64,000 nucleotides of DNA from positions 1 through 64,000 of IMG/VR virus record IMGVR_UViG_3300043449_000492. One strand, written 5' to 3'. The DNA comes from a virus. Position 1 is the stretch's first letter; each line of letters starts with the position of its first letter. Below the pieces are notes generated by a model. The model was not told where the DNA came from, searched no databases, and worked only from the letters and a program-made list of their open reading frames with translations. A program made the translations under genes and the position numbers. Shown piece by piece: positions 1 through 64,000 of this stretch.

Positions 1-141
1 CACTATGGTAATTACCAAAAGTGGAATGGGTTCATGTTTAACGAGCATCTTGTAGGTTACAAGGATCTACCCTGGGAGCAAGAGGCTCATAAGCTTGAAC
101 TAGAACTATATCAAATGTGGAAAGACAGGAGACAATCGTGA
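1..141 (+). CDS. C-terminal fragment of a putative zincin-type metallopeptidase (5' end outside window)
   Basis: Frame 1 reads ...GYKDLPWEQEAHKLE...RRQS*; YxxxPWExEA motif typical of phage HExxH peptidases; stop overlaps next GTG (GTGA). Confidence 0.55.
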   Translation, partial: HYGNYQKWNGFMFNEHLVGYKDLPWEQEAHKLELELYQMWKDRRQS

Positions 142-1241
142 AGAAGCCTACATCAGTTCGTCGTCCAAAATTCACTGATGAAAAGTATCTCGGTTCCGAA
201 CCGACCGTAACAGCAATGTCTACCGATTCAGATATGGGCAAAGCTTATAATTGGTTCAACTATTTCTATAACAGCGAAGACGCTAAGGGCTTCGTTATCA
301 CCTACCTAAAGTCGATCAAGTATGACAAAGAAATCATTAAGAAGCTGGCGAAAGCGAAAGCGATTGAACTTCACTCTGCGGGTTGGAACTGCCGTCTTCT
401 CTCACAAGGCTCAACCCTTCCAGACGAGGTCTGGGAGAAAACGGAGCAACGCATCCTCGAAGCGACTAAGAATATCCTCTGTGAGGAGACGGAGCTGGAA
501 CCGATATCTCCAGTCCGAGTTGTATCAATTGCTGAACGAGTAAATAACAAGGCGTCCGAACTCATCGGAGAGCTAGAAGAACAGCTAGACGTTTTCTTCA
601 AGGAAGGAGTAGTGCAGTTTGACGTTAAGAAGTGGTCCCTTGAGAAGGGAATTAAACCGCAAATTGCGAAGAGGATTGCAGACAAATTCCGTCCTCAATT
701 TAACGAAATCACCGAAGCCCTTGAAGGCAAAGACAAAGAGTTGGTCGAAGCATATAAGGGATGGCGTAAGCCAGTTCTTAAAATCATGGCGATTTTTCTA
801 AAGCGTATCATCGACCATATGGTTGAACTGGATTCTGCTGGTCAGGCTATTCGTAAGCCACGCAAGAAGAAGGCTAAGCCAGCTTCGGTACTTATCGCCA
901 AGCTTAAATATAAGGAGACTGATGGTGACCTCAAGTCAGTTAATCCCTGCGAGATTATCGGTGCTTCGCAGCTTTGGATTTACAATTCTAAAACTCGTAA
1001 TCTTTCTGTCTATAATGCCGTGGGTAATTCGGGCCTTTCGGTCAGAGGGACTACGATTACAGGATTTGATGCAGAGTCTTCGATCACAAAGAAACTCCGT
1101 AAGCCAGAAGCGGTAATCAAGCCGCTTCTCGAAGGTGGCAAGATTTATCTGCGTAAGGTTATGGACAATATCTCGACCAAAGAAGCTGCGGCTAATGGTC
1201 GTGTCAATGAAGATTGTATTCTACTGAGAGTGGTAAAATAA
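138..1241 (+). CDS. conserved T4-like phage hypothetical protein
   Basis: Long ORF; GTG at 138 preceded by AGGAG; C-terminal KKLRKPE...NGRVNEDCILLRV block resembles a conserved T4-superfamily protein. Confidence 0.75.
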   Translation: MKKPTSVRRPKFTDEKYLGSEPTVTAMSTDSDMGKAYNWFNYFYNSEDAKGFVITYLKSIKYDKEIIKKLAKAKAIELHSAGWNCRLLSQGSTLPDEVWEKTEQRILEATKNILCEETELEPISPVRVVSIAERVNNKASELIGELEEQLDVFFKEGVVQFDVKKWSLEKGIKPQIAKRIADKFRPQFNEITEALEGKDKELVEAYKGWRKPVLKIMAIFLKRIIDHMVELDSAGQAIRKPRKKKAKPASVLIAKLKYKETDGDLKSVNPCEIIGASQLWIYNSKTRNLSVYNAVGNSGLSVRGTTITGFDAESSITKKLRKPEAVIKPLLEGGKIYLRKVMDNISTKEAAANGRVNEDCILLRVVK

Positions 1242-1352
1242 ATGCACAGTGTAATCTTCGCCATCATACATATAGCTATCGTGCTGGCGACAATCCTACT
1301 TGGAGTGTCGTTGGTCGTGCTGTTCAAATCAATAACAAAAGGTGAAAAATGA
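1242..1352 (+). CDS. small membrane protein (36 aa)
   Basis: ATG right after previous stop; single hydrophobic stretch; ATGA overlap with next ORF. Confidence 0.5.
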   Translation: MHSVIFAIIHIAIVLATILLGVSLVVLFKSITKGEK

Positions 1353-1750
1353 CCGAGAAAGTAATTGAGTTTCCCAAGAGCAAGGTAGTTCGTGAAGTAC
1401 CTGCCGAAGTCCATGAAGAACGAAACAAACGAGCCGATCTTAAAATGGCAGACTCAATTGTGGATGAAATCACGGGTCTTATCATCACAGAACTAGATAA
1501 CTATTATGTTGAGGTAGAGAATAAGCAATTCGCTAAGGACATGATTCTAGTGGCAGATGCTCTCAAGGCCTGTGTCTATCGCTCGTTTGGTATCGACCAT
1601 CATCTGCATGACTTCATCGATAACAATGTAAAGATTATCGAAGGCGATTTAAATTCTATGTCTAAGGAAGAGATTAAGGAAAAGATTGAGAAGATTATGG
1701 ACGAGCTAACCGAAGCGAAGGAAAAGATTGACAGCGACGACGAGGAGTGA
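1349..1750 (+). CDS. hypothetical protein
   Basis: ORF with AAAGG SD, N-terminal KVIEFP motif, acidic tail. Confidence 0.75.
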   Translation: MTEKVIEFPKSKVVREVPAEVHEERNKRADLKMADSIVDEITGLIITELDNYYVEVENKQFAKDMILVADALKACVYRSFGIDHHLHDFIDNNVKIIEGDLNSMSKEEIKEKIEKIMDELTEAKEKIDSDDEE

Positions 1751-1756
1751 TAGAAT
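1728..1756 (+). promoter_or_regulatory. sigma70-type promoter upstream of rnh
   Basis: TTGACA(1728)-17 bp-TAGAAT(1751). Confidence 0.65.
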
Positions 1757-1782
1757 ATATACTCGCTCAATAAGGAAACATT

Positions 1783-2643
1783 ATGTCTTACATGCTTATC
1801 GACCTTAATCAGGTTCTAATCTCTAATCTAATGCAACACCTAAAGTTCGTGAGTAAGACCCACGAAATGGACGAGAACCTTATTCGTCATATGTGCATCA
1901 ACACCATTCGTTCTAACGTCAAGCAGTTTCGTTCAAAATATCCGAACGTCATTCTTTGCTGCGACTCCAAGCACTACTGGCGTCGTGACTACTTTCCGTT
2001 CTATAAGTCTCAGCGTAAGCATGATCGTGAAGCATCAGGCCTTGATTGGGGTTTGATCTTTGACGTTCTCAATCGTCTGCGTGACGAACTGCGTGATTAC
2101 TTTCCCTACAAGACTTTGAATGTTGAGGGTGCAGAGGCTGACGATGTGATTGCGGTTCTTACTGCTCGCTTGGCTCCGCATGGTGGTGTTCTTATTCTGT
2201 CGTCCGATAAAGACTTCGGTCAGCTACAGAAATATCCTAACGTCAAGCAGTATTCGCCCATTCTAAAGCGTTTCATCCAGATCGATGATCCGAAGCGTTT
2301 CGTGCGTGAGCATATTCTTAAGGGTGATCGTGGTGACGGCATTCCGAACTTTCTATCGCCTGACAACACCTTTGCTGCTGGTGAAAGGCAGAAGCCGATA
2401 AATAGCAAGAAACTTAATGAGTGGGTTACGCAAGATCATAACACGTTCTGCAATACAGATATGATGCTTCGTAACTATCTTCGGAATCAGACACTCGTTG
2501 ACTTTGACTATATACCCGAGGAGCTGCAGACTAAGATTGTAGAAGCTTTCGACAACTCAAAGCCTGCGACCAAAGAGAAGATGCTAAACTATTTCATTGA
2601 AAAGGGACTCAAGGTTATGATCGAGTCCATTTCAGACTTTTAA
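1783..2643 (+). CDS. rnh: T4-type RNase H (5'-3' exonuclease)
   Basis: LIDLNQ, YWRRDYFPFYK, EADDVIA, SSDKDF, GDRGDGIPN motifs. Confidence 0.95.
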   Translation: MSYMLIDLNQVLISNLMQHLKFVSKTHEMDENLIRHMCINTIRSNVKQFRSKYPNVILCCDSKHYWRRDYFPFYKSQRKHDREASGLDWGLIFDVLNRLRDELRDYFPYKTLNVEGAEADDVIAVLTARLAPHGGVLILSSDKDFGQLQKYPNVKQYSPILKRFIQIDDPKRFVREHILKGDRGDGIPNFLSPDNTFAAGERQKPINSKKLNEWVTQDHNTFCNTDMMLRNYLRNQTLVDFDYIPEELQTKIVEAFDNSKPATKEKMLNYFIEKGLKVMIESISDF

Positions 2644-2652
2644 GGAAAAACT

Positions 2653-3093
2653 ATGTCAATAAAGAATGTGTATGAAGTGCTAAATGACTTCAAGGCTGCT
2701 ACAACAAAGGCAGATAGACTTGATGTGCTAAAGCGAAATGACACCTTTGCTCTCCGAAGCATTCTACAGGGTACATTCGCTCCGAACATCAAGTTTAGAA
2801 TGAAAGATGTTCCTGAATGGAAAAGAGTTGAGGTTCCGCCAGGTCTATCTTACTCTCATATGACAGAGGCTCTTTCCCGTGCATATCTTTTTGTTGAGGG
2901 TCATCCTCGTCGTCCCGAAGGTCTAACAGATAAAAGAGAGACAGAGCTGCTAATTCAATTACTCGAATCTCTTGAACCTCAAGAGGCAGAAATTTACGCT
3001 GGCATGATTAGAAAGGATCTTAAGGTTCCATATCTTACAGCAAAGTTAGTCAATGAAGCTTTTCCTGGTCTAGTGCCAGATATTACGGAGTAA
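2653..3093 (+). CDS. conserved T4-like hypothetical protein
   Basis: KRETELLIQLLESL...EA...EAFPGL pattern, typically adjacent to rnh in T4-like phages. Confidence 0.75.
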   Translation: MSIKNVYEVLNDFKAATTKADRLDVLKRNDTFALRSILQGTFAPNIKFRMKDVPEWKRVEVPPGLSYSHMTEALSRAYLFVEGHPRRPEGLTDKRETELLIQLLESLEPQEAEIYAGMIRKDLKVPYLTAKLVNEAFPGLVPDITE

Positions 3094-3109
3094 CATAAGG
3101 TAGTTGAGC

Positions 3110-3313
3110 ATGACCACAAAGAACAAGTCAATTCCTCACAAGATGGATCCTCTCTATGCCGAGCTATATGAAGAGGATAAGAAGTATGGTGGTAAGAGAC
3201 TAGAGAGACCGCAAACTGACATTAGCAAGAAGCGGCCTCTCAAGAATCTAAAAAAAGCGTGGATGGAACACGTTGAGGACTTTGATGAAGTGGATGACTT
3301 TTATGAGCATTAA
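3110..3313 (+). CDS. hypothetical protein
   Basis: ORF, acidic C-terminus. Confidence 0.6.
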   Translation: MTTKNKSIPHKMDPLYAELYEEDKKYGGKRLERPQTDISKKRPLKNLKKAWMEHVEDFDEVDDFYEH

Positions 3314-3336
3314 TTGACGGTTTAACAACCACTTTA

Positions 3337-3380
3337 AAATCAATGACTTAGGAAAAACCCTAGTTAAATCAACTACTTAG
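3337..3380. repeat. two imperfect direct repeats AAATCAA(TG/CT)ACTTAG
   Basis: 3337-3351 and 3366-3380. Confidence 0.7.
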
Positions 3381-3382
3381 AG

Positions 3383-3409
3383 GGTGCGACAGCTTGTCGC
3401 ACCTTTTTT
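3383..3409 (+). terminator. palindrome / intrinsic terminator (early promoter module copy 1)
   Basis: GGTGCGACA-GCT-TGTCGCACC followed by T6. Confidence 0.8.
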
Positions 3410-3411
3410 CC

Positions 3412-3440
3412 TTGACTATTCCTCAAAAAGGGTATAGGAT
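3412..3440 (+). promoter_or_regulatory. early sigma70 promoter
   Basis: TTGACT-17-TAGGAT; ATG 7 nt after -10 (leaderless). Confidence 0.75.
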
Positions 3441-3446
3441 AAGCGT

Positions 3447-3764
3447 ATGTTGAAAAGAAAAACCCGCTCCGATCGCAACCATCTTATCTATAGTCTAGCT
3501 ATAGGTAAGCGTGAATATATTGGCGTCACCGTCGTCAATGGTCGTTCCCCGACCAAATCGCTTAAACGTCGCTGGCAAAAGCATGTCCAACGTGCCCTGG
3601 CCGAAGACAAGGGCTGGAAATTGTCGCTTGCTATTCGTAAGTATGGTGCCGATGCTTTTACGGTCGAGGTCATTCAAATCGTGCGTGGCAAGTCAAATGC
3701 TCATAATGTCGAGCGTGACTTGATCCGTATTCGCAAACCCAAACTCAACACCGACATTCGCTAA
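3447..3764 (+). CDS. small GIY-YIG domain protein
   Basis: HLIY...EYIGVT, RRWQKH, AIRKYG, conserved E and LN. Confidence 0.7.
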   Translation: MLKRKTRSDRNHLIYSLAIGKREYIGVTVVNGRSPTKSLKRRWQKHVQRALAEDKGWKLSLAIRKYGADAFTVEVIQIVRGKSNAHNVERDLIRIRKPKLNTDIR

Positions 3765-3779
3765 TCGAAAGGATCTAAA

Positions 3780-3992
3780 ATGAACGCTCGTTTTGTCAAT
3801 AAGGGTAAACTCAAGGCTGATCTTGCCACCCCGAATGCTCTCGTTAACTATTTCGAGGATGGTGGCACCATTACGGTGTGCAAGCCGGGCCGTCGTTCTA
3901 AGGCGAATACCTCTTTTCCGCAGGTTCACGGTACCGTTGCTAATGTCGGTGCCAAGAAAACCAATCTTCGTTCTAAAGGTCTGAAAGGTTAA
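3780..3992 (+). CDS. hypothetical early protein
   Basis: AAAGGA SD; YFEDGGTITVCK motif common in small phage proteins. Confidence 0.7.
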   Translation: MNARFVNKGKLKADLATPNALVNYFEDGGTITVCKPGRRSKANTSFPQVHGTVANVGAKKTNLRSKGLKG

Positions 3993-3995
3993 TTC

Positions 3996-4427
3996 ATGAA
4001 ACTGGACTACTGTGAAGCTATCGCCCGTCTCGAGGCTCTTCCGTTCGATTGTCTTGCGGAATGGTGCTATGACTCCTATAAGGATTTCTATGGCATCAAG
4101 GGTCGTCACATGAGAGGTCAGGGTTGGACCAAACTCGACTATCTCGATTGGATCAAATGTCACTTTCTCTGGGACTATGATGCTCAGGGTTGGCGCAGGC
4201 GTTCTTCGTTGAGGATTGATATGGAAGTCTATATGGTTTCGCACGAAATCGCCTATGAAGGATCATCGGTAGTTGGTATCTTCTCCGACTATGAGAAGGC
4301 CCGCTCTTTCCAGTTAGAGTATGACGCCAAGGAAATCGATTCGAAGTATGAAGGCACGGAGATCCGCAAGGTTGAGGTCGATAAGATATATGAACGTGCG
4401 TTCTTTGGAATAGGAGAGGAAGTTTAA
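3996..4427 (+). CDS. hypothetical early protein (possibly two fused modules; internal start at 4221)
   Basis: N-half has YDSYKDFYGIKGR motif; in-frame ATG at 4221 with GAGG SD starts a VYMV...GIFSDYEKA module. Confidence 0.7.
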   Translation: MKLDYCEAIARLEALPFDCLAEWCYDSYKDFYGIKGRHMRGQGWTKLDYLDWIKCHFLWDYDAQGWRRRSSLRIDMEVYMVSHEIAYEGSSVVGIFSDYEKARSFQLEYDAKEIDSKYEGTEIRKVEVDKIYERAFFGIGEEV

Positions 4428-4585
4428 TGTTTTCTCGTAAGGAACTTGAGATTATATCCGCAGCATTAGAAGACGCTATGGATAACACAAGTAGCAATGA
4501 AGCCTTTGAGGCTTATGAAATGCTATGGGAAAAAATTGAATCGGTGCTGTTTGAAATTGAACAGAAGAGGAAAAAGAATGATTGA
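4427..4585 (+). CDS. hypothetical small protein (52 aa)
   Basis: TAATG overlap; MFSRKELEIISAALEDAM... Confidence 0.55.
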   Translation: MFSRKELEIISAALEDAMDNTSSNEAFEAYEMLWEKIESVLFEIEQKRKKND

Positions 4586-4858
4586 CGAAACCAAGTTTGT
4601 GCAGATGGTCGCCGTTGCCGTCGTGAGTGTCGGGCTTACCGTCGGTGTTCTGTTAATCGCTTATCTCGATGGAGGTGGTCAGTGACAGAAGTGAAAGTCC
4701 TCATATACAATGGCAAAGGGAATAGATCGCATTTTCTCTATGGTGAGGTTGTGGATGCTAAAACAGACAATCTTATGATTTGTGCATCTGCAAAATATGT
4801 GACTGATGCTATCAAAGAGCATGGATATAAGATTGTCGAACTGGTGGTGGAGAAATAA

Positions 4859-5050
4859 ATGAGAGTTGAGACTTGGTATCTACACATTAATCTGGCTGAT
4901 GGTCGCAAGCTTCGTTTCGACAATCTGTCTCGGGTCGCTTTCAAGCGATATCTTTATTGGTATGACATTTTTATGGACGAGCGGAATGCGACGTATCAAT
5001 ACGGTCCGAATGAGCTAAAGCGTAGCAATAACTGGTTAGCTGGGACTTAG
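4859..5050 (+). CDS. hypothetical protein
   Basis: GGAG SD, ORF. Confidence 0.6.
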   Translation: MRVETWYLHINLADGRKLRFDNLSRVAFKRYLYWYDIFMDERNATYQYGPNELKRSNNWLAGT

Positions 5051-5146
5051 CTATAAGTCTTATAGTCAAGCTTGAGCTAATAGCTAGGGCTTTGCTATAA
5101 CGAGCGCCGTAGAGCCGGTCGAATCATTTTAAGCGGGGTATGTAGC

Positions 5147-5278
5147 ATGACGAAACAAAAGCGCCCCAGCGGCGCTTATAATCCGGTTGCTTTCGCTCTC
5201 AAAAGCGGGCGCTTCAAGCAACGAATAGTCAAGTCTAAGCTTAAGTATAACCGTAAGCTTAAGCATAAGGGGGTGTGA
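5147..5278 (+). CDS. ArfA-like basic microprotein (43 aa), putative ribosome rescue factor
   Basis: MTKQKRPSGAYNPVAFALKSGRFKQRIVKSKLKYNRKLKHKGV*; GGGG SD; resembles ArfA core N-x-I/V...F(R/K)QR(V/I)...Y-x-RK-x-KH. Confidence 0.6.
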   Translation: MTKQKRPSGAYNPVAFALKSGRFKQRIVKSKLKYNRKLKHKGV

Positions 5279-5299
5279 CAGCTTGTCGCACCCTTTTTT
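5271..5299 (+). terminator. palindrome / intrinsic terminator (module copy 2)
   Basis: GGGTGTGACA-GCT-TGTCGCACCC-T6. Confidence 0.8.
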
Positions 5300-5311
5300 C
5301 CGTTTTAGCCC

Positions 5312-5340
5312 TTTACATTGAACTTTTCCTGTGTTAGGAT
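5312..5340 (+). promoter_or_regulatory. early sigma70 promoter
   Basis: TTTACA-17-TAGGAT. Confidence 0.7.
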
Positions 5341-5372
5341 GGCTTATAGTGAAAAAGAGGAAAGGAATTTCT

Positions 5373-5492
5373 ATGATTATGACCGCTTCCGAATCCGACC
5401 ACGGCTTCGTCGTTCTCTATGTCGTCGTTGCCGACGATCATGTCGCTTCTAACTCTTGCAGCGTCTGGATCGTTCCCGGTACCATTCGCTAA
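5373..5492 (+). CDS. microprotein (39 aa) ending WIVPGTIR
   Basis: AAAGGA SD, first ORF after promoter. Confidence 0.55.
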   Translation: MIMTASESDHGFVVLYVVVADDHVASNSCSVWIVPGTIR

Positions 5493-5543
5493 TCTCCCCA
5501 ATCGCCAAGTCAACTGAACAATCAAAAGAAAGTGAGATATAAA

Positions 5544-6236
5544 ATGGCTATCGTTCATTACACCTCGGAATCCACCTTCGCCGTTTCGGGCAAGTATGAG
5601 TATGTCAACGTCATCAAGGAGTTTGCCGCTGGTTGCGTTATCAAGACTGGTTATCGTGACATTCGCATTATGAGTGACGTTTGGAGTAATGAGTTTTACG
5701 TCCAGTATTGGGACGAGAAGACCCAGTCGATTAAGGATATCGGTCTTTATTGCGGTGAGAACGGTGAGTGGGAACGCATGTCCCACGCCGAGGTCGATGC
5801 CACCGAAGAGACGTGGCAGGCCGTCGAGAACTTCTATTATATGCAAGAGGCTAAATCCCTCATTGCTTCCGCTAATCGTGAAGCGGCCAAGATCGTCAAG
5901 GGCTCGTCGGTTAAGGTGACTAGTGGTCGCTTTAACAAGGGTGCTGAGGGTAAGGTCATCGTCGTGATGGAAAAGTATTACGGCATGGGCTATCGTGGCT
6001 CGCTTGAGAACAAGCTGGGCATCGCCACTTCCGACGTTATGGTCGATAAGATGGTGCGTGGTCGCATTTACAAAAATCACCGTGACGTTGTTTGGGCCTG
6101 GGCTCGCAACTGTGAACTGACCGAAGTGCCTGAGGTCAACGAAACCGAGTGCTGCATCGAGGCCCTGAAAAGGGCGAAATACAAAGTTGGTACCATGCGT
6201 GGTACGATCAAGCCCCGTTACGGCTGGGCTGCTTAA
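5544..6236 (+). CDS. hypothetical early protein with KOW/SH3-like motif
   Basis: IVKGSSVKVTSGRFNKGAEGKVI motif; ATG 5544 after GAG. Confidence 0.7.
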   Translation: MAIVHYTSESTFAVSGKYEYVNVIKEFAAGCVIKTGYRDIRIMSDVWSNEFYVQYWDEKTQSIKDIGLYCGENGEWERMSHAEVDATEETWQAVENFYYMQEAKSLIASANREAAKIVKGSSVKVTSGRFNKGAEGKVIVVMEKYYGMGYRGSLENKLGIATSDVMVDKMVRGRIYKNHRDVVWAWARNCELTEVPEVNETECCIEALKRAKYKVGTMRGTIKPRYGWAA

Positions 6237-6247
6237 GGAGAAATCAA

Positions 6248-6376
6248 ATGGTAGTTTTCTATTCATACTGGTATGATAACTCTCGCCGCATTTCGTTCAT
6301 TCGCTATTGCAGTGAATGTATTTGCGACGTGGCTGATATCTCTTACTGGGCTGTTCCTGGAACTCTGGAGGACTAA
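6248..6376 (+). CDS. microprotein (42 aa) ending WAVPGTLED
   Basis: TAAGGAG SD. Confidence 0.6.
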   Translation: MVVFYSYWYDNSRRISFIRYCSECICDVADISYWAVPGTLED

Positions 6377-6378
6377 TC

Positions 6379-6585
6379 ATGAAAGTTTTTGCTGTCGTTG
6401 AACACGAGGTTTCCCCGCATGGCGAAGAATGGGGTGAGGGTCGCACTCTCAAACTGTTTATGTCCGAGGAGAAAGCCAAGGAATATAAAAAGCAGGTCAA
6501 GCGTGACCGTATCTTTGGTATCGGTGATGGTGGTGATTACCGTTCCGAAATCAAAGTGAAACAGAAGACAGTGGTGGAGGACTAA
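6379..6585 (+). CDS. hypothetical early protein (VFAV...LFMSEEKA family)
   Basis: GGAGG SD; paralogous motif. Confidence 0.7.
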   Translation: MKVFAVVEHEVSPHGEEWGEGRTLKLFMSEEKAKEYKKQVKRDRIFGIGDGGDYRSEIKVKQKTVVED

Positions 6586-6586
6586 A

Positions 6587-6829
6587 ATGGATATCAAGTT
6601 GAAGGTTATCGGTCCCAATCAGACCGAAATCCGTATGGGTGAGAAGGTGCTTTTCTTCTCATATAATACGTTGGTAGCGGTTCGTCCCGGTTTTGGCATC
6701 TGTTATCGGGCAATGCCCTCGACCGTTAAGAAGTGGTCGAAGACAACCGCAAAGCATGTTAATGGATGGTGCCATGATCGTGCCATCGAAATCCCGTATT
6801 CTCAACTGGTGGAGTTTGCAAATGGATAA
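6587..6829 (+). CDS. hypothetical early protein
   Basis: GGAGG SD; FFSYNTLVA...WSKTTAKHVNGW motif seen in phage small proteins. Confidence 0.7.
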   Translation: MDIKLKVIGPNQTEIRMGEKVLFFSYNTLVAVRPGFGICYRAMPSTVKKWSKTTAKHVNGWCHDRAIEIPYSQLVEFANG

Positions 6830-7091
6830 GTATGAAAATCTTCGTAACTGGAAACCCACTCAAGAGGATCTTACGATTAGATCATTGGACAACGTACCTA
6901 AGTGGAACAAAATCTGGACTGTCGAATATCACGATGACTGCGAGGGTTGGGAAATCCGTGGTCACTTTACAACCAAAGAGAAGGCCGAAGAGTATCTAGA
7001 GGTTCTCAAAAAGGAATGGGATGACGTTTACGATGAAACGTCGGAGTTCCGTATCGATTGGCATTACGTTGATCGTGGTTATTGGGAATAA
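6822..7091 (+). CDS. hypothetical early protein
   Basis: GGAG SD before ATG 6822; IWTV...GHFTTKEKAEEY. Confidence 0.65.
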   Translation: MDKYENLRNWKPTQEDLTIRSLDNVPKWNKIWTVEYHDDCEGWEIRGHFTTKEKAEEYLEVLKKEWDDVYDETSEFRIDWHYVDRGYWE

Positions 7092-7094
7092 TCC

Positions 7095-7158
7095 TATGCT
7101 TAAGCTTAAGCATATCGCTTATAGTCAAGCTAAAGCTAGATTCCTTATAGTCAAGCTT
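7095..7158. repeat. 20-bp perfect palindrome plus two CTTATAGTCAAGCT repeats
   Basis: TATGCTTAAGCTTAAGCATA 7095-7114; repeats 7118-7131 and 7144-7157; third copy at 5059-5072. Confidence 0.85.
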
Positions 7159-7172
7159 ACGCCGAGACGGAA

Positions 7173-7229
7173 TGTCGCACCCTAATACCCGATTTTTGCC
7201 TTGCAATTATACCCCAGCGGGTGTATAAT
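7173..7229 (+). promoter_or_regulatory. early sigma70 promoter with upstream TGTCGCACCC half-site (module copy 3)
   Basis: TGTCGCACCC 7173-7182; TTGCAA(7201)-17-TATAAT(7224). Confidence 0.8.
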
Positions 7230-7265
7230 GAAGCATAAGTCAAAAAAGCAACTCAAGAGGTCTAT

Positions 7266-7952
7266 ATGTCTACCAATGCTATCAAGTTTCGCCATCGTTA
7301 TATCAAGCGTGCTGCTCGGGTTCTTCCCGCTATTCAGCTCGGCGTGCCGTTCACTCCCGAAGACATTGCAAAGATTGTCGGTGGTGACTATGCTGCCAAG
7401 TTCGTCTTCTATCTTCGCCATCTCGGTTTCGAGTTTAGCTATCAGAAAGATGGTCGTAAGGTCGTTGGGTATACTCTAATCAAAGAGCCCGACGATGTTG
7501 CAACTATCCGCGGTGCGGCTCCGTCCCGTGGTCGTGGCAAGAATGCTGCTCCCAAGGCTCCGAAGGTTCCCAAGGCTCCGAAGGCTGCCCCGAAGCGTGA
7601 CAAGCTGGTCGAAGCTGTCAAGCGTGAAGGTCGTGAGTATGCCAAGCGCAAGAAGACCGAAGCTGAGGCCCTGACCAAGGCCGTCGAGCGTTGGCAAGAT
7701 GCTACGAACAACAAGGGTACCAAGGCTAAGGTCAAGGCACCCAAGAAGATCGCTTCGACTACGAAGAAGTCGGTTGCAGATATCAAGGCTAAGAACCTCG
7801 CCAAGCTCAAGGCAGTTGGTGAACGCTTCGCTAAGGCTAACAAGCCGATAACCGATGCGGACATTCTGGCTGATGCTCCGAAGTCCACTTCGTTCTCGAT
7901 TGACGACAACTGGGATTCTATCGACGGTCTCGATCTTGCGAAGATCATCTAA
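7266..7952 (+). CDS. putative DNA-binding protein, HTH-like N-domain plus Lys/Ala/Pro-rich tail
   Basis: KDGRKVVGYTLI wing-like motif; APKAPKVPKAPK repeats; GAGG SD. Confidence 0.7.
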   Translation: MSTNAIKFRHRYIKRAARVLPAIQLGVPFTPEDIAKIVGGDYAAKFVFYLRHLGFEFSYQKDGRKVVGYTLIKEPDDVATIRGAAPSRGRGKNAAPKAPKVPKAPKAAPKRDKLVEAVKREGREYAKRKKTEAEALTKAVERWQDATNNKGTKAKVKAPKKIASTTKKSVADIKAKNLAKLKAVGERFAKANKPITDADILADAPKSTSFSIDDNWDSIDGLDLAKII

Positions 7953-7969
7953 TCATCGGAGTGTCAAGA

Positions 7970-8401
7970 ATGCGACTTAAGGTCAAAGTCAAAAATACAG
8001 ACTACAAATATCGTCATCGATATGCGAGCTATGTCGTCATTCCTGAGTTTAACATCTACGTTGGCCGAGTGGTTTCCCCTCGGCCTTCGTGGCTTTCTCC
8101 GAATGAGTTTATGCTGACGACGAGTGACATTGACGCTCCCGTTCGCATTCTAGACAAAAACGATATCGTTGAAGCGTGGACTTCCGACAAAGATGTTGAC
8201 GATGGAGTGACGTTAGTTGCTGGTGAAAAGCGTCCATATGTTGTAACTCGTGGAATGAATGGCAAGTATTCTTGCAACTGTTCTTCGTATGGCTATCGCA
8301 AGTGGTGTTCTCATATCAACGAGGTGAAGAAAAATGGCAAACGAGTTTCTGCACAAGGATCCAGAAAAGGCTCTGGAACAAGTAAAGCAAAAAATGTATG
8401 A
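7970..8401 (+). CDS. SWIM-type zinc finger protein
   Basis: YSCNCSSYGYRKWCSHI (CxC...CxH). Confidence 0.7.
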   Translation: MRLKVKVKNTDYKYRHRYASYVVIPEFNIYVGRVVSPRPSWLSPNEFMLTTSDIDAPVRILDKNDIVEAWTSDKDVDDGVTLVAGEKRPYVVTRGMNGKYSCNCSSYGYRKWCSHINEVKKNGKRVSAQGSRKGSGTSKAKNV

Positions 8402-8537
8402 TCGTCTTAAGGTGCTTCGCACTTGCTTGATCGGTGCGTCTAAAGACGACATTGGTTATGTTAGTGAATACGATATGGCCATGTATAACGAGATTGACTT
8501 TCTCGAAGGTGTTCTAGACGATATCGAAAAGAGGTAA
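8334..8537 (+). CDS. hypothetical protein
   Basis: GAGG SD, ORF. Confidence 0.6.
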   Translation: MANEFLHKDPEKALEQVKQKMYDRLKVLRTCLIGASKDDIGYVSEYDMAMYNEIDFLEGVLDDIEKR

Positions 8538-8538
8538 C

Positions 8539-8670
8539 ATGCGACATTTATTCTTGGTACCCATTCTGGTGATAGTGCCGGGGATAGCTATGTTGTGCTT
8601 GCTTGGTGGCATTGTATATCACTTCGGCTGCTATGTTATCTCAAAGTTCCAATCAAGAAAGGCTCGTTAG
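8539..8670 (+). CDS. small membrane protein (43 aa)
   Basis: GAGG SD; hydrophobic helix. Confidence 0.5.
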   Translation: MRHLFLVPILVIVPGIAMLCLLGGIVYHFGCYVISKFQSRKAR

Positions 8671-8671
8671 A

Positions 8672-9781
8672 ATGAATCGTGAGAAGCTATATAAGATTGA
8701 CTCAAACGGTAATACCCGTGTATGGTGGATTGAATATGATAATGAAAAATATAGGACTCATTCTGGCATTGAAGGTGGTAAGATTGTTACTTCTGGTTGG
8801 ACCTTTCCTACCGGAAAGAATATCGGCCGCTCTAACGAAACATCTATTTCAGAACAAGTTATTTCTGAGGTTGATGCTGATTACATAAAGAAGCAGCATC
8901 AGGGTAAGTATCATCAGACTACCACTTGGGCCAAGAATGGTGCCAAGTTCATCGAGTGTATGCTTGCTGGCAAGTATGATCCGAAGAAGCATACAAAGTT
9001 CCCTTATTGGTCTCAGCCCAAGTTCGATGGTGTGCGTTGTATTGTTACTAAAGACGGTATGCAGTCACGCAACGGCAAGCCTATTCTTTCTGCACCTCAT
9101 ATCAGTGAAGCACTAGAACCTTTCTTTAAGAGGTTCCCTGACGTTGTGCTTGACGGTGAGCTGTATAATCATGAGCTAAAGAATGACTTTGAGAAAATCA
9201 TTTCGCTGGCTCGTAAGACAAAGCCGACTGCTGAAGACTTGAAAGAATCTGCTGAAATGATTCAGTATCATGTTTACGATGTTGTCGATCATTCAATGAC
9301 ATTCTCTGAGCGTAACACGATGCTGCATAGTGTGTATGGCATTTGGTCAAAGACAATTCAGCCTGTTGCCACTAACAAAGTGAAAGATGCAGAGCAGATT
9401 CAGATAATGCTAAATGATTATCTGATGATGGGTTATGAAGGTCAGATGCTTCGTGATCCTGATTCCTATTATGAAGGTAAGCGTTCCAAAGGTCTGCTCA
9501 AGCACAAAGAGTTTGAGGATGCTGAGTTCCGTATCGTGTCTATCGTAGAAGGTAAAGGTAACTGGGCAGGCTATGCCAAGTCAATTGAGATTGAACTGGA
9601 AGACGGAACAACTCAGTTCTCTGGTGTGCGTGGATCATTTGACACGTTGAAAGATGTGTTGTATAATGCTAATGATTATATCGGCACAGAGGTAACGGTA
9701 AGATATCAAAATCGTTCGGCTGATAACAAGCTTCGTTTTCCTGTTGTCGTTGCATTCTGGAAAGGTAAGAGGGACATATGA
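8672..9781 (+). CDS. lig: ATP-dependent DNA ligase
   Basis: QPKFDGVRC, LDGELY, YHVYD, EGQMLR, LLKHK, LRFPV motifs; start placed at ATG 8672 (AAAGG SD). Confidence 0.93.
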   Translation: MNREKLYKIDSNGNTRVWWIEYDNEKYRTHSGIEGGKIVTSGWTFPTGKNIGRSNETSISEQVISEVDADYIKKQHQGKYHQTTTWAKNGAKFIECMLAGKYDPKKHTKFPYWSQPKFDGVRCIVTKDGMQSRNGKPILSAPHISEALEPFFKRFPDVVLDGELYNHELKNDFEKIISLARKTKPTAEDLKESAEMIQYHVYDVVDHSMTFSERNTMLHSVYGIWSKTIQPVATNKVKDAEQIQIMLNDYLMMGYEGQMLRDPDSYYEGKRSKGLLKHKEFEDAEFRIVSIVEGKGNWAGYAKSIEIELEDGTTQFSGVRGSFDTLKDVLYNANDYIGTEVTVRYQNRSADNKLRFPVVVAFWKGKRDI

Positions 9782-10323
9782 ACATTTTCTATCTACACCC
9801 TGATCCTAAGATTTGTGCCGAGTGGGCAGTTGACAAGCATTGTGTCAAGATGATTCTTGAGGCAGCGCAGCTATTGTCAACGGCTCACCGTTTACTCGAC
9901 GGTGTTGAGTATGTTGATAAAACGAAGACTGGTCGGAGTGTCAAAAGATGGCGCCTAACCGATAGTCGTGATACCACTCTCTATTCAGCTACTCATGTCA
10001 ATCATCCCTGTGCTGTATGGGTTCGTGAATCTGCACGAAACTACACTTGGCTTTGGTCGTATCTCAACGAACATTGCAAAGAATACACATATCGTTATGG
10101 TAAGATTCACAAGGTAGAAGAAAGCGGTCTTCTCGATGCATTGAAGCAGCTTCCAAGAAATGTTCCTCGTCTAATCAATAGAACGCCCATTCCAAGTTGC
10201 ATGGATGCTAAATACATCATATCGGAAGATGCGGTAGAGAACTATCGCAACTACTACAAGATTGGTAAGGCACATCTTCATAGTTGGAAACTACGTGAAG
10301 CGCCTGAGTGGATTATGGAGTAA
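9778..10323 (+). CDS. pyrimidine-dimer DNA glycosylase / endonuclease V-like protein
   Basis: MNIFYL...DKHCVKMILEAAQLLSTAH, HVNHPCAVW, YRNYY. Confidence 0.75.
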   Translation: MNIFYLHPDPKICAEWAVDKHCVKMILEAAQLLSTAHRLLDGVEYVDKTKTGRSVKRWRLTDSRDTTLYSATHVNHPCAVWVRESARNYTWLWSYLNEHCKEYTYRYGKIHKVEESGLLDALKQLPRNVPRLINRTPIPSCMDAKYIISEDAVENYRNYYKIGKAHLHSWKLREAPEWIME

Positions 10324-10325
10324 CA

Positions 10326-10523
10326 ATGCCCACATATTCTTTTAAAGACAAAGGCACAGGTGAATGCTTTGACGTTTTCATGTCAATATCGGAACTGGAT
10401 GAGTTTTTAGAGAATCATCCTGAGCTAGAAAAGCTACTCTCTGCCCCACACTTTCTAGGCACCAATATGAATGGCGGACTAAAGAACAATTCATTTTATG
10501 ACCCAAAGGATAATGTTGATTGA
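10326..10523 (+). CDS. FmdB-like protein (copy 1)
   Basis: MPTYSF...TGE...[14 protein letters not shown]. Confidence 0.7.
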
Positions 10524-11020
10524 ATATACCTGAAGGATTCTACATATACGCATATCTAAGACTGGATGGAACACCTTACTATATTGGTAAAGGTAAAAAC
10601 AAAAGAGCATGGTATAAAGTCAAAGAACATATAAAAGTTCCTAAACTTTCTAGTCAAATCGTCATAATGGAATCTAATCTTACAGAAATTGGAGCTCTAG
10701 CTCTTGAACGATTCTATATTCGTTGGTATGGACGTAAAGATAATCAAACAGGCATACTTCGCAATAAAACTGATGGCGGTGATGGTCTTACTGAACCGAG
10801 TATGGATATAAAGAGAAAGATATCTGAAACTAAAAAACTAAATCCTACCAAATATTGGCAGGGTAAAAAAAGAAGCCACGAAGATAGACAAAAAATGTCT
10901 CAAGCGAAAATGGGAAAAGTTCAATCAGACGCTCATAAAGCAATTAACTCACAAAAAATAAAAGAGTTGTGGAAAGATCCAGTCTGGAGAGAAAAAATGT
11001 TACAAGCGAGGAAAAAATAA
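10520..11020 (+). mobile_element. free-standing GIY-YIG/NUMOD3 homing endonuclease
   Basis: [38 protein letters not shown]; AT-rich. Confidence 0.85.
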
Positions 11021-11286
11021 TGTGTCCAAATTACACATGGGAAAACAAAGAGACTGGTGAAGAACACACCAACACAATGACTATTGCAGAGCGTGATGAA
11101 TATGAGAAGAACAATCCTCAGCTTCGTCAGGTTCTGCGCAATTTCACAATGGTCGATCCAGTGAATATTGGCGTCACTAAGCCGCCAGCAGATTTTCAAA
11201 AGTATGTTCTAGGTAGAATCAAAGAAAAGGTTCCACATTCGGACGCTATCGCTTCTAAGCGTTGGAACATTCCCAAGGAGATTTAA
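11020..11286 (+). CDS. FmdB-like protein (copy 2)
   Basis: TAATG overlap; PNYTWENKETGE...MTIAERDEYEKNNP...KPPADFQ..VLGRIK. Confidence 0.75.
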   Translation: MCPNYTWENKETGEEHTNTMTIAERDEYEKNNPQLRQVLRNFTMVDPVNIGVTKPPADFQKYVLGRIKEKVPHSDAIASKRWNIPKEI

Positions 11287-11397
11287 CCACTGTCATCAGA
11301 ACATTTTAGCAAACGATTTAGAGGTCGTGCCCGTAAAAAGGCATTGACCTCTTTTGGTTATGGGCATGTGAATAACGATAACAATAAAGGTCAATAT

Positions 11398-12108
11398 ATG
11401 TCAAGAAAACAGAGAAGAAATAACCAACAGCATCATGACAATATCGCTGAAAGAAACCACTTCGAACTTCGTCACATTAAACCACTAACAGTAAACCAAC
11501 AAAGAGTGTGGGACGCTTTCGAGGCAGGTTCTAATCTTATGCTACATGGTTATGCCGGCACCGGTAAAACTTTTCTATCCTCATACCTAGCACTAAAGGA
11601 GGTGTTACATAGCGACATATATAAGAGGGTAGTTATCATCCGCTCAGTCGTTCCATCCAGAGACATGGGATTCTTGCCTGGTTCTGAAAAACAAAAAGCG
11701 GAAGTTTACGAACAACCCTATCAAGAAATCTGTGACGATCTATTTGGTCGTGGTGACGGTTGGAGAATACTAAAGTTGAAGCGTCTGGTTGAGTTTACAA
11801 CAACCTCGTTTCTTCGTGGAACAACCTTCAATGATTCAATCATCATCGTTGATGAATGTAACAATATGAACTTTCAGGAAATTGATACGGTCATGACACG
11901 CATTGGCAATAACTCACGCATTATCTTCTGCGGCGATTATCGTCAGAGTGATCTACATAAGCCTCATGATAAGACCGGCATTAAAGAGCTAATGAACATT
12001 ACTCGTCGTATGCCGTCATTCGACCATATCGAATTTGACATTGAGGACATTGTTAGATCAGGTGTCGTTAAAGAATACATCATTCAGAAAACGGAGATGG
12101 GTCTATGA
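11398..12108 (+). CDS. phoH: PhoH-like ATPase
   Basis: GYAGTGKT, RDMGFLPG, SFLRGTTF, IVDECNN, GDYRQSDL, DIVRSG; ATG 11398 after AAAGG. Confidence 0.95.
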   Translation: MSRKQRRNNQQHHDNIAERNHFELRHIKPLTVNQQRVWDAFEAGSNLMLHGYAGTGKTFLSSYLALKEVLHSDIYKRVVIIRSVVPSRDMGFLPGSEKQKAEVYEQPYQEICDDLFGRGDGWRILKLKRLVEFTTTSFLRGTTFNDSIIIVDECNNMNFQEIDTVMTRIGNNSRIIFCGDYRQSDLHKPHDKTGIKELMNITRRMPSFDHIEFDIEDIVRSGVVKEYIIQKTEMGL

Positions 12109-12269
12109 CAAGAGAAGAATACGAGCTACAACTTGACACATATATCAGAGAGCAAATGGCTACCGTGCCTGCAGGTAGAAAGAAGCTAACTTTTTGGGCC
12201 GAATTTAATCGGAACATGAAAGAAAACTTCGATGCTCAACTTGCAGCAAATGGTATTGTAGTTGAATAG
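12105..12269 (+). CDS. hypothetical protein (54 aa)
   Basis: ATGA overlap, GGAG SD. Confidence 0.55.
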   Translation: MTREEYELQLDTYIREQMATVPAGRKKLTFWAEFNRNMKENFDAQLAANGIVVE

Positions 12270-12276
12270 AACCCTA

Positions 12277-12284
12277 CTAAATAT
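12277..12284 (+). promoter_or_regulatory. T4-type late promoter
   Basis: ACTAAATA in intergenic region before 12311 gene. Confidence 0.6.
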
Positions 12285-12310
12285 AAGGAACTACTAAGGA
12301 GTAGATAATT

Positions 12311-13630
12311 ATGGCCCAGTTCCGAATAGACAAACACGAATATCTACCACAGGAGAAGACCTTATTTGAGGTCGTCATGCTTGCTGACCAGTATGGTAAT
12401 CAGATTGGTCCTGCTAATCCTTCTGGTATGGCCGTGGATGCTTTCGGACGGGCCAGAAACTCTTTGCCATATACTCTCTTTGAGTCGTTTCATCGTTATC
12501 AAGATAATGGTAGAATCTCTACTGCCAACTCTGCTACAGGTTCAACATATACTCATAAGCCTAATGAAGCATGTATTGAATGCTCGATTACCAACGTAGC
12601 TAATTCATATGTGTATAGAGAGTCCTCTAGAGTTTTTGCGTATCAGCCTGGCAAATCAATTCAGATTCTAGAATCATTCGTTCTTGCCCCACCACAAGTA
12701 GGTCTAAGACAACGATATGGTTATTTCGGAACACAGAATGGTTTCTTTCTTGAACAAACAGACAATACGATTTATTTTGTTAAGAGGTCATCAGTAACAG
12801 GTAGTGTGGTCGAAACAAGAGTAGCACAAGCTGACTGGAATGTCGATACAATGCTAGGTGCCGTTGTGTCTAGTCCATCACAGTTGACATTGGATCTAAC
12901 AAAGGCACAGATTCTATTCATTGATATCGAATGGCTCGGCGTCGGCTCTGTTAGAATGGGATTCATTGTAGATGGTCAGTTTGTTCATTGTCATACTTTC
13001 CATCATGCTAATTCGGCAAATGCTAACTCCACATATATAACTACCGCATGTCTACCAGTTCGTGCTGAGATTGAAAACTACAACTCTATGGCAAACACAT
13101 CTAATCTAAAAATCATTTGTGCTACAGTTATTTCAGAAGGCGGATTCGAGCCAAGAGGTCGCCAAAAGACTGTTGGTCGTGAACCTAACACAGCATTAAC
13201 TATGTCAACATCAGGTACCTATTATCCTGTTGCTGCTATTAGATTAAAGAGTGACCGTGCTGATGGTGTTGTTCTACCAAAGAACGTATCATTACTTGGC
13301 ATTGGTGGCAACGGTTCAAGACTACGTTACAAGATTGTTTCGGGTGCCGCTATCTCAGGTGGAACTTGGGTAGACGCTGGACCTGATTCTTCTGTTCAGT
13401 ATAATATCTCTGCTACAGGAATGACTGGCGGTAATGATTTAGTATCTGGTTATCAAGCTATCAACAATCAGGGTTCCGTCGCTCTAGACATTGGTGGCTC
13501 TGACTTCTTCCGCTATCAGCTAGAAAGAAACACTTTCACTGGCGGTAATACCACATTCGTTCTAGCTGCTACAGGAGCTGGAAATGGTGACACATGTGTC
13601 GGCGGTATTGACTGGGAAGAAATGACATAA
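12311..13630 (+). CDS. putative virion structural protein
   Basis: DAFGRAR, YQPGKS, IDIEWLGVGSVRMG motifs; late promoter upstream. Confidence 0.7.
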   Translation: MAQFRIDKHEYLPQEKTLFEVVMLADQYGNQIGPANPSGMAVDAFGRARNSLPYTLFESFHRYQDNGRISTANSATGSTYTHKPNEACIECSITNVANSYVYRESSRVFAYQPGKSIQILESFVLAPPQVGLRQRYGYFGTQNGFFLEQTDNTIYFVKRSSVTGSVVETRVAQADWNVDTMLGAVVSSPSQLTLDLTKAQILFIDIEWLGVGSVRMGFIVDGQFVHCHTFHHANSANANSTYITTACLPVRAEIENYNSMANTSNLKIICATVISEGGFEPRGRQKTVGREPNTALTMSTSGTYYPVAAIRLKSDRADGVVLPKNVSLLGIGGNGSRLRYKIVSGAAISGGTWVDAGPDSSVQYNISATGMTGGNDLVSGYQAINNQGSVALDIGGSDFFRYQLERNTFTGGNTTFVLAATGAGNGDTCVGGIDWEEMT

Positions 13631-13632
13631 GC

Positions 13633-13661
13633 TTGACAATATAATAAAAGTGAGTTATAAT
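13633..13661 (+). promoter_or_regulatory. consensus sigma70 promoter
   Basis: TTGACA-17-TATAAT. Confidence 0.85.
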
Positions 13662-13666
13662 GAACA

Positions 13667-14338
13667 ATGAAAACATTTAAGCATTTAAACAGTGATCCTA
13701 TTCTATGTAAACTTGATAGAGAAGAAATCAACGGTAAGCGTTATTATATCTCTCCCCAGGGAAAACGCTTACCGTCTGTCACCACATTCTTAGGTCATTT
13801 CAAGAAAGAATCCATAATGGCTTGGAGAAAGAAAGTTGGCGAGGAAGAAGCCAATCGTATCTCCGGCCAGGCTGCGAGAAGAGGAACTAAGTTTCACTCA
13901 CTCATGGAATCGTATCTAGGCAATGAGCAGAACTTCCTTACCGAAGATATCATGCCTGACATGAAACAAGCCTTTCATGACATGGTTCCCACCCTTGACA
14001 GAATCGACAATATACATTATATTGAGACTATGCTTTACAGCGAGATTTTAGGTCTCGCAGGACAAGTTGATTGCATTGCGGAATTTGATGGTGTTCCTTC
14101 TATCATTGATTTTAAGACTTCCAATAAGCTTAAGAGAGAAGACTGGATCACAAATTACTTTGAGCAATGCACTTGTTATTCCCTAATGTATGAGGAAATG
14201 ACAGGCATCAAGGCAAAGCAAATCGTCGTGCTTATCTCCGTTGACGGAGAAATGCAACCCCAAGTTTTCGTCAAAAATCGTAAGGACTATGTTCCTGGTT
14301 TAGCCGAAAAGATTAAAGAGTTTAGGAGCATAATATGA
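13667..14338 (+). CDS. PD-(D/E)xK exonuclease
   Basis: LPSVTT, RGTKFH, AGQVDCIAE..IIDFKTS, YFEQ. Confidence 0.9.
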   Translation: MKTFKHLNSDPILCKLDREEINGKRYYISPQGKRLPSVTTFLGHFKKESIMAWRKKVGEEEANRISGQAARRGTKFHSLMESYLGNEQNFLTEDIMPDMKQAFHDMVPTLDRIDNIHYIETMLYSEILGLAGQVDCIAEFDGVPSIIDFKTSNKLKREDWITNYFEQCTCYSLMYEEMTGIKAKQIVVLISVDGEMQPQVFVKNRKDYVPGLAEKIKEFRSII

Positions 14339-14460
14339 AGAAGCTTGTTTTAGTTCTAGTAGGTTTTCTTTTTCTTAGTGGTTGCGCTGGCCGTGTTGGC
14401 GACGACCTCAGGTACCTCGGTTGCATTGCGAGGGATAATACATCGAGGCCCTGTAACTGA
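14335..14460 (+). CDS. small lipoprotein (41 aa)
   Basis: MKKLVLVLVGFLFLSGC lipobox; AGGAG SD. Confidence 0.7.
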   Translation: MKKLVLVLVGFLFLSGCAGRVGDDLRYLGCIARDNTSRPCN

Positions 14461-14502
14461 TACACCTCAGTTAGAAGATTTTGAGAAAGAGTTGGAGAAT
14501 CA

Positions 14503-14688
14503 ATGATCGAATATGTATTACTTGCACAAGTAGTAACTCAGAGTCCTAACATCATGGACGATAAGCAAGTTCCTGTTTACTCATGGGAGAAACCTTATAT
14601 TGCACCTATATATCAGCAACCACGAACTGGTATCTCTATGCGGTCCGGTTCAACTCCTTCACCTGTTTATGAAGAGATTGAAGAATGA
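14503..14688 (+). CDS. hypothetical protein
   Basis: GGAG SD, ORF. Confidence 0.55.
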   Translation: MIEYVLLAQVVTQSPNIMDDKQVPVYSWEKPYIAPIYQQPRTGISMRSGSTPSPVYEEIEE

Positions 14689-14969
14689 AACGATTGATTT
14701 TGATATTGTGCTTGATTAGCACATCATCATGGGCGTCGGAAGACATAACATGTCAGAAGAATCTCAACCATGCATTTGTTGTAACATGTGAAGCAAAGAA
14801 GGTGATGAATGTTTCGTTGGTTAACATTGATGGCGGCGAGTGTGCTGCTCCTGCATTTCACTGGCACGGTACAGGTAAATTCGACGTTCCTGGAACACAA
14901 CAATGTTTCTATGTCAGATCAGTAACATTGAACATTGACGGACACAAGAAAGCATTTGGACCTCTTTAA
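14685..14969 (+). CDS. secreted/periplasmic Cys-containing protein
   Basis: Signal peptide MKRLILILCLISTSSWA; 4 Cys in mature part. Confidence 0.65.
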   Translation: MKRLILILCLISTSSWASEDITCQKNLNHAFVVTCEAKKVMNVSLVNIDGGECAAPAFHWHGTGKFDVPGTQQCFYVRSVTLNIDGHKKAFGPL

Positions 14970-15088
14970 TGTCAAAACTTTTATGTAAAATCTTTGGACA
15001 TAAGTTCTATAGGATTAATCCTCTTTTGAAGAATAGTCCTATTAGTCATTGGTTGCGTTGTAAAAGATGCGATCATGTAGATACATTT

Positions 15089-15096
15089 TATAAATA
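15089..15096 (+). promoter_or_regulatory. T4-type late promoter upstream of tmRNA
   Basis: Perfect TATAAATA. Confidence 0.7.
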
Positions 15097-15101
15097 GAAT
15101 T

Positions 15102-15404
15102 GCCGAAGGTCGTTGAGAGACGAAGCATAGGATTCTTGGACGTGGGGGCAGTACCCACCGTCTCCACCATGGATACACTGGTTGAGTTTAGGCCGTTGGT
15201 TATCTCGTAAAACTCTGCCAACGGATGAGAAGTTTCCAGTGTATCTTTGATGGGGACGAAATAGGTTCGACAGGATTCAGTAAGGTCGTAAGGAGACCAA
15301 AGGCGATAAGCAAATGCAGCAAATGATAATGCTCCATTTGAAGGATATGCTCTAGCAGCGTAACCTCATTGGGCTGGTGACTTGCCTAGAAACAGAAAAG
15401 TCAC
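15102..15404 (+). ncRNA. ssrA: circularly permuted two-piece tmRNA (alphaproteobacterial type)
   Basis: T-arm GTGGG-GGCAGTA-CCCAC and CGTCTCC-A-CCA ending 15169 precede GGGGACG at 15252 (7-bp acceptor stem with G3-U70); tag ANDNAPFEGYALAA* at 15319-15363; GTGACTT/AAGTCAC stem around CCTAGAAACAGAA; outer ends approximate. Confidence 0.95.
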
Positions 15405-15431
15405 ACTCACACAAACACACAGGAATTTATC

Positions 15432-15671
15432 ATGGACAAATATTCATACGATCCAAACACACCGTTTGCAATTCGTCTAGAGTTGCTGAAACTCGCTCAA
15501 TCAATCGAAAGTGAACGCATTTGGTCTGAGCGTAATCGTCTAGAAATGGACTGGCAGACCAAAAAGGAAAACGGCGTCACTGAGTCATTTCCTGAACTAC
15601 CTTCTGTCACTTATAAAAGCGTTATTGCTGTAGCAGAAGAACTAAACAAATTCGTTTCTAACAAAGGATAA
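15432..15671 (+). CDS. conserved T4-like small protein
   Basis: TPFAIRLELLKLA...AEELNKFVS. Confidence 0.75.
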   Translation: MDKYSYDPNTPFAIRLELLKLAQSIESERIWSERNRLEMDWQTKKENGVTESFPELPSVTYKSVIAVAEELNKFVSNKG

Positions 15672-15674
15672 AAG

Positions 15675-16592
15675 ATGACCAAGGCCTTCATTTGTGCAGC
15701 TACAGTAAACAAGTCTGGTGCAGCATTAGACGATGACGAGATTGCATTTCTCAAAGAGACGATGCCATGTGGTGTCATTCTATTCAAGCAAAATTGTAAG
15801 TCTAAAGAACAAGTGAAGGCCTTGGTCGAGAGTGTTAAATCTATTCTCGGACCCAATGCTCTCATTCTTGTTGACCAAGAAGGCGGCAAGATTCAACGTC
15901 TCAAGCCTCCAGTCTGGAAGGCACACCCCGCAGCTAATTCCTTTGTAAAAGAAATACTTCAACAGTCTAATAGATATCCAATGGTCGAATCATCAGCGTA
16001 TGACATGGGAGTTGAACTTGCGGAACTCGGAATTAATGTCGATTGTTTTCCTGTGCTTGATGTTCCTGTGTCTGGGGCTTCTCTCATCATTGGTAGTCGT
16101 GCCTATTCCGACAACCCTGATGAAGTAGCGACACTTGGACGTTGGGCTGCAGTCGGTATGAAAAGGTCAGGCGTTCATCCTGTAATCAAGCATATACCAG
16201 GTCATGGTCGTGCTACGGTTGACTCACATCATGCTCTTCCAATTGTTGATACAGATATTGAAACACTAAAAGAAACAGACTTTGTTCCTTTTGTCTTTAA
16301 TAATGATTGGAAGTTTGGAATGGTGGCTCATGTGGTATATTCCGCTATCGATCCAAAAGAGCCTGCTTCCCAATCTCGTAAGGTTGTCCAGGAAATCATT
16401 CGTGATTATATTGGATTCAAAGGTATTCTAATGACCGATGATCTTACAATGGAAGCACTCAGCGGTTCCTTTGCAGAAAGAGCCAAGAAAGCCATTGACA
16501 GCGGGATCGATATTGTGCTAATATGCAACGATACATTGGAAGACGCTAGACAAGTCGCTTCCGTAGTCCCGGAATTATCCGTCAAGCTATAA
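15675..16592 (+). CDS. nagZ: beta-N-acetylhexosaminidase (GH3)
   Basis: GVILF, VDQEGG, PVLD, KHIPGHG..DSH, MTDDLTM. Confidence 0.92.
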   Translation: MTKAFICAATVNKSGAALDDDEIAFLKETMPCGVILFKQNCKSKEQVKALVESVKSILGPNALILVDQEGGKIQRLKPPVWKAHPAANSFVKEILQQSNRYPMVESSAYDMGVELAELGINVDCFPVLDVPVSGASLIIGSRAYSDNPDEVATLGRWAAVGMKRSGVHPVIKHIPGHGRATVDSHHALPIVDTDIETLKETDFVPFVFNNDWKFGMVAHVVYSAIDPKEPASQSRKVVQEIIRDYIGFKGILMTDDLTMEALSGSFAERAKKAIDSGIDIVLICNDTLEDARQVASVVPELSVKL

Positions 16593-16603
16593 GGAAAAAG
16601 CTA

Positions 16604-16798
16604 ATGAGCAATAAAGACAAATATACAGGCATGAGAGATTTTGATTTTGCTCTAAGCAATAATGTTTATATCTGTGCAGTAGCTGGTGCAGTTCTCGGTG
16701 CTATTCTCGGTTACTGGGCAACAGGTGCAATCGAGATTACAATTGCTTCGGCAATTACATTCTTTGTTCTCTCGGGTATCTTTGGAATGTTCGTATGA
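16604..16798 (+). CDS. small membrane protein
   Basis: two hydrophobic segments. Confidence 0.65.
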   Translation: MSNKDKYTGMRDFDFALSNNVYICAVAGAVLGAILGYWATGAIEITIASAITFFVLSGIFGMFV

Positions 16799-17019
16799 GC
16801 CCCGATGATATCCAAAAGTTTAGTTTAGAGATTGAGGAAATTGTCTATATGAAAGACATACCTTATATCGATGCGGTCATTATGTATTGTGAGCAGTCGA
16901 ACTTTGAAGTAGAAACAGCAGCTAAACTTATCTCAGGCGTCCTCAAATCCAAGATTCAGTTAGAAGCTGAAGAACTACACTTTATCAAGAAAGCAACTAC
17001 CTCCCAACTCCCCATCTAA
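16795..17019 (+). CDS. gp33: late promoter transcription co-activator
   Basis: YIDAVIMYCE...LISGVLKSKIQLEAEELHF...LPI. Confidence 0.9.
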   Translation: MSPDDIQKFSLEIEEIVYMKDIPYIDAVIMYCEQSNFEVETAAKLISGVLKSKIQLEAEELHFIKKATTSQLPI

Positions 17020-17030
17020 TAGGAAATATC

Positions 17031-17915
17031 ATGAGCGAAGTGAAAGCGTTTAATGTGGACGAATCTGCAGCGATTAGTGCTGCAAAAGAAACGCTACAGA
17101 AGGCCGTCATGGCAGGTAGTGTTTATAGATTTAGCTTCTACAATTTTCTAACCGACACATATCATACTGATGCTATAATGACACCCGAAGAGAATACACT
17201 AATGGTTGTCGCTGGTGGCGTTATTCCTTCCATTCTGCTTAAAGAGCAGATCAACGATATCGATGTGTTTATTCTCAAGAAGAATATTGAATTGTTCCGT
17301 AAGCTTATTGACTTTAAGCCTGGTAATTGGACCATTCGTTATTTCTTTGACGAAGACAATGATACTCGTTCGGATGACTATAAGAATCCTCATGTCTTTG
17401 CAACGGCTACAAACAAGGAAACTAAGGTTCAGTATATTCTAACTGACCATGTGGATCGAAAGAGTCTGCTATCGGACTTTGATTATCTACATTCTACAGC
17501 ATCTTATCACGAAGGCTCGTTGTATATCAATCGTGAGACATATGATGCCATCATGAATAAGAAACTGATTCGTCAGCATAAGAATAAGAAGATTCGGGCG
17601 GGTAGAGCAAACAAGTTTATTAGTCGTGGCTGGCAGTCGGAAGAAGATGCGTTGCTAAATTCCCCGATAAAGTCTCTTAAGGATATTCTTACAGATCAAC
17701 TGCATAATCTACGCACTCCTGCTTCTAATCCTGTCACTAAGAAGGAACTGGATGATGGTTGGCAGCAGGCTGCAGCAACAACAGGTTGGCAGAAGAGATA
17801 TGAGAATTTGCTTGCCGATGCTTTGAAGAAAGGCAATACATCTTATGGAACTGATATCACTCTTGATGATCTGTTGGATGATCCCTATGCAGAGATACTT
17901 AAAAAGCCAAAATGA
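17031..17915 (+). CDS. putative nucleotidyltransferase (CCA/poly(A) polymerase-like head)
   Basis: VAGGVIPS...INDIDVF, FDY, RGW motifs. Confidence 0.6.
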   Translation: MSEVKAFNVDESAAISAAKETLQKAVMAGSVYRFSFYNFLTDTYHTDAIMTPEENTLMVVAGGVIPSILLKEQINDIDVFILKKNIELFRKLIDFKPGNWTIRYFFDEDNDTRSDDYKNPHVFATATNKETKVQYILTDHVDRKSLLSDFDYLHSTASYHEGSLYINRETYDAIMNKKLIRQHKNKKIRAGRANKFISRGWQSEEDALLNSPIKSLKDILTDQLHNLRTPASNPVTKKELDDGWQQAAATTGWQKRYENLLADALKKGNTSYGTDITLDDLLDDPYAEILKKPK

Positions 17916-18529
17916 AACACTTTTCTGGATATGGAGCTTATCTGTTGTTCTTGGCCTTGAGAACACATTTCACTAAAGCCAAGTATGACTTCTTTCAGAT
18001 GCATGGCAAACTCCGTGCAAATAAAGAGTCATATCTTAAGCGTAGAGATAAGTCCTTCTTTGAGAGATTGGCTAGAACGTATAATGTGGAAGAACTTAAG
18101 ACATTCTACATCGCAAACTTTCTAGCTGATCGACATTACATAACCGAAATGCTTGACGAAGATGCACACGGAGCGTTTTATGAGCTACAGAAGAGAAACC
18201 AGTCCCTCTCATATATTTTCAAGAATGACCTTGACATTATATTTGAAAATGGGTGTAAATCTGCTTTTGATACTTTCAATGGTGACTACCCTCATATTAT
18301 CAATCTGGTTATGCGTCGAGCTATTGCTATTGAGTCAGCAGCTATTCTAAATGACTTTGTTCCCTATGTGGATAAGTTCAATAAATATCTTGGAGACGAT
18401 GATATTGTGTGGTCGAGAGTTGCTTTGAAACTCCGCAAGTATAGACCGTTCATTCATTATGATGCTGAGAAATTCAAAGCCATCCTAAAGGAGAAGGTCA
18501 ATGAAAACTCTACAGGGAGAAGCATCTGA
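17912..18529 (+). CDS. gp59: helicase loader
   Basis: YLLFLALRTHFT..YDFF, RRDKSFF, ANF, KYRPF; synteny gp33-gp59-gp32. Confidence 0.9.
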   Translation: MKHFSGYGAYLLFLALRTHFTKAKYDFFQMHGKLRANKESYLKRRDKSFFERLARTYNVEELKTFYIANFLADRHYITEMLDEDAHGAFYELQKRNQSLSYIFKNDLDIIFENGCKSAFDTFNGDYPHIINLVMRRAIAIESAAILNDFVPYVDKFNKYLGDDDIVWSRVALKLRKYRPFIHYDAEKFKAILKEKVNENSTGRSI

Positions 18530-18689
18530 TATTCTAAGAGAATGGGTTGACGGACGTTATTGTGTCTTTTATAAATGGGATGGAGAGCGAGCATTTCAGA
18601 TAGAACTATTCGAGAGGGAGACAAAGACAACATTTCTACCGAATGAAGAAACTGAACACTTTTTGGAGATTATTCTGGATCATGAATAA
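18501..18689 (+). CDS. hypothetical protein
   Basis: ORF with SD. Confidence 0.55.
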   Translation: MKTLQGEASDILREWVDGRYCVFYKWDGERAFQIELFERETKTTFLPNEETEHFLEIILDHE

Positions 18690-18939
18690 AGACAAAAGAC
18701 AGAAGAGATTCCAACAAAAGAAACGCCATATGCAGCGTCAGTATGATATCTGGAATGCATATATGAATCGGGATGGAAGACATTATAGAGAACCTCATCG
18801 ATTCCATAAAACACATGCTTTGAATTGTGGAGATCCTAAGTGCGTTATGTGCATGAATCCTCGCAAGTCATTTGGTGAGAAGACATTCCAGGAACGTAGA
18901 TTTGAATGTCTTCCTATAGAAGAACTAAATACACCTTGA
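18682..18939 (+). CDS. small basic Cys-motif protein
   Basis: PHRFHK...CGDPKCVMCMNPRK. Confidence 0.65.
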   Translation: MNKDKRQKRFQQKKRHMQRQYDIWNAYMNRDGRHYREPHRFHKTHALNCGDPKCVMCMNPRKSFGEKTFQERRFECLPIEELNTP

Positions 18940-18964
18940 CAGGAGAGCAATCACCTGTTATGAT
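18924..18964 (+). promoter_or_regulatory. late (ACTAAATA) and sigma70 promoters for gp32
   Basis: ACTAAATA 18924; TTGACA(18936)-17-TATGAT(18959). Confidence 0.7.
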
Positions 18965-19027
18965 ACAAACATTATATAATGATTATGTGGACAAAACAAC
19001 ATACACTGTAATACAAGGAAACATACA

Positions 19028-19975
19028 ATGAACTTTGCAAATCTAAAGAAGCAGTCCTCTAAGTTTGACAATCTCCTTAAGGAAGTTGACAAGCTAAACA
19101 ATCCTACATTCGAGAAGAACGATACCGCCGATCTTTACTGGAAGCCCACTCCAGATAAGACTGGCAACGCTCTTGCGGTCATTCGCTTTCTTCCAGGTCC
19201 AGCAGTCGATGGTGACGAAGCACTTCCGTTCGTTCGTTACTTCGATCATGGCTTCCAGTCAAAGACAACTGGCAAGTGGTATATCGAAAAGTCTCTAACG
19301 ACATTCGATGAAAAGGATCCTGTTTCTGAATATAACTCCCAGCTATGGAATTCTACTCAGGATGATAATGCTCCAGAGCGTAAGCAGGCACGTGACCAAA
19401 AGCGTCGTCTTCATTACGTTTCGGTGATTAAGGTTATCTCTGATCCACAGAACCGTGATGCTGAGGGTAAGGTCTTCTACTTCAAGTATGGTAAGAAGAT
19501 TTTCGACAAGATTACCAAGATGATGAATCCTGATCTTGATTCTGAGCCACGTATCAATCCATTCGATCTTTGGAATGGTGCGAACTTCAAGCTTAAGATG
19601 ACTCGTCAGAACGCCAACATTGGTGGTCGTAACGTAGCATTTCCAAACTATGATGAGTCAGTGTTTCTAACCGCTGGTCCTCTAAGTGATGATGATTCAG
19701 AGCTAGAGACTATCTGGAAGGGTGAGCCTTCACTCAAGGAGCTTATTGATCGTAAGAACTTTAAGACCTATGATGAGCTAAAGCGTAAGCTGGAAGATGT
19801 TCTAGGACATACTGGTTCACGGTCTGCTCCTGCTCCAACTACTCGTAAGGCAGTTGTTGAGGATGATGAAGTGCCGTTCACCGAGTCTAAGCCAATTGCT
19901 AAGAAGCCTGCTCCTGTCGTTGATGACGAAGAGGATGAGGATCTAGCAATGTTTAGAAAGCTTGCTGAAGACTAA
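19028..19975 (+). CDS. gp32: single-stranded DNA-binding protein
   Basis: AVIRFLP, HGFQ..GKWYIE, YGKKIFDKI, PFDLWNGANFKLK, NYDES, acidic tail. Confidence 0.96.
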   Translation: MNFANLKKQSSKFDNLLKEVDKLNNPTFEKNDTADLYWKPTPDKTGNALAVIRFLPGPAVDGDEALPFVRYFDHGFQSKTTGKWYIEKSLTTFDEKDPVSEYNSQLWNSTQDDNAPERKQARDQKRRLHYVSVIKVISDPQNRDAEGKVFYFKYGKKIFDKITKMMNPDLDSEPRINPFDLWNGANFKLKMTRQNANIGGRNVAFPNYDESVFLTAGPLSDDDSELETIWKGEPSLKELIDRKNFKTYDELKRKLEDVLGHTGSRSAPAPTTRKAVVEDDEVPFTESKPIAKKPAPVVDDEEDEDLAMFRKLAED

Positions 19976-19979
19976 GATT

Positions 19980-20007
19980 AAGGCGGGGATCAAACCCCGC
20001 CTTTTTT
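19980..20007 (+). terminator. intrinsic terminator between convergent operons
   Basis: AAGGCGGGG-ATCAAA-CCCCGCCTT + T run. Confidence 0.9.
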
Positions 20008-20010
20008 CTG

Positions 20011-22503
20011 TTATGAGTTGTTACCTCTATTGTGATGATAACCTATCTCTGCACTTCCCGTCTCTCTGCCCTGCGCTCTTGCTGCTACTCTTGCAGCAGA
20101 CGGGCTCTTGAATGGATTAGACGATCCATGTGTTAGAGTATCAAGCCAGTTCGGTTGATCAACAAGAGGTGTTCCTGTTGCCATCTGAGTTGGCTCAGTC
20201 TTTTTAGCTTTGAGACTTGCGAAGTCAGACTTAATGTCTTGAATCGTAGATTGAAACTCTTGCATCATTTCCGTCGGAGTGTCTTGCTTTGCTCCTGCTG
20301 CAATATTTGTTGACTTCTTTTCAGGTGTTACCGTAGCTTTCTTGCTCTCACCGTCTATTGATATATTTTCATCTGTGTTCATTGTGAATAAAGGTTTTTG
20401 TTGAGCATTCACAACAACGGTATTATCTCCCTTAAGATCATTAATCGGATATGCTTTAATCTGATCTGTATTAACTGGAACTGTGCCACCTTCCGCAAGT
20501 GCTTTGACAGGTGTTGCAGGTTCTTTCTTTGCTTCTTTCTGAGGCTCTGGTGCTGGTGTTTTAGGAGCCTCTGGAGCTTTCTCTTTCTTTGCTTCTACAG
20601 TAGGCTTCGGTGCTTCTGGCTCAGGTTTCTTTTCTTCTTTCTTACCAGCTGCATTCTCAGGTCCATCTTTTTGTGTCATTTCTTTTAGTGACTTAATATG
20701 TGTAGCTGCAGTATTGTCCCTGTCATGACGAGTATTTCTTTTATTCTCTGAATCTGGAAGATTTGTTCTTTTTTCAGTTTGAGATACTTGTGGGCCGACA
20801 TTAGTATCACTATTAATCCATGCTTGAGTATGTTCAGGAGCAATACTTCTTCCAATTGAAACTGCTTGCATACTTCTCTCTGACGGTTCTCCTCCCATCA
20901 CAACTCTCATTTTTTCGCCGTTATAATCATTAATATTAACTTTATGAACACGAGGAGGTTGTCCATTAAATTGCTCTAGAATGAGAACTTCTCCTTGATC
21001 ATTCGGTTTGGTTAGAGCAATTCCTGTATGATAGTGACTCTTTCCATCCCAAGTTTTATTAGCTTCAATACCTCCTGGATGGCCGCCGTGACCATTAGGC
21101 CCATATGATGTAGTTGCAATGACGGCACCAGGTTGAATAGCGCCTACATCATCATGAAATTGCCATGTGCTGGCAGCTCCAATATTTGGAGCAAAGTGTT
21201 TACTTAGAGAAGCACATTGTTGATTTTTACCAAACTGTTTTGGAACTTCACCTTTGTATTGTGGAATTGGACCAGCTGCATTCTCTGGGCCATTAGGTTG
21301 AGTTATTCGTGCAAGAGTTCCCATGCGAGACATTTCTTCTTGGGATGCCAAGACATTCTTTCTTTCTTCGAACTGTTCTTTCGTCCAATCTCTTGTAATA
21401 GGATCATTATATGTATTTCTTGCCTGCTCAAGCATGTTCATAAGTTTTTCTGCTCGGGCTTTGCCTCCCATGGCAGCATTTCCAGCAAGACCACCATATG
21501 CACTTGCTCCGCTTGTCATAGGTACTGAAGCAAATTCATGAGCTAAGTCATTAAGTGCAGCTTCTCTATTGTTACTTTTTCCTGTCAAGTATGAGTTTAA
21601 AACGGGTCTCTTCTCTGCTGATATAAGATAACTGAATAGCTTTTCTTGTGTTGCAGCGTCGAATTTGGCATTCGGATCAACTTTTGTATATCTAACGGCA
21701 GCCCTAAGAGTTTCAGGAATGAATTGATACTTACCGACAGCAAAAAATTCACGACTACCACGGCCGCCCGCTTGCATTTGCATAACCTGACCTACTGTGA
21801 GATTTGTTAATGTGTGAGTTCGGGCAGTTGCAGGTGTATCTCCTGCAACTCCTCTATTATAAGCATTGTAATCACCCTCTCCCTTAGCAATCTCAGACTT
21901 TATATTTTCTATTGCTGGTGACGATGTTGAAGATAGAGATTTTTTCACTTCTTCATCACTAACTAGAGGAGCTTCATAATGATATACCGAATTTCCTTTA
22001 TCATCTTTAATAATGCTAATGCCAACTTGTTTTTTAACATCGTCTGGAACATTCTTGAGCCATTTCATTCGCTCATCATCAATGCCAATGTTGCCAGCTT
22101 TTAGATCGTCAAATGCTTTACGTTGTTCTGGAGATAATTGTGGAGGCGGCCTTTCTCCACGACGAGAAACCTGCGTTCTTTGCTCATTAATATCGTCTCT
22201 CCACTTTCTCTTATAACTATGAGAGTTAAAGTTTGAGCCAGCTCCTGCTGCTGTATTTTCAATCTGTTCTTCATACGATCTTTGACGAGCAGCAGAGAGT
22301 GAAGATGGAATAGCTTTAATGAATCCACTAATGTCAGGATGACGGTCAAGATAATATTTAGGAAAGAGTTCGGCAGCTTGTGTTGGAGTGAGCATAGAAA
22401 TAAGAGTCTGACCCATATTAACGTCAGTCGCAGCTTGCATTCTCTCGTTGAGATTTAATCTCTTAAGTGCTTTATAGTTTGCTTGTCTTGCCTGAAATGC
22501 CAT
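20011..22503 (-). CDS. tape-measure/hub-position protein with lysozyme-like and Cys-His amidase-like domains
   Basis: KGEGDYN...AVGKYQFIPETL...EFASVP (lysozyme-like); QCASL...HTGIAL...ILEQF (CHAP/Tae-like); follows gp26-gp51. Confidence 0.7.
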   Translation of the reverse strand: MAFQARQANYKALKRLNLNERMQAATDVNMGQTLISMLTPTQAAELFPKYYLDRHPDISGFIKAIPSSLSAARQRSYEEQIENTAAGAGSNFNSHSYKRKWRDDINEQRTQVSRRGERPPPQLSPEQRKAFDDLKAGNIGIDDERMKWLKNVPDDVKKQVGISIIKDDKGNSVYHYEAPLVSDEEVKKSLSSTSSPAIENIKSEIAKGEGDYNAYNRGVAGDTPATARTHTLTNLTVGQVMQMQAGGRGSREFFAVGKYQFIPETLRAAVRYTKVDPNAKFDAATQEKLFSYLISAEKRPVLNSYLTGKSNNREAALNDLAHEFASVPMTSGASAYGGLAGNAAMGGKARAEKLMNMLEQARNTYNDPITRDWTKEQFEERKNVLASQEEMSRMGTLARITQPNGPENAAGPIPQYKGEVPKQFGKNQQCASLSKHFAPNIGAASTWQFHDDVGAIQPGAVIATTSYGPNGHGGHPGGIEANKTWDGKSHYHTGIALTKPNDQGEVLILEQFNGQPPRVHKVNINDYNGEKMRVVMGGEPSERSMQAVSIGRSIAPEHTQAWINSDTNVGPQVSQTEKRTNLPDSENKRNTRHDRDNTAATHIKSLKEMTQKDGPENAAGKKEEKKPEPEAPKPTVEAKKEKAPEAPKTPAPEPQKEAKKEPATPVKALAEGGTVPVNTDQIKAYPINDLKGDNTVVVNAQQKPLFTMNTDENISIDGESKKATVTPEKKSTNIAAGAKQDTPTEMMQEFQSTIQDIKSDFASLKAKKTEPTQMATGTPLVDQPNWLDTLTHGSSNPFKSPSAARVAARAQGRETGSAEIGYHHNRGNNS

Positions 22504-22729
22504 TATTGTTGTCTTCTCTGTGATTGTCTCATTTGAGCCTTAAGTTCCTGCTCTCTCTGAACTCTTTCTTTTTCTTTTTCTTCTAGATAGTCCTGAAGCA
22601 GTTGAATATAGATATATCTTTCCCAAGGTATCATTTGTTCTAGAGACTCCAAACTCCAATGATGATGCTGCATCAATGCAAAGTTTGTCTTAAACACATT
22701 CTGTAATTTATCATGACCAAGTATTATAG
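22503..22729 (-). CDS. gp51: baseplate hub assembly catalyst (no good own start codon; probably frameshift-fused to gp26)
   Basis: HDKLQNVFKTNFALMQHHHWSLESLEQMIPWERYIY. Confidence 0.85.
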
Positions 22730-23476
22730 AAAAAAATCGAGGAAGTCTGAATACCTCACTGTATGATGATATCCACACTTTGGACAATCCGCTTCAATCT
22801 TCACAACAAATGTAGGAAAGTTATCTACAAATGCTTCTAGTCTCTTATACTTTTCTTCAGTGAGACCTTCAACAAAGTCTTTTAGTTCTTTTGATGAATA
22901 GTCTTTAGCTGAATATATTCCATTCTTATCGTAAATATGTTCGATTGAATTAATAATGATAATGGTCTTCTTATCAATCTCTGGAACGTCATCAAGCTTC
23001 TTCACCAGAGTATAATTCGGATATTTCATCTTTACGCCAGAACTTTTGTCTAGCTTGATATCTGCAGTGACGCTTTCATCTTTAATAATCTCACAATCGC
23101 TAATATTCATCATTGTAGGAAACGTATGACCGCATCTATTTCCATCTTCAAGTGTGTTATTACATGTTAGATTAATCTCGACTGCTTCACCAACTGACTT
23201 AGCTCTTAGAAAGATAAAGAGAAAATCTATATCAAAGAATGGCAGCTTGTCAATATCCACATCTCCAGAAACAATGCAATTATTCAATACTTGCTTAGAT
23301 GTTGTAATCACATCTTCTAGATTATTAGCTTCAGCAGCCATGAGCAAAAGCTTTTCTTCTTTCACTGAAAACGGTCTGACCTTAATCTCTTTTCCACTTG
23401 ATGGTATCTTGACACCGTAGATGGGCACATCAATCTTAGGTAATCGCTTAACATTTGTTTCTTCAATCGGTAACAT
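22724..23476 (-). CDS. gp26: baseplate hub assembly protein
   Basis: LPKIDVP, RPFSVKEEKLLLMA, FLRAKSVGE, MKYP, CPKC. Confidence 0.9.
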   Translation of the reverse strand: MLPIEETNVKRLPKIDVPIYGVKIPSSGKEIKVRPFSVKEEKLLLMAAEANNLEDVITTSKQVLNNCIVSGDVDIDKLPFFDIDFLFIFLRAKSVGEAVEINLTCNNTLEDGNRCGHTFPTMMNISDCEIIKDESVTADIKLDKSSGVKMKYPNYTLVKKLDDVPEIDKKTIIIINSIEHIYDKNGIYSAKDYSSKELKDFVEGLTEEKYKRLEAFVDNFPTFVVKIEADCPKCGYHHTVRYSDFLDFFL

Positions 23477-23491
23477 AATTTAACTCCATAA

Positions 23492-24160
23492 TTATCCCGA
23501 ATTTCTTTGCCAAATATTTGGAATTTGTCCTGGCTCACCTCCCGGTGTAGCGTCTCTTCCTGGTCTTGTCCAGAACTGATAAATGAATGACACTGATAAT
23601 CTCAATACATCATTATCTGCCCATGTGACAGGCTGTGGAGTAACAGTAGCTGGCCATGCGTTTTGTAATGACCACATGTATGTCGCTTTTGGTGCAGTAG
23701 CTCTTAGATCACCTTCCGCTGGGGCCTCAGATAATTGAAATACTTGAATTGTTGCATAATAGTTTTTTGCATATTCAAAATTAAAGTTATTGATTGGATT
23801 AATAATACCCATCCAGTCATCAAACATTTGTCTTTCATAACCTTCAGTTCGGGTAAGAAACGACAATGAAATTTCACCAGAGTATTTCGTATTATGTGGA
23901 ACGACGAGTCCAGGTCCATAGTAACGAGTTTCTGAAACATCAAATGAACGACCAGGAAGTTCTGCAGCATCACAGAGATATGACATTTCATTGAGCATAT
24001 AATTATAGCCCAAGTCTCTTAACTTGTTATTCACACCTGCAGGAAGAATTCGGACATAGTAACGACACTGTTTTGCTAGAGCCCCATAGTTGTCTATGAT
24101 GGCTCTAAAGTTTGTCATCTGCAAATCTTTAGGAGGATTTTCGATCTTAAAAGTTGCCAT
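23492..24160 (-). CDS. gp54: tail tube initiator / tube-like protein
   Basis: LCDAAELPG, FDDW, NAWP, LSVSFIYQFW. Confidence 0.75.
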   Translation of the reverse strand: MATFKIENPPKDLQMTNFRAIIDNYGALAKQCRYYVRILPAGVNNKLRDLGYNYMLNEMSYLCDAAELPGRSFDVSETRYYGPGLVVPHNTKYSGEISLSFLTRTEGYERQMFDDWMGIINPINNFNFEYAKNYYATIQVFQLSEAPAEGDLRATAPKATYMWSLQNAWPATVTPQPVTWADNDVLRLSVSFIYQFWTRPGRDATPGGEPGQIPNIWQRNSG

Positions 24161-24993
24161 TAGTAGCCTTTCTCCACATCGTCTCTATCAATGATTTCCA
24201 TTTCTCTCGTTCGAATTGATAGTAGGGTAGTGACAGGATAACCATTGGTAAATGTTGAGTAGACTCCCTGTGGAGCATATTGCACCGTGACACCTGTGAT
24301 TACTTGTCGTTTCATTTTAATTAAATGTGTGTTAACATTATCTCTAAATCGCATGTCAATTTCTACTTCCGCAGGAGAACGATAAAAAAGACCTTCGTCT
24401 TTTGGTGCGGCATACGTTCTAATCTTTTTAATGATGCTTTCCATCGACTGAGATTCTTTTTCTGATCTTGGAGCAAATAGAAACGCAAAGTCAAATGTTC
24501 TTAGATGAGTTGTCTTATAGAGAACCTGAACACCAGGATTAATAGCTCTACCAGTTGCCGCTGCTGCTCCCTTAGCTGCTTGAAATGCTTTAGCCGATGC
24601 AATCTGATTAGCGAATACGTTTGTCATTGAAATATCTGCATATTCGTGGGTATCTTCAAAAGTTGGAAAGATACCCCCGCCAGCTTCTGTGGGCATGAAT
24701 AGGGCTACATTGTAGTTGTTTTGTGAAAAGCCGCCAGTATTAAAACCGCCATAGTTTGCCTGAATATTATTTCCTTGAGTGTATAGTCTGATCATCATAT
24801 AGTGCATCATATATTCGGCACCAAGATCCTCAGGAAACACATCATAACTAAATCTATAATCTGGTGTGCTATTGAACAAACCTGCGTTAGTCTTTGAAAT
24901 AAGACTGGCAGCGTCTGTTCCAGTTACAACGTCCCGGACTGTGGAAAGTGCATCACTTAAATAACTGGTAAATGTTGATGCTGAATCGACCAT
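24160..24993 (-). CDS. gp48: baseplate tail tube cap
   Basis: INPGVQVLY..LRTFDFAFLFAPRSEKES. Confidence 0.85.
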   Translation of the reverse strand: MVDSASTFTSYLSDALSTVRDVVTGTDAASLISKTNAGLFNSTPDYRFSYDVFPEDLGAEYMMHYMMIRLYTQGNNIQANYGGFNTGGFSQNNYNVALFMPTEAGGGIFPTFEDTHEYADISMTNVFANQIASAKAFQAAKGAAAATGRAINPGVQVLYKTTHLRTFDFAFLFAPRSEKESQSMESIIKKIRTYAAPKDEGLFYRSPAEVEIDMRFRDNVNTHLIKMKRQVITGVTVQYAPQGVYSTFTNGYPVTTLLSIRTREMEIIDRDDVEKGY

Positions 24994-25006
24994 TGATTAT
25001 CCCTTG

Positions 25007-25035
25007 GATAAATAGAAATACTAGATATATTTAGT
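25007..25035. promoter_or_regulatory. pair of opposed late promoters
   Basis: GATAAATA (+, 25007) and ACTAAATA (-, 25028-25035). Confidence 0.65.
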
Positions 25036-25047
25036 AGAGGTGCGTGA

Positions 25048-25506
25048 ATGGCTACGGCTTACAAGCAGGGATTTTTTAAGCCTAGATTTCCTGAAAAGTA
25101 TATAGGTGATGTTAGTAATATTGTATATCGTTCTGGTTGGGAAAGACGAGTCATGCAGTATCTAGACGAGAATACGAATATAGCAAAGTGGTCATCAGAA
25201 GAGATTGTCATACCATATATTTCTCCCATAGATAATAGACCTCATCGTTACTTTGTCGATTTCTATGTTGAAGCAAAAGCAAGAGACGGCTCGACTAAGA
25301 AGATGATACTGGAAGTAAAGCCTGCTGCACAGACAGCTCCACCAGAAGCATCTAAGAGACGAACAAAACGCTATATCTCAGAAGTAATGACATATGGAGT
25401 TAATCAAGCAAAGTGGAACGCAGCAGTAGACTTTTGTATTGATAAAGGATGGGAATTTAAAATTATAACAGAAAACGAATTGTTCCCTAAAAAGAAGAAT
25501 AAATAG
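25048..25506 (+). CDS. gp4: head completion nuclease
   Basis: YRSGWE, WSSEE, HRYFVDF, EVKP, NQAKW. Confidence 0.93.
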   Translation: MATAYKQGFFKPRFPEKYIGDVSNIVYRSGWERRVMQYLDENTNIAKWSSEEIVIPYISPIDNRPHRYFVDFYVEAKARDGSTKKMILEVKPAAQTAPPEASKRRTKRYISEVMTYGVNQAKWNAAVDFCIDKGWEFKIITENELFPKKKNK

Positions 25507-25510
25507 CAAT

Positions 25511-26035
25511 ATGGCAGACGAAGGTAAAAAGAAATATAATGCAGATGAGCTACAGCGTTGGCTAATCGAGAAAGCCGAGCAAGCCAAATCACCTGATATT
25601 GCTCGTAAGACTATTCTATCTAATGAGCAACGTGGACGATCCACAACGATATTGGGTAGATTGTATTTCTTTAAGTATAGTCCAATCGGTAGATACACGC
25701 TTCCGAAGTATGATAGATTTCCAATGTGTGTTCCTATCGAGCGATATAATAATGGCTTTCTCGGACTCAATCTACATTATCTTCCAGCAGGATCTAGATT
25801 GTCATTGATACAAATGATGCTGTCAACGAGAAATGCGTTTGAAACATCTGATGTTACCGTTATGAAGATAAATTATCAGATGATTAAAGCTATTAATAAA
25901 TTAAATACTCTGGCTACACCTTGTATTCATCGTTATGTGTTTAATCAGGTGCGTTCAAAGTTTATCGAAATCTATCCGTCAGAATATGACAAAGCAATCC
26001 AACTACCAGTAGAAGACTGGGTATTCAATTCATAG
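25511..26035 (+). CDS. gp2: DNA end protector protein
   Basis: LPKYDRFP, GFLGLNLHYLP, PCIHRY. Confidence 0.9.
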   Translation: MADEGKKKYNADELQRWLIEKAEQAKSPDIARKTILSNEQRGRSTTILGRLYFFKYSPIGRYTLPKYDRFPMCVPIERYNNGFLGLNLHYLPAGSRLSLIQMMLSTRNAFETSDVTVMKINYQMIKAINKLNTLATPCIHRYVFNQVRSKFIEIYPSEYDKAIQLPVEDWVFNS

Positions 26036-26044
26036 GGTAAAAGA

Positions 26045-26854
26045 ATGACCATCTACAATTCATATTTTGATAAGATTCCGAAGCTTAATTATGATATCAA
26101 TAGATCACTTATGAATCCTCGTTACGAGTCGGTAACAAATATCTTTTTTCGTGTTAAATTCATTCAAGAAACAATCAATAACGTATCGTCATATTTTCTA
26201 GCGGAATTAGAAGATGGAGATACACCTGAGATTATTGCAGAAAAGGTCTATGGTGATTCTGGCGCCCATTGGATAATTACAATGGCTAATCAGATAGTAG
26301 ATCCTCAGTGGGATTGGCCATTAGATGAAGACGCTTTTCGTAAGTATTTGGTCGAGAAATATGGTTCAGTAGAATATGCACAAACGAATAATCATCATTA
26401 TGAAATGGTTGTCACCAGAACACTCAAGCCTGACATGGTTATCTCAGAGGCTCGTTATAGCGTCAATTCAAATAAATTAACAAGAAATATGCCTCAGGCT
26501 CCATACAACTATTACTTTCCATTTATTTTGACTATCGTATTTTGTGATAGCACCGACATTACAATCGATTCTACAATGTATACCGTTGATAATGGATATG
26601 AAGCGCAGGAAGGATATGGTCTACAACCAGGCTCTCTAGCCACTACACAATTCTATAATACATATGACATAGATGGTAAGACTGTCGTTGAAGTTATTAA
26701 AGGTGAACCTGTAACTTATTATGATTATGAAAATCAAATAAATGAATCCAAAAGAGTAATCAAGATAATCAAGAAAGATTATTATAGTCAGATATTGAAA
26801 GAACTTGAAACCCTGACCTCGACACAAACATCATATAGAAGACGAGTTAGCTAA
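26045..26854 (+). CDS. gp53: baseplate wedge protein
   Basis: TPEIIAEKVYG, HWII..N.I.DPQWDWP, YE..INESKRVIK. Confidence 0.9.
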   Translation: MTIYNSYFDKIPKLNYDINRSLMNPRYESVTNIFFRVKFIQETINNVSSYFLAELEDGDTPEIIAEKVYGDSGAHWIITMANQIVDPQWDWPLDEDAFRKYLVEKYGSVEYAQTNNHHYEMVVTRTLKPDMVISEARYSVNSNKLTRNMPQAPYNYYFPFILTIVFCDSTDITIDSTMYTVDNGYEAQEGYGLQPGSLATTQFYNTYDIDGKTVVEVIKGEPVTYYDYENQINESKRVIKIIKKDYYSQILKELETLTSTQTSYRRRVS

Positions 26855-28074
26855 TGCCAATTAATTATGGAGTCTTAGACAACAAGGACCTGGTCCAGAT
26901 TTCTGATTTTGATATTGGAAGTGGTATACCAGATAATATGTCCGTGAAAGAGATTAATATTGTCGAGAGTCTTCTATCTCCATCAGCACAAGTTCTCGCA
27001 GTTATGCAATCGGATATCTACAATCCACCCGGTAAGAACTTTGATGATTTTAAAAATAAGGATATGTCTTTTACACTAGAGCTTAAAGGTGGATCGCAGA
27101 AAAAGATGAAGGTCAAGATGAAGACCTATCGCTTAGATAATAGAAGCTTTGTGCAGAATAATCTAAGCAATGTTGAAGAAATGGTATTTCATGCTATTGA
27201 CGAGACAGTTCTAGAAGATGCTAAATGTCTTGTCTCTAAGTCATGGAAATGTACCCAGCCTTCCAAGATAGTTAGTAGCATTCTAGAGGAATGCTTGAAA
27301 GCGGAAAACTCTGTTGTTGACAATGCTGATCCTGCAAGAGATTATATAGCTGAGAATATTCATCCATTTCGTGTCATTGCACAACAAGCGGAAGTTGCTC
27401 TCGATGGAGACGATCCATCTTTTCTTCACTTTATGACAGTTGATGAAGAAAAAGGTTCTGGTGTGCATCATTTTCAATCGCTCAAGAAACTCACTAAAGA
27501 AAGTCCTATTCAAGTCTATCAGTCTGAACCTACTCAAAAAGGAACTTATAAGAATAAGACTGCAGCTATTAGCTTCTCGTTTCCGTGCGACTTTGATTAT
27601 CTTTCCGATCTGCTTAATGGCTTAGATGAGAATGGACAAAATCAAAACTCAATGAGCACCATTGACATGGTAAAGAAGCAATTCATGAAGCTTATGGGCG
27701 GCGGAGAGGGATCCGACTCATGTGATTGTGGACTCGGGCAATATAATTATAAAGTTGCACAATCAAATAAAACATCTGCAGAGCAAAGAAATAGTTGCAA
27801 TCTAGACGTTGAAACTCACTTACTCAAAAGACAAGCTCGTATGGCTCTATTAGAGAAAGACAAGATTGCACTCAGAATTACCGTGCCATGGGATCCTGCT
27901 CTACATGCTGGTAAAGTTATTAAGTTTGAATGGAAAAACAAATATTCAGACGCTGATGTATATGGGCATGGAGATTATCTAATTGTCTCGATGATGCATA
28001 CCATTCGTATGGGAGGTTATGCAGTTACAACAATGGATTGCGTTGCTAAGACAGTAGGTGAGGGAGAGGTTTAA
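26854..28074 (+). CDS. probable baseplate hub protein (gp27-like)
   Basis: Position between gp53 and gp5; C-terminal LHAGKVI...GDYLIVSMMH. Confidence 0.6.
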   Translation: MPINYGVLDNKDLVQISDFDIGSGIPDNMSVKEINIVESLLSPSAQVLAVMQSDIYNPPGKNFDDFKNKDMSFTLELKGGSQKKMKVKMKTYRLDNRSFVQNNLSNVEEMVFHAIDETVLEDAKCLVSKSWKCTQPSKIVSSILEECLKAENSVVDNADPARDYIAENIHPFRVIAQQAEVALDGDDPSFLHFMTVDEEKGSGVHHFQSLKKLTKESPIQVYQSEPTQKGTYKNKTAAISFSFPCDFDYLSDLLNGLDENGQNQNSMSTIDMVKKQFMKLMGGGEGSDSCDCGLGQYNYKVAQSNKTSAEQRNSCNLDVETHLLKRQARMALLEKDKIALRITVPWDPALHAGKVIKFEWKNKYSDADVYGHGDYLIVSMMHTIRMGGYAVTTMDCVAKTVGEGEV

Positions 28075-28076
28075 CT

Positions 28077-29540
28077 ATGAGTTCAATTGGAAATATTTTT
28101 GATTTACTACAAATTGGTGTTATTGCATCTGGTGGTGATCCTAACGGTAAGGGTGATAAGAAGGGAGATTTTCCTTCTGATAAATCATCAAATCAAAAAG
28201 TCATTCTACCTATGACACAGGATCCTGAGGGAGTAAAGCAAGAGCATCTAGCTTTCTCCCCAATGATGCATTCGCCGACAGCATTTTCACAGGGCGGATT
28301 TCAGGGTCATCTAGACCCAGGCGCACTTGTTTATTTTCTCAAGATGCCTGGCGAAACTGGAGGAATTATTCTTGGTCAAGCTAATGATCTAGTCAATTAT
28401 GATCAAGGTGCATCTGGTGGACAAAATCTACTCGGAGCACAATACTTTCAGGATCTATTTGATAGAGAAACTGGTGTTAATATTCCCCCAGAGATTAAAG
28501 AAACTGAAGAAGACGGTGTTAAAGTTAAAGCAATTAAAGAGAAGAATAAAAAGCATAAACATTCTCTACTTAAAGGCTTGCCTTCGCATAATGCAATGCA
28601 GCCGACTACGGGATATAAACTAGAAGAAATAACAAACGTCCCCACAGCAAAGCAAGAATTTAATGCATTGCCCACTACCGATATGATGAATATGATTCCT
28701 GGCAATCTTATGTCATTGCCTCAGATGTTTCAGGGACTCATGCAGGGCGGTGGTGGAGCTGGAGGGGGCGGACAAGGAGCAGGTGGTCAGGGAGCTGGGC
28801 AAGGAACTGCAAGCGGCTCAGCAGGACTAACCGCATCTTCTACCAGAGTAAAAGTAGAGAATCCAGAAACATCTAATACAGTCATTGGCTCAGTAGCGTT
28901 CATGACTGAAGATGATCCTATGATGGATCTATTACCTACTCCCATGGAGAGACTTGAGCAGCAACTTGATCCTACTATTTTTAATGCACTTAGTAGTATT
29001 TCTACGCTTACACAAGGCATGGCAGCATCTGATGTTTGTTCTTTTCAGACAGCCAGTCGAGTGCATTATGATACCTATATGTATAATGCAGAGACTCTAT
29101 TATCACAGGTCACATGTCTTGAAGACTTGTTTACCGCTATTCATAGATTGCAGCATGATACCTCATTATTCGGCCTTGAAAATTTAGCTCCTGTTTATTA
29201 TACTGTAGAGACTGCATGGGGAAATGCTAATGTTGTTATCTCTCATGCTGATATTGGACTAGAATATGCTAATGCTAATGTGCAGAAACAATTTGCACAA
29301 TCAATGACCAATCCATCTAATAGTCCATCCGCAGGTGGCGGCGGAGGTGGAGGGAATATGTTCGGTAAGTCTGCCGAAAAGATGATGGACATGTTCAAGC
29401 GTCTAGGTCCTAATAATCAAAAAGAAGCAAAACAAATGCATGAGAAATTAAATCAGGGCGATGATGCACAGAAGCTATGGAAAATTGTAGAAAAAACACT
29501 CAAGGGAGGAAACCCTCTTGATCCTTCACTATTCAAATAA
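28077..29540 (+). CDS. baseplate-associated protein, possible gp5 N-terminal (OB-fold) part
   Basis: Position; PGALVYF...IILG pattern; Gly-rich linkers. Confidence 0.5.
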   Translation: MSSIGNIFDLLQIGVIASGGDPNGKGDKKGDFPSDKSSNQKVILPMTQDPEGVKQEHLAFSPMMHSPTAFSQGGFQGHLDPGALVYFLKMPGETGGIILGQANDLVNYDQGASGGQNLLGAQYFQDLFDRETGVNIPPEIKETEEDGVKVKAIKEKNKKHKHSLLKGLPSHNAMQPTTGYKLEEITNVPTAKQEFNALPTTDMMNMIPGNLMSLPQMFQGLMQGGGGAGGGGQGAGGQGAGQGTASGSAGLTASSTRVKVENPETSNTVIGSVAFMTEDDPMMDLLPTPMERLEQQLDPTIFNALSSISTLTQGMAASDVCSFQTASRVHYDTYMYNAETLLSQVTCLEDLFTAIHRLQHDTSLFGLENLAPVYYTVETAWGNANVVISHADIGLEYANANVQKQFAQSMTNPSNSPSAGGGGGGGNMFGKSAEKMMDMFKRLGPNNQKEAKQMHEKLNQGDDAQKLWKIVEKTLKGGNPLDPSLFK

Positions 29541-29552
29541 GGTGTGAAATAA

Positions 29553-30539
29553 ATGTCAGATACTAGAAAATCCGATAAGAACTTAGATCAAGATAAGAAG
29601 AAATCCCCCAAGAACTGGAAGGGTCCTCCAGATGCTCGTCGTGAAGAAGGAGCAGGCAAATATCCAAATCAGTTTCTCTCTGCTCATTCTCGCTCAGGTC
29701 ATAGCATTGTTATTGACGACTCTGAAGGTAAAGAGAGTATGACGTTTCAGCATCGTGGAGGTTCTGCGATGCAGTTTCTACCCAATGGTGCGATTCAGGT
29801 TGTGGCTCACAATTCAATGTATCATCTAGTCTTTGGACAAAATCGTCTTTCAATTACTGGTGCAAATGATCTTACCGTCAAGGGTGATGGATCAATGCTA
29901 GTATATGGAGACTTTAATAAGACAGTTCACGGCGATATCAATTGGACAGCTACTGGTGACTTTAATGTTACTGCTGAGAATATGAATAGTCATATTAGAG
30001 GCAATATAGACACACAAGCAAAGAATGAAACAAAAAAGCTTGAAGGATCTATGGCTGTCAAAGCGCAGGGAGCTATTGCAATGGCTTCTAAAGATTCGCT
30101 TACTGCAGTATCGCTAGGTGATCAAGTGCATATTGGTGGGGGCTCGGGACTCAATCTCTTTGCTAACGAAGGTAATATCACAGGTAATGTTGAGAAAGGT
30201 AACTTTCACTTTGAAGCTAAAGATGGAACATTTGAAGCAAAGATTAAAGACGCTATTAAGCTTCTCTCTGATTCGGGAGCAATGCATCTAATCGCTCAAG
30301 AAGCAGCAAACATTATTGCTAAGAGCGGGAACATTCATATCAACTCACAGTCTGGTGATATTCACGTTAAGGCTGATTCAGGTATGCATCATCTAGACGC
30401 TTCGCTCTCATATATGCAAAGTGGAACATCGCAAGCAGGATCACCAGAAGAAGCCACAGGTGCTACAGGTGAAGCGACAGCAGCTAAGACTACCTCTGGA
30501 GTTCAGAGTGATTCTAAGGCTTTAGGCAAACTCAACTAA
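29553..30539 (+). CDS. gp5: gp5-like central spike beta-helix protein (no lysozyme domain)
   Basis: YPNQ..SRSGHSIVIDDSEGKE..HRGGS followed by VxGD/N repeats. Confidence 0.75.
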   Translation: MSDTRKSDKNLDQDKKKSPKNWKGPPDARREEGAGKYPNQFLSAHSRSGHSIVIDDSEGKESMTFQHRGGSAMQFLPNGAIQVVAHNSMYHLVFGQNRLSITGANDLTVKGDGSMLVYGDFNKTVHGDINWTATGDFNVTAENMNSHIRGNIDTQAKNETKKLEGSMAVKAQGAIAMASKDSLTAVSLGDQVHIGGGSGLNLFANEGNITGNVEKGNFHFEAKDGTFEAKIKDAIKLLSDSGAMHLIAQEAANIIAKSGNIHINSQSGDIHVKADSGMHHLDASLSYMQSGTSQAGSPEEATGATGEATAAKTTSGVQSDSKALGKLN

Positions 30540-30564
30540 ATATAGTAACCAGTAGAGGACTAAA

Positions 30565-30969
30565 ATGGCTTACGCTATTCTCACAAATAATTATCCAGAT
30601 GCAGATTTGGATCTAGACTTTCTAAGAAATCCTACTACATCAGATGTTGTTAGAAAGACTGGTGAAGAAGCTATTAAAAGATCAGTTAGAAATCTCATCT
30701 TTACCAACTTTTATGATCGCCCATTTAGATCATATATCGGTTGTTCTGTTAGACAAATCCTATTCGAGAATATGGGTCCTCTCACCGAGACATTTCTAGA
30801 GACTGCCATTAGAGATGTGATAAATAATTTTGAGCCAAGAGTCCGACTTATCTCTGTTAAGGTCTCAGCAGACTTTGATAGAAACGGATATTCTGCTGGT
30901 CTAGAATACATCATCAATAATCGTGAAACGCCTATTATAACAAGTTTATTTCTGGAGCGTATTAGATGA
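30565..30969 (+). CDS. gp25: baseplate wedge subunit
   Basis: DLDLDF, AIKRSVRNLI.T..YDRPF, FEPRV, LERIR; ACTAAATA at 30535. Confidence 0.93.
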   Translation: MAYAILTNNYPDADLDLDFLRNPTTSDVVRKTGEEAIKRSVRNLIFTNFYDRPFRSYIGCSVRQILFENMGPLTETFLETAIRDVINNFEPRVRLISVKVSADFDRNGYSAGLEYIINNRETPIITSLFLERIR

Positions 30970-31214
30970 TTTGGCACAAACATCATATAGGCAAACAAAA
31001 AACTATAGAAGAAAAAGAAAAGATTAGCAATACCCTAAGGGGATATAAAAGATCAGAAGATTCTAAGAAGAAGCAAAGTCAGACTATGACTGGTAGAAAA
31101 TTACCTCAGGAGCAAGTAGCAAAAATGATAGCCGGTAATACAGGTAAGAAACGATCTGAGGAGACGAAAGAGAAAATGCGACTCGCCTGGATTAGACGAA
31201 AGGGCAATCTATAA
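30966..31214 (+). pseudogene. homing endonuclease remnant (NUMOD3 repeats only)
   Basis: WHKHHI then GKKRSEETKEKM-type repeats; no catalytic domain. Confidence 0.65.
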
Positions 31215-33292
31215 TGGCAATCTCAAATACAGCACTTAGAGTTGCAGAATTAGACTTCTTTAAGATTAAAGATAATCTTAAGAACTTTTTGCGTAGTCAG
31301 ACTCAGTTCAATGATTATGATTTCGAGGGATCAGGCATGTCTGTTCTATTGGACGTTCTTGCCTATAACACATACTACAATTCATTCTATATGAATATGG
31401 CAGCATCCGAAGCCTTTCTTGATACTGCACAAGTTCGTTCTAATATTCTATCACATGCTAAGCTTATTAACTATGTTCCTGAATCTGCACAGGGAGCATT
31501 AGCAAAGATCAATGTAGTTGTTACGCCTTCTACATCGGAAGATAGCACTCCAAATGTCATTTCACTTGATAGATATTCCAGACTAATTGGTCGAGACATT
31601 GATGGAAAGAATTTCACATTCGTCACCCTCAATTCAAATACTGCTGCAAAGGTAAACGGTTCATTCACATTTGCTAACGTAATGATCAAACAGGGTGAAG
31701 TTATCACTTATGAGTTTACTGCAGCAGCAAATAATGTGACCAGAAGATATCAGATTCCTTCTTCAAACGTAGACATGACGACTATTACAGTTACCGTGCA
31801 GGAATCATCCGCTAACACATATACTACAGAATATAAACATGCTGATGACATGACAGTCTTGACAAAAGATTCCAGAGTGTATTATCTTGAAGAAGACGAC
31901 CAGCTAAAGTATTCACTTTACTTTGGTGATGACATTCTTGGTAAGAGACCTACTGATGGTAATATCATTATTGTCACTTATCTCGATACACTTGGTTCTG
32001 TATCTAATAACATTTCAAAGTTTGTCTTTGCAGAATCTATTGCAGATCGTTATAGAGACAATGTTAGAATTACCACTGTTCAAGGATCATACGGCGGCGT
32101 AGATAAAGAAAATATTGAGAGCATTCGTTTTCGTGCTCCTTATTTCTATACTGCACAGAATCGTTGCGTCACAATCAACGATTACGAATCTCTTATTATG
32201 AAAGATTATAACAACATTGACTCTGTAGCAATTTGGGGCGGCGAGGACAATGATCCTGTTGTATATGGTAAGGTCTATCTTTCACTTAAGACCAAAAACT
32301 TCTATGCTCTATCTAATCTAGAAAAAGAAAAGATTAAAACCTCACTTATCAAGAATCGTAATGTTCTAACAATTATTCCAGAAATTGTTGATCCGGATTA
32401 CGTTTATCTTATGATTAGAGGAAGAGTTAAATACAATCCATCGCTAACATACAAGTCAGCAAACGAAATTCAAGATATCGTCAAAGAAGCAGTTGTGCGT
32501 TATAGCGATCAAGAACTAAGCAAGTTCAAGTCAACATTTAAAAAGTCAAAACTTCAGGCATATATTGAAGCTTCTGATCCATCTATCACAGGATCGGATA
32601 TCTATGTGTTTATGCAAAAGCGTGTTCCAATTAATATTAATCAGACCAAGAACTACTATATCAAGTTTAATGCTCCGCTTACTAAAGGCGACTACGTTAA
32701 AAAGCTATACACCTATCCCGAACTATCCGTTCTCGATAGTGGTAATGTAATTCGTCAAGTCTTTTTTGAGGAAGTTCCAAGTTCATTTACAGGTATCGAT
32801 GCCATTCAAGTCGTATCTGGAGGTATTAATTATGAGTCAACTCCTATTATCACAATTCAAGGTGATGGTACTGGAGCTACTGCAGTAGCTGAAATGGCAG
32901 GCAATAGAGTTAAGTCTATCAAAGTTACTAATAAGGGCGTTAACTATTCAAGAGCCACTGTTCTCATTTCTGGTGGTGGAGGCTCGGAAGCTTATGCTCT
33001 TCCTGTGCTTCAAGCAAGAAACGGAACTATCAGATCATTTTATTATAAGACAAACGGCGAAAAAGTTGTTGTCAACGAAAACGCAGGTACAGTAAACTAT
33101 AATACAGGCGAAGTTGTCCTTACAGCACTTAATCCATTGAATGTTACAAAGAATGAATACTATGGAACTGACATTCTAACACTCAATTCTGTTCCTTTTG
33201 AGGATATCATTGTTCCACAAAGAAATCGAATCCTCTCTATTGACGAAAACAATATTCAAAGCATTCAGCTCGAAATCATTGCGGAAACTTGA
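31214..33292 (+). CDS. gp6: baseplate wedge subunit
   Basis: LDFFKIKDNLK, DYDFEGSG..LLDVLAYNT, QNRCVT..DY, WGGE. Confidence 0.95.
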   Translation: MAISNTALRVAELDFFKIKDNLKNFLRSQTQFNDYDFEGSGMSVLLDVLAYNTYYNSFYMNMAASEAFLDTAQVRSNILSHAKLINYVPESAQGALAKINVVVTPSTSEDSTPNVISLDRYSRLIGRDIDGKNFTFVTLNSNTAAKVNGSFTFANVMIKQGEVITYEFTAAANNVTRRYQIPSSNVDMTTITVTVQESSANTYTTEYKHADDMTVLTKDSRVYYLEEDDQLKYSLYFGDDILGKRPTDGNIIIVTYLDTLGSVSNNISKFVFAESIADRYRDNVRITTVQGSYGGVDKENIESIRFRAPYFYTAQNRCVTINDYESLIMKDYNNIDSVAIWGGEDNDPVVYGKVYLSLKTKNFYALSNLEKEKIKTSLIKNRNVLTIIPEIVDPDYVYLMIRGRVKYNPSLTYKSANEIQDIVKEAVVRYSDQELSKFKSTFKKSKLQAYIEASDPSITGSDIYVFMQKRVPININQTKNYYIKFNAPLTKGDYVKKLYTYPELSVLDSGNVIRQVFFEEVPSSFTGIDAIQVVSGGINYESTPIITIQGDGTGATAVAEMAGNRVKSIKVTNKGVNYSRATVLISGGGGSEAYALPVLQARNGTIRSFYYKTNGEKVVVNENAGTVNYNTGEVVLTALNPLNVTKNEYYGTDILTLNSVPFEDIIVPQRNRILSIDENNIQSIQLEIIAET

Positions 33293-36200
33293 TGGACAAC
33301 TCAAACAATAAAACATCATTATTAATTAGTTCTCAGGTACCTCAGTTCGTTAAAGACGATCATGAGACCTTCGTCAATTTCCTTGAAGACTATTATAAGT
33401 TTTTAGAGCAAGATGGTCAGCTAAGTTACGTCCAGAAGAACTTTCTACGTTTTTTGGACATTGACAATATCAATCAAGACATTAAAGAAGATGCTCTTTT
33501 TGAAGGACATACTGAAGAAGGTGGATATCACAGTTTTCTTCAAAAGATGTATGATAACTTTATTGCACTTATTCCTGCAAAAGTTCTTGCTGACAGAACC
33601 CTTATTCTTAAACATGCCAAGGACTTCTATCGTGCCAGAGGCTCTGAGAAGTCTGTTCGCTTTCTTCTACGCATTCTATTCAATAAGGAAATTAGCTTCT
33701 ACTATCCGAGACAAGATGTTCTCAAAGCATCTGACGGTAAGTGGTATATCGAAACTGCTATTAGAGTAGGAAACATTCAAGTCAATAATGTTTCTAATAC
33801 TAGTGCAGCAACTAAGTTCGTATCTAAACAAATTATTGGAGAAACATCAAACACAACGGCCATCGTTGAGTTCGTTGATACATTCTATGATAAAGGCAAA
33901 CTTGTCACTGAGTTAAAAATTTCTAACTTCGATAGAGAATTTTCTGCCAGTGAAATTGTTCACGCAAGATATGAAGAAAATGGAGAAGAAAAGTTTCTTT
34001 CTGGTAGACTCTATTCTGGTAGTATCTCATATGTTAGCTTGATTGATGGAGGTGTAGGTTATACTCTTGGTGAAGAAATTCCTATTGAAGGCGACGGAGC
34101 TAATGCTAAGATTATTGTTTCAAGAGTTACCAAAGGCTCTCTTACATCTATTGGTGTATTGAAACCTGGTGCTGGATTTAAAGTTGATGACAATATCTTC
34201 ATTCTCGGCGGTGGTGGAGACGGAGCTAATGGTCGTGTTTCTATTGTCGATCTATCTAACAAGTATCATCCAAACACATATCAGATTGTCGCTGATCAGA
34301 TTTATCTAGAAGCTAATACGCCAATTGGCAATACAATCTATGCTAATCTAAAACCTGAGATTATCGATCCAGCAAATAACTGGATTGCTAACTCTATGCA
34401 TTACTGGGCATATGCTAACTGTGGTCCTGTTCTCTTTGCTGAACTTGTGAGAGAAGGCGAAGGTTATACATCTATGCCTGTTGCTGATATTCAATCAAAT
34501 ACTGCAGTTAGGTCACTCGGTATTGTAGGTCGCATGGAGATTAGACGAGGTGGAGTGAATTATCAAGTTGGTGACACCATCGAGTTTGATAATCCATATG
34601 GTTCATTTGGCACAGGCGCATATGCTAATGTTACTAATGTTGCTGCTAATGGTATGATTACATCAGTTAACTGGGTCACTCAGCCTGGTCATTTCCCAGG
34701 CGGTGAGGGTTATAATCAAGCTACTCTACCACTAGCAAGAGTCGTTTCTGGAACAGGAAGCAATGCTTATATTGAAGTTGTAGCTACAATTGGTGACGGC
34801 GAACAACTTATTGAATCATCTACAACATTTGGTACAATTCTTGAAATTAAAGTTATTGCGGCAGGCGATGGATTCACCTATGCTCCGTTACTCAATCTTG
34901 CAAATATGTCAACAGGTTCAAACGCATCAGCTCTAGCCTATATTGTTCAAGGCACATATGTCTATCCAGGTCGTTATCTAAACGATGATGGCCATCTATC
35001 ATCTTATAACTTCCTTGAAGATAGAGACTACTATCAGAACTATTCTTATGTTGTTAAGATTGACGAACCTATTAGTAAATATAGAAAGCCCCTTAAGGAT
35101 CTAACTCACCCTGCAGGTATGAAGCTATTTGGTCAGTATGACTTTGTTACTAATAACTCTCTAAATGTTCGCACATCTGCTGCAAATACTATTAATAGCA
35201 AGATGGTTCTTTCTGAGTATTATGTCAATACAAATGATGTGACTAAGAGTGGTTCATATAATGTCAAGACTCTTGTGGGAACTTATGAACCTTATATCGG
35301 AACGGCAACATTCAATATTATGCCGACTTCAACAACGACATATGGTTCTAGAAACTCTAGAATTTATGTTAAGTCATTTAGACATAGCTATAAGTCTGGA
35401 CAAAAAGTATTTCTAAAGTTCAATCAAGGTTATGCAAACATCGTCAATGGACTCTATACCGTTGTAATGGCAAATACCAACTACTTTTCGGTTGATGTTG
35501 TAAATGGAAATACAAACATCATTACTCCTAAGCCTAATACATCTAATCTAGTATTAAGCTCAGGATCAGGTAATACAGTATCATTTATTAACGTAAGTTA
35601 TTGGGTAGCTAACTCAAACAATAAGTTTGACGTTGGCGATACTCTAAATGTTCGTGGCAATCTCGTTAGTGTCGTTTATGCTAGTCAGAACTCTGCGACA
35701 TTTGCAGTCTTTCCTGCAGTATCGGGAAATATTTCTGGTGAGGACTTCATTGTTCTTCAACAACCTTATCCAGCAAATGGTAATGTTATTATATACGATC
35801 CTAAGATTCGTATAAACTATTCCGACAAGAGACAGACTGCAAATGCAAGCGTATATCTCAAATTCCAAACAGACGATACAACATATGAAAATACATTCTA
35901 TGAAGTAACTACTGCTAACTCTGTGGCTTTCTCCGTTCAGCATAGCAATATTGCCAATGCGATAGTCAAGAATGGACTTGTGAGAGTTTATTCAAATACC
36001 ATAGTTGTAACAGCAAATAGTCATGACATTGTTGAAGGAGAGTCAATTTATCTTACATTCACTACTGGCGATGTTGCAAATGCAACCAGTAACTTCTACA
36101 ATGTATATCATTCTACTGCTAATACATTTAATATAGATACTCCTAATACTGTTATGACTGGAGGAGCTGTAGATATCAAGACAGCAAATATCACTGTTAC

Positions 36201-36609
36201 TGTTACTAATCATGGATTTAGAACAGACGATTCGATTTATATGTGGTTCACTTCTGGTGATATCGCAAATGTCTCAAATGGCTACTATACAGTTTTTGTT
36301 AAAGACATAAATACAATGTATATCACAGATTTTGGTGAGAAGATCGGATCTAATGGTGAGCTTACAATCTATAGAGGTTATATGAATGCCACTCTCACTA
36401 GAGCCGATCATGGATATAGTATCGGTGATTATGTTAGAGTAATGTTCGATTCAGGTAATCTCGCCAATATATCAAACGGAATCTACTATGTCAATGATGT
36501 TGCTGATAGTAGCACCTACAACATTGCACACAGAAATATCATTATATCAGGAAATCTAACTAACTTATTACCAAATAATTCAGGTAATGTTTATGTATCT
36601 AAAGCATAA
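33292..36609 (+). CDS. gp7: baseplate wedge initiator
   Basis: KDFYRARGSEKS, YYQNYSYV, HPAGMKLFG; C-terminal HG-repeat domains. Confidence 0.85.
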   Translation: MDNSNNKTSLLISSQVPQFVKDDHETFVNFLEDYYKFLEQDGQLSYVQKNFLRFLDIDNINQDIKEDALFEGHTEEGGYHSFLQKMYDNFIALIPAKVLADRTLILKHAKDFYRARGSEKSVRFLLRILFNKEISFYYPRQDVLKASDGKWYIETAIRVGNIQVNNVSNTSAATKFVSKQIIGETSNTTAIVEFVDTFYDKGKLVTELKISNFDREFSASEIVHARYEENGEEKFLSGRLYSGSISYVSLIDGGVGYTLGEEIPIEGDGANAKIIVSRVTKGSLTSIGVLKPGAGFKVDDNIFILGGGGDGANGRVSIVDLSNKYHPNTYQIVADQIYLEANTPIGNTIYANLKPEIIDPANNWIANSMHYWAYANCGPVLFAELVREGEGYTSMPVADIQSNTAVRSLGIVGRMEIRRGGVNYQVGDTIEFDNPYGSFGTGAYANVTNVAANGMITSVNWVTQPGHFPGGEGYNQATLPLARVVSGTGSNAYIEVVATIGDGEQLIESSTTFGTILEIKVIAAGDGFTYAPLLNLANMSTGSNASALAYIVQGTYVYPGRYLNDDGHLSSYNFLEDRDYYQNYSYVVKIDEPISKYRKPLKDLTHPAGMKLFGQYDFVTNNSLNVRTSAANTINSKMVLSEYYVNTNDVTKSGSYNVKTLVGTYEPYIGTATFNIMPTSTTTYGSRNSRIYVKSFRHSYKSGQKVFLKFNQGYANIVNGLYTVVMANTNYFSVDVVNGNTNIITPKPNTSNLVLSSGSGNTVSFINVSYWVANSNNKFDVGDTLNVRGNLVSVVYASQNSATFAVFPAVSGNISGEDFIVLQQPYPANGNVIIYDPKIRINYSDKRQTANASVYLKFQTDDTTYENTFYEVTTANSVAFSVQHSNIANAIVKNGLVRVYSNTIVVTANSHDIVEGESIYLTFTTGDVANATSNFYNVYHSTANTFNIDTPNTVMTGGAVDIKTANITVTVTNHGFRTDDSIYMWFTSGDIANVSNGYYTVFVKDINTMYITDFGEKIGSNGELTIYRGYMNATLTRADHGYSIGDYVRVMFDSGNLANISNGIYYVNDVADSSTYNIAHRNIIISGNLTNLLPNNSGNVYVSKA

Positions 36610-36635
36610 ATAATGTCAGATGAAGGAACACGTTT

Positions 36636-37961
36636 TTGACCGCTATTAAGTCTAAAGATTTACAAATCTTCAATGCAGCACGTTTTAAGAAATCCGTGTC
36701 TGGCGTTGGAGCTGCTAATGTTTACTTCACATTTGGAAGAGCATATGCATGGGAAGATGAGTTCGATCCCCCTTTAGCAAATACAAGTATTGATGCATAT
36801 TATGAAGTATGGGATAATATGATCGGCGGTAAGAAAGTTACCGGTAACAATGTTCGTCATGCTATTCCTCGTAATAACTGGACTTCGGGTGCAATCTATA
36901 ATGGTTATGATAATTCTATAGATTCAAATGTTCTTATGAATGGAGAAGTCCCGTTCTATGTCGTTACCGACGAATGGAACGTCTATAAGTGTATTAGTAA
37001 TAACTATGGGGCTCTTTCTACATCTAAGCCAATTTCAATCTCAACAACATCTGATGTTCAGACACAAGACGGTTATATCTGGAAGTATATGTATACCGTA
37101 ACTGCAGAAGAGCAGCTACGATTTGTCACTGACGACTTTATTCCTGTTAGAACACAAGACATTAACGATCAATCACTGCAGTGGCAGGTTCAGAACAACG
37201 CTATCTCCGGTGCCATACATTATATTAAAGTTCTTGAGGGCGGCACATTTTATGCTAATGATATCTCCGTCATCATCAAAGGTGACGGTCAGGACGCTAA
37301 TGCTTTTGCTGTCAGAGACGTTACATCAAATTCAATTTCTGAGATTGTTGTTGATAATCTAGGCATCAATTACACATATGCTGCAATCTCATTCTATTCT
37401 ACGTCTGATGGCAAAGGTGCAGTAGCCCGAGCGGTCATTAGTCCTCCAGGCGGTCATGGATCGGATCCACTTGCTGAGCTTGGTGGTTCAAACATCATAA
37501 TCAATATGACGCTCAAGAATTATGAATTTGGTAAGTTGCCAGTTACAAATGAGTATAGACAGATTGCGCTTGTCGATAGTCCTCTAGTATATAATAAAGA
37601 CACTATTAGCTCAAACGCTGTTGTATCACAAACCACACAGATTGAATTGAATGGTGTGTCATCAGATTACTCAGTAGATGAATGGGTGTTCCAAGGCAGA
37701 AGCTTACCTAATTATACATTCAAGGGTAAAATTGTTGAATGGGATTCAGCAAACAATCTTCTTAAACTTGCTAATGTTACAGGTAAGCCTAAATCAGAGC
37801 TTTTGATTGGTGCTAATACAACGGCAGCTCGATTCCTGTCATCAATTACATATCCAGATTTACAACCTCGTTCTGGAAAAATTCTATATATAGATAACAT
37901 ACTCCCTATTGAACGTGCCGCAGATCAGGCCGAAGATTTCAAACTAGTTTTAAAGTTCTAA
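36636..37961 (+). CDS. gp8: baseplate wedge subunit
   Basis: VYKCISNN, DGYIWKYMY, PPGGHG, SGKILYIDN. Confidence 0.92.
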   Translation: MTAIKSKDLQIFNAARFKKSVSGVGAANVYFTFGRAYAWEDEFDPPLANTSIDAYYEVWDNMIGGKKVTGNNVRHAIPRNNWTSGAIYNGYDNSIDSNVLMNGEVPFYVVTDEWNVYKCISNNYGALSTSKPISISTTSDVQTQDGYIWKYMYTVTAEEQLRFVTDDFIPVRTQDINDQSLQWQVQNNAISGAIHYIKVLEGGTFYANDISVIIKGDGQDANAFAVRDVTSNSISEIVVDNLGINYTYAAISFYSTSDGKGAVARAVISPPGGHGSDPLAELGGSNIIINMTLKNYEFGKLPVTNEYRQIALVDSPLVYNKDTISSNAVVSQTTQIELNGVSSDYSVDEWVFQGRSLPNYTFKGKIVEWDSANNLLKLANVTGKPKSELLIGANTTAARFLSSITYPDLQPRSGKILYIDNILPIERAADQAEDFKLVLKF

Positions 37962-37976
37962 AAGGAAAAAAGTAAA

Positions 37977-40900
37977 ATGGCTGACAATGTTGATGTTACC
38001 GCAAATTCAGAATTTTTCTATTCTAATGTGCGATCGGTTACGACTAACTTTAACGTAAGTCCGTATTACGACGATTATGACGGTACATCTAATTACTATA
38101 AAATTCTTTTTAAGCCAGGTTATGCGGTTCAGGCTAGAGAACTTACACAGATTCAGTCTATTCTTCAAGAGCAGATCAATCGTTTTGGTCAGCATATCTT
38201 TAAAGAAGGTAGCATGGTTCTTGGAGGAAAATATAATATCGACACCAGAGCCCACTATGTTAAAGTAAAAGATTTTGATTTGTTTGACAATAAAGTTAAT
38301 ATTGACAATTTTAAAAACGAAATTGTTACTGGTCAGCTAACAGGTATCAAAGCATACGTTAATCTTGTAATTGATGGTTCAGAAGGAACCGATACGCCCA
38401 AGACACTTTATGTAACTTATATGTCAGGTAATTCAGATACTGATGAAGTTGTATTTGTTGCTGATGAACCTCTAGTTTCAAATGTTGGTACTCTTATTGT
38501 AGGAAATACTGTTCCTGTTGGTTATGGTTCTGTATTCACAGTCAATGAAGGTATTCGATTTGCTAAAGAGCATTTCATCTACCATAATAAACAGTCAGTA
38601 GTTGTTGATAGATATGACATATTTCCAACATGTAAGGTAGGCTTTGTTCTTGATGAGACAATCATCAATCCATCACAAGATTCTTCGCTACTTGATCCAG
38701 CATTGGAAGCATCAAACTATGCTGCACCCGGTGCAGATAGATTTAAAATTATTCCAACTCTTACTCGTTTGGATATTGACGATGAAGCAGGATTTCCTAA
38801 TTATGTAAATCTATTCACTATTGATAAGGGCAATGTTACTGAGCTTAATGAAAGACCTGTCTATAATGTTATTGCGGATGAAATTGCTAAGAGAACCTAC
38901 GACGAATCAGGTGATTACTATGTTCGTGGTTTCAATACTGTAATTGAGGAACATCTTGATCTTGGAAATGGTGGATATCTTATAGAGTCTAGAGGTGGAG
39001 ATTCTCAGTTACTTTCAATTCAGGTCGAGCCTGGAACTGCTTATGTCAAAGGTTATGAAGTTAACAAGCTTGTTACTGAGTTTTTGACTACAGAAAAGGC
39101 AACATCATTTGCTAATGTCAATGGACAAATTATATCATCGAAAGTTGGTAGCTATATTATAGCAAACAATGTCGTTGGTGCTTGGAATGTTAATATTGGT
39201 CAGAATATTGATCTGTATGATACTGCACAAAAGCGTGTCTTTTTAGGAACTGCATCAACAGCTTCACAGACTGGTAAAAAAATTGGAACTGCCAGAATCA
39301 AATCTTTGTCTAAAGAAGGCGGAAAGTTAGGTTCGCCTGATGGAGCTATTCGTATTCACTTATTCGATGTTAATATGCTCGGATCAAATTCATTTTCTTC
39401 TGTAAAGAGTGTTTACTACAATAATTTGACCACAGCAGATATGGGTGCAGACGTTGTATTAGAATCAGGTTCTGCTAAAATTGCTGACGTATATTCTCCT
39501 CTTCTATATTATGTAGGTTCAAACTACACAAAAACAATTCGTTCACCAGACGGAACGGTTGATACATCTTTCTTCTTTAAGAGAACAACGGACGTTTCTA
39601 TTGATTCATCTGGAGCATTTTCACTCACATCACCAATCGCTTCAGAGAATTTTCCATATGGAACAACTACTCTTTCAGCTAGTGATCTTGATGATATCTT
39701 TTTAAATCTTAATCTAGATAGTCCTATTACTATCGACATAGGAACTGCATCTAGTGGAGCAGGAACAACTGTTCTTAGAACATCAGGAACAGGATTTAGC
39801 ACTCTTAATATTGGCGACAAGATTACTCTTTCAGGAAATGGTAAAATTTACGTTGTTAGTTCAATTGCTAACAACAATACTCTAACAGTAACTCAGACAT
39901 TGCCATCAAGTGTAAGTGCAGCAAACACAATCTATAAGACTTTTCTTAATGGTGACACTATTGAGCTAACGGGCGCCGGTACCGGGGGAAGTAGAAGCGT
40001 TTCAGCTACGCCACTGGCACTTAACTTTAACATTGCTGAAAATTTTGGAACTTCTGTTACAGGCACAGTTACCTATACAATGTATAAATCAAATGCCAGA
40101 GAAATTCGAAAAGTTCTAAGACGCAATCGTTACGTTCTAATCGATTGTTCTACTGCAGGAACTTCTGGTTCATATTATCTAGGTTATTCTGACATTTATG
40201 CTGTTAAATCTGTGCGTAAGGCAACATCATTTACTGCAGTGACTGATGGTGACGATGTTGGATTAAGAACTACTATTGATAGAGGTCAAAGAGATAATTA
40301 TTATGGTACAGGAAAACTTTTTTATAATGGCACACTCACAGCATCCGACAAGCTTTTAGTATGTTTAGATTATTTTGAACCTGATTATACTCTTGGCGTA
40401 GGATATTTCTCCATTGATTCTTATCCAATCGATGATACTGTACCTTCTGCAGACCAGATTAGAACACAAGATATTTCATTCTATATCTCTAAAGATACTG
40501 GTAAAACATATGATTTGAGAAACCATTTAGACTTTAGACCTGTATTTACTAATACAGCAGGTGATGCTACAACAATTGATCAGGTTTTAAACAATGTTGC
40601 AAATAAAAATCCTCCTCAGTCAACGACATTAAGATATGAAGCTAATGGTCTTAGAATACCCGCAGATTCTGAATCAATTATCTATGACTATTCATACTAT
40701 CTCGCTAGAAAGGATATTGTCACCTTAAATAAAAAAGGTGATTTTATGATAATCAAGGGTGTTCCTGCATCAGTTCCTATAACTCCAGCATGTCCACAAC
40801 ATTTAATGTCGATTGCAAAACTTTTTATACCTCCATATCCTTCACTTTCGCCAAGCTATGGTAGATTAATACAAAGAATCGATCTTGCTGCTCATTCAGA

Positions 40901-43900
40901 AAGAACTTCTCAAGTTCGATTCACAATGAAAGATATTGGTGTATTAAAGCAGAGAGTTGACAATCTGGAAAATTATGTGTCACTTTCTCTACTAGAGAAA
41001 TCTGCTCTTGATATGAAGATTTTAGATGAAAATGGACTAGATAGATTTAAGAACGGTATCTTTGTAGATTCATTCACATCATTTGCATTGTCTGATTATA
41101 ACAATCCGGATCATCATATTTGTTATGATCCTAAAGAAGGCTCAATTCGTCCTCTTTTCAATTCACACGGATTAGGTTACAAATACTTTTCAGGTTCTAA
41201 TATTGTAGTTGAAAATAATCTTCTAATGCTTCCTTATACGGAAGTAATGGCACTAACACAACCATATGCTACAACTACTCGTAATGTTGAGACAACCGTA
41301 TATCGATTTATCGGAAAACTATTCTTAGATCCTGATTCTGACTATTGGGTAAATACTGATCGTTTGGCTAGTCAGACTTTCAATTTTGGTGCCACAGATG
41401 CTGATGTGACCCCTTACTCAATTGTTTACGCTTCTTGGCAGACAACTGTAACAGGAGTGACAACTACAGATCCTGTTCTTATCTCTTCTGCAACTGCTTT
41501 AAGTTCAACTTCTCAGACAATCGGCGGAGGACCAGCAGGTGAACAGTCTATTGCTGCATTCTATCAAGGAACGGACATTCTTGATAATATTGGTTCACTT
41601 ATCGATACTTACGGTGCAGATACTCCAGTCACTTGGACGACCTGGGTTGATGGTTATGCAACCAATCATAATGCTACTTTAGGAGATTTTTATCCTGTTG
41701 GTAGATATTTTGGTATTGCTGGAGAAGCAACAACAGCAACAAATTTATATCAACAAATAGGACCAACTATAGGACAATATGCCGGTATTATTAGTCCAGC
41801 AGATAAATTATGGATTTTGCAAAATCCAGGAACTATTGACGTTACTACAACGACAACAACTGCTACAACAACTAATACATATCAAACAACAGCAACAACA
41901 GGTACGCAAGCTACTAGAAACTATAAAGAAACATTTCAGACACTTAAGACCGAATCACATAGCATTGGTGACAAGGTTACAGCAGTTGCTCCAATAGCTG
42001 ATATTCGTCCTCAGACAATTGCGTTCGAAGGGGCAGGTCTCAAGGCAAGCACACGATACTATGTGTATTTTGACGGACAACTTATGTCTGCATATGTAAC
42101 TCCTGGTATAGCTAGTTCAATTCCTTCTAGTTTAGGTAACAATAAGTTTAAAAATCTTATTACTGCTACTGATGTTGAAGGTGGAAAGCTATATTCAGAT
42201 GCTAACGGCTACGTTCATGGATTTCTAAGACTTCCTGTCAATGCTACAAAAACATTTAGAACTGGTACTAAGGAAGTTATTCTTACCGATAGTCCTACAA
42301 ATGAGCCTGATGCTACAGCAGCTGCAAAGGGATACTTTGTAGCACAAGGTATAACACAGACTATTCAAGAGACAATTATCTCAACAGGTCAGGTTATTAC
42401 TACTGAAAAGAGTGGTACAGAATCACAACCAATTCGTTATTCTACGACAACAAACACTTATAGCACAGTAACTTCTACCACAGATGTTGTTGTTGCTAAT
42501 AATAGTATTCCAGGATCTTTAACATTTAATTATATTGATAATCCAAGTTGTATGGCTTATTCATTTAAGCTAACAACACCAAATGCAGAAGAAGGAACAT
42601 TTCTTTCAAGTATTGATGTGTTCTTTGCTGAAAAAGATCCAAATCTTGGTGTTTGGTTTGAAATTCGAGCAATGGATAATGGAGGAACAATCACAAAAAC
42701 TCAAGTTCCTGGATCTGAAGTTTGGCTACAATCAAATCAGGTCAATACTTCCGACAACGGATCGGTGGCAACAAACATTAAGTTTAAAGATCCTGTATTT
42801 TTAATGAACAACCAGGAATATGCTTTCATCATTCATACTGTTGGAATCAATCCAAACTATTATATGTATGTTTGTGTGCTTGGTCAAGCTGACATTATCA
42901 CTAATCAAAAAATCAATAATCGTCCTCTTACAGGCACTTTATTCACCACAAATAATAATACAGATTGGGATATAGTACCGAGAGTGGATCTTAAGATCAC
43001 ATTCAATCGTGCTAAGTTTAGTACCGATGTTGTTGGTGAAGCGATTATTGGTAATAAACGTAATGAATATGTTCAACTTCCATTAACTCAAGCTACGGGT
43101 TCTAATACTGCATGGTTTGGCGATAGAATTAGAGGAAATGATAAGTTACAACTTCAAGCTCCAACTGGTCCTATTAGCGTGGGTGATTATCTGATTGGTC
43201 AGGTAAGCTCAACTAATACAGCAGTTAAAGCTATTGATGGTTCGACATATTCAATGAGTGGCACAGGTTATGTTCAAAATGAGAACATTTCTGTAAGACG
43301 AGCAAACGGAAGTCTTGCAACTGGAGTTACTTCGTCTGTTGTCTCAACTAATACTGCTACTGGAGCAATCTATAAAGTTACACCAAAAAATGACATTACA
43401 GCATTTAATGGAAATAGTGCTATTCTTATTGTTGAAGATTCAAATGGGCTATTTGAGGCTAATGATACACTTCATATGGAATTGACTGGATCAACAGTCT
43501 TCGTAAATAAAGTCACAAAGATGCGTTATTCTTCAATTCAATTTGAACCAAGCTATCTTGATTTTATTCCAACAGATATTAGTTTCTCTATGCTAACAAC
43601 TAGCAATAGCGGTTCAGTAGGCGAATATCAATCAATCGTTGTTAGTAATCCAATGGATTTTGATGATGAAAAAGCATTGTATTCACATTCTGCAGAAATT
43701 GCAAACTTTGGTGGAGCTCCCTCTAATCGTGTCAAGATTAGAATGACAACCACTTCAGATTATTTGACACCTATTGTCAATCTAGATAGAACATACTCAG
43801 TTTATATTGATAATCTTATTAACTCAAATACTTCTGGTGAGCTTTCATCATCTGGTGGAGGTCTAAAAGATAAATACCTTTCACAGGTTGTCACTCTGGC

Positions 43901-44294
43901 TGACGGTCAAGATGCTGAGGATCTAAGAGTAGTTCTAACAGCATATCGTCCACCAGGTTCCAATTCAGATATTAAGGTATATGCTCGTATATCTAATGCT
44001 GAAGACTTTGAATCTATTAAGAGTAGAAATTGGTTCGAACTAACTCCATATGATTCATCTGTCTATTCTTCACTTACTAATAGAAAAAATTGGAGAGAGT
44101 TTCAGTATAAAATTCCAGATAGTCTCATGACTGGATCTAATGATCAGGATGATCCAATTGTTCGATATACAAACTCTGCCAACACTGTATTTGAAGGATT
44201 TAAGCAATTCCAAATCAAAATTGGTCTAGTTTCGGACAATAGTGCAATATATCCAAGAGCTACTGATCTTCGTGTTATTGCTCTACAAAAGTAA
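37977..44294 (+). CDS. large virion structural protein (VrlC/DUF4815-like)
   Basis: NVSPYYDD, QARELTQIQ, RTYDESGDY, LDRFKNGIFVD, DLRVIALQ. Confidence 0.85.
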   Translation: MADNVDVTANSEFFYSNVRSVTTNFNVSPYYDDYDGTSNYYKILFKPGYAVQARELTQIQSILQEQINRFGQHIFKEGSMVLGGKYNIDTRAHYVKVKDFDLFDNKVNIDNFKNEIVTGQLTGIKAYVNLVIDGSEGTDTPKTLYVTYMSGNSDTDEVVFVADEPLVSNVGTLIVGNTVPVGYGSVFTVNEGIRFAKEHFIYHNKQSVVVDRYDIFPTCKVGFVLDETIINPSQDSSLLDPALEASNYAAPGADRFKIIPTLTRLDIDDEAGFPNYVNLFTIDKGNVTELNERPVYNVIADEIAKRTYDESGDYYVRGFNTVIEEHLDLGNGGYLIESRGGDSQLLSIQVEPGTAYVKGYEVNKLVTEFLTTEKATSFANVNGQIISSKVGSYIIANNVVGAWNVNIGQNIDLYDTAQKRVFLGTASTASQTGKKIGTARIKSLSKEGGKLGSPDGAIRIHLFDVNMLGSNSFSSVKSVYYNNLTTADMGADVVLESGSAKIADVYSPLLYYVGSNYTKTIRSPDGTVDTSFFFKRTTDVSIDSSGAFSLTSPIASENFPYGTTTLSASDLDDIFLNLNLDSPITIDIGTASSGAGTTVLRTSGTGFSTLNIGDKITLSGNGKIYVVSSIANNNTLTVTQTLPSSVSAANTIYKTFLNGDTIELTGAGTGGSRSVSATPLALNFNIAENFGTSVTGTVTYTMYKSNAREIRKVLRRNRYVLIDCSTAGTSGSYYLGYSDIYAVKSVRKATSFTAVTDGDDVGLRTTIDRGQRDNYYGTGKLFYNGTLTASDKLLVCLDYFEPDYTLGVGYFSIDSYPIDDTVPSADQIRTQDISFYISKDTGKTYDLRNHLDFRPVFTNTAGDATTIDQVLNNVANKNPPQSTTLRYEANGLRIPADSESIIYDYSYYLARKDIVTLNKKGDFMIIKGVPASVPITPACPQHLMSIAKLFIPPYPSLSPSYGRLIQRIDLAAHSERTSQVRFTMKDIGVLKQRVDNLENYVSLSLLEKSALDMKILDENGLDRFKNGIFVDSFTSFALSDYNNPDHHICYDPKEGSIRPLFNSHGLGYKYFSGSNIVVENNLLMLPYTEVMALTQPYATTTRNVETTVYRFIGKLFLDPDSDYWVNTDRLASQTFNFGATDADVTPYSIVYASWQTTVTGVTTTDPVLISSATALSSTSQTIGGGPAGEQSIAAFYQGTDILDNIGSLIDTYGADTPVTWTTWVDGYATNHNATLGDFYPVGRYFGIAGEATTATNLYQQIGPTIGQYAGIISPADKLWILQNPGTIDVTTTTTTATTTNTYQTTATTGTQATRNYKETFQTLKTESHSIGDKVTAVAPIADIRPQTIAFEGAGLKASTRYYVYFDGQLMSAYVTPGIASSIPSSLGNNKFKNLITATDVEGGKLYSDANGYVHGFLRLPVNATKTFRTGTKEVILTDSPTNEPDATAAAKGYFVAQGITQTIQETIISTGQVITTEKSGTESQPIRYSTTTNTYSTVTSTTDVVVANNSIPGSLTFNYIDNPSCMAYSFKLTTPNAEEGTFLSSIDVFFAEKDPNLGVWFEIRAMDNGGTITKTQVPGSEVWLQSNQVNTSDNGSVATNIKFKDPVFLMNNQEYAFIIHTVGINPNYYMYVCVLGQADIITNQKINNRPLTGTLFTTNNNTDWDIVPRVDLKITFNRAKFSTDVVGEAIIGNKRNEYVQLPLTQATGSNTAWFGDRIRGNDKLQLQAPTGPISVGDYLIGQVSSTNTAVKAIDGSTYSMSGTGYVQNENISVRRANGSLATGVTSSVVSTNTATGAIYKVTPKNDITAFNGNSAILIVEDSNGLFEANDTLHMELTGSTVFVNKVTKMRYSSIQFEPSYLDFIPTDISFSMLTTSNSGSVGEYQSIVVSNPMDFDDEKALYSHSAEIANFGGAPSNRVKIRMTTTSDYLTPIVNLDRTYSVYIDNLINSNTSGELSSSGGGLKDKYLSQVVTLADGQDAEDLRVVLTAYRPPGSNSDIKVYARISNAEDFESIKSRNWFELTPYDSSVYSSLTNRKNWREFQYKIPDSLMTGSNDQDDPIVRYTNSANTVFEGFKQFQIKIGLVSDNSAIYPRATDLRVIALQK

Positions 44295-44303
44295 GGAATT
44301 TTT

Positions 44304-44561
44304 ATGGACGTTTTAGATTATCTTTACTTAAACGGAGAAAAGAAAACCGCCCCTTTACCTTCTATAGATACAAAAACAGATGTAGACGGCTATTATAAAA
44401 CTTCAGCGGGAGCGGTAGTCTCTAAAGATGATAATATTCTTAATGCTTATAAGAAGCAAAAGGTAAAACAAGCACAACTAAATAGTATGAAGAATGACAT
44501 AGATCAGCTAAAGAACGACATGTCGGAAATCAAAGAATTGCTCAAAGGACTTGTAAAGTAA
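44304..44561 (+). CDS. small virion protein with coiled-coil end
   Basis: LKNDMSEIKELL; position after VrlC-like gene. Confidence 0.7.
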   Translation: MDVLDYLYLNGEKKTAPLPSIDTKTDVDGYYKTSAGAVVSKDDNILNAYKKQKVKQAQLNSMKNDIDQLKNDMSEIKELLKGLVK

Positions 44562-44562
44562 T

Positions 44563-46641
44563 ATGGCATTATTAGCAAACGTATCCCTTCAAGACACATT
44601 TGATACCTGGCGCATTAGAACTAATCAGCTAATTGCAGTATCAGAACAAGCATATGAAATCTCGTTATTGTCTGCTAATGCTGTCGGCAATACAATCAAT
44701 GTTACCATGGCATATTCAAATGATACGTCCAATAGCTTTAGAACTATAGCATATGCTTATTCAAATAACATGGGCAACACAGTTAATAGTTATGTTACCT
44801 ATGCTATTGGTCTTATCGACATTAATATGCAATCTTCTATGGTTTACTCCAATGCAGTTGGCAATAGCGTTAACTCATTTACAAGATCATCATATACAAC
44901 ATTAGCTAATGGTCGAGCAGCTTTCACCACTGCCAACTCAAAAATTGCTACGGTTGCAGGAAATGCTGGTCGTATCCTTGTTACCAATACAACAGCTGGA
45001 GCAAATATTACTGCTACTGTTGATCTAGCATCAATTGTTACCGCAACAAACTATACTGGCGGTATTTCAGCTATCAATGTCGATGCTTACGGTCGTGTTA
45101 CCGGTGTCTCAGGTAATGCTAACTATCAGCCTAATTTGGGATTCACTCCTGTCCAGCAGGGCGGTGGAACTAGTCAATCATCAAATAAGATTTATATTGG
45201 TTGGTCTGCAGGAAGTGTTCTTAGACTTCAAGTCGATGCGACTGACTTTGGCGCATCTTGGCCGATAAATGTTACAGGTACTTCAAGCTATTCTACAACA
45301 TCGGGAACATCTGCACTAACTAATCAAACATCATGGACTAATCTGACAGTTACAAATTCTCTTTCTGCTCCAATTATGTATGATTATAATAATACAAGTT
45401 TCTATGTCAATCCTAATGGAACTTCTATTTTTTCAGTTCTATCAGTAGGACGTGTAGCAGCAGGATATGATTCTGGAGTAGGAAACTCTATTAATTGTAA
45501 TGGCTGGTTTAGATCAGGTGGTGCAACTGGTTGGTTTAATGGTGATTACGGCGGCGGCATCTATATGACCGACACCACTTGGGTTAGAGTCTATGGTAGT
45601 AAAGCGTTTTGGGCGGCAGGGACTATTCAATCTGATACGGATTTAAGAGCACCATTATTATATGATACAAATGACACAAGCTACTATCTGAACCCTAATT
45701 CAACTTCAAGATTATTTACTCTAAACACTTTGAATCAGATTAACGCTCAAGGTAATCAGGGAATCGGAATCCAGAATGCTACTAGTGGCGCAGGTGGTAT
45801 AATGGTTCAGGGCTCAGGCTCTGCAGCATTCATGTCATTTCATAGACCGGGCGCATATGCTTCTTATTTTGGTATTGATACAGATAATCAATTTGCTGTC
45901 GGCGGATGGTCTGCAGGTGCAGGACTTGCTTATTTCAAAGCGGCTGGTATTGGTGTAGGAACAGCAGCAACCGGACCAGGCAACATCAATGCAACTGGCA
46001 CCATGACGGCTGCTGCCCTTGGCGGCGCAGCAGCTACAGGTGTAGGAGCGTCTGGAACTTGGAATATTAGTTCTAACAATGGTAGAACATTGTTGCAAGA
46101 TACTATTATTGCAAATGGAGCTGGTGATGTAGGAGCTCCGTATACGTTCTCTGGTAATCCTGACTACAATACTTTCGAAATTGAACTTATAAACCTTTTA
46201 CCACAACTTAATTTGAATTATTTGTATATAAGATTTACTCAGGACGGAGCGTATAGAGGAGAGTCATTATATTCTTCGACTATTGTAGGACCTGGTAGCA
46301 CGCAGCAATATCAGAACTCAAAGACCGTCGGATTTCTTACCAGTTATGCAGGAGGATTTTACAGTTACTCTCCTCTAATTTATGCTGGATGGGTTTCAAA
46401 CACTGCCGCTCTTGGAGGCGTTAACGGCACTCTACGTATGACATTTCCTCATGATGGATCAAATTATAAGTCTATGTATGGTTTTGTCAATTATAGACAA
46501 GCTGACTCTACTACTTATCAGTTAAACACTTCCACTAATATATCATTGGCTAGACTTGCAGCTGTTCAAGGATTTCAGATATTTTGGGATCATGGTGCAT
46601 TCGCTAGTGGACGTATTCGTGTGTATGGTTATAAGGTATAA
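44563..46641 (+). CDS. tail fibre protein
   Basis: DTFDTWRIRTN anchor; VDAYGRVT; GWFRSGG..GGGIYMTDTTWVR; C-terminal GRIRVYG head. Confidence 0.8.
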   Translation: MALLANVSLQDTFDTWRIRTNQLIAVSEQAYEISLLSANAVGNTINVTMAYSNDTSNSFRTIAYAYSNNMGNTVNSYVTYAIGLIDINMQSSMVYSNAVGNSVNSFTRSSYTTLANGRAAFTTANSKIATVAGNAGRILVTNTTAGANITATVDLASIVTATNYTGGISAINVDAYGRVTGVSGNANYQPNLGFTPVQQGGGTSQSSNKIYIGWSAGSVLRLQVDATDFGASWPINVTGTSSYSTTSGTSALTNQTSWTNLTVTNSLSAPIMYDYNNTSFYVNPNGTSIFSVLSVGRVAAGYDSGVGNSINCNGWFRSGGATGWFNGDYGGGIYMTDTTWVRVYGSKAFWAAGTIQSDTDLRAPLLYDTNDTSYYLNPNSTSRLFTLNTLNQINAQGNQGIGIQNATSGAGGIMVQGSGSAAFMSFHRPGAYASYFGIDTDNQFAVGGWSAGAGLAYFKAAGIGVGTAATGPGNINATGTMTAAALGGAAATGVGASGTWNISSNNGRTLLQDTIIANGAGDVGAPYTFSGNPDYNTFEIELINLLPQLNLNYLYIRFTQDGAYRGESLYSSTIVGPGSTQQYQNSKTVGFLTSYAGGFYSYSPLIYAGWVSNTAALGGVNGTLRMTFPHDGSNYKSMYGFVNYRQADSTTYQLNTSTNISLARLAAVQGFQIFWDHGAFASGRIRVYGYKV

Positions 46642-46650
46642 GGAATAAAG

Positions 46651-46905
46651 ATGAGTACCAAATTAAATTACCGACTTAGATTTGAAACAGATTCAGTTTT
46701 TAGATTAACTGATAATTTCATCATTTCTCCTCATATGGAAAAAGATTGGGCCGAATATCAAGCTTGGTTAAAGCAGGGTAATACCCCTTTACCTGCAGAA
46801 AATTTTATTACTCCTGAAACTGCAAGTCAACCTACTATTGAAGAAAAACTAGCATCTGTTGGATTGGATCTTAATGATCTTAAAAAAGCTCTAGGAATCA
46901 ATTAA
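46651..46905 (+). CDS. tail fibre assembly/chaperone-like protein
   Basis: DWAEYQAWLKQGNTPLPA; follows fibre. Confidence 0.65.
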   Translation: MSTKLNYRLRFETDSVFRLTDNFIISPHMEKDWAEYQAWLKQGNTPLPAENFITPETASQPTIEEKLASVGLDLNDLKKALGIN

Positions 46906-46917
46906 AGAAAGACCCCA

Positions 46918-47253
46918 ATGGCCGAATATGTAGAACTATACATCGATCAAGGAGCCGATTTTGAATCGACTCTAGTTCTTGAGGACGATGTTACCAATCT
47001 TCTACAAAATGTCTCAAGTTATGTAGTAACGGGAACAATGAGAAGGTCATTACTTTCTCAAAACGCTTCTGGTATTCTTAGTTGCGCCATCAATGCTAAT
47101 GCTACTGGCGAGATTCTAATGACAATGAATGCTGCAAACACAGCTAATTTAAGACCAGGAACACATCTTTTTGATGTTAAGACATTTGATGGAAGTAAAT
47201 ATAATAGACTGATTGAAGGTATCATTATAGTAACACCCTCTATCACAAAGTAA
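46918..47253 (+). CDS. virion adaptor protein (BppU-like)
   Basis: LYIDQGADF...RLIEGIIIVTPSITK. Confidence 0.7.
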   Translation: MAEYVELYIDQGADFESTLVLEDDVTNLLQNVSSYVVTGTMRRSLLSQNASGILSCAINANATGEILMTMNAANTANLRPGTHLFDVKTFDGSKYNRLIEGIIIVTPSITK

Positions 47254-47258
47254 GTTCA

Positions 47259-47492
47259 ATGTCCAGCAACAAGATTACTGTTATAACACAACCTAAAAAC
47301 CGAATTATGATAAATAATTCTCAGAAAGCTCAAATTAAGAACGTCACAACGCCTGTTACTATCAATAAGTTAGCACAGATGCTCGATGTGGACGCTTCTA
47401 GCATAGATAACAACGAAACAGTAGTTTATGATGAGGTAAGTGGCAAATTTGTAGTGAAAGAATTACCCATCATAAACGGAGGAACCTTCTAA
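47259..47492 (+). CDS. small fibre adaptor ending INGGTF
   Basis: LDVD...VVYDEVSGKF...INGGTF. Confidence 0.7.
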   Translation: MSSNKITVITQPKNRIMINNSQKAQIKNVTTPVTINKLAQMLDVDASSIDNNETVVYDEVSGKFVVKELPIINGGTF

Positions 47493-47493
47493 C

Positions 47494-48990
47494 ATGTCTA
47501 ATACATTAATTCAGATCAAGAGATCCCAAACAACGTCAGCTCCTGGATCTCTGCAGATCGGTGAGCTGGCGTATTCTTATTCATCTAATAATCTCTTTAT
47601 CGGTACTCCAGACGGTGCTAGTGTTATCGCTATTGGCGGCGCATCAATGGGTATTGGCGCTAATGCTTATGCAGCTGCTGTAGGCGTATCTGCTAACTCA
47701 TACGCAGCAGCAGTAGGTGTCTCCGCTAACTCGTATTCAGCAGCCGTCGGTGTTTCTGCTAACTCATATGCCTCTGCTGTAGGTGTATCTGCTAATAGTT
47801 ATGCAGCTGCAGTTGGTGTTTCTGCAAATGCGTTCGCTACATCAGTTGGAATTGCTGGCAACAACTATACAAACTCTGTAGGCGTTGCTGGAAATAACTA
47901 TACTAATGCAGTAGGAACGGCAGGCAATAACTACACAAACGCCGTCGGTCAGTCTGGTAATGCTTATGCAGAATTTGTAGGCGCATCAGCAAACGCATAT
48001 GCAACCGCTACATACTATGCAAAGACAGGCGGAACAATCTCTGGTGACGTTACAGTTACTGGAAATCTTACAGTTTCAGGACAGACAACTTATACCAATA
48101 CAAATACATTGCTTGTTGGTGATAACATTGTCACACTTAATGCTGACCTTCCAGGTACCGCAGCTCCAACAGAGAATGCTGGTCTAGAAGTCAATCGTGG
48201 TAATGCTGGCGCTAACGCTGCTCTTTTCTGGAATGAAACAACTGACAAGTGGCAAATTTCTACTAACTTTGGTTCAGGTTCAACTTGGCTAAACATTGCA
48301 TCTAATACTGATGTTGAGTCAGTAGCATCTGGTGCAAACGCTTACTCAGCCGCTGTTGGTGTATCAGCCAATAGCTATGCCGCCGCAGTCGGAGTCTCAG
48401 CTAACTCTTATGCAGCCGCTGCAGCAGTTTCCGCTAATTCATACGCTGCAGCAGTTGGTGTATCAGCTAATCTATATGCAGACACTAAAGTATCTTCTGT
48501 CACTGGCACAGCAGGTCAAATCTTTAGTTCAGGTGGCACGACACCTACACTCAATCTAATTTCAACAGGCGTAACAGCTACTACTTATGGCGGTTCTACA
48601 CAAGTTCCAACATTTACAGTAGATGCTTTTGGTCGTCTGACATCTGCAGCTAACGTATCAATCGCTGCGATGGACTATGCATACGTTAATACTGCTGCTA
48701 ATAATGCTAACTCATATGCTGCTGCTGTTGGTGTATCTGCTAACTCTTATGCGGCGCAGATCACAGGTTATGCTAACACTAACGCATCAAACGGTTCTTA
48801 TATCAGCACTGGTGTGGTTCGTGTAGCTTATGGCGGTACAGGAAATACAACCTTCCTTGCAAACAGCGTTCTCATCGGCGCAGGAACTGATCCAATCTGG
48901 GGTCTTGCATCTTCTACAGAAGGTCATCTACTACAGATTAGTTCTGCTGGTGCACCACAGTTTGCAATGCTTGACGGAGGTTCATTCTAA
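47494..48990 (+). CDS. fibre protein with 11-residue repeats
   Basis: IQIKRS..GELAY N-domain; SANSYAAAVGV repeats; ends LDGGSF. Confidence 0.8.
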   Translation: MSNTLIQIKRSQTTSAPGSLQIGELAYSYSSNNLFIGTPDGASVIAIGGASMGIGANAYAAAVGVSANSYAAAVGVSANSYSAAVGVSANSYASAVGVSANSYAAAVGVSANAFATSVGIAGNNYTNSVGVAGNNYTNAVGTAGNNYTNAVGQSGNAYAEFVGASANAYATATYYAKTGGTISGDVTVTGNLTVSGQTTYTNTNTLLVGDNIVTLNADLPGTAAPTENAGLEVNRGNAGANAALFWNETTDKWQISTNFGSGSTWLNIASNTDVESVASGANAYSAAVGVSANSYAAAVGVSANSYAAAAAVSANSYAAAVGVSANLYADTKVSSVTGTAGQIFSSGGTTPTLNLISTGVTATTYGGSTQVPTFTVDAFGRLTSAANVSIAAMDYAYVNTAANNANSYAAAVGVSANSYAAQITGYANTNASNGSYISTGVVRVAYGGTGNTTFLANSVLIGAGTDPIWGLASSTEGHLLQISSAGAPQFAMLDGGSF

Positions 48991-49011
48991 CATTTAATTA
49001 GGAGATACAAA

Positions 49012-49650
49012 ATGAGTGATACAAATGTGAACTATATGAATGCTTATGTTGACTTGACTATGGAAACAGTTCATTCGTATCTCAATGAAATTCTACAACT
49101 AAAAACGCAGTTGAAGCTACTCAATGGCCTGGTTTTGGACAAAGACCAGGTCATTTCTTCATTGCAGCAGCAAGTAGATACATTGAGCGATGAGCGTGGA
49201 AATCGTGAACAGATAGAAGCTGAACTACAAAAGGTTCGTGACGAATCAAATGGTGAAATACAAAAGCTTCGTGAAAATGCAGCTACTTGGGAATTTCAAT
49301 TCAATAGTATGAAAGAAAAAGTATCTCACATGGATACTTTGATTAATCAGCATAATGATCTACAAAAAGAGTTTGTCATTAAGACTAATGAACTGGAACA
49401 TGTTAGCACAGTTTTGGCAGAATTGAAGCCTAAGTTAGATGAATCAAATCGACAGGTTGAAAATCTTACAGCAGAATTAGCTAGTGCAAACAAGAAAATT
49501 GATCGTCTCACTAAGAAGGAAGAAAAGAAAGTTTCTGTAGTGACACCAGTCACCCCTTCTAAGAAAGACATAAATAAGGATGAGACTAAATCGACTTCCC
49601 TATCTCAGAAGATTGTGGACAAACCTAAAGAGACAGACGACGACTTCTAA
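49012..49650 (+). CDS. coiled-coil protein
   Basis: heptad-rich, charged. Confidence 0.7.
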   Translation: MSDTNVNYMNAYVDLTMETVHSYLNEILQLKTQLKLLNGLVLDKDQVISSLQQQVDTLSDERGNREQIEAELQKVRDESNGEIQKLRENAATWEFQFNSMKEKVSHMDTLINQHNDLQKEFVIKTNELEHVSTVLAELKPKLDESNRQVENLTAELASANKKIDRLTKKEEKKVSVVTPVTPSKKDINKDETKSTSLSQKIVDKPKETDDDF

Positions 49651-52600
49651 TGGCTAATACCACTATTGCAATCAAAAAATCTGGAACTCCTGCCGCTGTA
49701 CCTGCGGCACTAGCTAATGGCGAGCTTGCTATTAACTATGCTGACGGTAAGCTATATTATAAGAATACAACAGGCCAGATTGTTTCGATTAGCGGTTCTG
49801 GTGGTAACTCGTTTGGTATTGCTAATGTTGATAATATTCTTATTTTATCTAGCACAGGCAATGACGTTCTAAACTTCCGTTCTGGTAACGGTGTCTCTCT
49901 ATCCGCTTGCTCTACAACTAGAACAATCACATTCAATGGAACAACAAATGTTCCTATATCACCTACTGCTCCATCTACTCCAGTTGCTGGTGACGTATGG
50001 TGGAATAGTAATCTTGGTAGTTTGTTTATCTATTACAATGATGGCGATTCTAGTCAGTGGATTGAAGCAGTTCCTACTGGTGGAACAACGGCCGGCGGCA
50101 GTGGTAGTGACGCCGCCGCTTTTACTCATGCTAATGCTGCATTCGACCAAGCTAACAATTCGTATGTAAACGCAAATAATGCTGCTAACTCATCAAACTC
50201 TTTTGCAGTAACTATTGGTGCGTCATCTAATGCATGGGCTAACTCATTATCAACTATTGATAGAGCAATAGCAAATGCTGCCGCTAACTCGGCAAACTCT
50301 GTAGCGTCCGCATCATATTATACCATTGCAAACGGAACCTCAGCTTTTGCTAAAGCTAATGCTGCACTTGCTAACTCTACAGGAACTTTTGCTGGTGACC
50401 TAAGAGTTACTGGTAATGTTGTTACTAACACAATAAACTCAATGAGTGGGTTTATTGACTTAGGTCCTGGTTCTAGACCAAGTTATCTTGAAGGTCGTAT
50501 CTACTATGACAATGTTGATAAGTCACTAACAGTATTCAATAACGATTCTAACTTTGTTCTTCCTTTAGGTCAAAAAGAGTTTGTCAAAGTATTGAATAAC
50601 TCAGGTGCTACAATCAATAGAGGTCAGCCTGTTTATGCTACAGGTTTCCATGCCACTTCACATCATCATATTACAATTGGTCTAGCTGATGCATCTGATG
50701 CAGCTAAGTATGACGTTATTGGACTAGCAGGACACGACATTTTAAATGGTGACCATGGTTATGTTATTGTTCGTGGTTGGATAGGTGGATTCGATACTTC
50801 TGGTCTAACACAGGGTCAAAGATTTCATCTAGGTTTTGCTTCACCAGGGACTCTAGTTACTACTTCTCCTGAGTATCCTAATTATCCGTATGACATTGGA
50901 TATTGTATCGTATCAGATGCAACAAATGGCTTTCTTTATGTCGATAGACAGTCACACACGCAAGAAAGTATTAGAGTCTTAAACGGTGCTCGTATCGGCG
51001 GTGACATGACTGTCGAAGGAGACTTCACGGTTCTAGGAACACAGACAGTTACTAGCACATCAAGTCTATCAGTAGGCACACAATACATCTATCTTTCTGC
51101 TGGTGATAGTATTCCTAATTCTAACATAACATTCACAGGCACTGGTCTAAATGACTTGTCCTTCAAGGGTCATTATGAAGGTATAGGAACTACTACCTTC
51201 TATGTTAAGATTACTGGTTCTAATGTTGACGGCGAATACTTTACTTGGTCATATAACAACTTTGTCTCGAATGTTGCAACAAACACTAAGATTCTATATC
51301 AAACTAGTCAACCTCTTTCTAATGGCATTAGTGTATATTTCCAAGCAAATACAGGACACACTGTTGGCGACACTTGGAATGCATCAGTCACAGCCGTTTC
51401 TACAGATTCTGGCTTTGTAACTAATCATACAGATCCTGGACGTTATACTCATGCGGGTATGTTCCGGGATGCTACCGACGGCACATTTAAGTTTTTCAAT
51501 ACATATGATGCTGAGCCTGCAGGTAACATTGATATTGCCAACTCAACATTTAGTTTGGGTAATGTTCAAGTTCTAAAGATTACCGCAGATGAAATATTTG
51601 CAGGAGCTACAGAGATTGGTGGTCTAGTTCCACTATCATATGATACTGCAAATGCCGCATATAGTGCTGCCAATACTAAACTATCAAACACATCTGGTGT
51701 AGCATTCATCGGTAGTCTATATTTCCCAAGTGGTAATATTGCTATTGGCTCAGGCTTTTCTAACTATCCTCTTACTATTGTCAGTGGCGGTGTCACCCCT
51801 CTAGCAGGTCTAACAGGCGCTCTAGCAACTGCTGAAGGTACAGTCAACGGAACTAATCAGTTCAATCTTCGTAATGCTGGTGCAGGATCGGCAGCTTCAA
51901 GTGACTATATCGCTACATCTAATGATGGTTCAGAGACTACAAACTTCATTGACTTAGGTATTAACAACTCAGGATACAATGCACCAGCGTTTTGGACAAT
52001 CAATGGTCCAAGAGATGGTTATTTGTATATGCCTGACGGCAATCTATCTATTGGTGTTGCTAATACAACTGCAACATATAAGTTTGTTAATTTCTTTCTT
52101 GGTGGCGCTCTTGCAGCCGATGAAGTTATGCGTCTACAAGATTCTGCAGGCGGAGCTAATGTCGGTATCGGCACAACATCACCTGACTATAAGCTATGCG
52201 TCACAGGAACAATTAACGCAGCAAATATTCTAGTCAATCAGGTTCCCGTAGTATCTAATGCAGCAACCACACTATTTACAGGTACATCAAACAATACTAA
52301 CTTCGTCGCCGGCGCCAATGCTGCAGAAGTCATCACAGCATCTATCGGATTTGTCATCGACGGTGGTGGAGCAGTAATTGAACCTGGTCAAAAAGGTCAC
52401 ATCGAAGTTCCTTTCTCTGCTACAATCAATCAGTGGACAATGCTACTTGACCAGACTGGATCTGCTAACGTAGAAATCTGGAAAGAATCGTATGCAAACT
52501 TCCCGCCAACAAATGGTGATACTATTAACACAGGCGGGTTCCAAGTCTCTACAGGTGTTAAGAATCAAGGAAGTCTATTCAATACATCATCAACAATCAA

Positions 52601-52685
52601 TGCTGGTGATATTCTAGCGTATAACGTAGCTACAGTAGATGCAACAACTCGTCTCACCATTTCGCTAAAAGTGACTAAGACCTAA
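49650..52685 (+). CDS. tail fibre protein
   Basis: IAIKKS..GELAINYADGKLYY N-domain; GDVWWNS..QWI motif; VGIGTTSP; C-terminal IGFVIDGGG domain. Confidence 0.8.
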   Translation: MANTTIAIKKSGTPAAVPAALANGELAINYADGKLYYKNTTGQIVSISGSGGNSFGIANVDNILILSSTGNDVLNFRSGNGVSLSACSTTRTITFNGTTNVPISPTAPSTPVAGDVWWNSNLGSLFIYYNDGDSSQWIEAVPTGGTTAGGSGSDAAAFTHANAAFDQANNSYVNANNAANSSNSFAVTIGASSNAWANSLSTIDRAIANAAANSANSVASASYYTIANGTSAFAKANAALANSTGTFAGDLRVTGNVVTNTINSMSGFIDLGPGSRPSYLEGRIYYDNVDKSLTVFNNDSNFVLPLGQKEFVKVLNNSGATINRGQPVYATGFHATSHHHITIGLADASDAAKYDVIGLAGHDILNGDHGYVIVRGWIGGFDTSGLTQGQRFHLGFASPGTLVTTSPEYPNYPYDIGYCIVSDATNGFLYVDRQSHTQESIRVLNGARIGGDMTVEGDFTVLGTQTVTSTSSLSVGTQYIYLSAGDSIPNSNITFTGTGLNDLSFKGHYEGIGTTTFYVKITGSNVDGEYFTWSYNNFVSNVATNTKILYQTSQPLSNGISVYFQANTGHTVGDTWNASVTAVSTDSGFVTNHTDPGRYTHAGMFRDATDGTFKFFNTYDAEPAGNIDIANSTFSLGNVQVLKITADEIFAGATEIGGLVPLSYDTANAAYSAANTKLSNTSGVAFIGSLYFPSGNIAIGSGFSNYPLTIVSGGVTPLAGLTGALATAEGTVNGTNQFNLRNAGAGSAASSDYIATSNDGSETTNFIDLGINNSGYNAPAFWTINGPRDGYLYMPDGNLSIGVANTTATYKFVNFFLGGALAADEVMRLQDSAGGANVGIGTTSPDYKLCVTGTINAANILVNQVPVVSNAATTLFTGTSNNTNFVAGANAAEVITASIGFVIDGGGAVIEPGQKGHIEVPFSATINQWTMLLDQTGSANVEIWKESYANFPPTNGDTINTGGFQVSTGVKNQGSLFNTSSTINAGDILAYNVATVDATTRLTISLKVTKT

Positions 52686-53635
52686 TGGCTACTAACGTAT
52701 ATGTCGCTATTACCACAACTAGTCAATGGACAGTTCCTGATGATTGGAACAATATTGATAATAGCATCATTTGTATTGGTGCAGGTGCTGGTGGTTATCT
52801 AGCTCCTGCAACTACAGGTTCTCCTGGTGGCGGCGGCGGTTCGTTTGCTATCTCAAATAACTTTACACTAACACCTGGCACAAACATCTTCATTAACTGT
52901 CAAGGTGTATTAACCGCTGCTAATACTAATGGTGCTAATACTTGGGTTAATGTTGCTTCTAATGCTGCTCCCGCATCAGCGGCAGGAGGAGCATTAGCAA
53001 CAGGTGGTAGAACACCTACTACTCAGACTACTGGCGGTATTGCCGTTGCAGGTTCTATAGGAACAGTAACTAATCTTGGCGGCAACGGCGGTACAGCTAC
53101 TACCGCTACATTTACTGCTGGTGGCGGTGGAGGATCTGCTGGACCTGCTGGTGTAGGTAGAAACGGTGGTAACGGCGATACTGCAACAGCAGGTGACGAC
53201 GGTGGTGGCGGCGGCGGTGGTTCTAATGGAGGCTCATCTACCGCTGGTGGTAACGGTGGTACTGCTGGTGGCGCTGGTGGTCAGGGTTCTGGTGGTACAG
53301 GAGCAGGAACTGGCGGCTCCAACGCTGATGGTGGCGATGCTACAGCAGGTTCAGGCGCTGGTGGCGGCGGCGGCGATAACGGTAGAAATGGCGGCGATGG
53401 CGCTATACAAAACATCTGGAATATTAGTGGCGTTGATTATGGCCCGGGCGGCGGTGGAGGTGGTACAGGTAACCAAAGTGCTGGTACTAACTTAACTGGC
53501 GGAAACGGCGGCGCATTTGGTGGCGGTGGAGGTGGTACAGAGACTGCTGGTAGCGGTCTTGGCGGCGGTGGTCTTGTTATTGTTCGTTATAGTCTTCCCT
53601 CAAAAGGTTACGCATACGGTTATATAATAGGATAA
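52685..53635 (+). CDS. glycine-rich (polyglycine II) fibre tip protein
   Basis: WTVP..IICIGAGAGG...GGGGLVIVRY. Confidence 0.75.
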   Translation: MATNVYVAITTTSQWTVPDDWNNIDNSIICIGAGAGGYLAPATTGSPGGGGGSFAISNNFTLTPGTNIFINCQGVLTAANTNGANTWVNVASNAAPASAAGGALATGGRTPTTQTTGGIAVAGSIGTVTNLGGNGGTATTATFTAGGGGGSAGPAGVGRNGGNGDTATAGDDGGGGGGGSNGGSSTAGGNGGTAGGAGGQGSGGTGAGTGGSNADGGDATAGSGAGGGGGDNGRNGGDGAIQNIWNISGVDYGPGGGGGGTGNQSAGTNLTGGNGGAFGGGGGGTETAGSGLGGGGLVIVRYSLPSKGYAYGYIIG

Positions 53636-53659
53636 ATAGACAAGCAACAAGAGTTATAG

Positions 53660-55327
53660 ATGGCATTAAATTTCCCAAGTTCACCAATTAACGGTCAAAT
53701 ATATTTCGATGCATCATCAGGCAATCGTTATGTGTATGATTCTGCGAATACGATTTGGACATATGCTGCTAATAACTCATTAGTCGGTTCAGCAAACTCA
53801 CAGATTCTATTCAATAACGAGGGGTCTATAGATGGATCTGATGCTCTCGTTTTTGAAGCCAATACTCTTTATCCTCAAGAAATCGTTGTCACACAAAACT
53901 CAACCGCTACTTACTACTTTGGTAACGGTGCGTTTCTTACAGGTATTACAGCTGGTGTAACCGACTTAAGTGGTGCAAACGGATGGGCAAATAGTCTATC
54001 AACTATCGATAGAGCTATTGCTAACTCTGCTGCTAACTCTGCTAATGCTTATGCGATCACAATAGGTGCTGCAGCCAATGCAACTCATTACATCTATGCA
54101 AATAACGTAGCAAACAATTCCAACGCTTATGCTGGTACTCTATGGACTAATGCTCTTATCAATGCTAACAATGATGCCAATAGTGCTAATGCTTATGCAG
54201 GAACACTTTGGACAAACGCTTTAATCAATAGCAATAACTCCGCTAATTCTGCCAACGCATATACTGTAACAGTTGGTGCAGCAGGGAATACTGCTGCTTA
54301 CATCTTTGCTAACGGCGTCGGCAACGCAGTTAACGCATTTGCTTCGGCGACATACTATGCTAAATCTGGAGGAACAGTATCTGGCGATGTTGTTATTACA
54401 GGTAATCTAACTGTTTCTGGTCAAACAACATACGCTAATACAGGCACTCTACTTGTAGGCGACAATATTGTTGTTCTCAATGCTGACATTCCAGGTTCAA
54501 TGTCGCCTATTGAAAATGCTGGTATCGAAATCAATCGTGGTTCTAAGAGTGCTAATGCTCAGATTCTATGGATTGAGTCTGCAAATGCTTGGGGTTTCAC
54601 AAGTAATTCACAAAACGGTGTCACAACTTACTTTGCTTCTAATGCTGATATTGTCTTAGATCGTGCAATAGCTAATGGTGCCGCAAACTCAGCAAATGCA
54701 TATGCGGTGACAGTAGGAGCAGCGGGCAACACTGCAGCATATGTTTTTGCAAACGGAACTGCCAATAGTGCAAATGCTTATGCAGTCACTGTAGGAGCAG
54801 CAGGAAATACTGCTGCTTACATCTTTGCAAACGGAACTGCTAATAGTGCAAATGCTTACGCCGTTACAGTTGGTGCTGCAGCTAATGCCACACATTACAT
54901 ATACGCAAACAATGTGGCTAATAGTGCTAATTCATTTGCGGTAACAATTGGAGCATCTTCTAATAACTGGGCTAATACTAAAGGTGTAGTCAATAACACT
55001 CTAACATTTACTAATTCATCAATTTTTGCTAATACACTTCTTACAACATCTGCAACAAGCCAAATTCTTGATGTGTTTTCGACTTCAACTTGGAGGTCAG
55101 CTAATTACATAATTACAATGAATACGACTCCATCGCTATTTCATACTACCCAGATTGTTCTATTACATGACGGAACAAATGCATATATTACTGAATATGG
55201 CACATTGTTTACATCTAACAATTTAGCCCTATTTGATGCAACTATTGTCTCTGGAAACGTAAGATTGAATGTTGTTCCTTCTGTAGCGGTTACCACAATC
55301 AATTTTGTAAGAACGACAAATAAATAA
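53660..55327 (+). CDS. fibre protein with Ala/Asn repeats
   Basis: MALNFPSSP N-terminus; ANSANAYAVTVGAA repeats; LLHDGTNAYITEYG C-domain; GATAAATA at 53631. Confidence 0.8.
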   Translation: MALNFPSSPINGQIYFDASSGNRYVYDSANTIWTYAANNSLVGSANSQILFNNEGSIDGSDALVFEANTLYPQEIVVTQNSTATYYFGNGAFLTGITAGVTDLSGANGWANSLSTIDRAIANSAANSANAYAITIGAAANATHYIYANNVANNSNAYAGTLWTNALINANNDANSANAYAGTLWTNALINSNNSANSANAYTVTVGAAGNTAAYIFANGVGNAVNAFASATYYAKSGGTVSGDVVITGNLTVSGQTTYANTGTLLVGDNIVVLNADIPGSMSPIENAGIEINRGSKSANAQILWIESANAWGFTSNSQNGVTTYFASNADIVLDRAIANGAANSANAYAVTVGAAGNTAAYVFANGTANSANAYAVTVGAAGNTAAYIFANGTANSANAYAVTVGAAANATHYIYANNVANSANSFAVTIGASSNNWANTKGVVNNTLTFTNSSIFANTLLTTSATSQILDVFSTSTWRSANYIITMNTTPSLFHTTQIVLLHDGTNAYITEYGTLFTSNNLALFDATIVSGNVRLNVVPSVAVTTINFVRTTNK

Positions 55328-55555
55328 ATGACAACATCTAATGTTACAGTTGTTCAAGCAGAAGTTCTTTATACAGGAAATCCGACGGTCAATGTTTCGA
55401 CTGTTCAGACAGAAGTTCTTTATGTTCCTAATACTGTCAGTATTAATGTTGCTTCGTTTGGATTGCAAATCTTTTATCAGTTTGGTCCTGAACCTCCATG
55501 TTCAAGAGCAGTTATTAATAGATATACTTCTATTAGAGGACAAGTTTCATTTTGA
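55328..55555 (+). CDS. small protein with internal NVxxVQxEVLY repeat
   Basis: ORF directly after 53660 gene. Confidence 0.55.
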   Translation: MTTSNVTVVQAEVLYTGNPTVNVSTVQTEVLYVPNTVSINVASFGLQIFYQFGPEPPCSRAVINRYTSIRGQVSF

Positions 55556-55592
55556 TAAACTAAATAAGTAAAACCTGGGGAAAGGGAACTAG

Positions 55593-56849
55593 GTGGCTAA
55601 CAAAGAATTTCAAGCTCGGCACGGGCTTATTGTCAATACTAATCTTCTTATTGCTAATGTCATCACTAATAATGTTAGTGTCAATGGCAATTTTTGGACT
55701 AGCAATGTCATATCATTAGGTCCTTATAACAATACCTCTCTCTTTCAATCCGGTAACAACTTTATCATTCAATCGAACGGAGCTAATGTTCTGGTTGTGT
55801 CAGGAAACACGACAGGTATCTTGCTCGATGTAGTCAATAGTGCCTCTCAGGTTCGAGTCTTTTCTGTTTCTGATACTGGTAACGTATATTCTGCGGATAA
55901 CGTCAATGCTAACTATTTTTATGGAAATGGTGCAACTCTTACAGGTCTAAATACACAACCCGATATTGTTTACAGCACTAATTTTAGTATTAGCATTGGA
56001 TATGGAAATGCCAATACGGTAGGTAACTCAGCAAATATTTTTGCAATGACTTACGCTAATGGTGTAGGTAACTCTGTTAATTCTGGTAAAGTTACATCAG
56101 TTACAGGTACATCAGGTCAAATTTTTAGCTCCGAAGGCACAACTCCTACTCTAAATCTAATCAATACATCGGTTACATCATCTACTTATGGCGGATCAAG
56201 TAACATTCCCGTCTTTACAGTCGATGGTCAGGGACGCCTAACATATGCAGCGAATGTTGCAGTTACTTCTGGTGGTATGGACTATGCCTATGCTAATAGT
56301 ATTGGTAACAATGCTAATTCATTGTCTAGCACTAAACTAGCGAACACTACAACAACATTTGCAGGTACATTGACTGTTAGTGGAGATTTAGTTGTAACAG
56401 GCAATGCCAATTTAGATTTTGGAATGGTTATAGTTGATGCATTAAACAATAAAGTAGGAATTGGCGTCGGATCATCGTCTCCAGCAGCCACTCTTGATGT
56501 TGTTGGCTCTGTTTCAACTGCTAGAGCAAACATTCTATCTCAAACACTTACCTTTGTTGCTTCACCTTCTACAACAGCATGGAATGCCGCAAGCGGACAG
56601 ATTGCTACACTTACACTAACAGGTAATGCTATTCTTGCTGCACCAACTAATCTTAGAGTTGGCACATATATACTTCATGTAATACAAGATGGTGTAGGAG
56701 GTAGAACACTGGACGTTTCTAATGCAGTATTCAAGTGGCCAGGTGGCGTTGATCCAGTAGCTACCGCAACAGCAAGTGCCCGTGACGTTTACACATTCGT
56801 CTCAGACGGAACTAACATGTATGGTTCTTACATTCAAAACGTAAAGTAA
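55593..56849 (+). CDS. tail fibre protein
   Basis: ANKEFQARHGL N-terminus; QDGVGGRTL..KWPGG..DVYTF C-domain; ACTAAATA at 55559. Confidence 0.8.
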   Translation: MANKEFQARHGLIVNTNLLIANVITNNVSVNGNFWTSNVISLGPYNNTSLFQSGNNFIIQSNGANVLVVSGNTTGILLDVVNSASQVRVFSVSDTGNVYSADNVNANYFYGNGATLTGLNTQPDIVYSTNFSISIGYGNANTVGNSANIFAMTYANGVGNSVNSGKVTSVTGTSGQIFSSEGTTPTLNLINTSVTSSTYGGSSNIPVFTVDGQGRLTYAANVAVTSGGMDYAYANSIGNNANSLSSTKLANTTTTFAGTLTVSGDLVVTGNANLDFGMVIVDALNNKVGIGVGSSSPAATLDVVGSVSTARANILSQTLTFVASPSTTAWNAASGQIATLTLTGNAILAAPTNLRVGTYILHVIQDGVGGRTLDVSNAVFKWPGGVDPVATATASARDVYTFVSDGTNMYGSYIQNVK

Positions 56850-56862
56850 GGAGTTTCTTTAC

Positions 56863-59547
<2,685 letters not shown>

Positions 59548-59563
59548 TAATAGGGAGAAACTA

Positions 59564-59917
59564 ATGAACCTAAAATATCGTATTCTTAGAGTAAACGCAG
59601 AAGATCATTCATTCGCCGTAAGATACTTTACAGATATTCTTACAGAAGATTTGCTTTGTAGTTATTTTGACGCAGACGGAAACATTGTTAGAGATGAAAA
59701 CAATTATCCTTTGTCATGTAAGACCGATACAAATGTAACAATTTTCAATAATCCTAATCCTTCTCAAGATGATATTATCAAACTAGTTACAGACTATTCA
59801 TCTACAATGAAAGATTATCTGGCAATTCTTGAACTTCAGCTACAACCCAACGCAGTGGAACGAATGGCAAATGTAACATCACTAGTGAATACAACAGGAG
59901 TTATCACACTCGATTAA
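59564..59917 (+). CDS. hypothetical protein
   Basis: GGGAG SD, ORF. Confidence 0.7.
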   Translation: MNLKYRILRVNAEDHSFAVRYFTDILTEDLLCSYFDADGNIVRDENNYPLSCKTDTNVTIFNNPNPSQDDIIKLVTDYSSTMKDYLAILELQLQPNAVERMANVTSLVNTTGVITLD

Positions 59918-59926
59918 GGATATATT

Positions 59927-60544
59927 ATGTATAAGTCGTTATGTAACAATACGTTTGAGAGAAATCGTGTCACATATCAAACATGTTGGTGGGATAATGC
60001 TTTCAATGATGATGAATTAAACAAACTAATAAATCTTTGTGACGATTCATTGTTAGAAAGAGCAGGAACTATAGGTGAACAAAATGCAGATCAGACAAGA
60101 CTTATTAGAAGATCAAAGGTAAAGTTTATTGAAAGAGACTGTGCAAGTTCATGGATTTTTGATAGATTCAATGATGTTGGCGCCAAACTAAATGAACAGT
60201 TTTATGGTTTCAATCTTTATGGTTATGATAGTTTTCAATATACGGTATATGAGGGAACTGATCAAGGCGAATATAATTGGCACATGGACATGGAATTAGG
60301 CGGATCAACTATGGAACTCACTCGTAAGATGACAATGGTTCTTTTACTTAGTGAGCAGGGTAAAGACTTCTTAGGAGGTGATTTTGAAGTTACGATGGGT
60401 AATCAAAATACACCAGATAGAGTTGACACTAGAAAAGGTCGCATAGTTGCTTTTCCTTCTTTTCTCTTGCATCGTGTTAAACCTATCACAATGGGAGTTA
60501 GAAAGTCTATTGTAATTTGGATCACAGGTCCTAAGTTTATATAA
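59927..60544 (+). CDS. 2OG-Fe(II) oxygenase (PKHD/prolyl hydroxylase-like)
   Basis: WHMD (HxD), RKMTMV, GGDFE, FPSFLLHRVKP..G.RKS. Confidence 0.9.
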   Translation: MYKSLCNNTFERNRVTYQTCWWDNAFNDDELNKLINLCDDSLLERAGTIGEQNADQTRLIRRSKVKFIERDCASSWIFDRFNDVGAKLNEQFYGFNLYGYDSFQYTVYEGTDQGEYNWHMDMELGGSTMELTRKMTMVLLLSEQGKDFLGGDFEVTMGNQNTPDRVDTRKGRIVAFPSFLLHRVKPITMGVRKSIVIWITGPKFI

Positions 60545-60576
60545 ATAAAAGAGAAGCTAAAACACAATACTAAATA
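60540..60576 (+). promoter_or_regulatory. late promoters
   Basis: TATAAATA 60540 and ACTAAATA 60569. Confidence 0.65.
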
Positions 60577-60608
60577 ACCATATAAGTAGCTAACAAAGAG
60601 GTAGTAAA

Positions 60609-60947
60609 ATGGCAGTTACATACAAATGGGAAGTGACAGGTCTCAAGACAAGACCAGGTGATAAAAATTCTAATGTTATTGTTCAGACATATTGGAAAAA
60701 GATCGGTACCGATGAGCTTGGCAATGAAGGCGTATTTGACGGTGCCACCCCATTTTCGGCAGACTCAATGCCTAAGGGAACTAAGTTTGTTCCTTTTGAG
60801 AAACTAAAAGAAGCTGACGTTATTGAATGGATCAAAGCGGGTGTTGTTGATCTATACGAACAGCATGTCAATGATATTATTCAAAAGCAAATTGACGAGA
60901 AAAGAAATCCACATGTGGATGCAGCCCTACCCTGGGTAAAGAAGTAA
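60609..60947 (+). CDS. fibre-associated small protein
   Basis: YKWEV...FVPFEKLKEADVIEWIK...LPW. Confidence 0.7.
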   Translation: MAVTYKWEVTGLKTRPGDKNSNVIVQTYWKKIGTDELGNEGVFDGATPFSADSMPKGTKFVPFEKLKEADVIEWIKAGVVDLYEQHVNDIIQKQIDEKRNPHVDAALPWVKK

Positions 60948-60963
60948 ACTTAAGGAGTATATC

Positions 60964-61149
60964 ATGGAACCTAAGATCACAGTAGAACTAAATCTGCAGC
61001 AGCTTAACACTATTCTTTCAGGATTAGCAAAGCTACCTCTTGAGCAGTCTATGGAAACATTTACAACTGTTCGTCAACAGGCAGAAGCTCAAGTTAATTC
61101 ACAAGAAGTTCCATCAGGACCGCTCGCAGATAAGGTTCTGAACAAGTAA
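60964..61149 (+). CDS. hypothetical protein
   Basis: TAAGGAG SD; NTILSGLAKLP. Confidence 0.7.
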   Translation: MEPKITVELNLQQLNTILSGLAKLPLEQSMETFTTVRQQAEAQVNSQEVPSGPLADKVLNK

Positions 61150-61163
61150 GGTAAACCAAAAGC

Positions 61164-61913
61164 ATGTCACTCACTAAGCCAGCTAATAGAGAAGAACTTA
61201 AAGACTTCTGTTTAAGACAGTTGGGTTATCCTGTTATTCAAATCAACGTGGACGATGAGCAAGTTAACGATGCCATCGAGCTTGCATTTGAATACTGGAA
61301 TGAGTTTCATTTTGATGGCACAGAAAGAACATATGTCAAGCATCAGATCACTGCACAAGATAAGACAAATGGTTATATTCAACTAAGTGATCAGATCATT
61401 GGAGCTGTTCGTATCTTTCCTATTGGTGGAAACAACATGGCTATGAATATGTTCGATCTGCGCTATCAGCTAAGACTTAATGATCTTTGGGATCTTTCGT
61501 CTACCTCTTATGTCAACTATTCGCTAACGATGCAACATTTGGCTACACTCGATCTTATCTTCACTGGTCAGACGCCAGTTCGCTTTAATAAGATCAACAA
61601 TCGTCTCTATATCGATCATGACTGGGTAAACGATGTTGATGTTGGAGAGTTTGTCATTGTTGAAGGAATGATTATCACAGATCCAGTTCAGTTCACTGCT
61701 GTCTGGAACAATCGTATGCTCAAGAAACTAGCTACAGCATATGTAAAGAAACAGTGGGGAGCCAACATGTCAAAGTTTGACAAGATGCAGCTTCCTGGAG
61801 GAGTTACCATGAGAGGCGTGGACATTTATAATGAAGCTGTAGCCGAGATAGCGGCGACTGAACAAGAAATAAGGAATGTTTATGAGAGCCCTCCCGGCTT
61901 TTTGGTAGGCTAG
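61164..61913 (+). CDS. gp13: neck protein
   Basis: CLRQLGYPVIQINVDDEQ, HFDG, QWGAN, LPGGVT. Confidence 0.93.
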   Translation: MSLTKPANREELKDFCLRQLGYPVIQINVDDEQVNDAIELAFEYWNEFHFDGTERTYVKHQITAQDKTNGYIQLSDQIIGAVRIFPIGGNNMAMNMFDLRYQLRLNDLWDLSSTSYVNYSLTMQHLATLDLIFTGQTPVRFNKINNRLYIDHDWVNDVDVGEFVIVEGMIITDPVQFTAVWNNRMLKKLATAYVKKQWGANMSKFDKMQLPGGVTMRGVDIYNEAVAEIAATEQEIRNVYESPPGFLVG

Positions 61914-61916
61914 ATA

Positions 61917-62591
61917 ATGATAAACTATGTACCTTACACATATCTGATAGGATGGTCTAAGCACAATAAGTGGTATTATGGCTGTCAGTATGGTGTAAAC
62001 GCAAATCCTAGCAATTTATGGAACATTTATTTCACTTCTTCTAAAAAAGTTAAAACTTTCAGAAAAGAGTTTGGTGATCCGGATATTATTCAAATAAGAA
62101 GAACTTTTAAGACTAAAGAGTCTGCTAGACTTTGGGAACATAGAGTCATAGAACGCACAAATGCGGTATCCAAAGACAAATGGTTAAATGCAGGAAACGG
62201 CGGAAAAGAGTTTCTAAACAAAGGCGGTTATAAGTTATCTGAATCAACTAAGATGAATCAACGAAAGCCTAAGCCTGAGGGATTTGGAGAAAAAATAAGT
62301 AAAGCAAAAAAAGGTGTGCCTGGAGTAAGTGGTGCTAGTCATCCTATGTTTGGAAGAAAACAGAGTTATGAGTCCAGACAGTTAATGAGTGACGCCAAGA
62401 AAGATAAGTATGTAGGAAAAGATAATCCGTTCTTTGGAAAACAACATAGTATCGCAATGAGACAGCATCTTAGTGATAGAGCAAAATCAAAGTTGAGATT
62501 GACATGTCCTCAATGTAACAAGACTATGGACTCAAGTAACTTCAAGAAATATAATCACGGTCTAGAATGTAAAAGGTTTATATGCCTGTAA
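61917..62591 (+). mobile_element. free-standing Seg-like GIY-YIG/NUMOD3 homing endonuclease between gp13 and gp14
   Basis: PYTYLIGW..WYYG, YFTSS, NPFFGKQHS, CPQC. Confidence 0.8.
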
Positions 62592-63472
62592 ATAGATACT
62601 TTCAAAATTATCCTGGGCAGGCACGTTTTAATAACGAACACATGCTCATAGAAGATGTTATTGTTGAGTCCATAGAGATTATGGGTCATGCCATGTATTA
62701 TATTCCTAGAGAGTCTTTTGATGAAGGGGATATGATTTTTGGTGAGTATAGTAAATCTAAATTCAATAAAGCATATCTCATTGATGGTTATTTGGCTAAC
62801 GTAACGGGATTCGAGGGAGACGGGGATTTTTTTGGTCGTTTCGGTCTAGAGATTAGAGATACCTCAAACTTTGTTATCTCTCGTCGTTCATTTGCTAAAC
62901 ACGTTCCTTCATCTATGAGACATAGACCCCAAGAAGGCGATCTAGTTTACGTTCCAGTTCTTCATAAAATGTTTGAGCTTAAGTTTGTCGAACAGGAACT
63001 ACTCTTTCACCAAGTCGGCAAGCGTCTACCATATGTGTATGAGCTACGTTGTGAAGCATTCCGTTTTGCACAAGATGAGATTGATACTGGTGTTGAGGAT
63101 ATCGATCTTGTAGCAGAAGAGAATGCTTACAAGAGAAAACTAAATCTCAATACATCTGGCACAGGTAACATTCTTGAAGGCGATGTTATCTATCAAAGTG
63201 AAGATGGAACCTGGGCAAATGCAACTGCTCATGCAACCGTATCCGATTGGTTCAAGGCTAACGGCACAACATTCATCTATGATATTTCAGGAATATTTAC
63301 TGCTGGTAGTAATGTTTATGCTAATAGCACAAATGCAATTTATAGAATTACATCTATAGATGATGAAAAGTCTGATTTTGTTAAGTATGACATTTATGAT
63401 AATGAAAACTTTGACACAGGAGCCGATCTAATTCTTGATCTGACCGAAGTTAATCCGTTTGGAACACCATAA
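62582..63472 (+). CDS. gp14: neck protein
   Basis: ESIEIMG..YYIPR, FGLEIRD, RPQEGDLVY, NPFG. Confidence 0.93.
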   Translation: MPVNRYFQNYPGQARFNNEHMLIEDVIVESIEIMGHAMYYIPRESFDEGDMIFGEYSKSKFNKAYLIDGYLANVTGFEGDGDFFGRFGLEIRDTSNFVISRRSFAKHVPSSMRHRPQEGDLVYVPVLHKMFELKFVEQELLFHQVGKRLPYVYELRCEAFRFAQDEIDTGVEDIDLVAEENAYKRKLNLNTSGTGNILEGDVIYQSEDGTWANATAHATVSDWFKANGTTFIYDISGIFTAGSNVYANSTNAIYRITSIDDEKSDFVKYDIYDNENFDTGADLILDLTEVNPFGTP

Positions 63473-64000
63473 TGTTAGGACATGCTAATTTCTATCATCA
63501 TCTAACAAGAAAAGCAGTCATTCTCTTCGGTAGAATGTTTGATGACATTACGATTGTCCGTAAGAACGATCAGACAGGTAAAGAAGTATCTCGCTCACTA
63601 GTTCCTATTGTATATGCCCCTAAAGAGAAGATGGTCACTCGCATTCTTGAGGATCCTGATCTACTAAGACAGCTACAGACTATTCTTCCTCGTATGTCGT
63701 TTGAGATTACAGGCATTACATACGATGCAGCAAGAAAGCATAACTCACTACTTAAGACAAATAAGACTAGCACATCAACATCAGCCTCGACAGCTTATGT
63801 AGGTGTTCCTTATGATATCACATTCTCGCTTCATGTGTATGCTAGAAACATTGACGACGGAACACAAATTGTTGAACAGATTCTACCATTTTTTAATCCG
63901 GATTTCACCGTTACCGCTAGAATGGTACCTGATCTGGGGTTTCTTAAAGACATACCAATCGTTCTTAACAACGTAAGCAATCAGATTGAGTATGAAGGAA
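63472..64000 (+). CDS. gp15: tail sheath stabilizer/terminator (3' truncated)
   Basis: FYHHLTRK..FGRMF, VPIVYAPKEK, LPRMSFEI, QIVEQILPFFNP. Confidence 0.93.
   Translation, partial: MLGHANFYHHLTRKAVILFGRMFDDITIVRKNDQTGKEVSRSLVPIVYAPKEKMVTRILEDPDLLRQLQTILPRMSFEITGITYDAARKHNSLLKTNKTSTSTSASTAYVGVPYDITFSLHVYARNIDDGTQIVEQILPFFNPDFTVTARMVPDLGFLKDIPIVLNNVSNQIEYEG

What the first reader, a model, noticed from the sequence alone, without database searches (positions are those of the whole stretch)
5147..5299. Unannotated ArfA-like microprotein whose stop codon is a single variant base in the terminator palindrome
Seen: a 43-aa basic ORF (NPVAFALKSGRFKQRIVKSKLKYNRKLKHK) below the ORF-track cutoff resembles the ArfA core, though it lacks the GKGS segment. 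It runs into the palindrome. The 3383 copy reads GTGCGACA and this one GTGTGACA; the T creates the TGA stop while keeping the stem through a U-G wobble. With C, the frame would have no stop before the U-tract. Known: E. coli arfA is made from a non-stop mRNA and is thereby repressed by tmRNA. Inference: the phage carries an early, tmRNA-independent rescue factor (or ribosome-binding mimic) plus a late tmRNA, a two-stage ribosome-rescue module.
Basis: partly seen in the sequence, partly recalled or inferred. Interest (0 to 1): 0.72.

Follow-up and report, generated by a model that had tools for sequence, protein, structure and literature searches.

The report
Phage ArfA-like gene, stop inside terminator
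A T4-like phage that carries its own tmRNA also has a tiny, conserved early gene distantly related to the bacterial ribosome-rescue factor ArfA. Here the gene ends at a stop codon inside its own terminator hairpin, so it should be made whether or not tmRNA is active, but no experiment has tested what it does.

Summary
Window 5147-5278 (+) is a real 43-codon gene. It has a ribosome-binding site and a conserved extended -10 promoter. Its UGA (5276-5278) lies in the 5' arm of a strong intrinsic terminator (5267-5299). The sister palindrome at 3383 has C where this one has T.

- **Family:** it belongs to a large family of small basic phage proteins of the DUF7230 type, found on 73 viral contigs and under purifying selection.
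- **Link to ArfA:** Pfam's ArfA model misses it. A family profile matches an ArfA profile (hhalign 94%, P 1.3e-7, score 36.5; 150 column shuffles reach at most 16.6). The five best PDB hits are all ArfA. The profile also retrieves genuine arfA loci from bacterial genomes.
- **Kept and lost:** it keeps ArfA's Phe, QR[IV] strand, Y-x-RK and KH motif. It lacks three residues of KGKGS and the small residue at A18.
- **Relatives:** close relatives have one G fewer, read through the hairpin, and stop only at or past the U-tract, as arfA does. Three scattered members, this one included, carry UGA inside the stem.
- **tmRNA:** four of five related phage records also carry an alpha-type tmRNA.

Rescue activity is inferred, not tested. 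This scan has already reported phage ArfA-like non-stop genes in at least 55 other genomes. This is the stop-bearing variant.

The parts
5072..5101 (+). Putative sigma-70-type promoter of the gene: -35 TTGAGC (5072-5077), 18-nt spacer, extended -10 TGCTATAAC (5093-5101)
   Evidence: Read. The block GCTTTGCTATA is invariant between the window and relative L002. It is not listed by the consensus scan because the last base of the -10 is C. Its function is inferred.
5133..5138 (+). Shine-Dalgarno-like GCGGGG, 8 nt before the ATG. A minimal ATG-TAG sits at 5140-5145 between the two.
   Evidence: Read. L002 has GAGGGG at the same spacing.
5147..5278 (+). Coding sequence of the 43-aa ArfA-like (DUF7230-type) basic peptide, stop included
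   Evidence: ORF. Relatives. pN/pS below 1. ArfA profile match. Single copy in the genome.
5276..5278 (+). UGA stop codon inside the 5' arm of the terminator stem. Its T (5276) pairs with G as a wobble.
   Evidence: The same arrangement occurs in L117 and L197.
5267..5299 (+). Intrinsic terminator: G+C-rich stem about 5269-5293, loop GCT, T-run 5294-5299
   Evidence: dG -19.7, z -5.0. Compensatory changes in relatives: C-G to G-C in L002, G-C to A-T in L197.
5312..5340 (+). Next promoter-like site (TTTACA, 17 nt, TAGGAT, with TG) immediately after the terminator
   Evidence: A similar terminator-promoter module lies at 3383/3412.
3383..3409 (+). Sister copy of the palindromic terminator (C-G at the variable pair) plus T-run. 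A third copy lies at genome position 125935, outside the window.
15071..15454 (+). Phage-borne permuted, alphaproteobacterial-type tmRNA. This is the other ribosome-rescue element of the genome.
   Evidence: ARAGORN. Rfam RF04321 at 93.8 bits and RF01849 at 79.8 bits. TATAAATA at 15089-15096.

Best explanation
Window 5147-5278 is a real early gene of a 169-kb T4-like phage. It encodes a 43-residue basic peptide that is a remote relative of the bacterial alternative ribosome-rescue factor ArfA and belongs to the phage-rich DUF7230-type family. Inferred mechanism: the basic C-terminal tail (K-x-K-Y-x-R-K-x-K-H-K) enters the empty mRNA channel of ribosomes stalled at the 3' end of truncated mRNAs. 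The conserved Phe23 and the Q-R-I-V segment then dock a host class-I release factor, most likely RF2, by strand addition, and the nascent chain is released without tagging. Truncated mRNAs should be abundant during infection because of phage and host nucleases. In this phage the gene ends at UGA inside the 5' arm of its own terminator. The message therefore carries a normal stop, and the peptide should be made regardless of trans-translation. Most close relatives read through the hairpin and reach a stop only at or beyond the U-tract, which is the arfA-style non-stop design. Shown here: the gene is real and conserved, its similarity to ArfA is position-specific, and the stop and terminator are arranged as described. 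Inferred: ribosome binding, release-factor recruitment, early expression, and any interplay with the phage tmRNA.
For: - **The gene is real.** It has an ORF, an RBS and a conserved promoter block. 29 database relatives and 73 viral loci carry it. pN/pS is 0.09-0.65.
- **ArfA relationship, profile level.** In a family-profile search of 177,635 PDB sequences, the five best hits are all ArfA and align over its residues 1-45 (E 0.09-0.3). hhalign of 30 family members against 30 diverse ArfA sequences gives probability 94%, P 1.3e-7, score 36.5 over 38 columns. 150 column-shuffled ArfA alignments give mean 8.7, sd 2.1, max 16.6, and the reversed alignment gives 10.4.
- **ArfA relationship, reciprocal and pairwise.** The family profile searched over 401 Pseudomonadota genomes hits 5 places, and 3 of them are the same arfA loci found with PF03889. 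Pairwise BLASTP of two family members against a genuine ArfA gives 41-42% identity, with the same 3-residue gap. Three family members touch PF03889 and seven touch DUF7230. One member is named ArfA by JGI.
- **Shared conserved positions.** These are N12/N14, L18/L20, F23/F25, R/K24/R26, Q25/Q27, R26/R28, I27/V29, K29/K31, K31/K33, Y34/Y39, R36/R41, K37/K42 and K39-H40/K44-H45. In ArfA they correspond to the RF2-contacting Phe and strand and to the KH motif in the mRNA channel (review PMC8012679).
- **Length and fold.** The 43 residues span ArfA residues 8-48, which is the ordered part of ArfA (46-48 residues). AF2 predicts only a short helix at 13-19, where ArfA has its helix.
- **Geometry.**
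- **Context.** tmRNA is present in 4 of 5 phage records with the gene. RtcB RNA ligase lies directly upstream in two relatives.
- **Precedent.** Pelagiphage HTVC027P gp30 is annotated as ArfA (PMC12753301).
Against: - Pfam PF03889 gives no hit to the window protein or anywhere in the phage genome at E up to 10. NCBIfam gives none.
- The PDB E-values are not significant on their own.
- Three residues of the invariant KGKGS are missing.
- The position aligned with A18 is F here, and K or F in the family. A18T abolishes RF2 activation in E. coli (PMC8012679).
- E30 is replaced by V.
- ArfA is known only from some beta- and gammaproteobacteria, and ArfA/RF2 pairs are species-adapted. The tmRNA type suggests an alphaproteobacterial host.
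- There are no expression, ribosome-binding or release data.
Confidence: 0.5

Rival explanations
1. ArfA mimic that blocks rather than rescues. The peptide plugs the vacant mRNA channel, and may dock RF2 in its closed form, without triggering hydrolysis. It would compete with host tmRNA-SmpB or Arf factors, or otherwise modulate host translation, early in infection.
For: The ribosome-binding tail and the RF2-docking strand are conserved. The residue aligned with A18 is bulky (F here, K or F in the family) and the N-terminus is variable. E. coli ArfA(A18T) binds and recruits RF2 but cannot activate it (PMC8012679). The KGK deletion changes the loop that fills the channel.
Against: The alignment in the helix region is uncertain for so short a protein. 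The family is widespread in phages that also carry tRNAs, tmRNA or RtcB, which are repair and rescue functions rather than anti-rescue functions. Close relatives have the arfA-type non-stop design, which makes sense for a back-up rescue factor.
Confidence: 0.2
2. A small basic nucleic-acid-binding or otherwise unrelated phage protein, whose likeness to ArfA is convergent or compositional.
For: The protein is short and rich in K and R. The curated ArfA models do not match. The PDB E-values are about 0.1. The neighbouring genes give no functional clue.
Against: The real hhalign score of 36.5 lies far outside the range of 150 composition-preserving column shuffles, whose maximum is 16.6. The family profile retrieves real arfA loci from whole genomes. 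At least 14 conserved positions coincide in order, including F, QR[IV], Y-x-RK and KH.
Confidence: 0.15
3. The ORF matters mainly as a leader. A ribosome reaching the UGA in the 5' arm of the stem would melt the terminator and set the level of read-through into downstream genes, so the peptide itself would be incidental. Alternatively, the ORF is not translated at all.
For: The stop codon lies inside the terminator stem, which is the geometry of a translation-sensitive terminator.
Against: The peptide sequence is conserved with pN/pS below 1. It is also conserved in many phages where no hairpin overlaps the gene. A separate promoter-like site follows the terminator, so downstream genes do not need read-through.
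Confidence: 0.05

Closest known systems
ArfA (YhdL; Pfam PF03889; PDB 5MDV, 5U4I, 5H5U, 7OJ0), the RF2-dependent alternative ribosome-rescue factor of beta- and gammaproteobacteria
   Same: It is small and basic, and its conserved positions fall in the same order: N, L, F, QR[VI], K-x-K, Y-x-RK, KH. Its length covers the ordered 46-48 residues of ArfA. Close relatives share the ORF-runs-into-terminator design. The top PDB hits are ArfA.
   Different: It is not detected by PF03889. It lacks three residues of the invariant KGKGS, has a bulky residue at the A18 position, and has V for E30. The window copy has an in-frame UGA before the U-tract, so its message is not a non-stop mRNA. It is phage-borne, and the host is probably outside the known ArfA range.
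Pfam DUF7230 (PF23876) and PHROG 2701 / 20887: small phage and bacterial proteins of unknown function
   Same: DUF7230 is the only Pfam hit to the window protein (E 0.014). Seven of 30 family members match it, the best at 1.2e-13. The PHROG hits have E 1e-4 and 6e-4. The annotated hypothetical protein ZZ1p0006 of Acinetobacter phage ZZ1 is a member-like relative.
   Different: The window protein scores below the DUF7230 cut-off (15.9 against 27 bits). I found no paper that links this family to ArfA (one search found none naming DUF7230).
Pelagiphage HTVC027P gp30, annotated as ArfA (PF03889 domain), expressed early and late in SAR11 infection (PMC12753301)
   Same: It is a phage-encoded ArfA-type gene in a phage of an alphaproteobacterial host.
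   Different: That protein matches the Pfam ArfA model and the window protein does not. I did not compare the two sequences directly.
BrfA (B. subtilis) and ArfT (Francisella): other small RF-dependent rescue factors
   Same: Like them it is small, has a basic tail for the mRNA channel and would depend on a release factor. BrfA shares the KH motif and the terminator-before-stop design. ArfT (40 aa) has a normal stop and is not tmRNA-regulated, like the window copy.
   Different: There is no detectable sequence relationship. BrfA chains in the PDB did not appear among the profile hits at E up to 10. ArfT was not compared.

Membership tests
ArfA (PF03889) | Match to the curated family model above its cut-off (25.5 bits) | tested here: not met
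   No hit at E up to 10 for the protein or in the six-frame phage genome. Three of 30 family members hit at E 0.016 or weaker.
ArfA (PF03889) | Position-specific similarity of the family to the ArfA core (remote homology) | tested here: met
   hhalign gives 94%, P 1.3e-7, score 36.5 against a shuffle maximum of 16.6. The top five PDB hits are ArfA. The family profile finds arfA loci in genomes. BLASTP gives 41-42% identity to a genuine ArfA.
ArfA (PF03889) | Invariant KGKGS motif in the tail that enters the mRNA channel | tested here: not met
   KGKGS is invariant in 30 of 30 sampled ArfA sequences. The phage family has a 3-residue gap there and V/K-K instead of G-S.
ArfA (PF03889) | RF2-contacting Phe25 and strand Q27-E30 | tested here: met
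   F23 (F or Y in 26 of 30) and Q25-R26-I27-V28 are aligned and conserved. E30 is V here. The roles come from PMC8012679. This is sequence level only.
ArfA (PF03889) | Small residue at A18, needed for RF2 activation (A18T is inactive) | tested here: not met
   The aligned position is F16 in the window and K or F in the family. The alignment register in this helix is the same in HMMER and hhalign.
ArfA (PF03889) | KH motif binding a pocket of the mRNA entry channel | tested here: met
   K39-H40 aligns with K44-H45. H is the commonest residue in both families (role).
ArfA (PF03889) | Made from a non-stop mRNA (hairpin or terminator before the stop), hence repressed by trans-translation | tested here: not met
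   The window has UGA at 5276-5278, 16 nt before the T-run. By geometry the feature is met in relatives L119 and L132 (stop beyond the U-tract) and borderline in L116, L126 and L199 (TAG at the end of the U-tract). No 3' ends were mapped.
ArfA (PF03889) | RF2-dependent peptidyl-tRNA hydrolysis on non-stop ribosomes; synthetic lethality with ssrA | not testable with these tools
DUF7230 (PF23876) | Match to the family model above its cut-off (27 bits) | tested here: inconclusive
   The window protein scores 15.9 bits, E 0.014. Seven of 30 aligned relatives match, the best at 1.2e-13.
Intrinsic (Rho-independent) terminator | G+C-rich stem-loop followed directly by a U-run | tested here: met
   A 14-pair stem followed by six T. 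dG is -19.7, z -5.0. Compensatory changes occur in relatives. Termination itself was not measured.

The most novel reading that the evidence does not exclude
A lineage of T4-like phages of probably alphaproteobacterial hosts carries a self-contained two-arm ribosome-rescue kit: its own tmRNA plus an ArfA-like factor. It toggles the factor between a tmRNA-repressed (non-stop) state and a constitutive state (UGA inside the terminator stem) by one- or two-nucleotide changes in the hairpin. The three stop-bearing members each have read-through members as their nearest relatives, so the switch would have happened repeatedly. The factor would work with release factors of hosts in which no cellular ArfA is known.
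Probability: 0.3. Interest if true: 0.75.

Novelty: new variant of a known kind. Interest (0 to 1): 0.55.

Why it matters
- **A function for DUF7230.** If the peptide really frees stalled ribosomes, a large family of small phage genes of unknown function gains a role. Ribosome rescue would join tRNA genes, tmRNA and RNA ligases as something phages bring with them, plausibly to cope with the truncated mRNAs made by nucleases during infection or by host defence.
- **The minimal parts of ArfA.** The family is a natural deletion variant of ArfA. It has no KGK loop and a different residue at A18, so it would show which parts of ArfA are needed for channel sensing and for release-factor activation.
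- **A natural experiment in regulation.** Non-stop and stop-bearing versions of the same gene occur side by side in phages that carry a tmRNA. This allows a test of how trans-translation gates an Arf-type factor.

Tried and rejected
- **DNA search:** blastn of 4400-6400 against 50,697 phage records gave no match.
- **Single-sequence searches:** phmmer of the single protein against the PDB gave nothing. NCBIfam gave nothing.
- **Building a diverse ArfA set:** searches seeded with E. coli ArfA returned only enterobacterial sequences. I therefore took a diverse ArfA set from a PF03889 scan of 401 genomes.
- **Complex prediction:** Complex prediction with a Caulobacter RF2 stand-in was not available, and nothing was folded.
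- **Structure prediction:** the AF2 model has low confidence (mean pLDDT 67) and only a short helix. It is unsuitable for fold search, so none was run.
- **Other rescue genes in the phage:** I found no second copy of the family, no SmpB and no RF-1-domain protein. RtcB is absent from this phage although it is present beside the gene in relatives.
- **Neighbouring genes:** they gave no functional clue.
- **Stop state versus tmRNA:** I considered that the in-hairpin stop might correlate with having a tmRNA. I rejected this because relatives with read-through frames also carry a tmRNA.
- **Other readings:** I considered a non-coding or leader-peptide reading and judged it unlikely.

Full report
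**What is there.** The window is the first 64 kb of a 169,069-bp virus record with direct terminal repeats. It encodes a T4-type major capsid protein (Gp23 model, E 9e-145). Its G+C content is 40.7%.

A GCGGGG sits 8 nt before the ATG. Upstream is a plausible promoter with an extended -10: TTGAGC, 18 nt, then TGCTATAAC at 5072-5101 (read). The block GCTTTGCTATA in that promoter is invariant in the closest relative.

The gene ends with UGA at 5276-5278. That codon lies inside the 5' arm of a hairpin at 5267-5297, which is followed by six T. The RNA folds at -19.7 kcal/mol with z = -5.0, and none of 200 shuffles folds as well. Another promoter-like site follows directly at 5312-5340.

The same palindrome occurs at 3383 and at genome position 125935, and both of those copies have a C-G pair where this copy has U.G. 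If 5276 were C, the frame would continue to TAG at 5306-5308, past the T-run.

**Is it a gene?** Yes.
- A word-indexed search found one 79%-identical protein.
- An exhaustive phmmer search found four more.
- A profile of these found 29 proteins of 36-63 residues.
- A scan of IMG/VR found 73 viral loci.
- All share the core N-P-[VI]-A, L, [FY]-[RK]-Q-R-I-V-K-S-K, K-Y-x-R-K.
- Over the 30 core codons, pN/pS between the window and six relatives is 0.09-0.65.
- The phage has a single copy.
- T4-like Acinetobacter phages carry an annotated hypothetical protein of this type, such as ZZ1p0006.

**Is it ArfA-like?** The curated models say no. PF03889 gives nothing for the protein or for the six-frame genome at E up to 10, and NCBIfam gives nothing. 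The only Pfam hit is DUF7230, below its cut-off (E 0.014). PHROGs 2701 and 20887 match weakly.

Profile-level evidence says yes.
1. The family profile was searched against 177,635 PDB sequences. It ranks five ArfA entries first, aligned over ArfA residues 1-45. The E-values are 0.09-0.3, which is not significant on its own.
2. I collected 30 diverse ArfA genes by scanning 401 Pseudomonadota genomes with PF03889. hhalign of the phage family against them gives probability 94%, P 1.3e-7 and score 36.5 over 38 columns.
3. As a control, 150 column-shuffled ArfA alignments give mean 8.7, sd 2.1 and maximum 16.6, and the reversed alignment gives 10.4. The match is therefore not a matter of composition.
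4. The phage-family profile was run over 401 bacterial genomes and hit five places. Three of them are the very arfA loci found by PF03889.
5. Two family members align to a genuine ArfA at 41-42% identity, with the same 3-residue gap.
6. Three members touch PF03889 and seven match DUF7230, and JGI names one member ArfA.

**What is kept and what is lost.** Column by column, the two families share N, L, F, R/K, Q, R, I/V, K, K, Y, R, K and K-H in the same order.

According to the review PMC8012679, these positions have known roles in E. coli ArfA:
- F25 and the strand Q27-E30 dock RF2.
- Residues 15-24 form a helix at the decoding centre.
- The basic tail with its KH motif fills the mRNA channel.
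- 46-48 residues are ordered.
- A 40-residue truncation is inactive.

The window protein spans the equivalent of ArfA residues 8-48. AF2 predicts only a helix at 13-19, with low confidence.

Three things differ. Three residues of the invariant KGKGS are missing. E30 is V. The position aligned with A18 is F in the window and K or F in the family, and A18T blocks RF2 activation in E. coli. The KGKGS residues bind the channel but are not individually essential (PMC6299226). The protein therefore fails several defining tests for membership of ArfA proper, while it resembles ArfA in its likely ribosome-binding and RF-docking parts.

**The stop codon and the terminator.** Only the closest subclade has the hairpin overlapping the gene. 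In most other family members the gene has an ordinary stop inside an operon.

Within the subclade the same hairpin is read in two frames.
- **One G fewer (AAGGGGTG).** These members translate the stem as G-C-D-N-L-S-H-P. The stop then comes in one of three places: right after the stem (L002), at the last U of the U-tract (L116, L126, L199), or 9-21 nt beyond the U-tract (L132, L119).
- **UGA inside the 5' arm.** The window, L117 and L197 are in this state. All three have the U.G wobble.

Against homologous genes, the stop needs both the T and the extra G. With four Gs the T would be a silent Cys codon.

Each of the three stop-bearing members has read-through members as its nearest relatives. 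Among the database proteins, 13 have the read-through tail and 3 have the short one. The stem itself shows compensatory changes (C-G to G-C in L002, G-C to A-T in L197), so it is conserved as RNA structure.

For members whose stop lies beyond the U-tract, terminated transcripts would be non-stop, which is the arfA/brfA design. In the window, the UGA lies about 21-24 nt before the expected 3' end, so termination should be normal and independent of tmRNA. None of this geometry has been checked by 3'-end mapping.

**Context.** The window holds a permuted alpha-type tmRNA at 15071-15454. A T4-late-type TATAAATA lies at 15089-15096. Four of the five phage records with the gene that I searched also have such a tmRNA, including ones with read-through frames. 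tmRNA presence therefore does not explain the stop state.

The phage has no SmpB and no RF-domain protein, so any activity depends on host factors. In two relatives an RtcB RNA ligase lies directly upstream. This recalls the known pairing of RtcB with the release-factor homologue PrfH in RNA-damage repair systems (PMC6514570). The neighbouring genes in the window are uninformative.

**Known or new?** ArfA is reported only from some beta- and gammaproteobacteria. One pelagiphage gene has been annotated as ArfA from a Pfam hit (PMC12753301). No paper in the library names DUF7230.

This scan has already reported phage ArfA-like non-stop genes in at least 55 other genomes. Those reports are unchecked leads, not evidence. 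What the window adds is a stop-bearing variant that lies beside a phage tmRNA, with read-through sister genes.

**Verdict.**
- The gene is real and is an ArfA-like remote relative (about 0.8).
- The claim that it rescues stalled ribosomes through a host release factor is the best-supported mechanism, but it is untested (about 0.5).
- A non-activating channel plug is the main rival (about 0.2).

Noticed in passing
L116:188-1411 (also G402:25491-26624 and G403:12977-14110): In two related phages an RtcB RNA ligase gene lies directly upstream of the ArfA-like gene. The window's phage has no RtcB. This suggests an RNA-repair plus ribosome-rescue cluster.
   Followed up: partly
window 15089-15096: TATAAATA, the T4 late-promoter consensus, lies just upstream of the permuted tmRNA (Rfam start 15108). 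This fits late expression of the tmRNA.
   Followed up: no
genome position 125935-125955 (outside the window): A third copy of the GGTGCGACA-N3-TGTCGCACC palindrome lies here, without a T-run after it on the + strand.
   Followed up: no
window 5140-5145: A minimal start-stop ORF (ATG TAG) lies between the Shine-Dalgarno-like GGGG and the real ATG at 5147.
   Followed up: no
L116:1645-1689, L126:3112-3156, L199:545-589, L132:3088-3132: Four read-through relatives carry a C.A mismatch at the very stem position where the window has U.G. No member sampled has the perfect U-A pair.
   Followed up: partly
L104, L105, L110, L112-L115 (arfA loci from unnamed bacterial genomes): Several genuine arfA reading frames, read to their first stop, end in ...AA, which resembles the C-terminal end of an ssrA tag.
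   Followed up: no
L192:1468-1668 (-) and L193:1405-1854 (-): Two bacterial chromosomes hold small DUF7230-like frames that the phage-family profile hits and PF03889 did not report at E <= 1e-4. They are possible cellular or prophage members of the family.
   Followed up: no
window 3447-3764: A short GIY-YIG homing-endonuclease-like ORF (PHROG E about 1e-6) lies right after the first palindromic terminator and its promoter.
   Followed up: no
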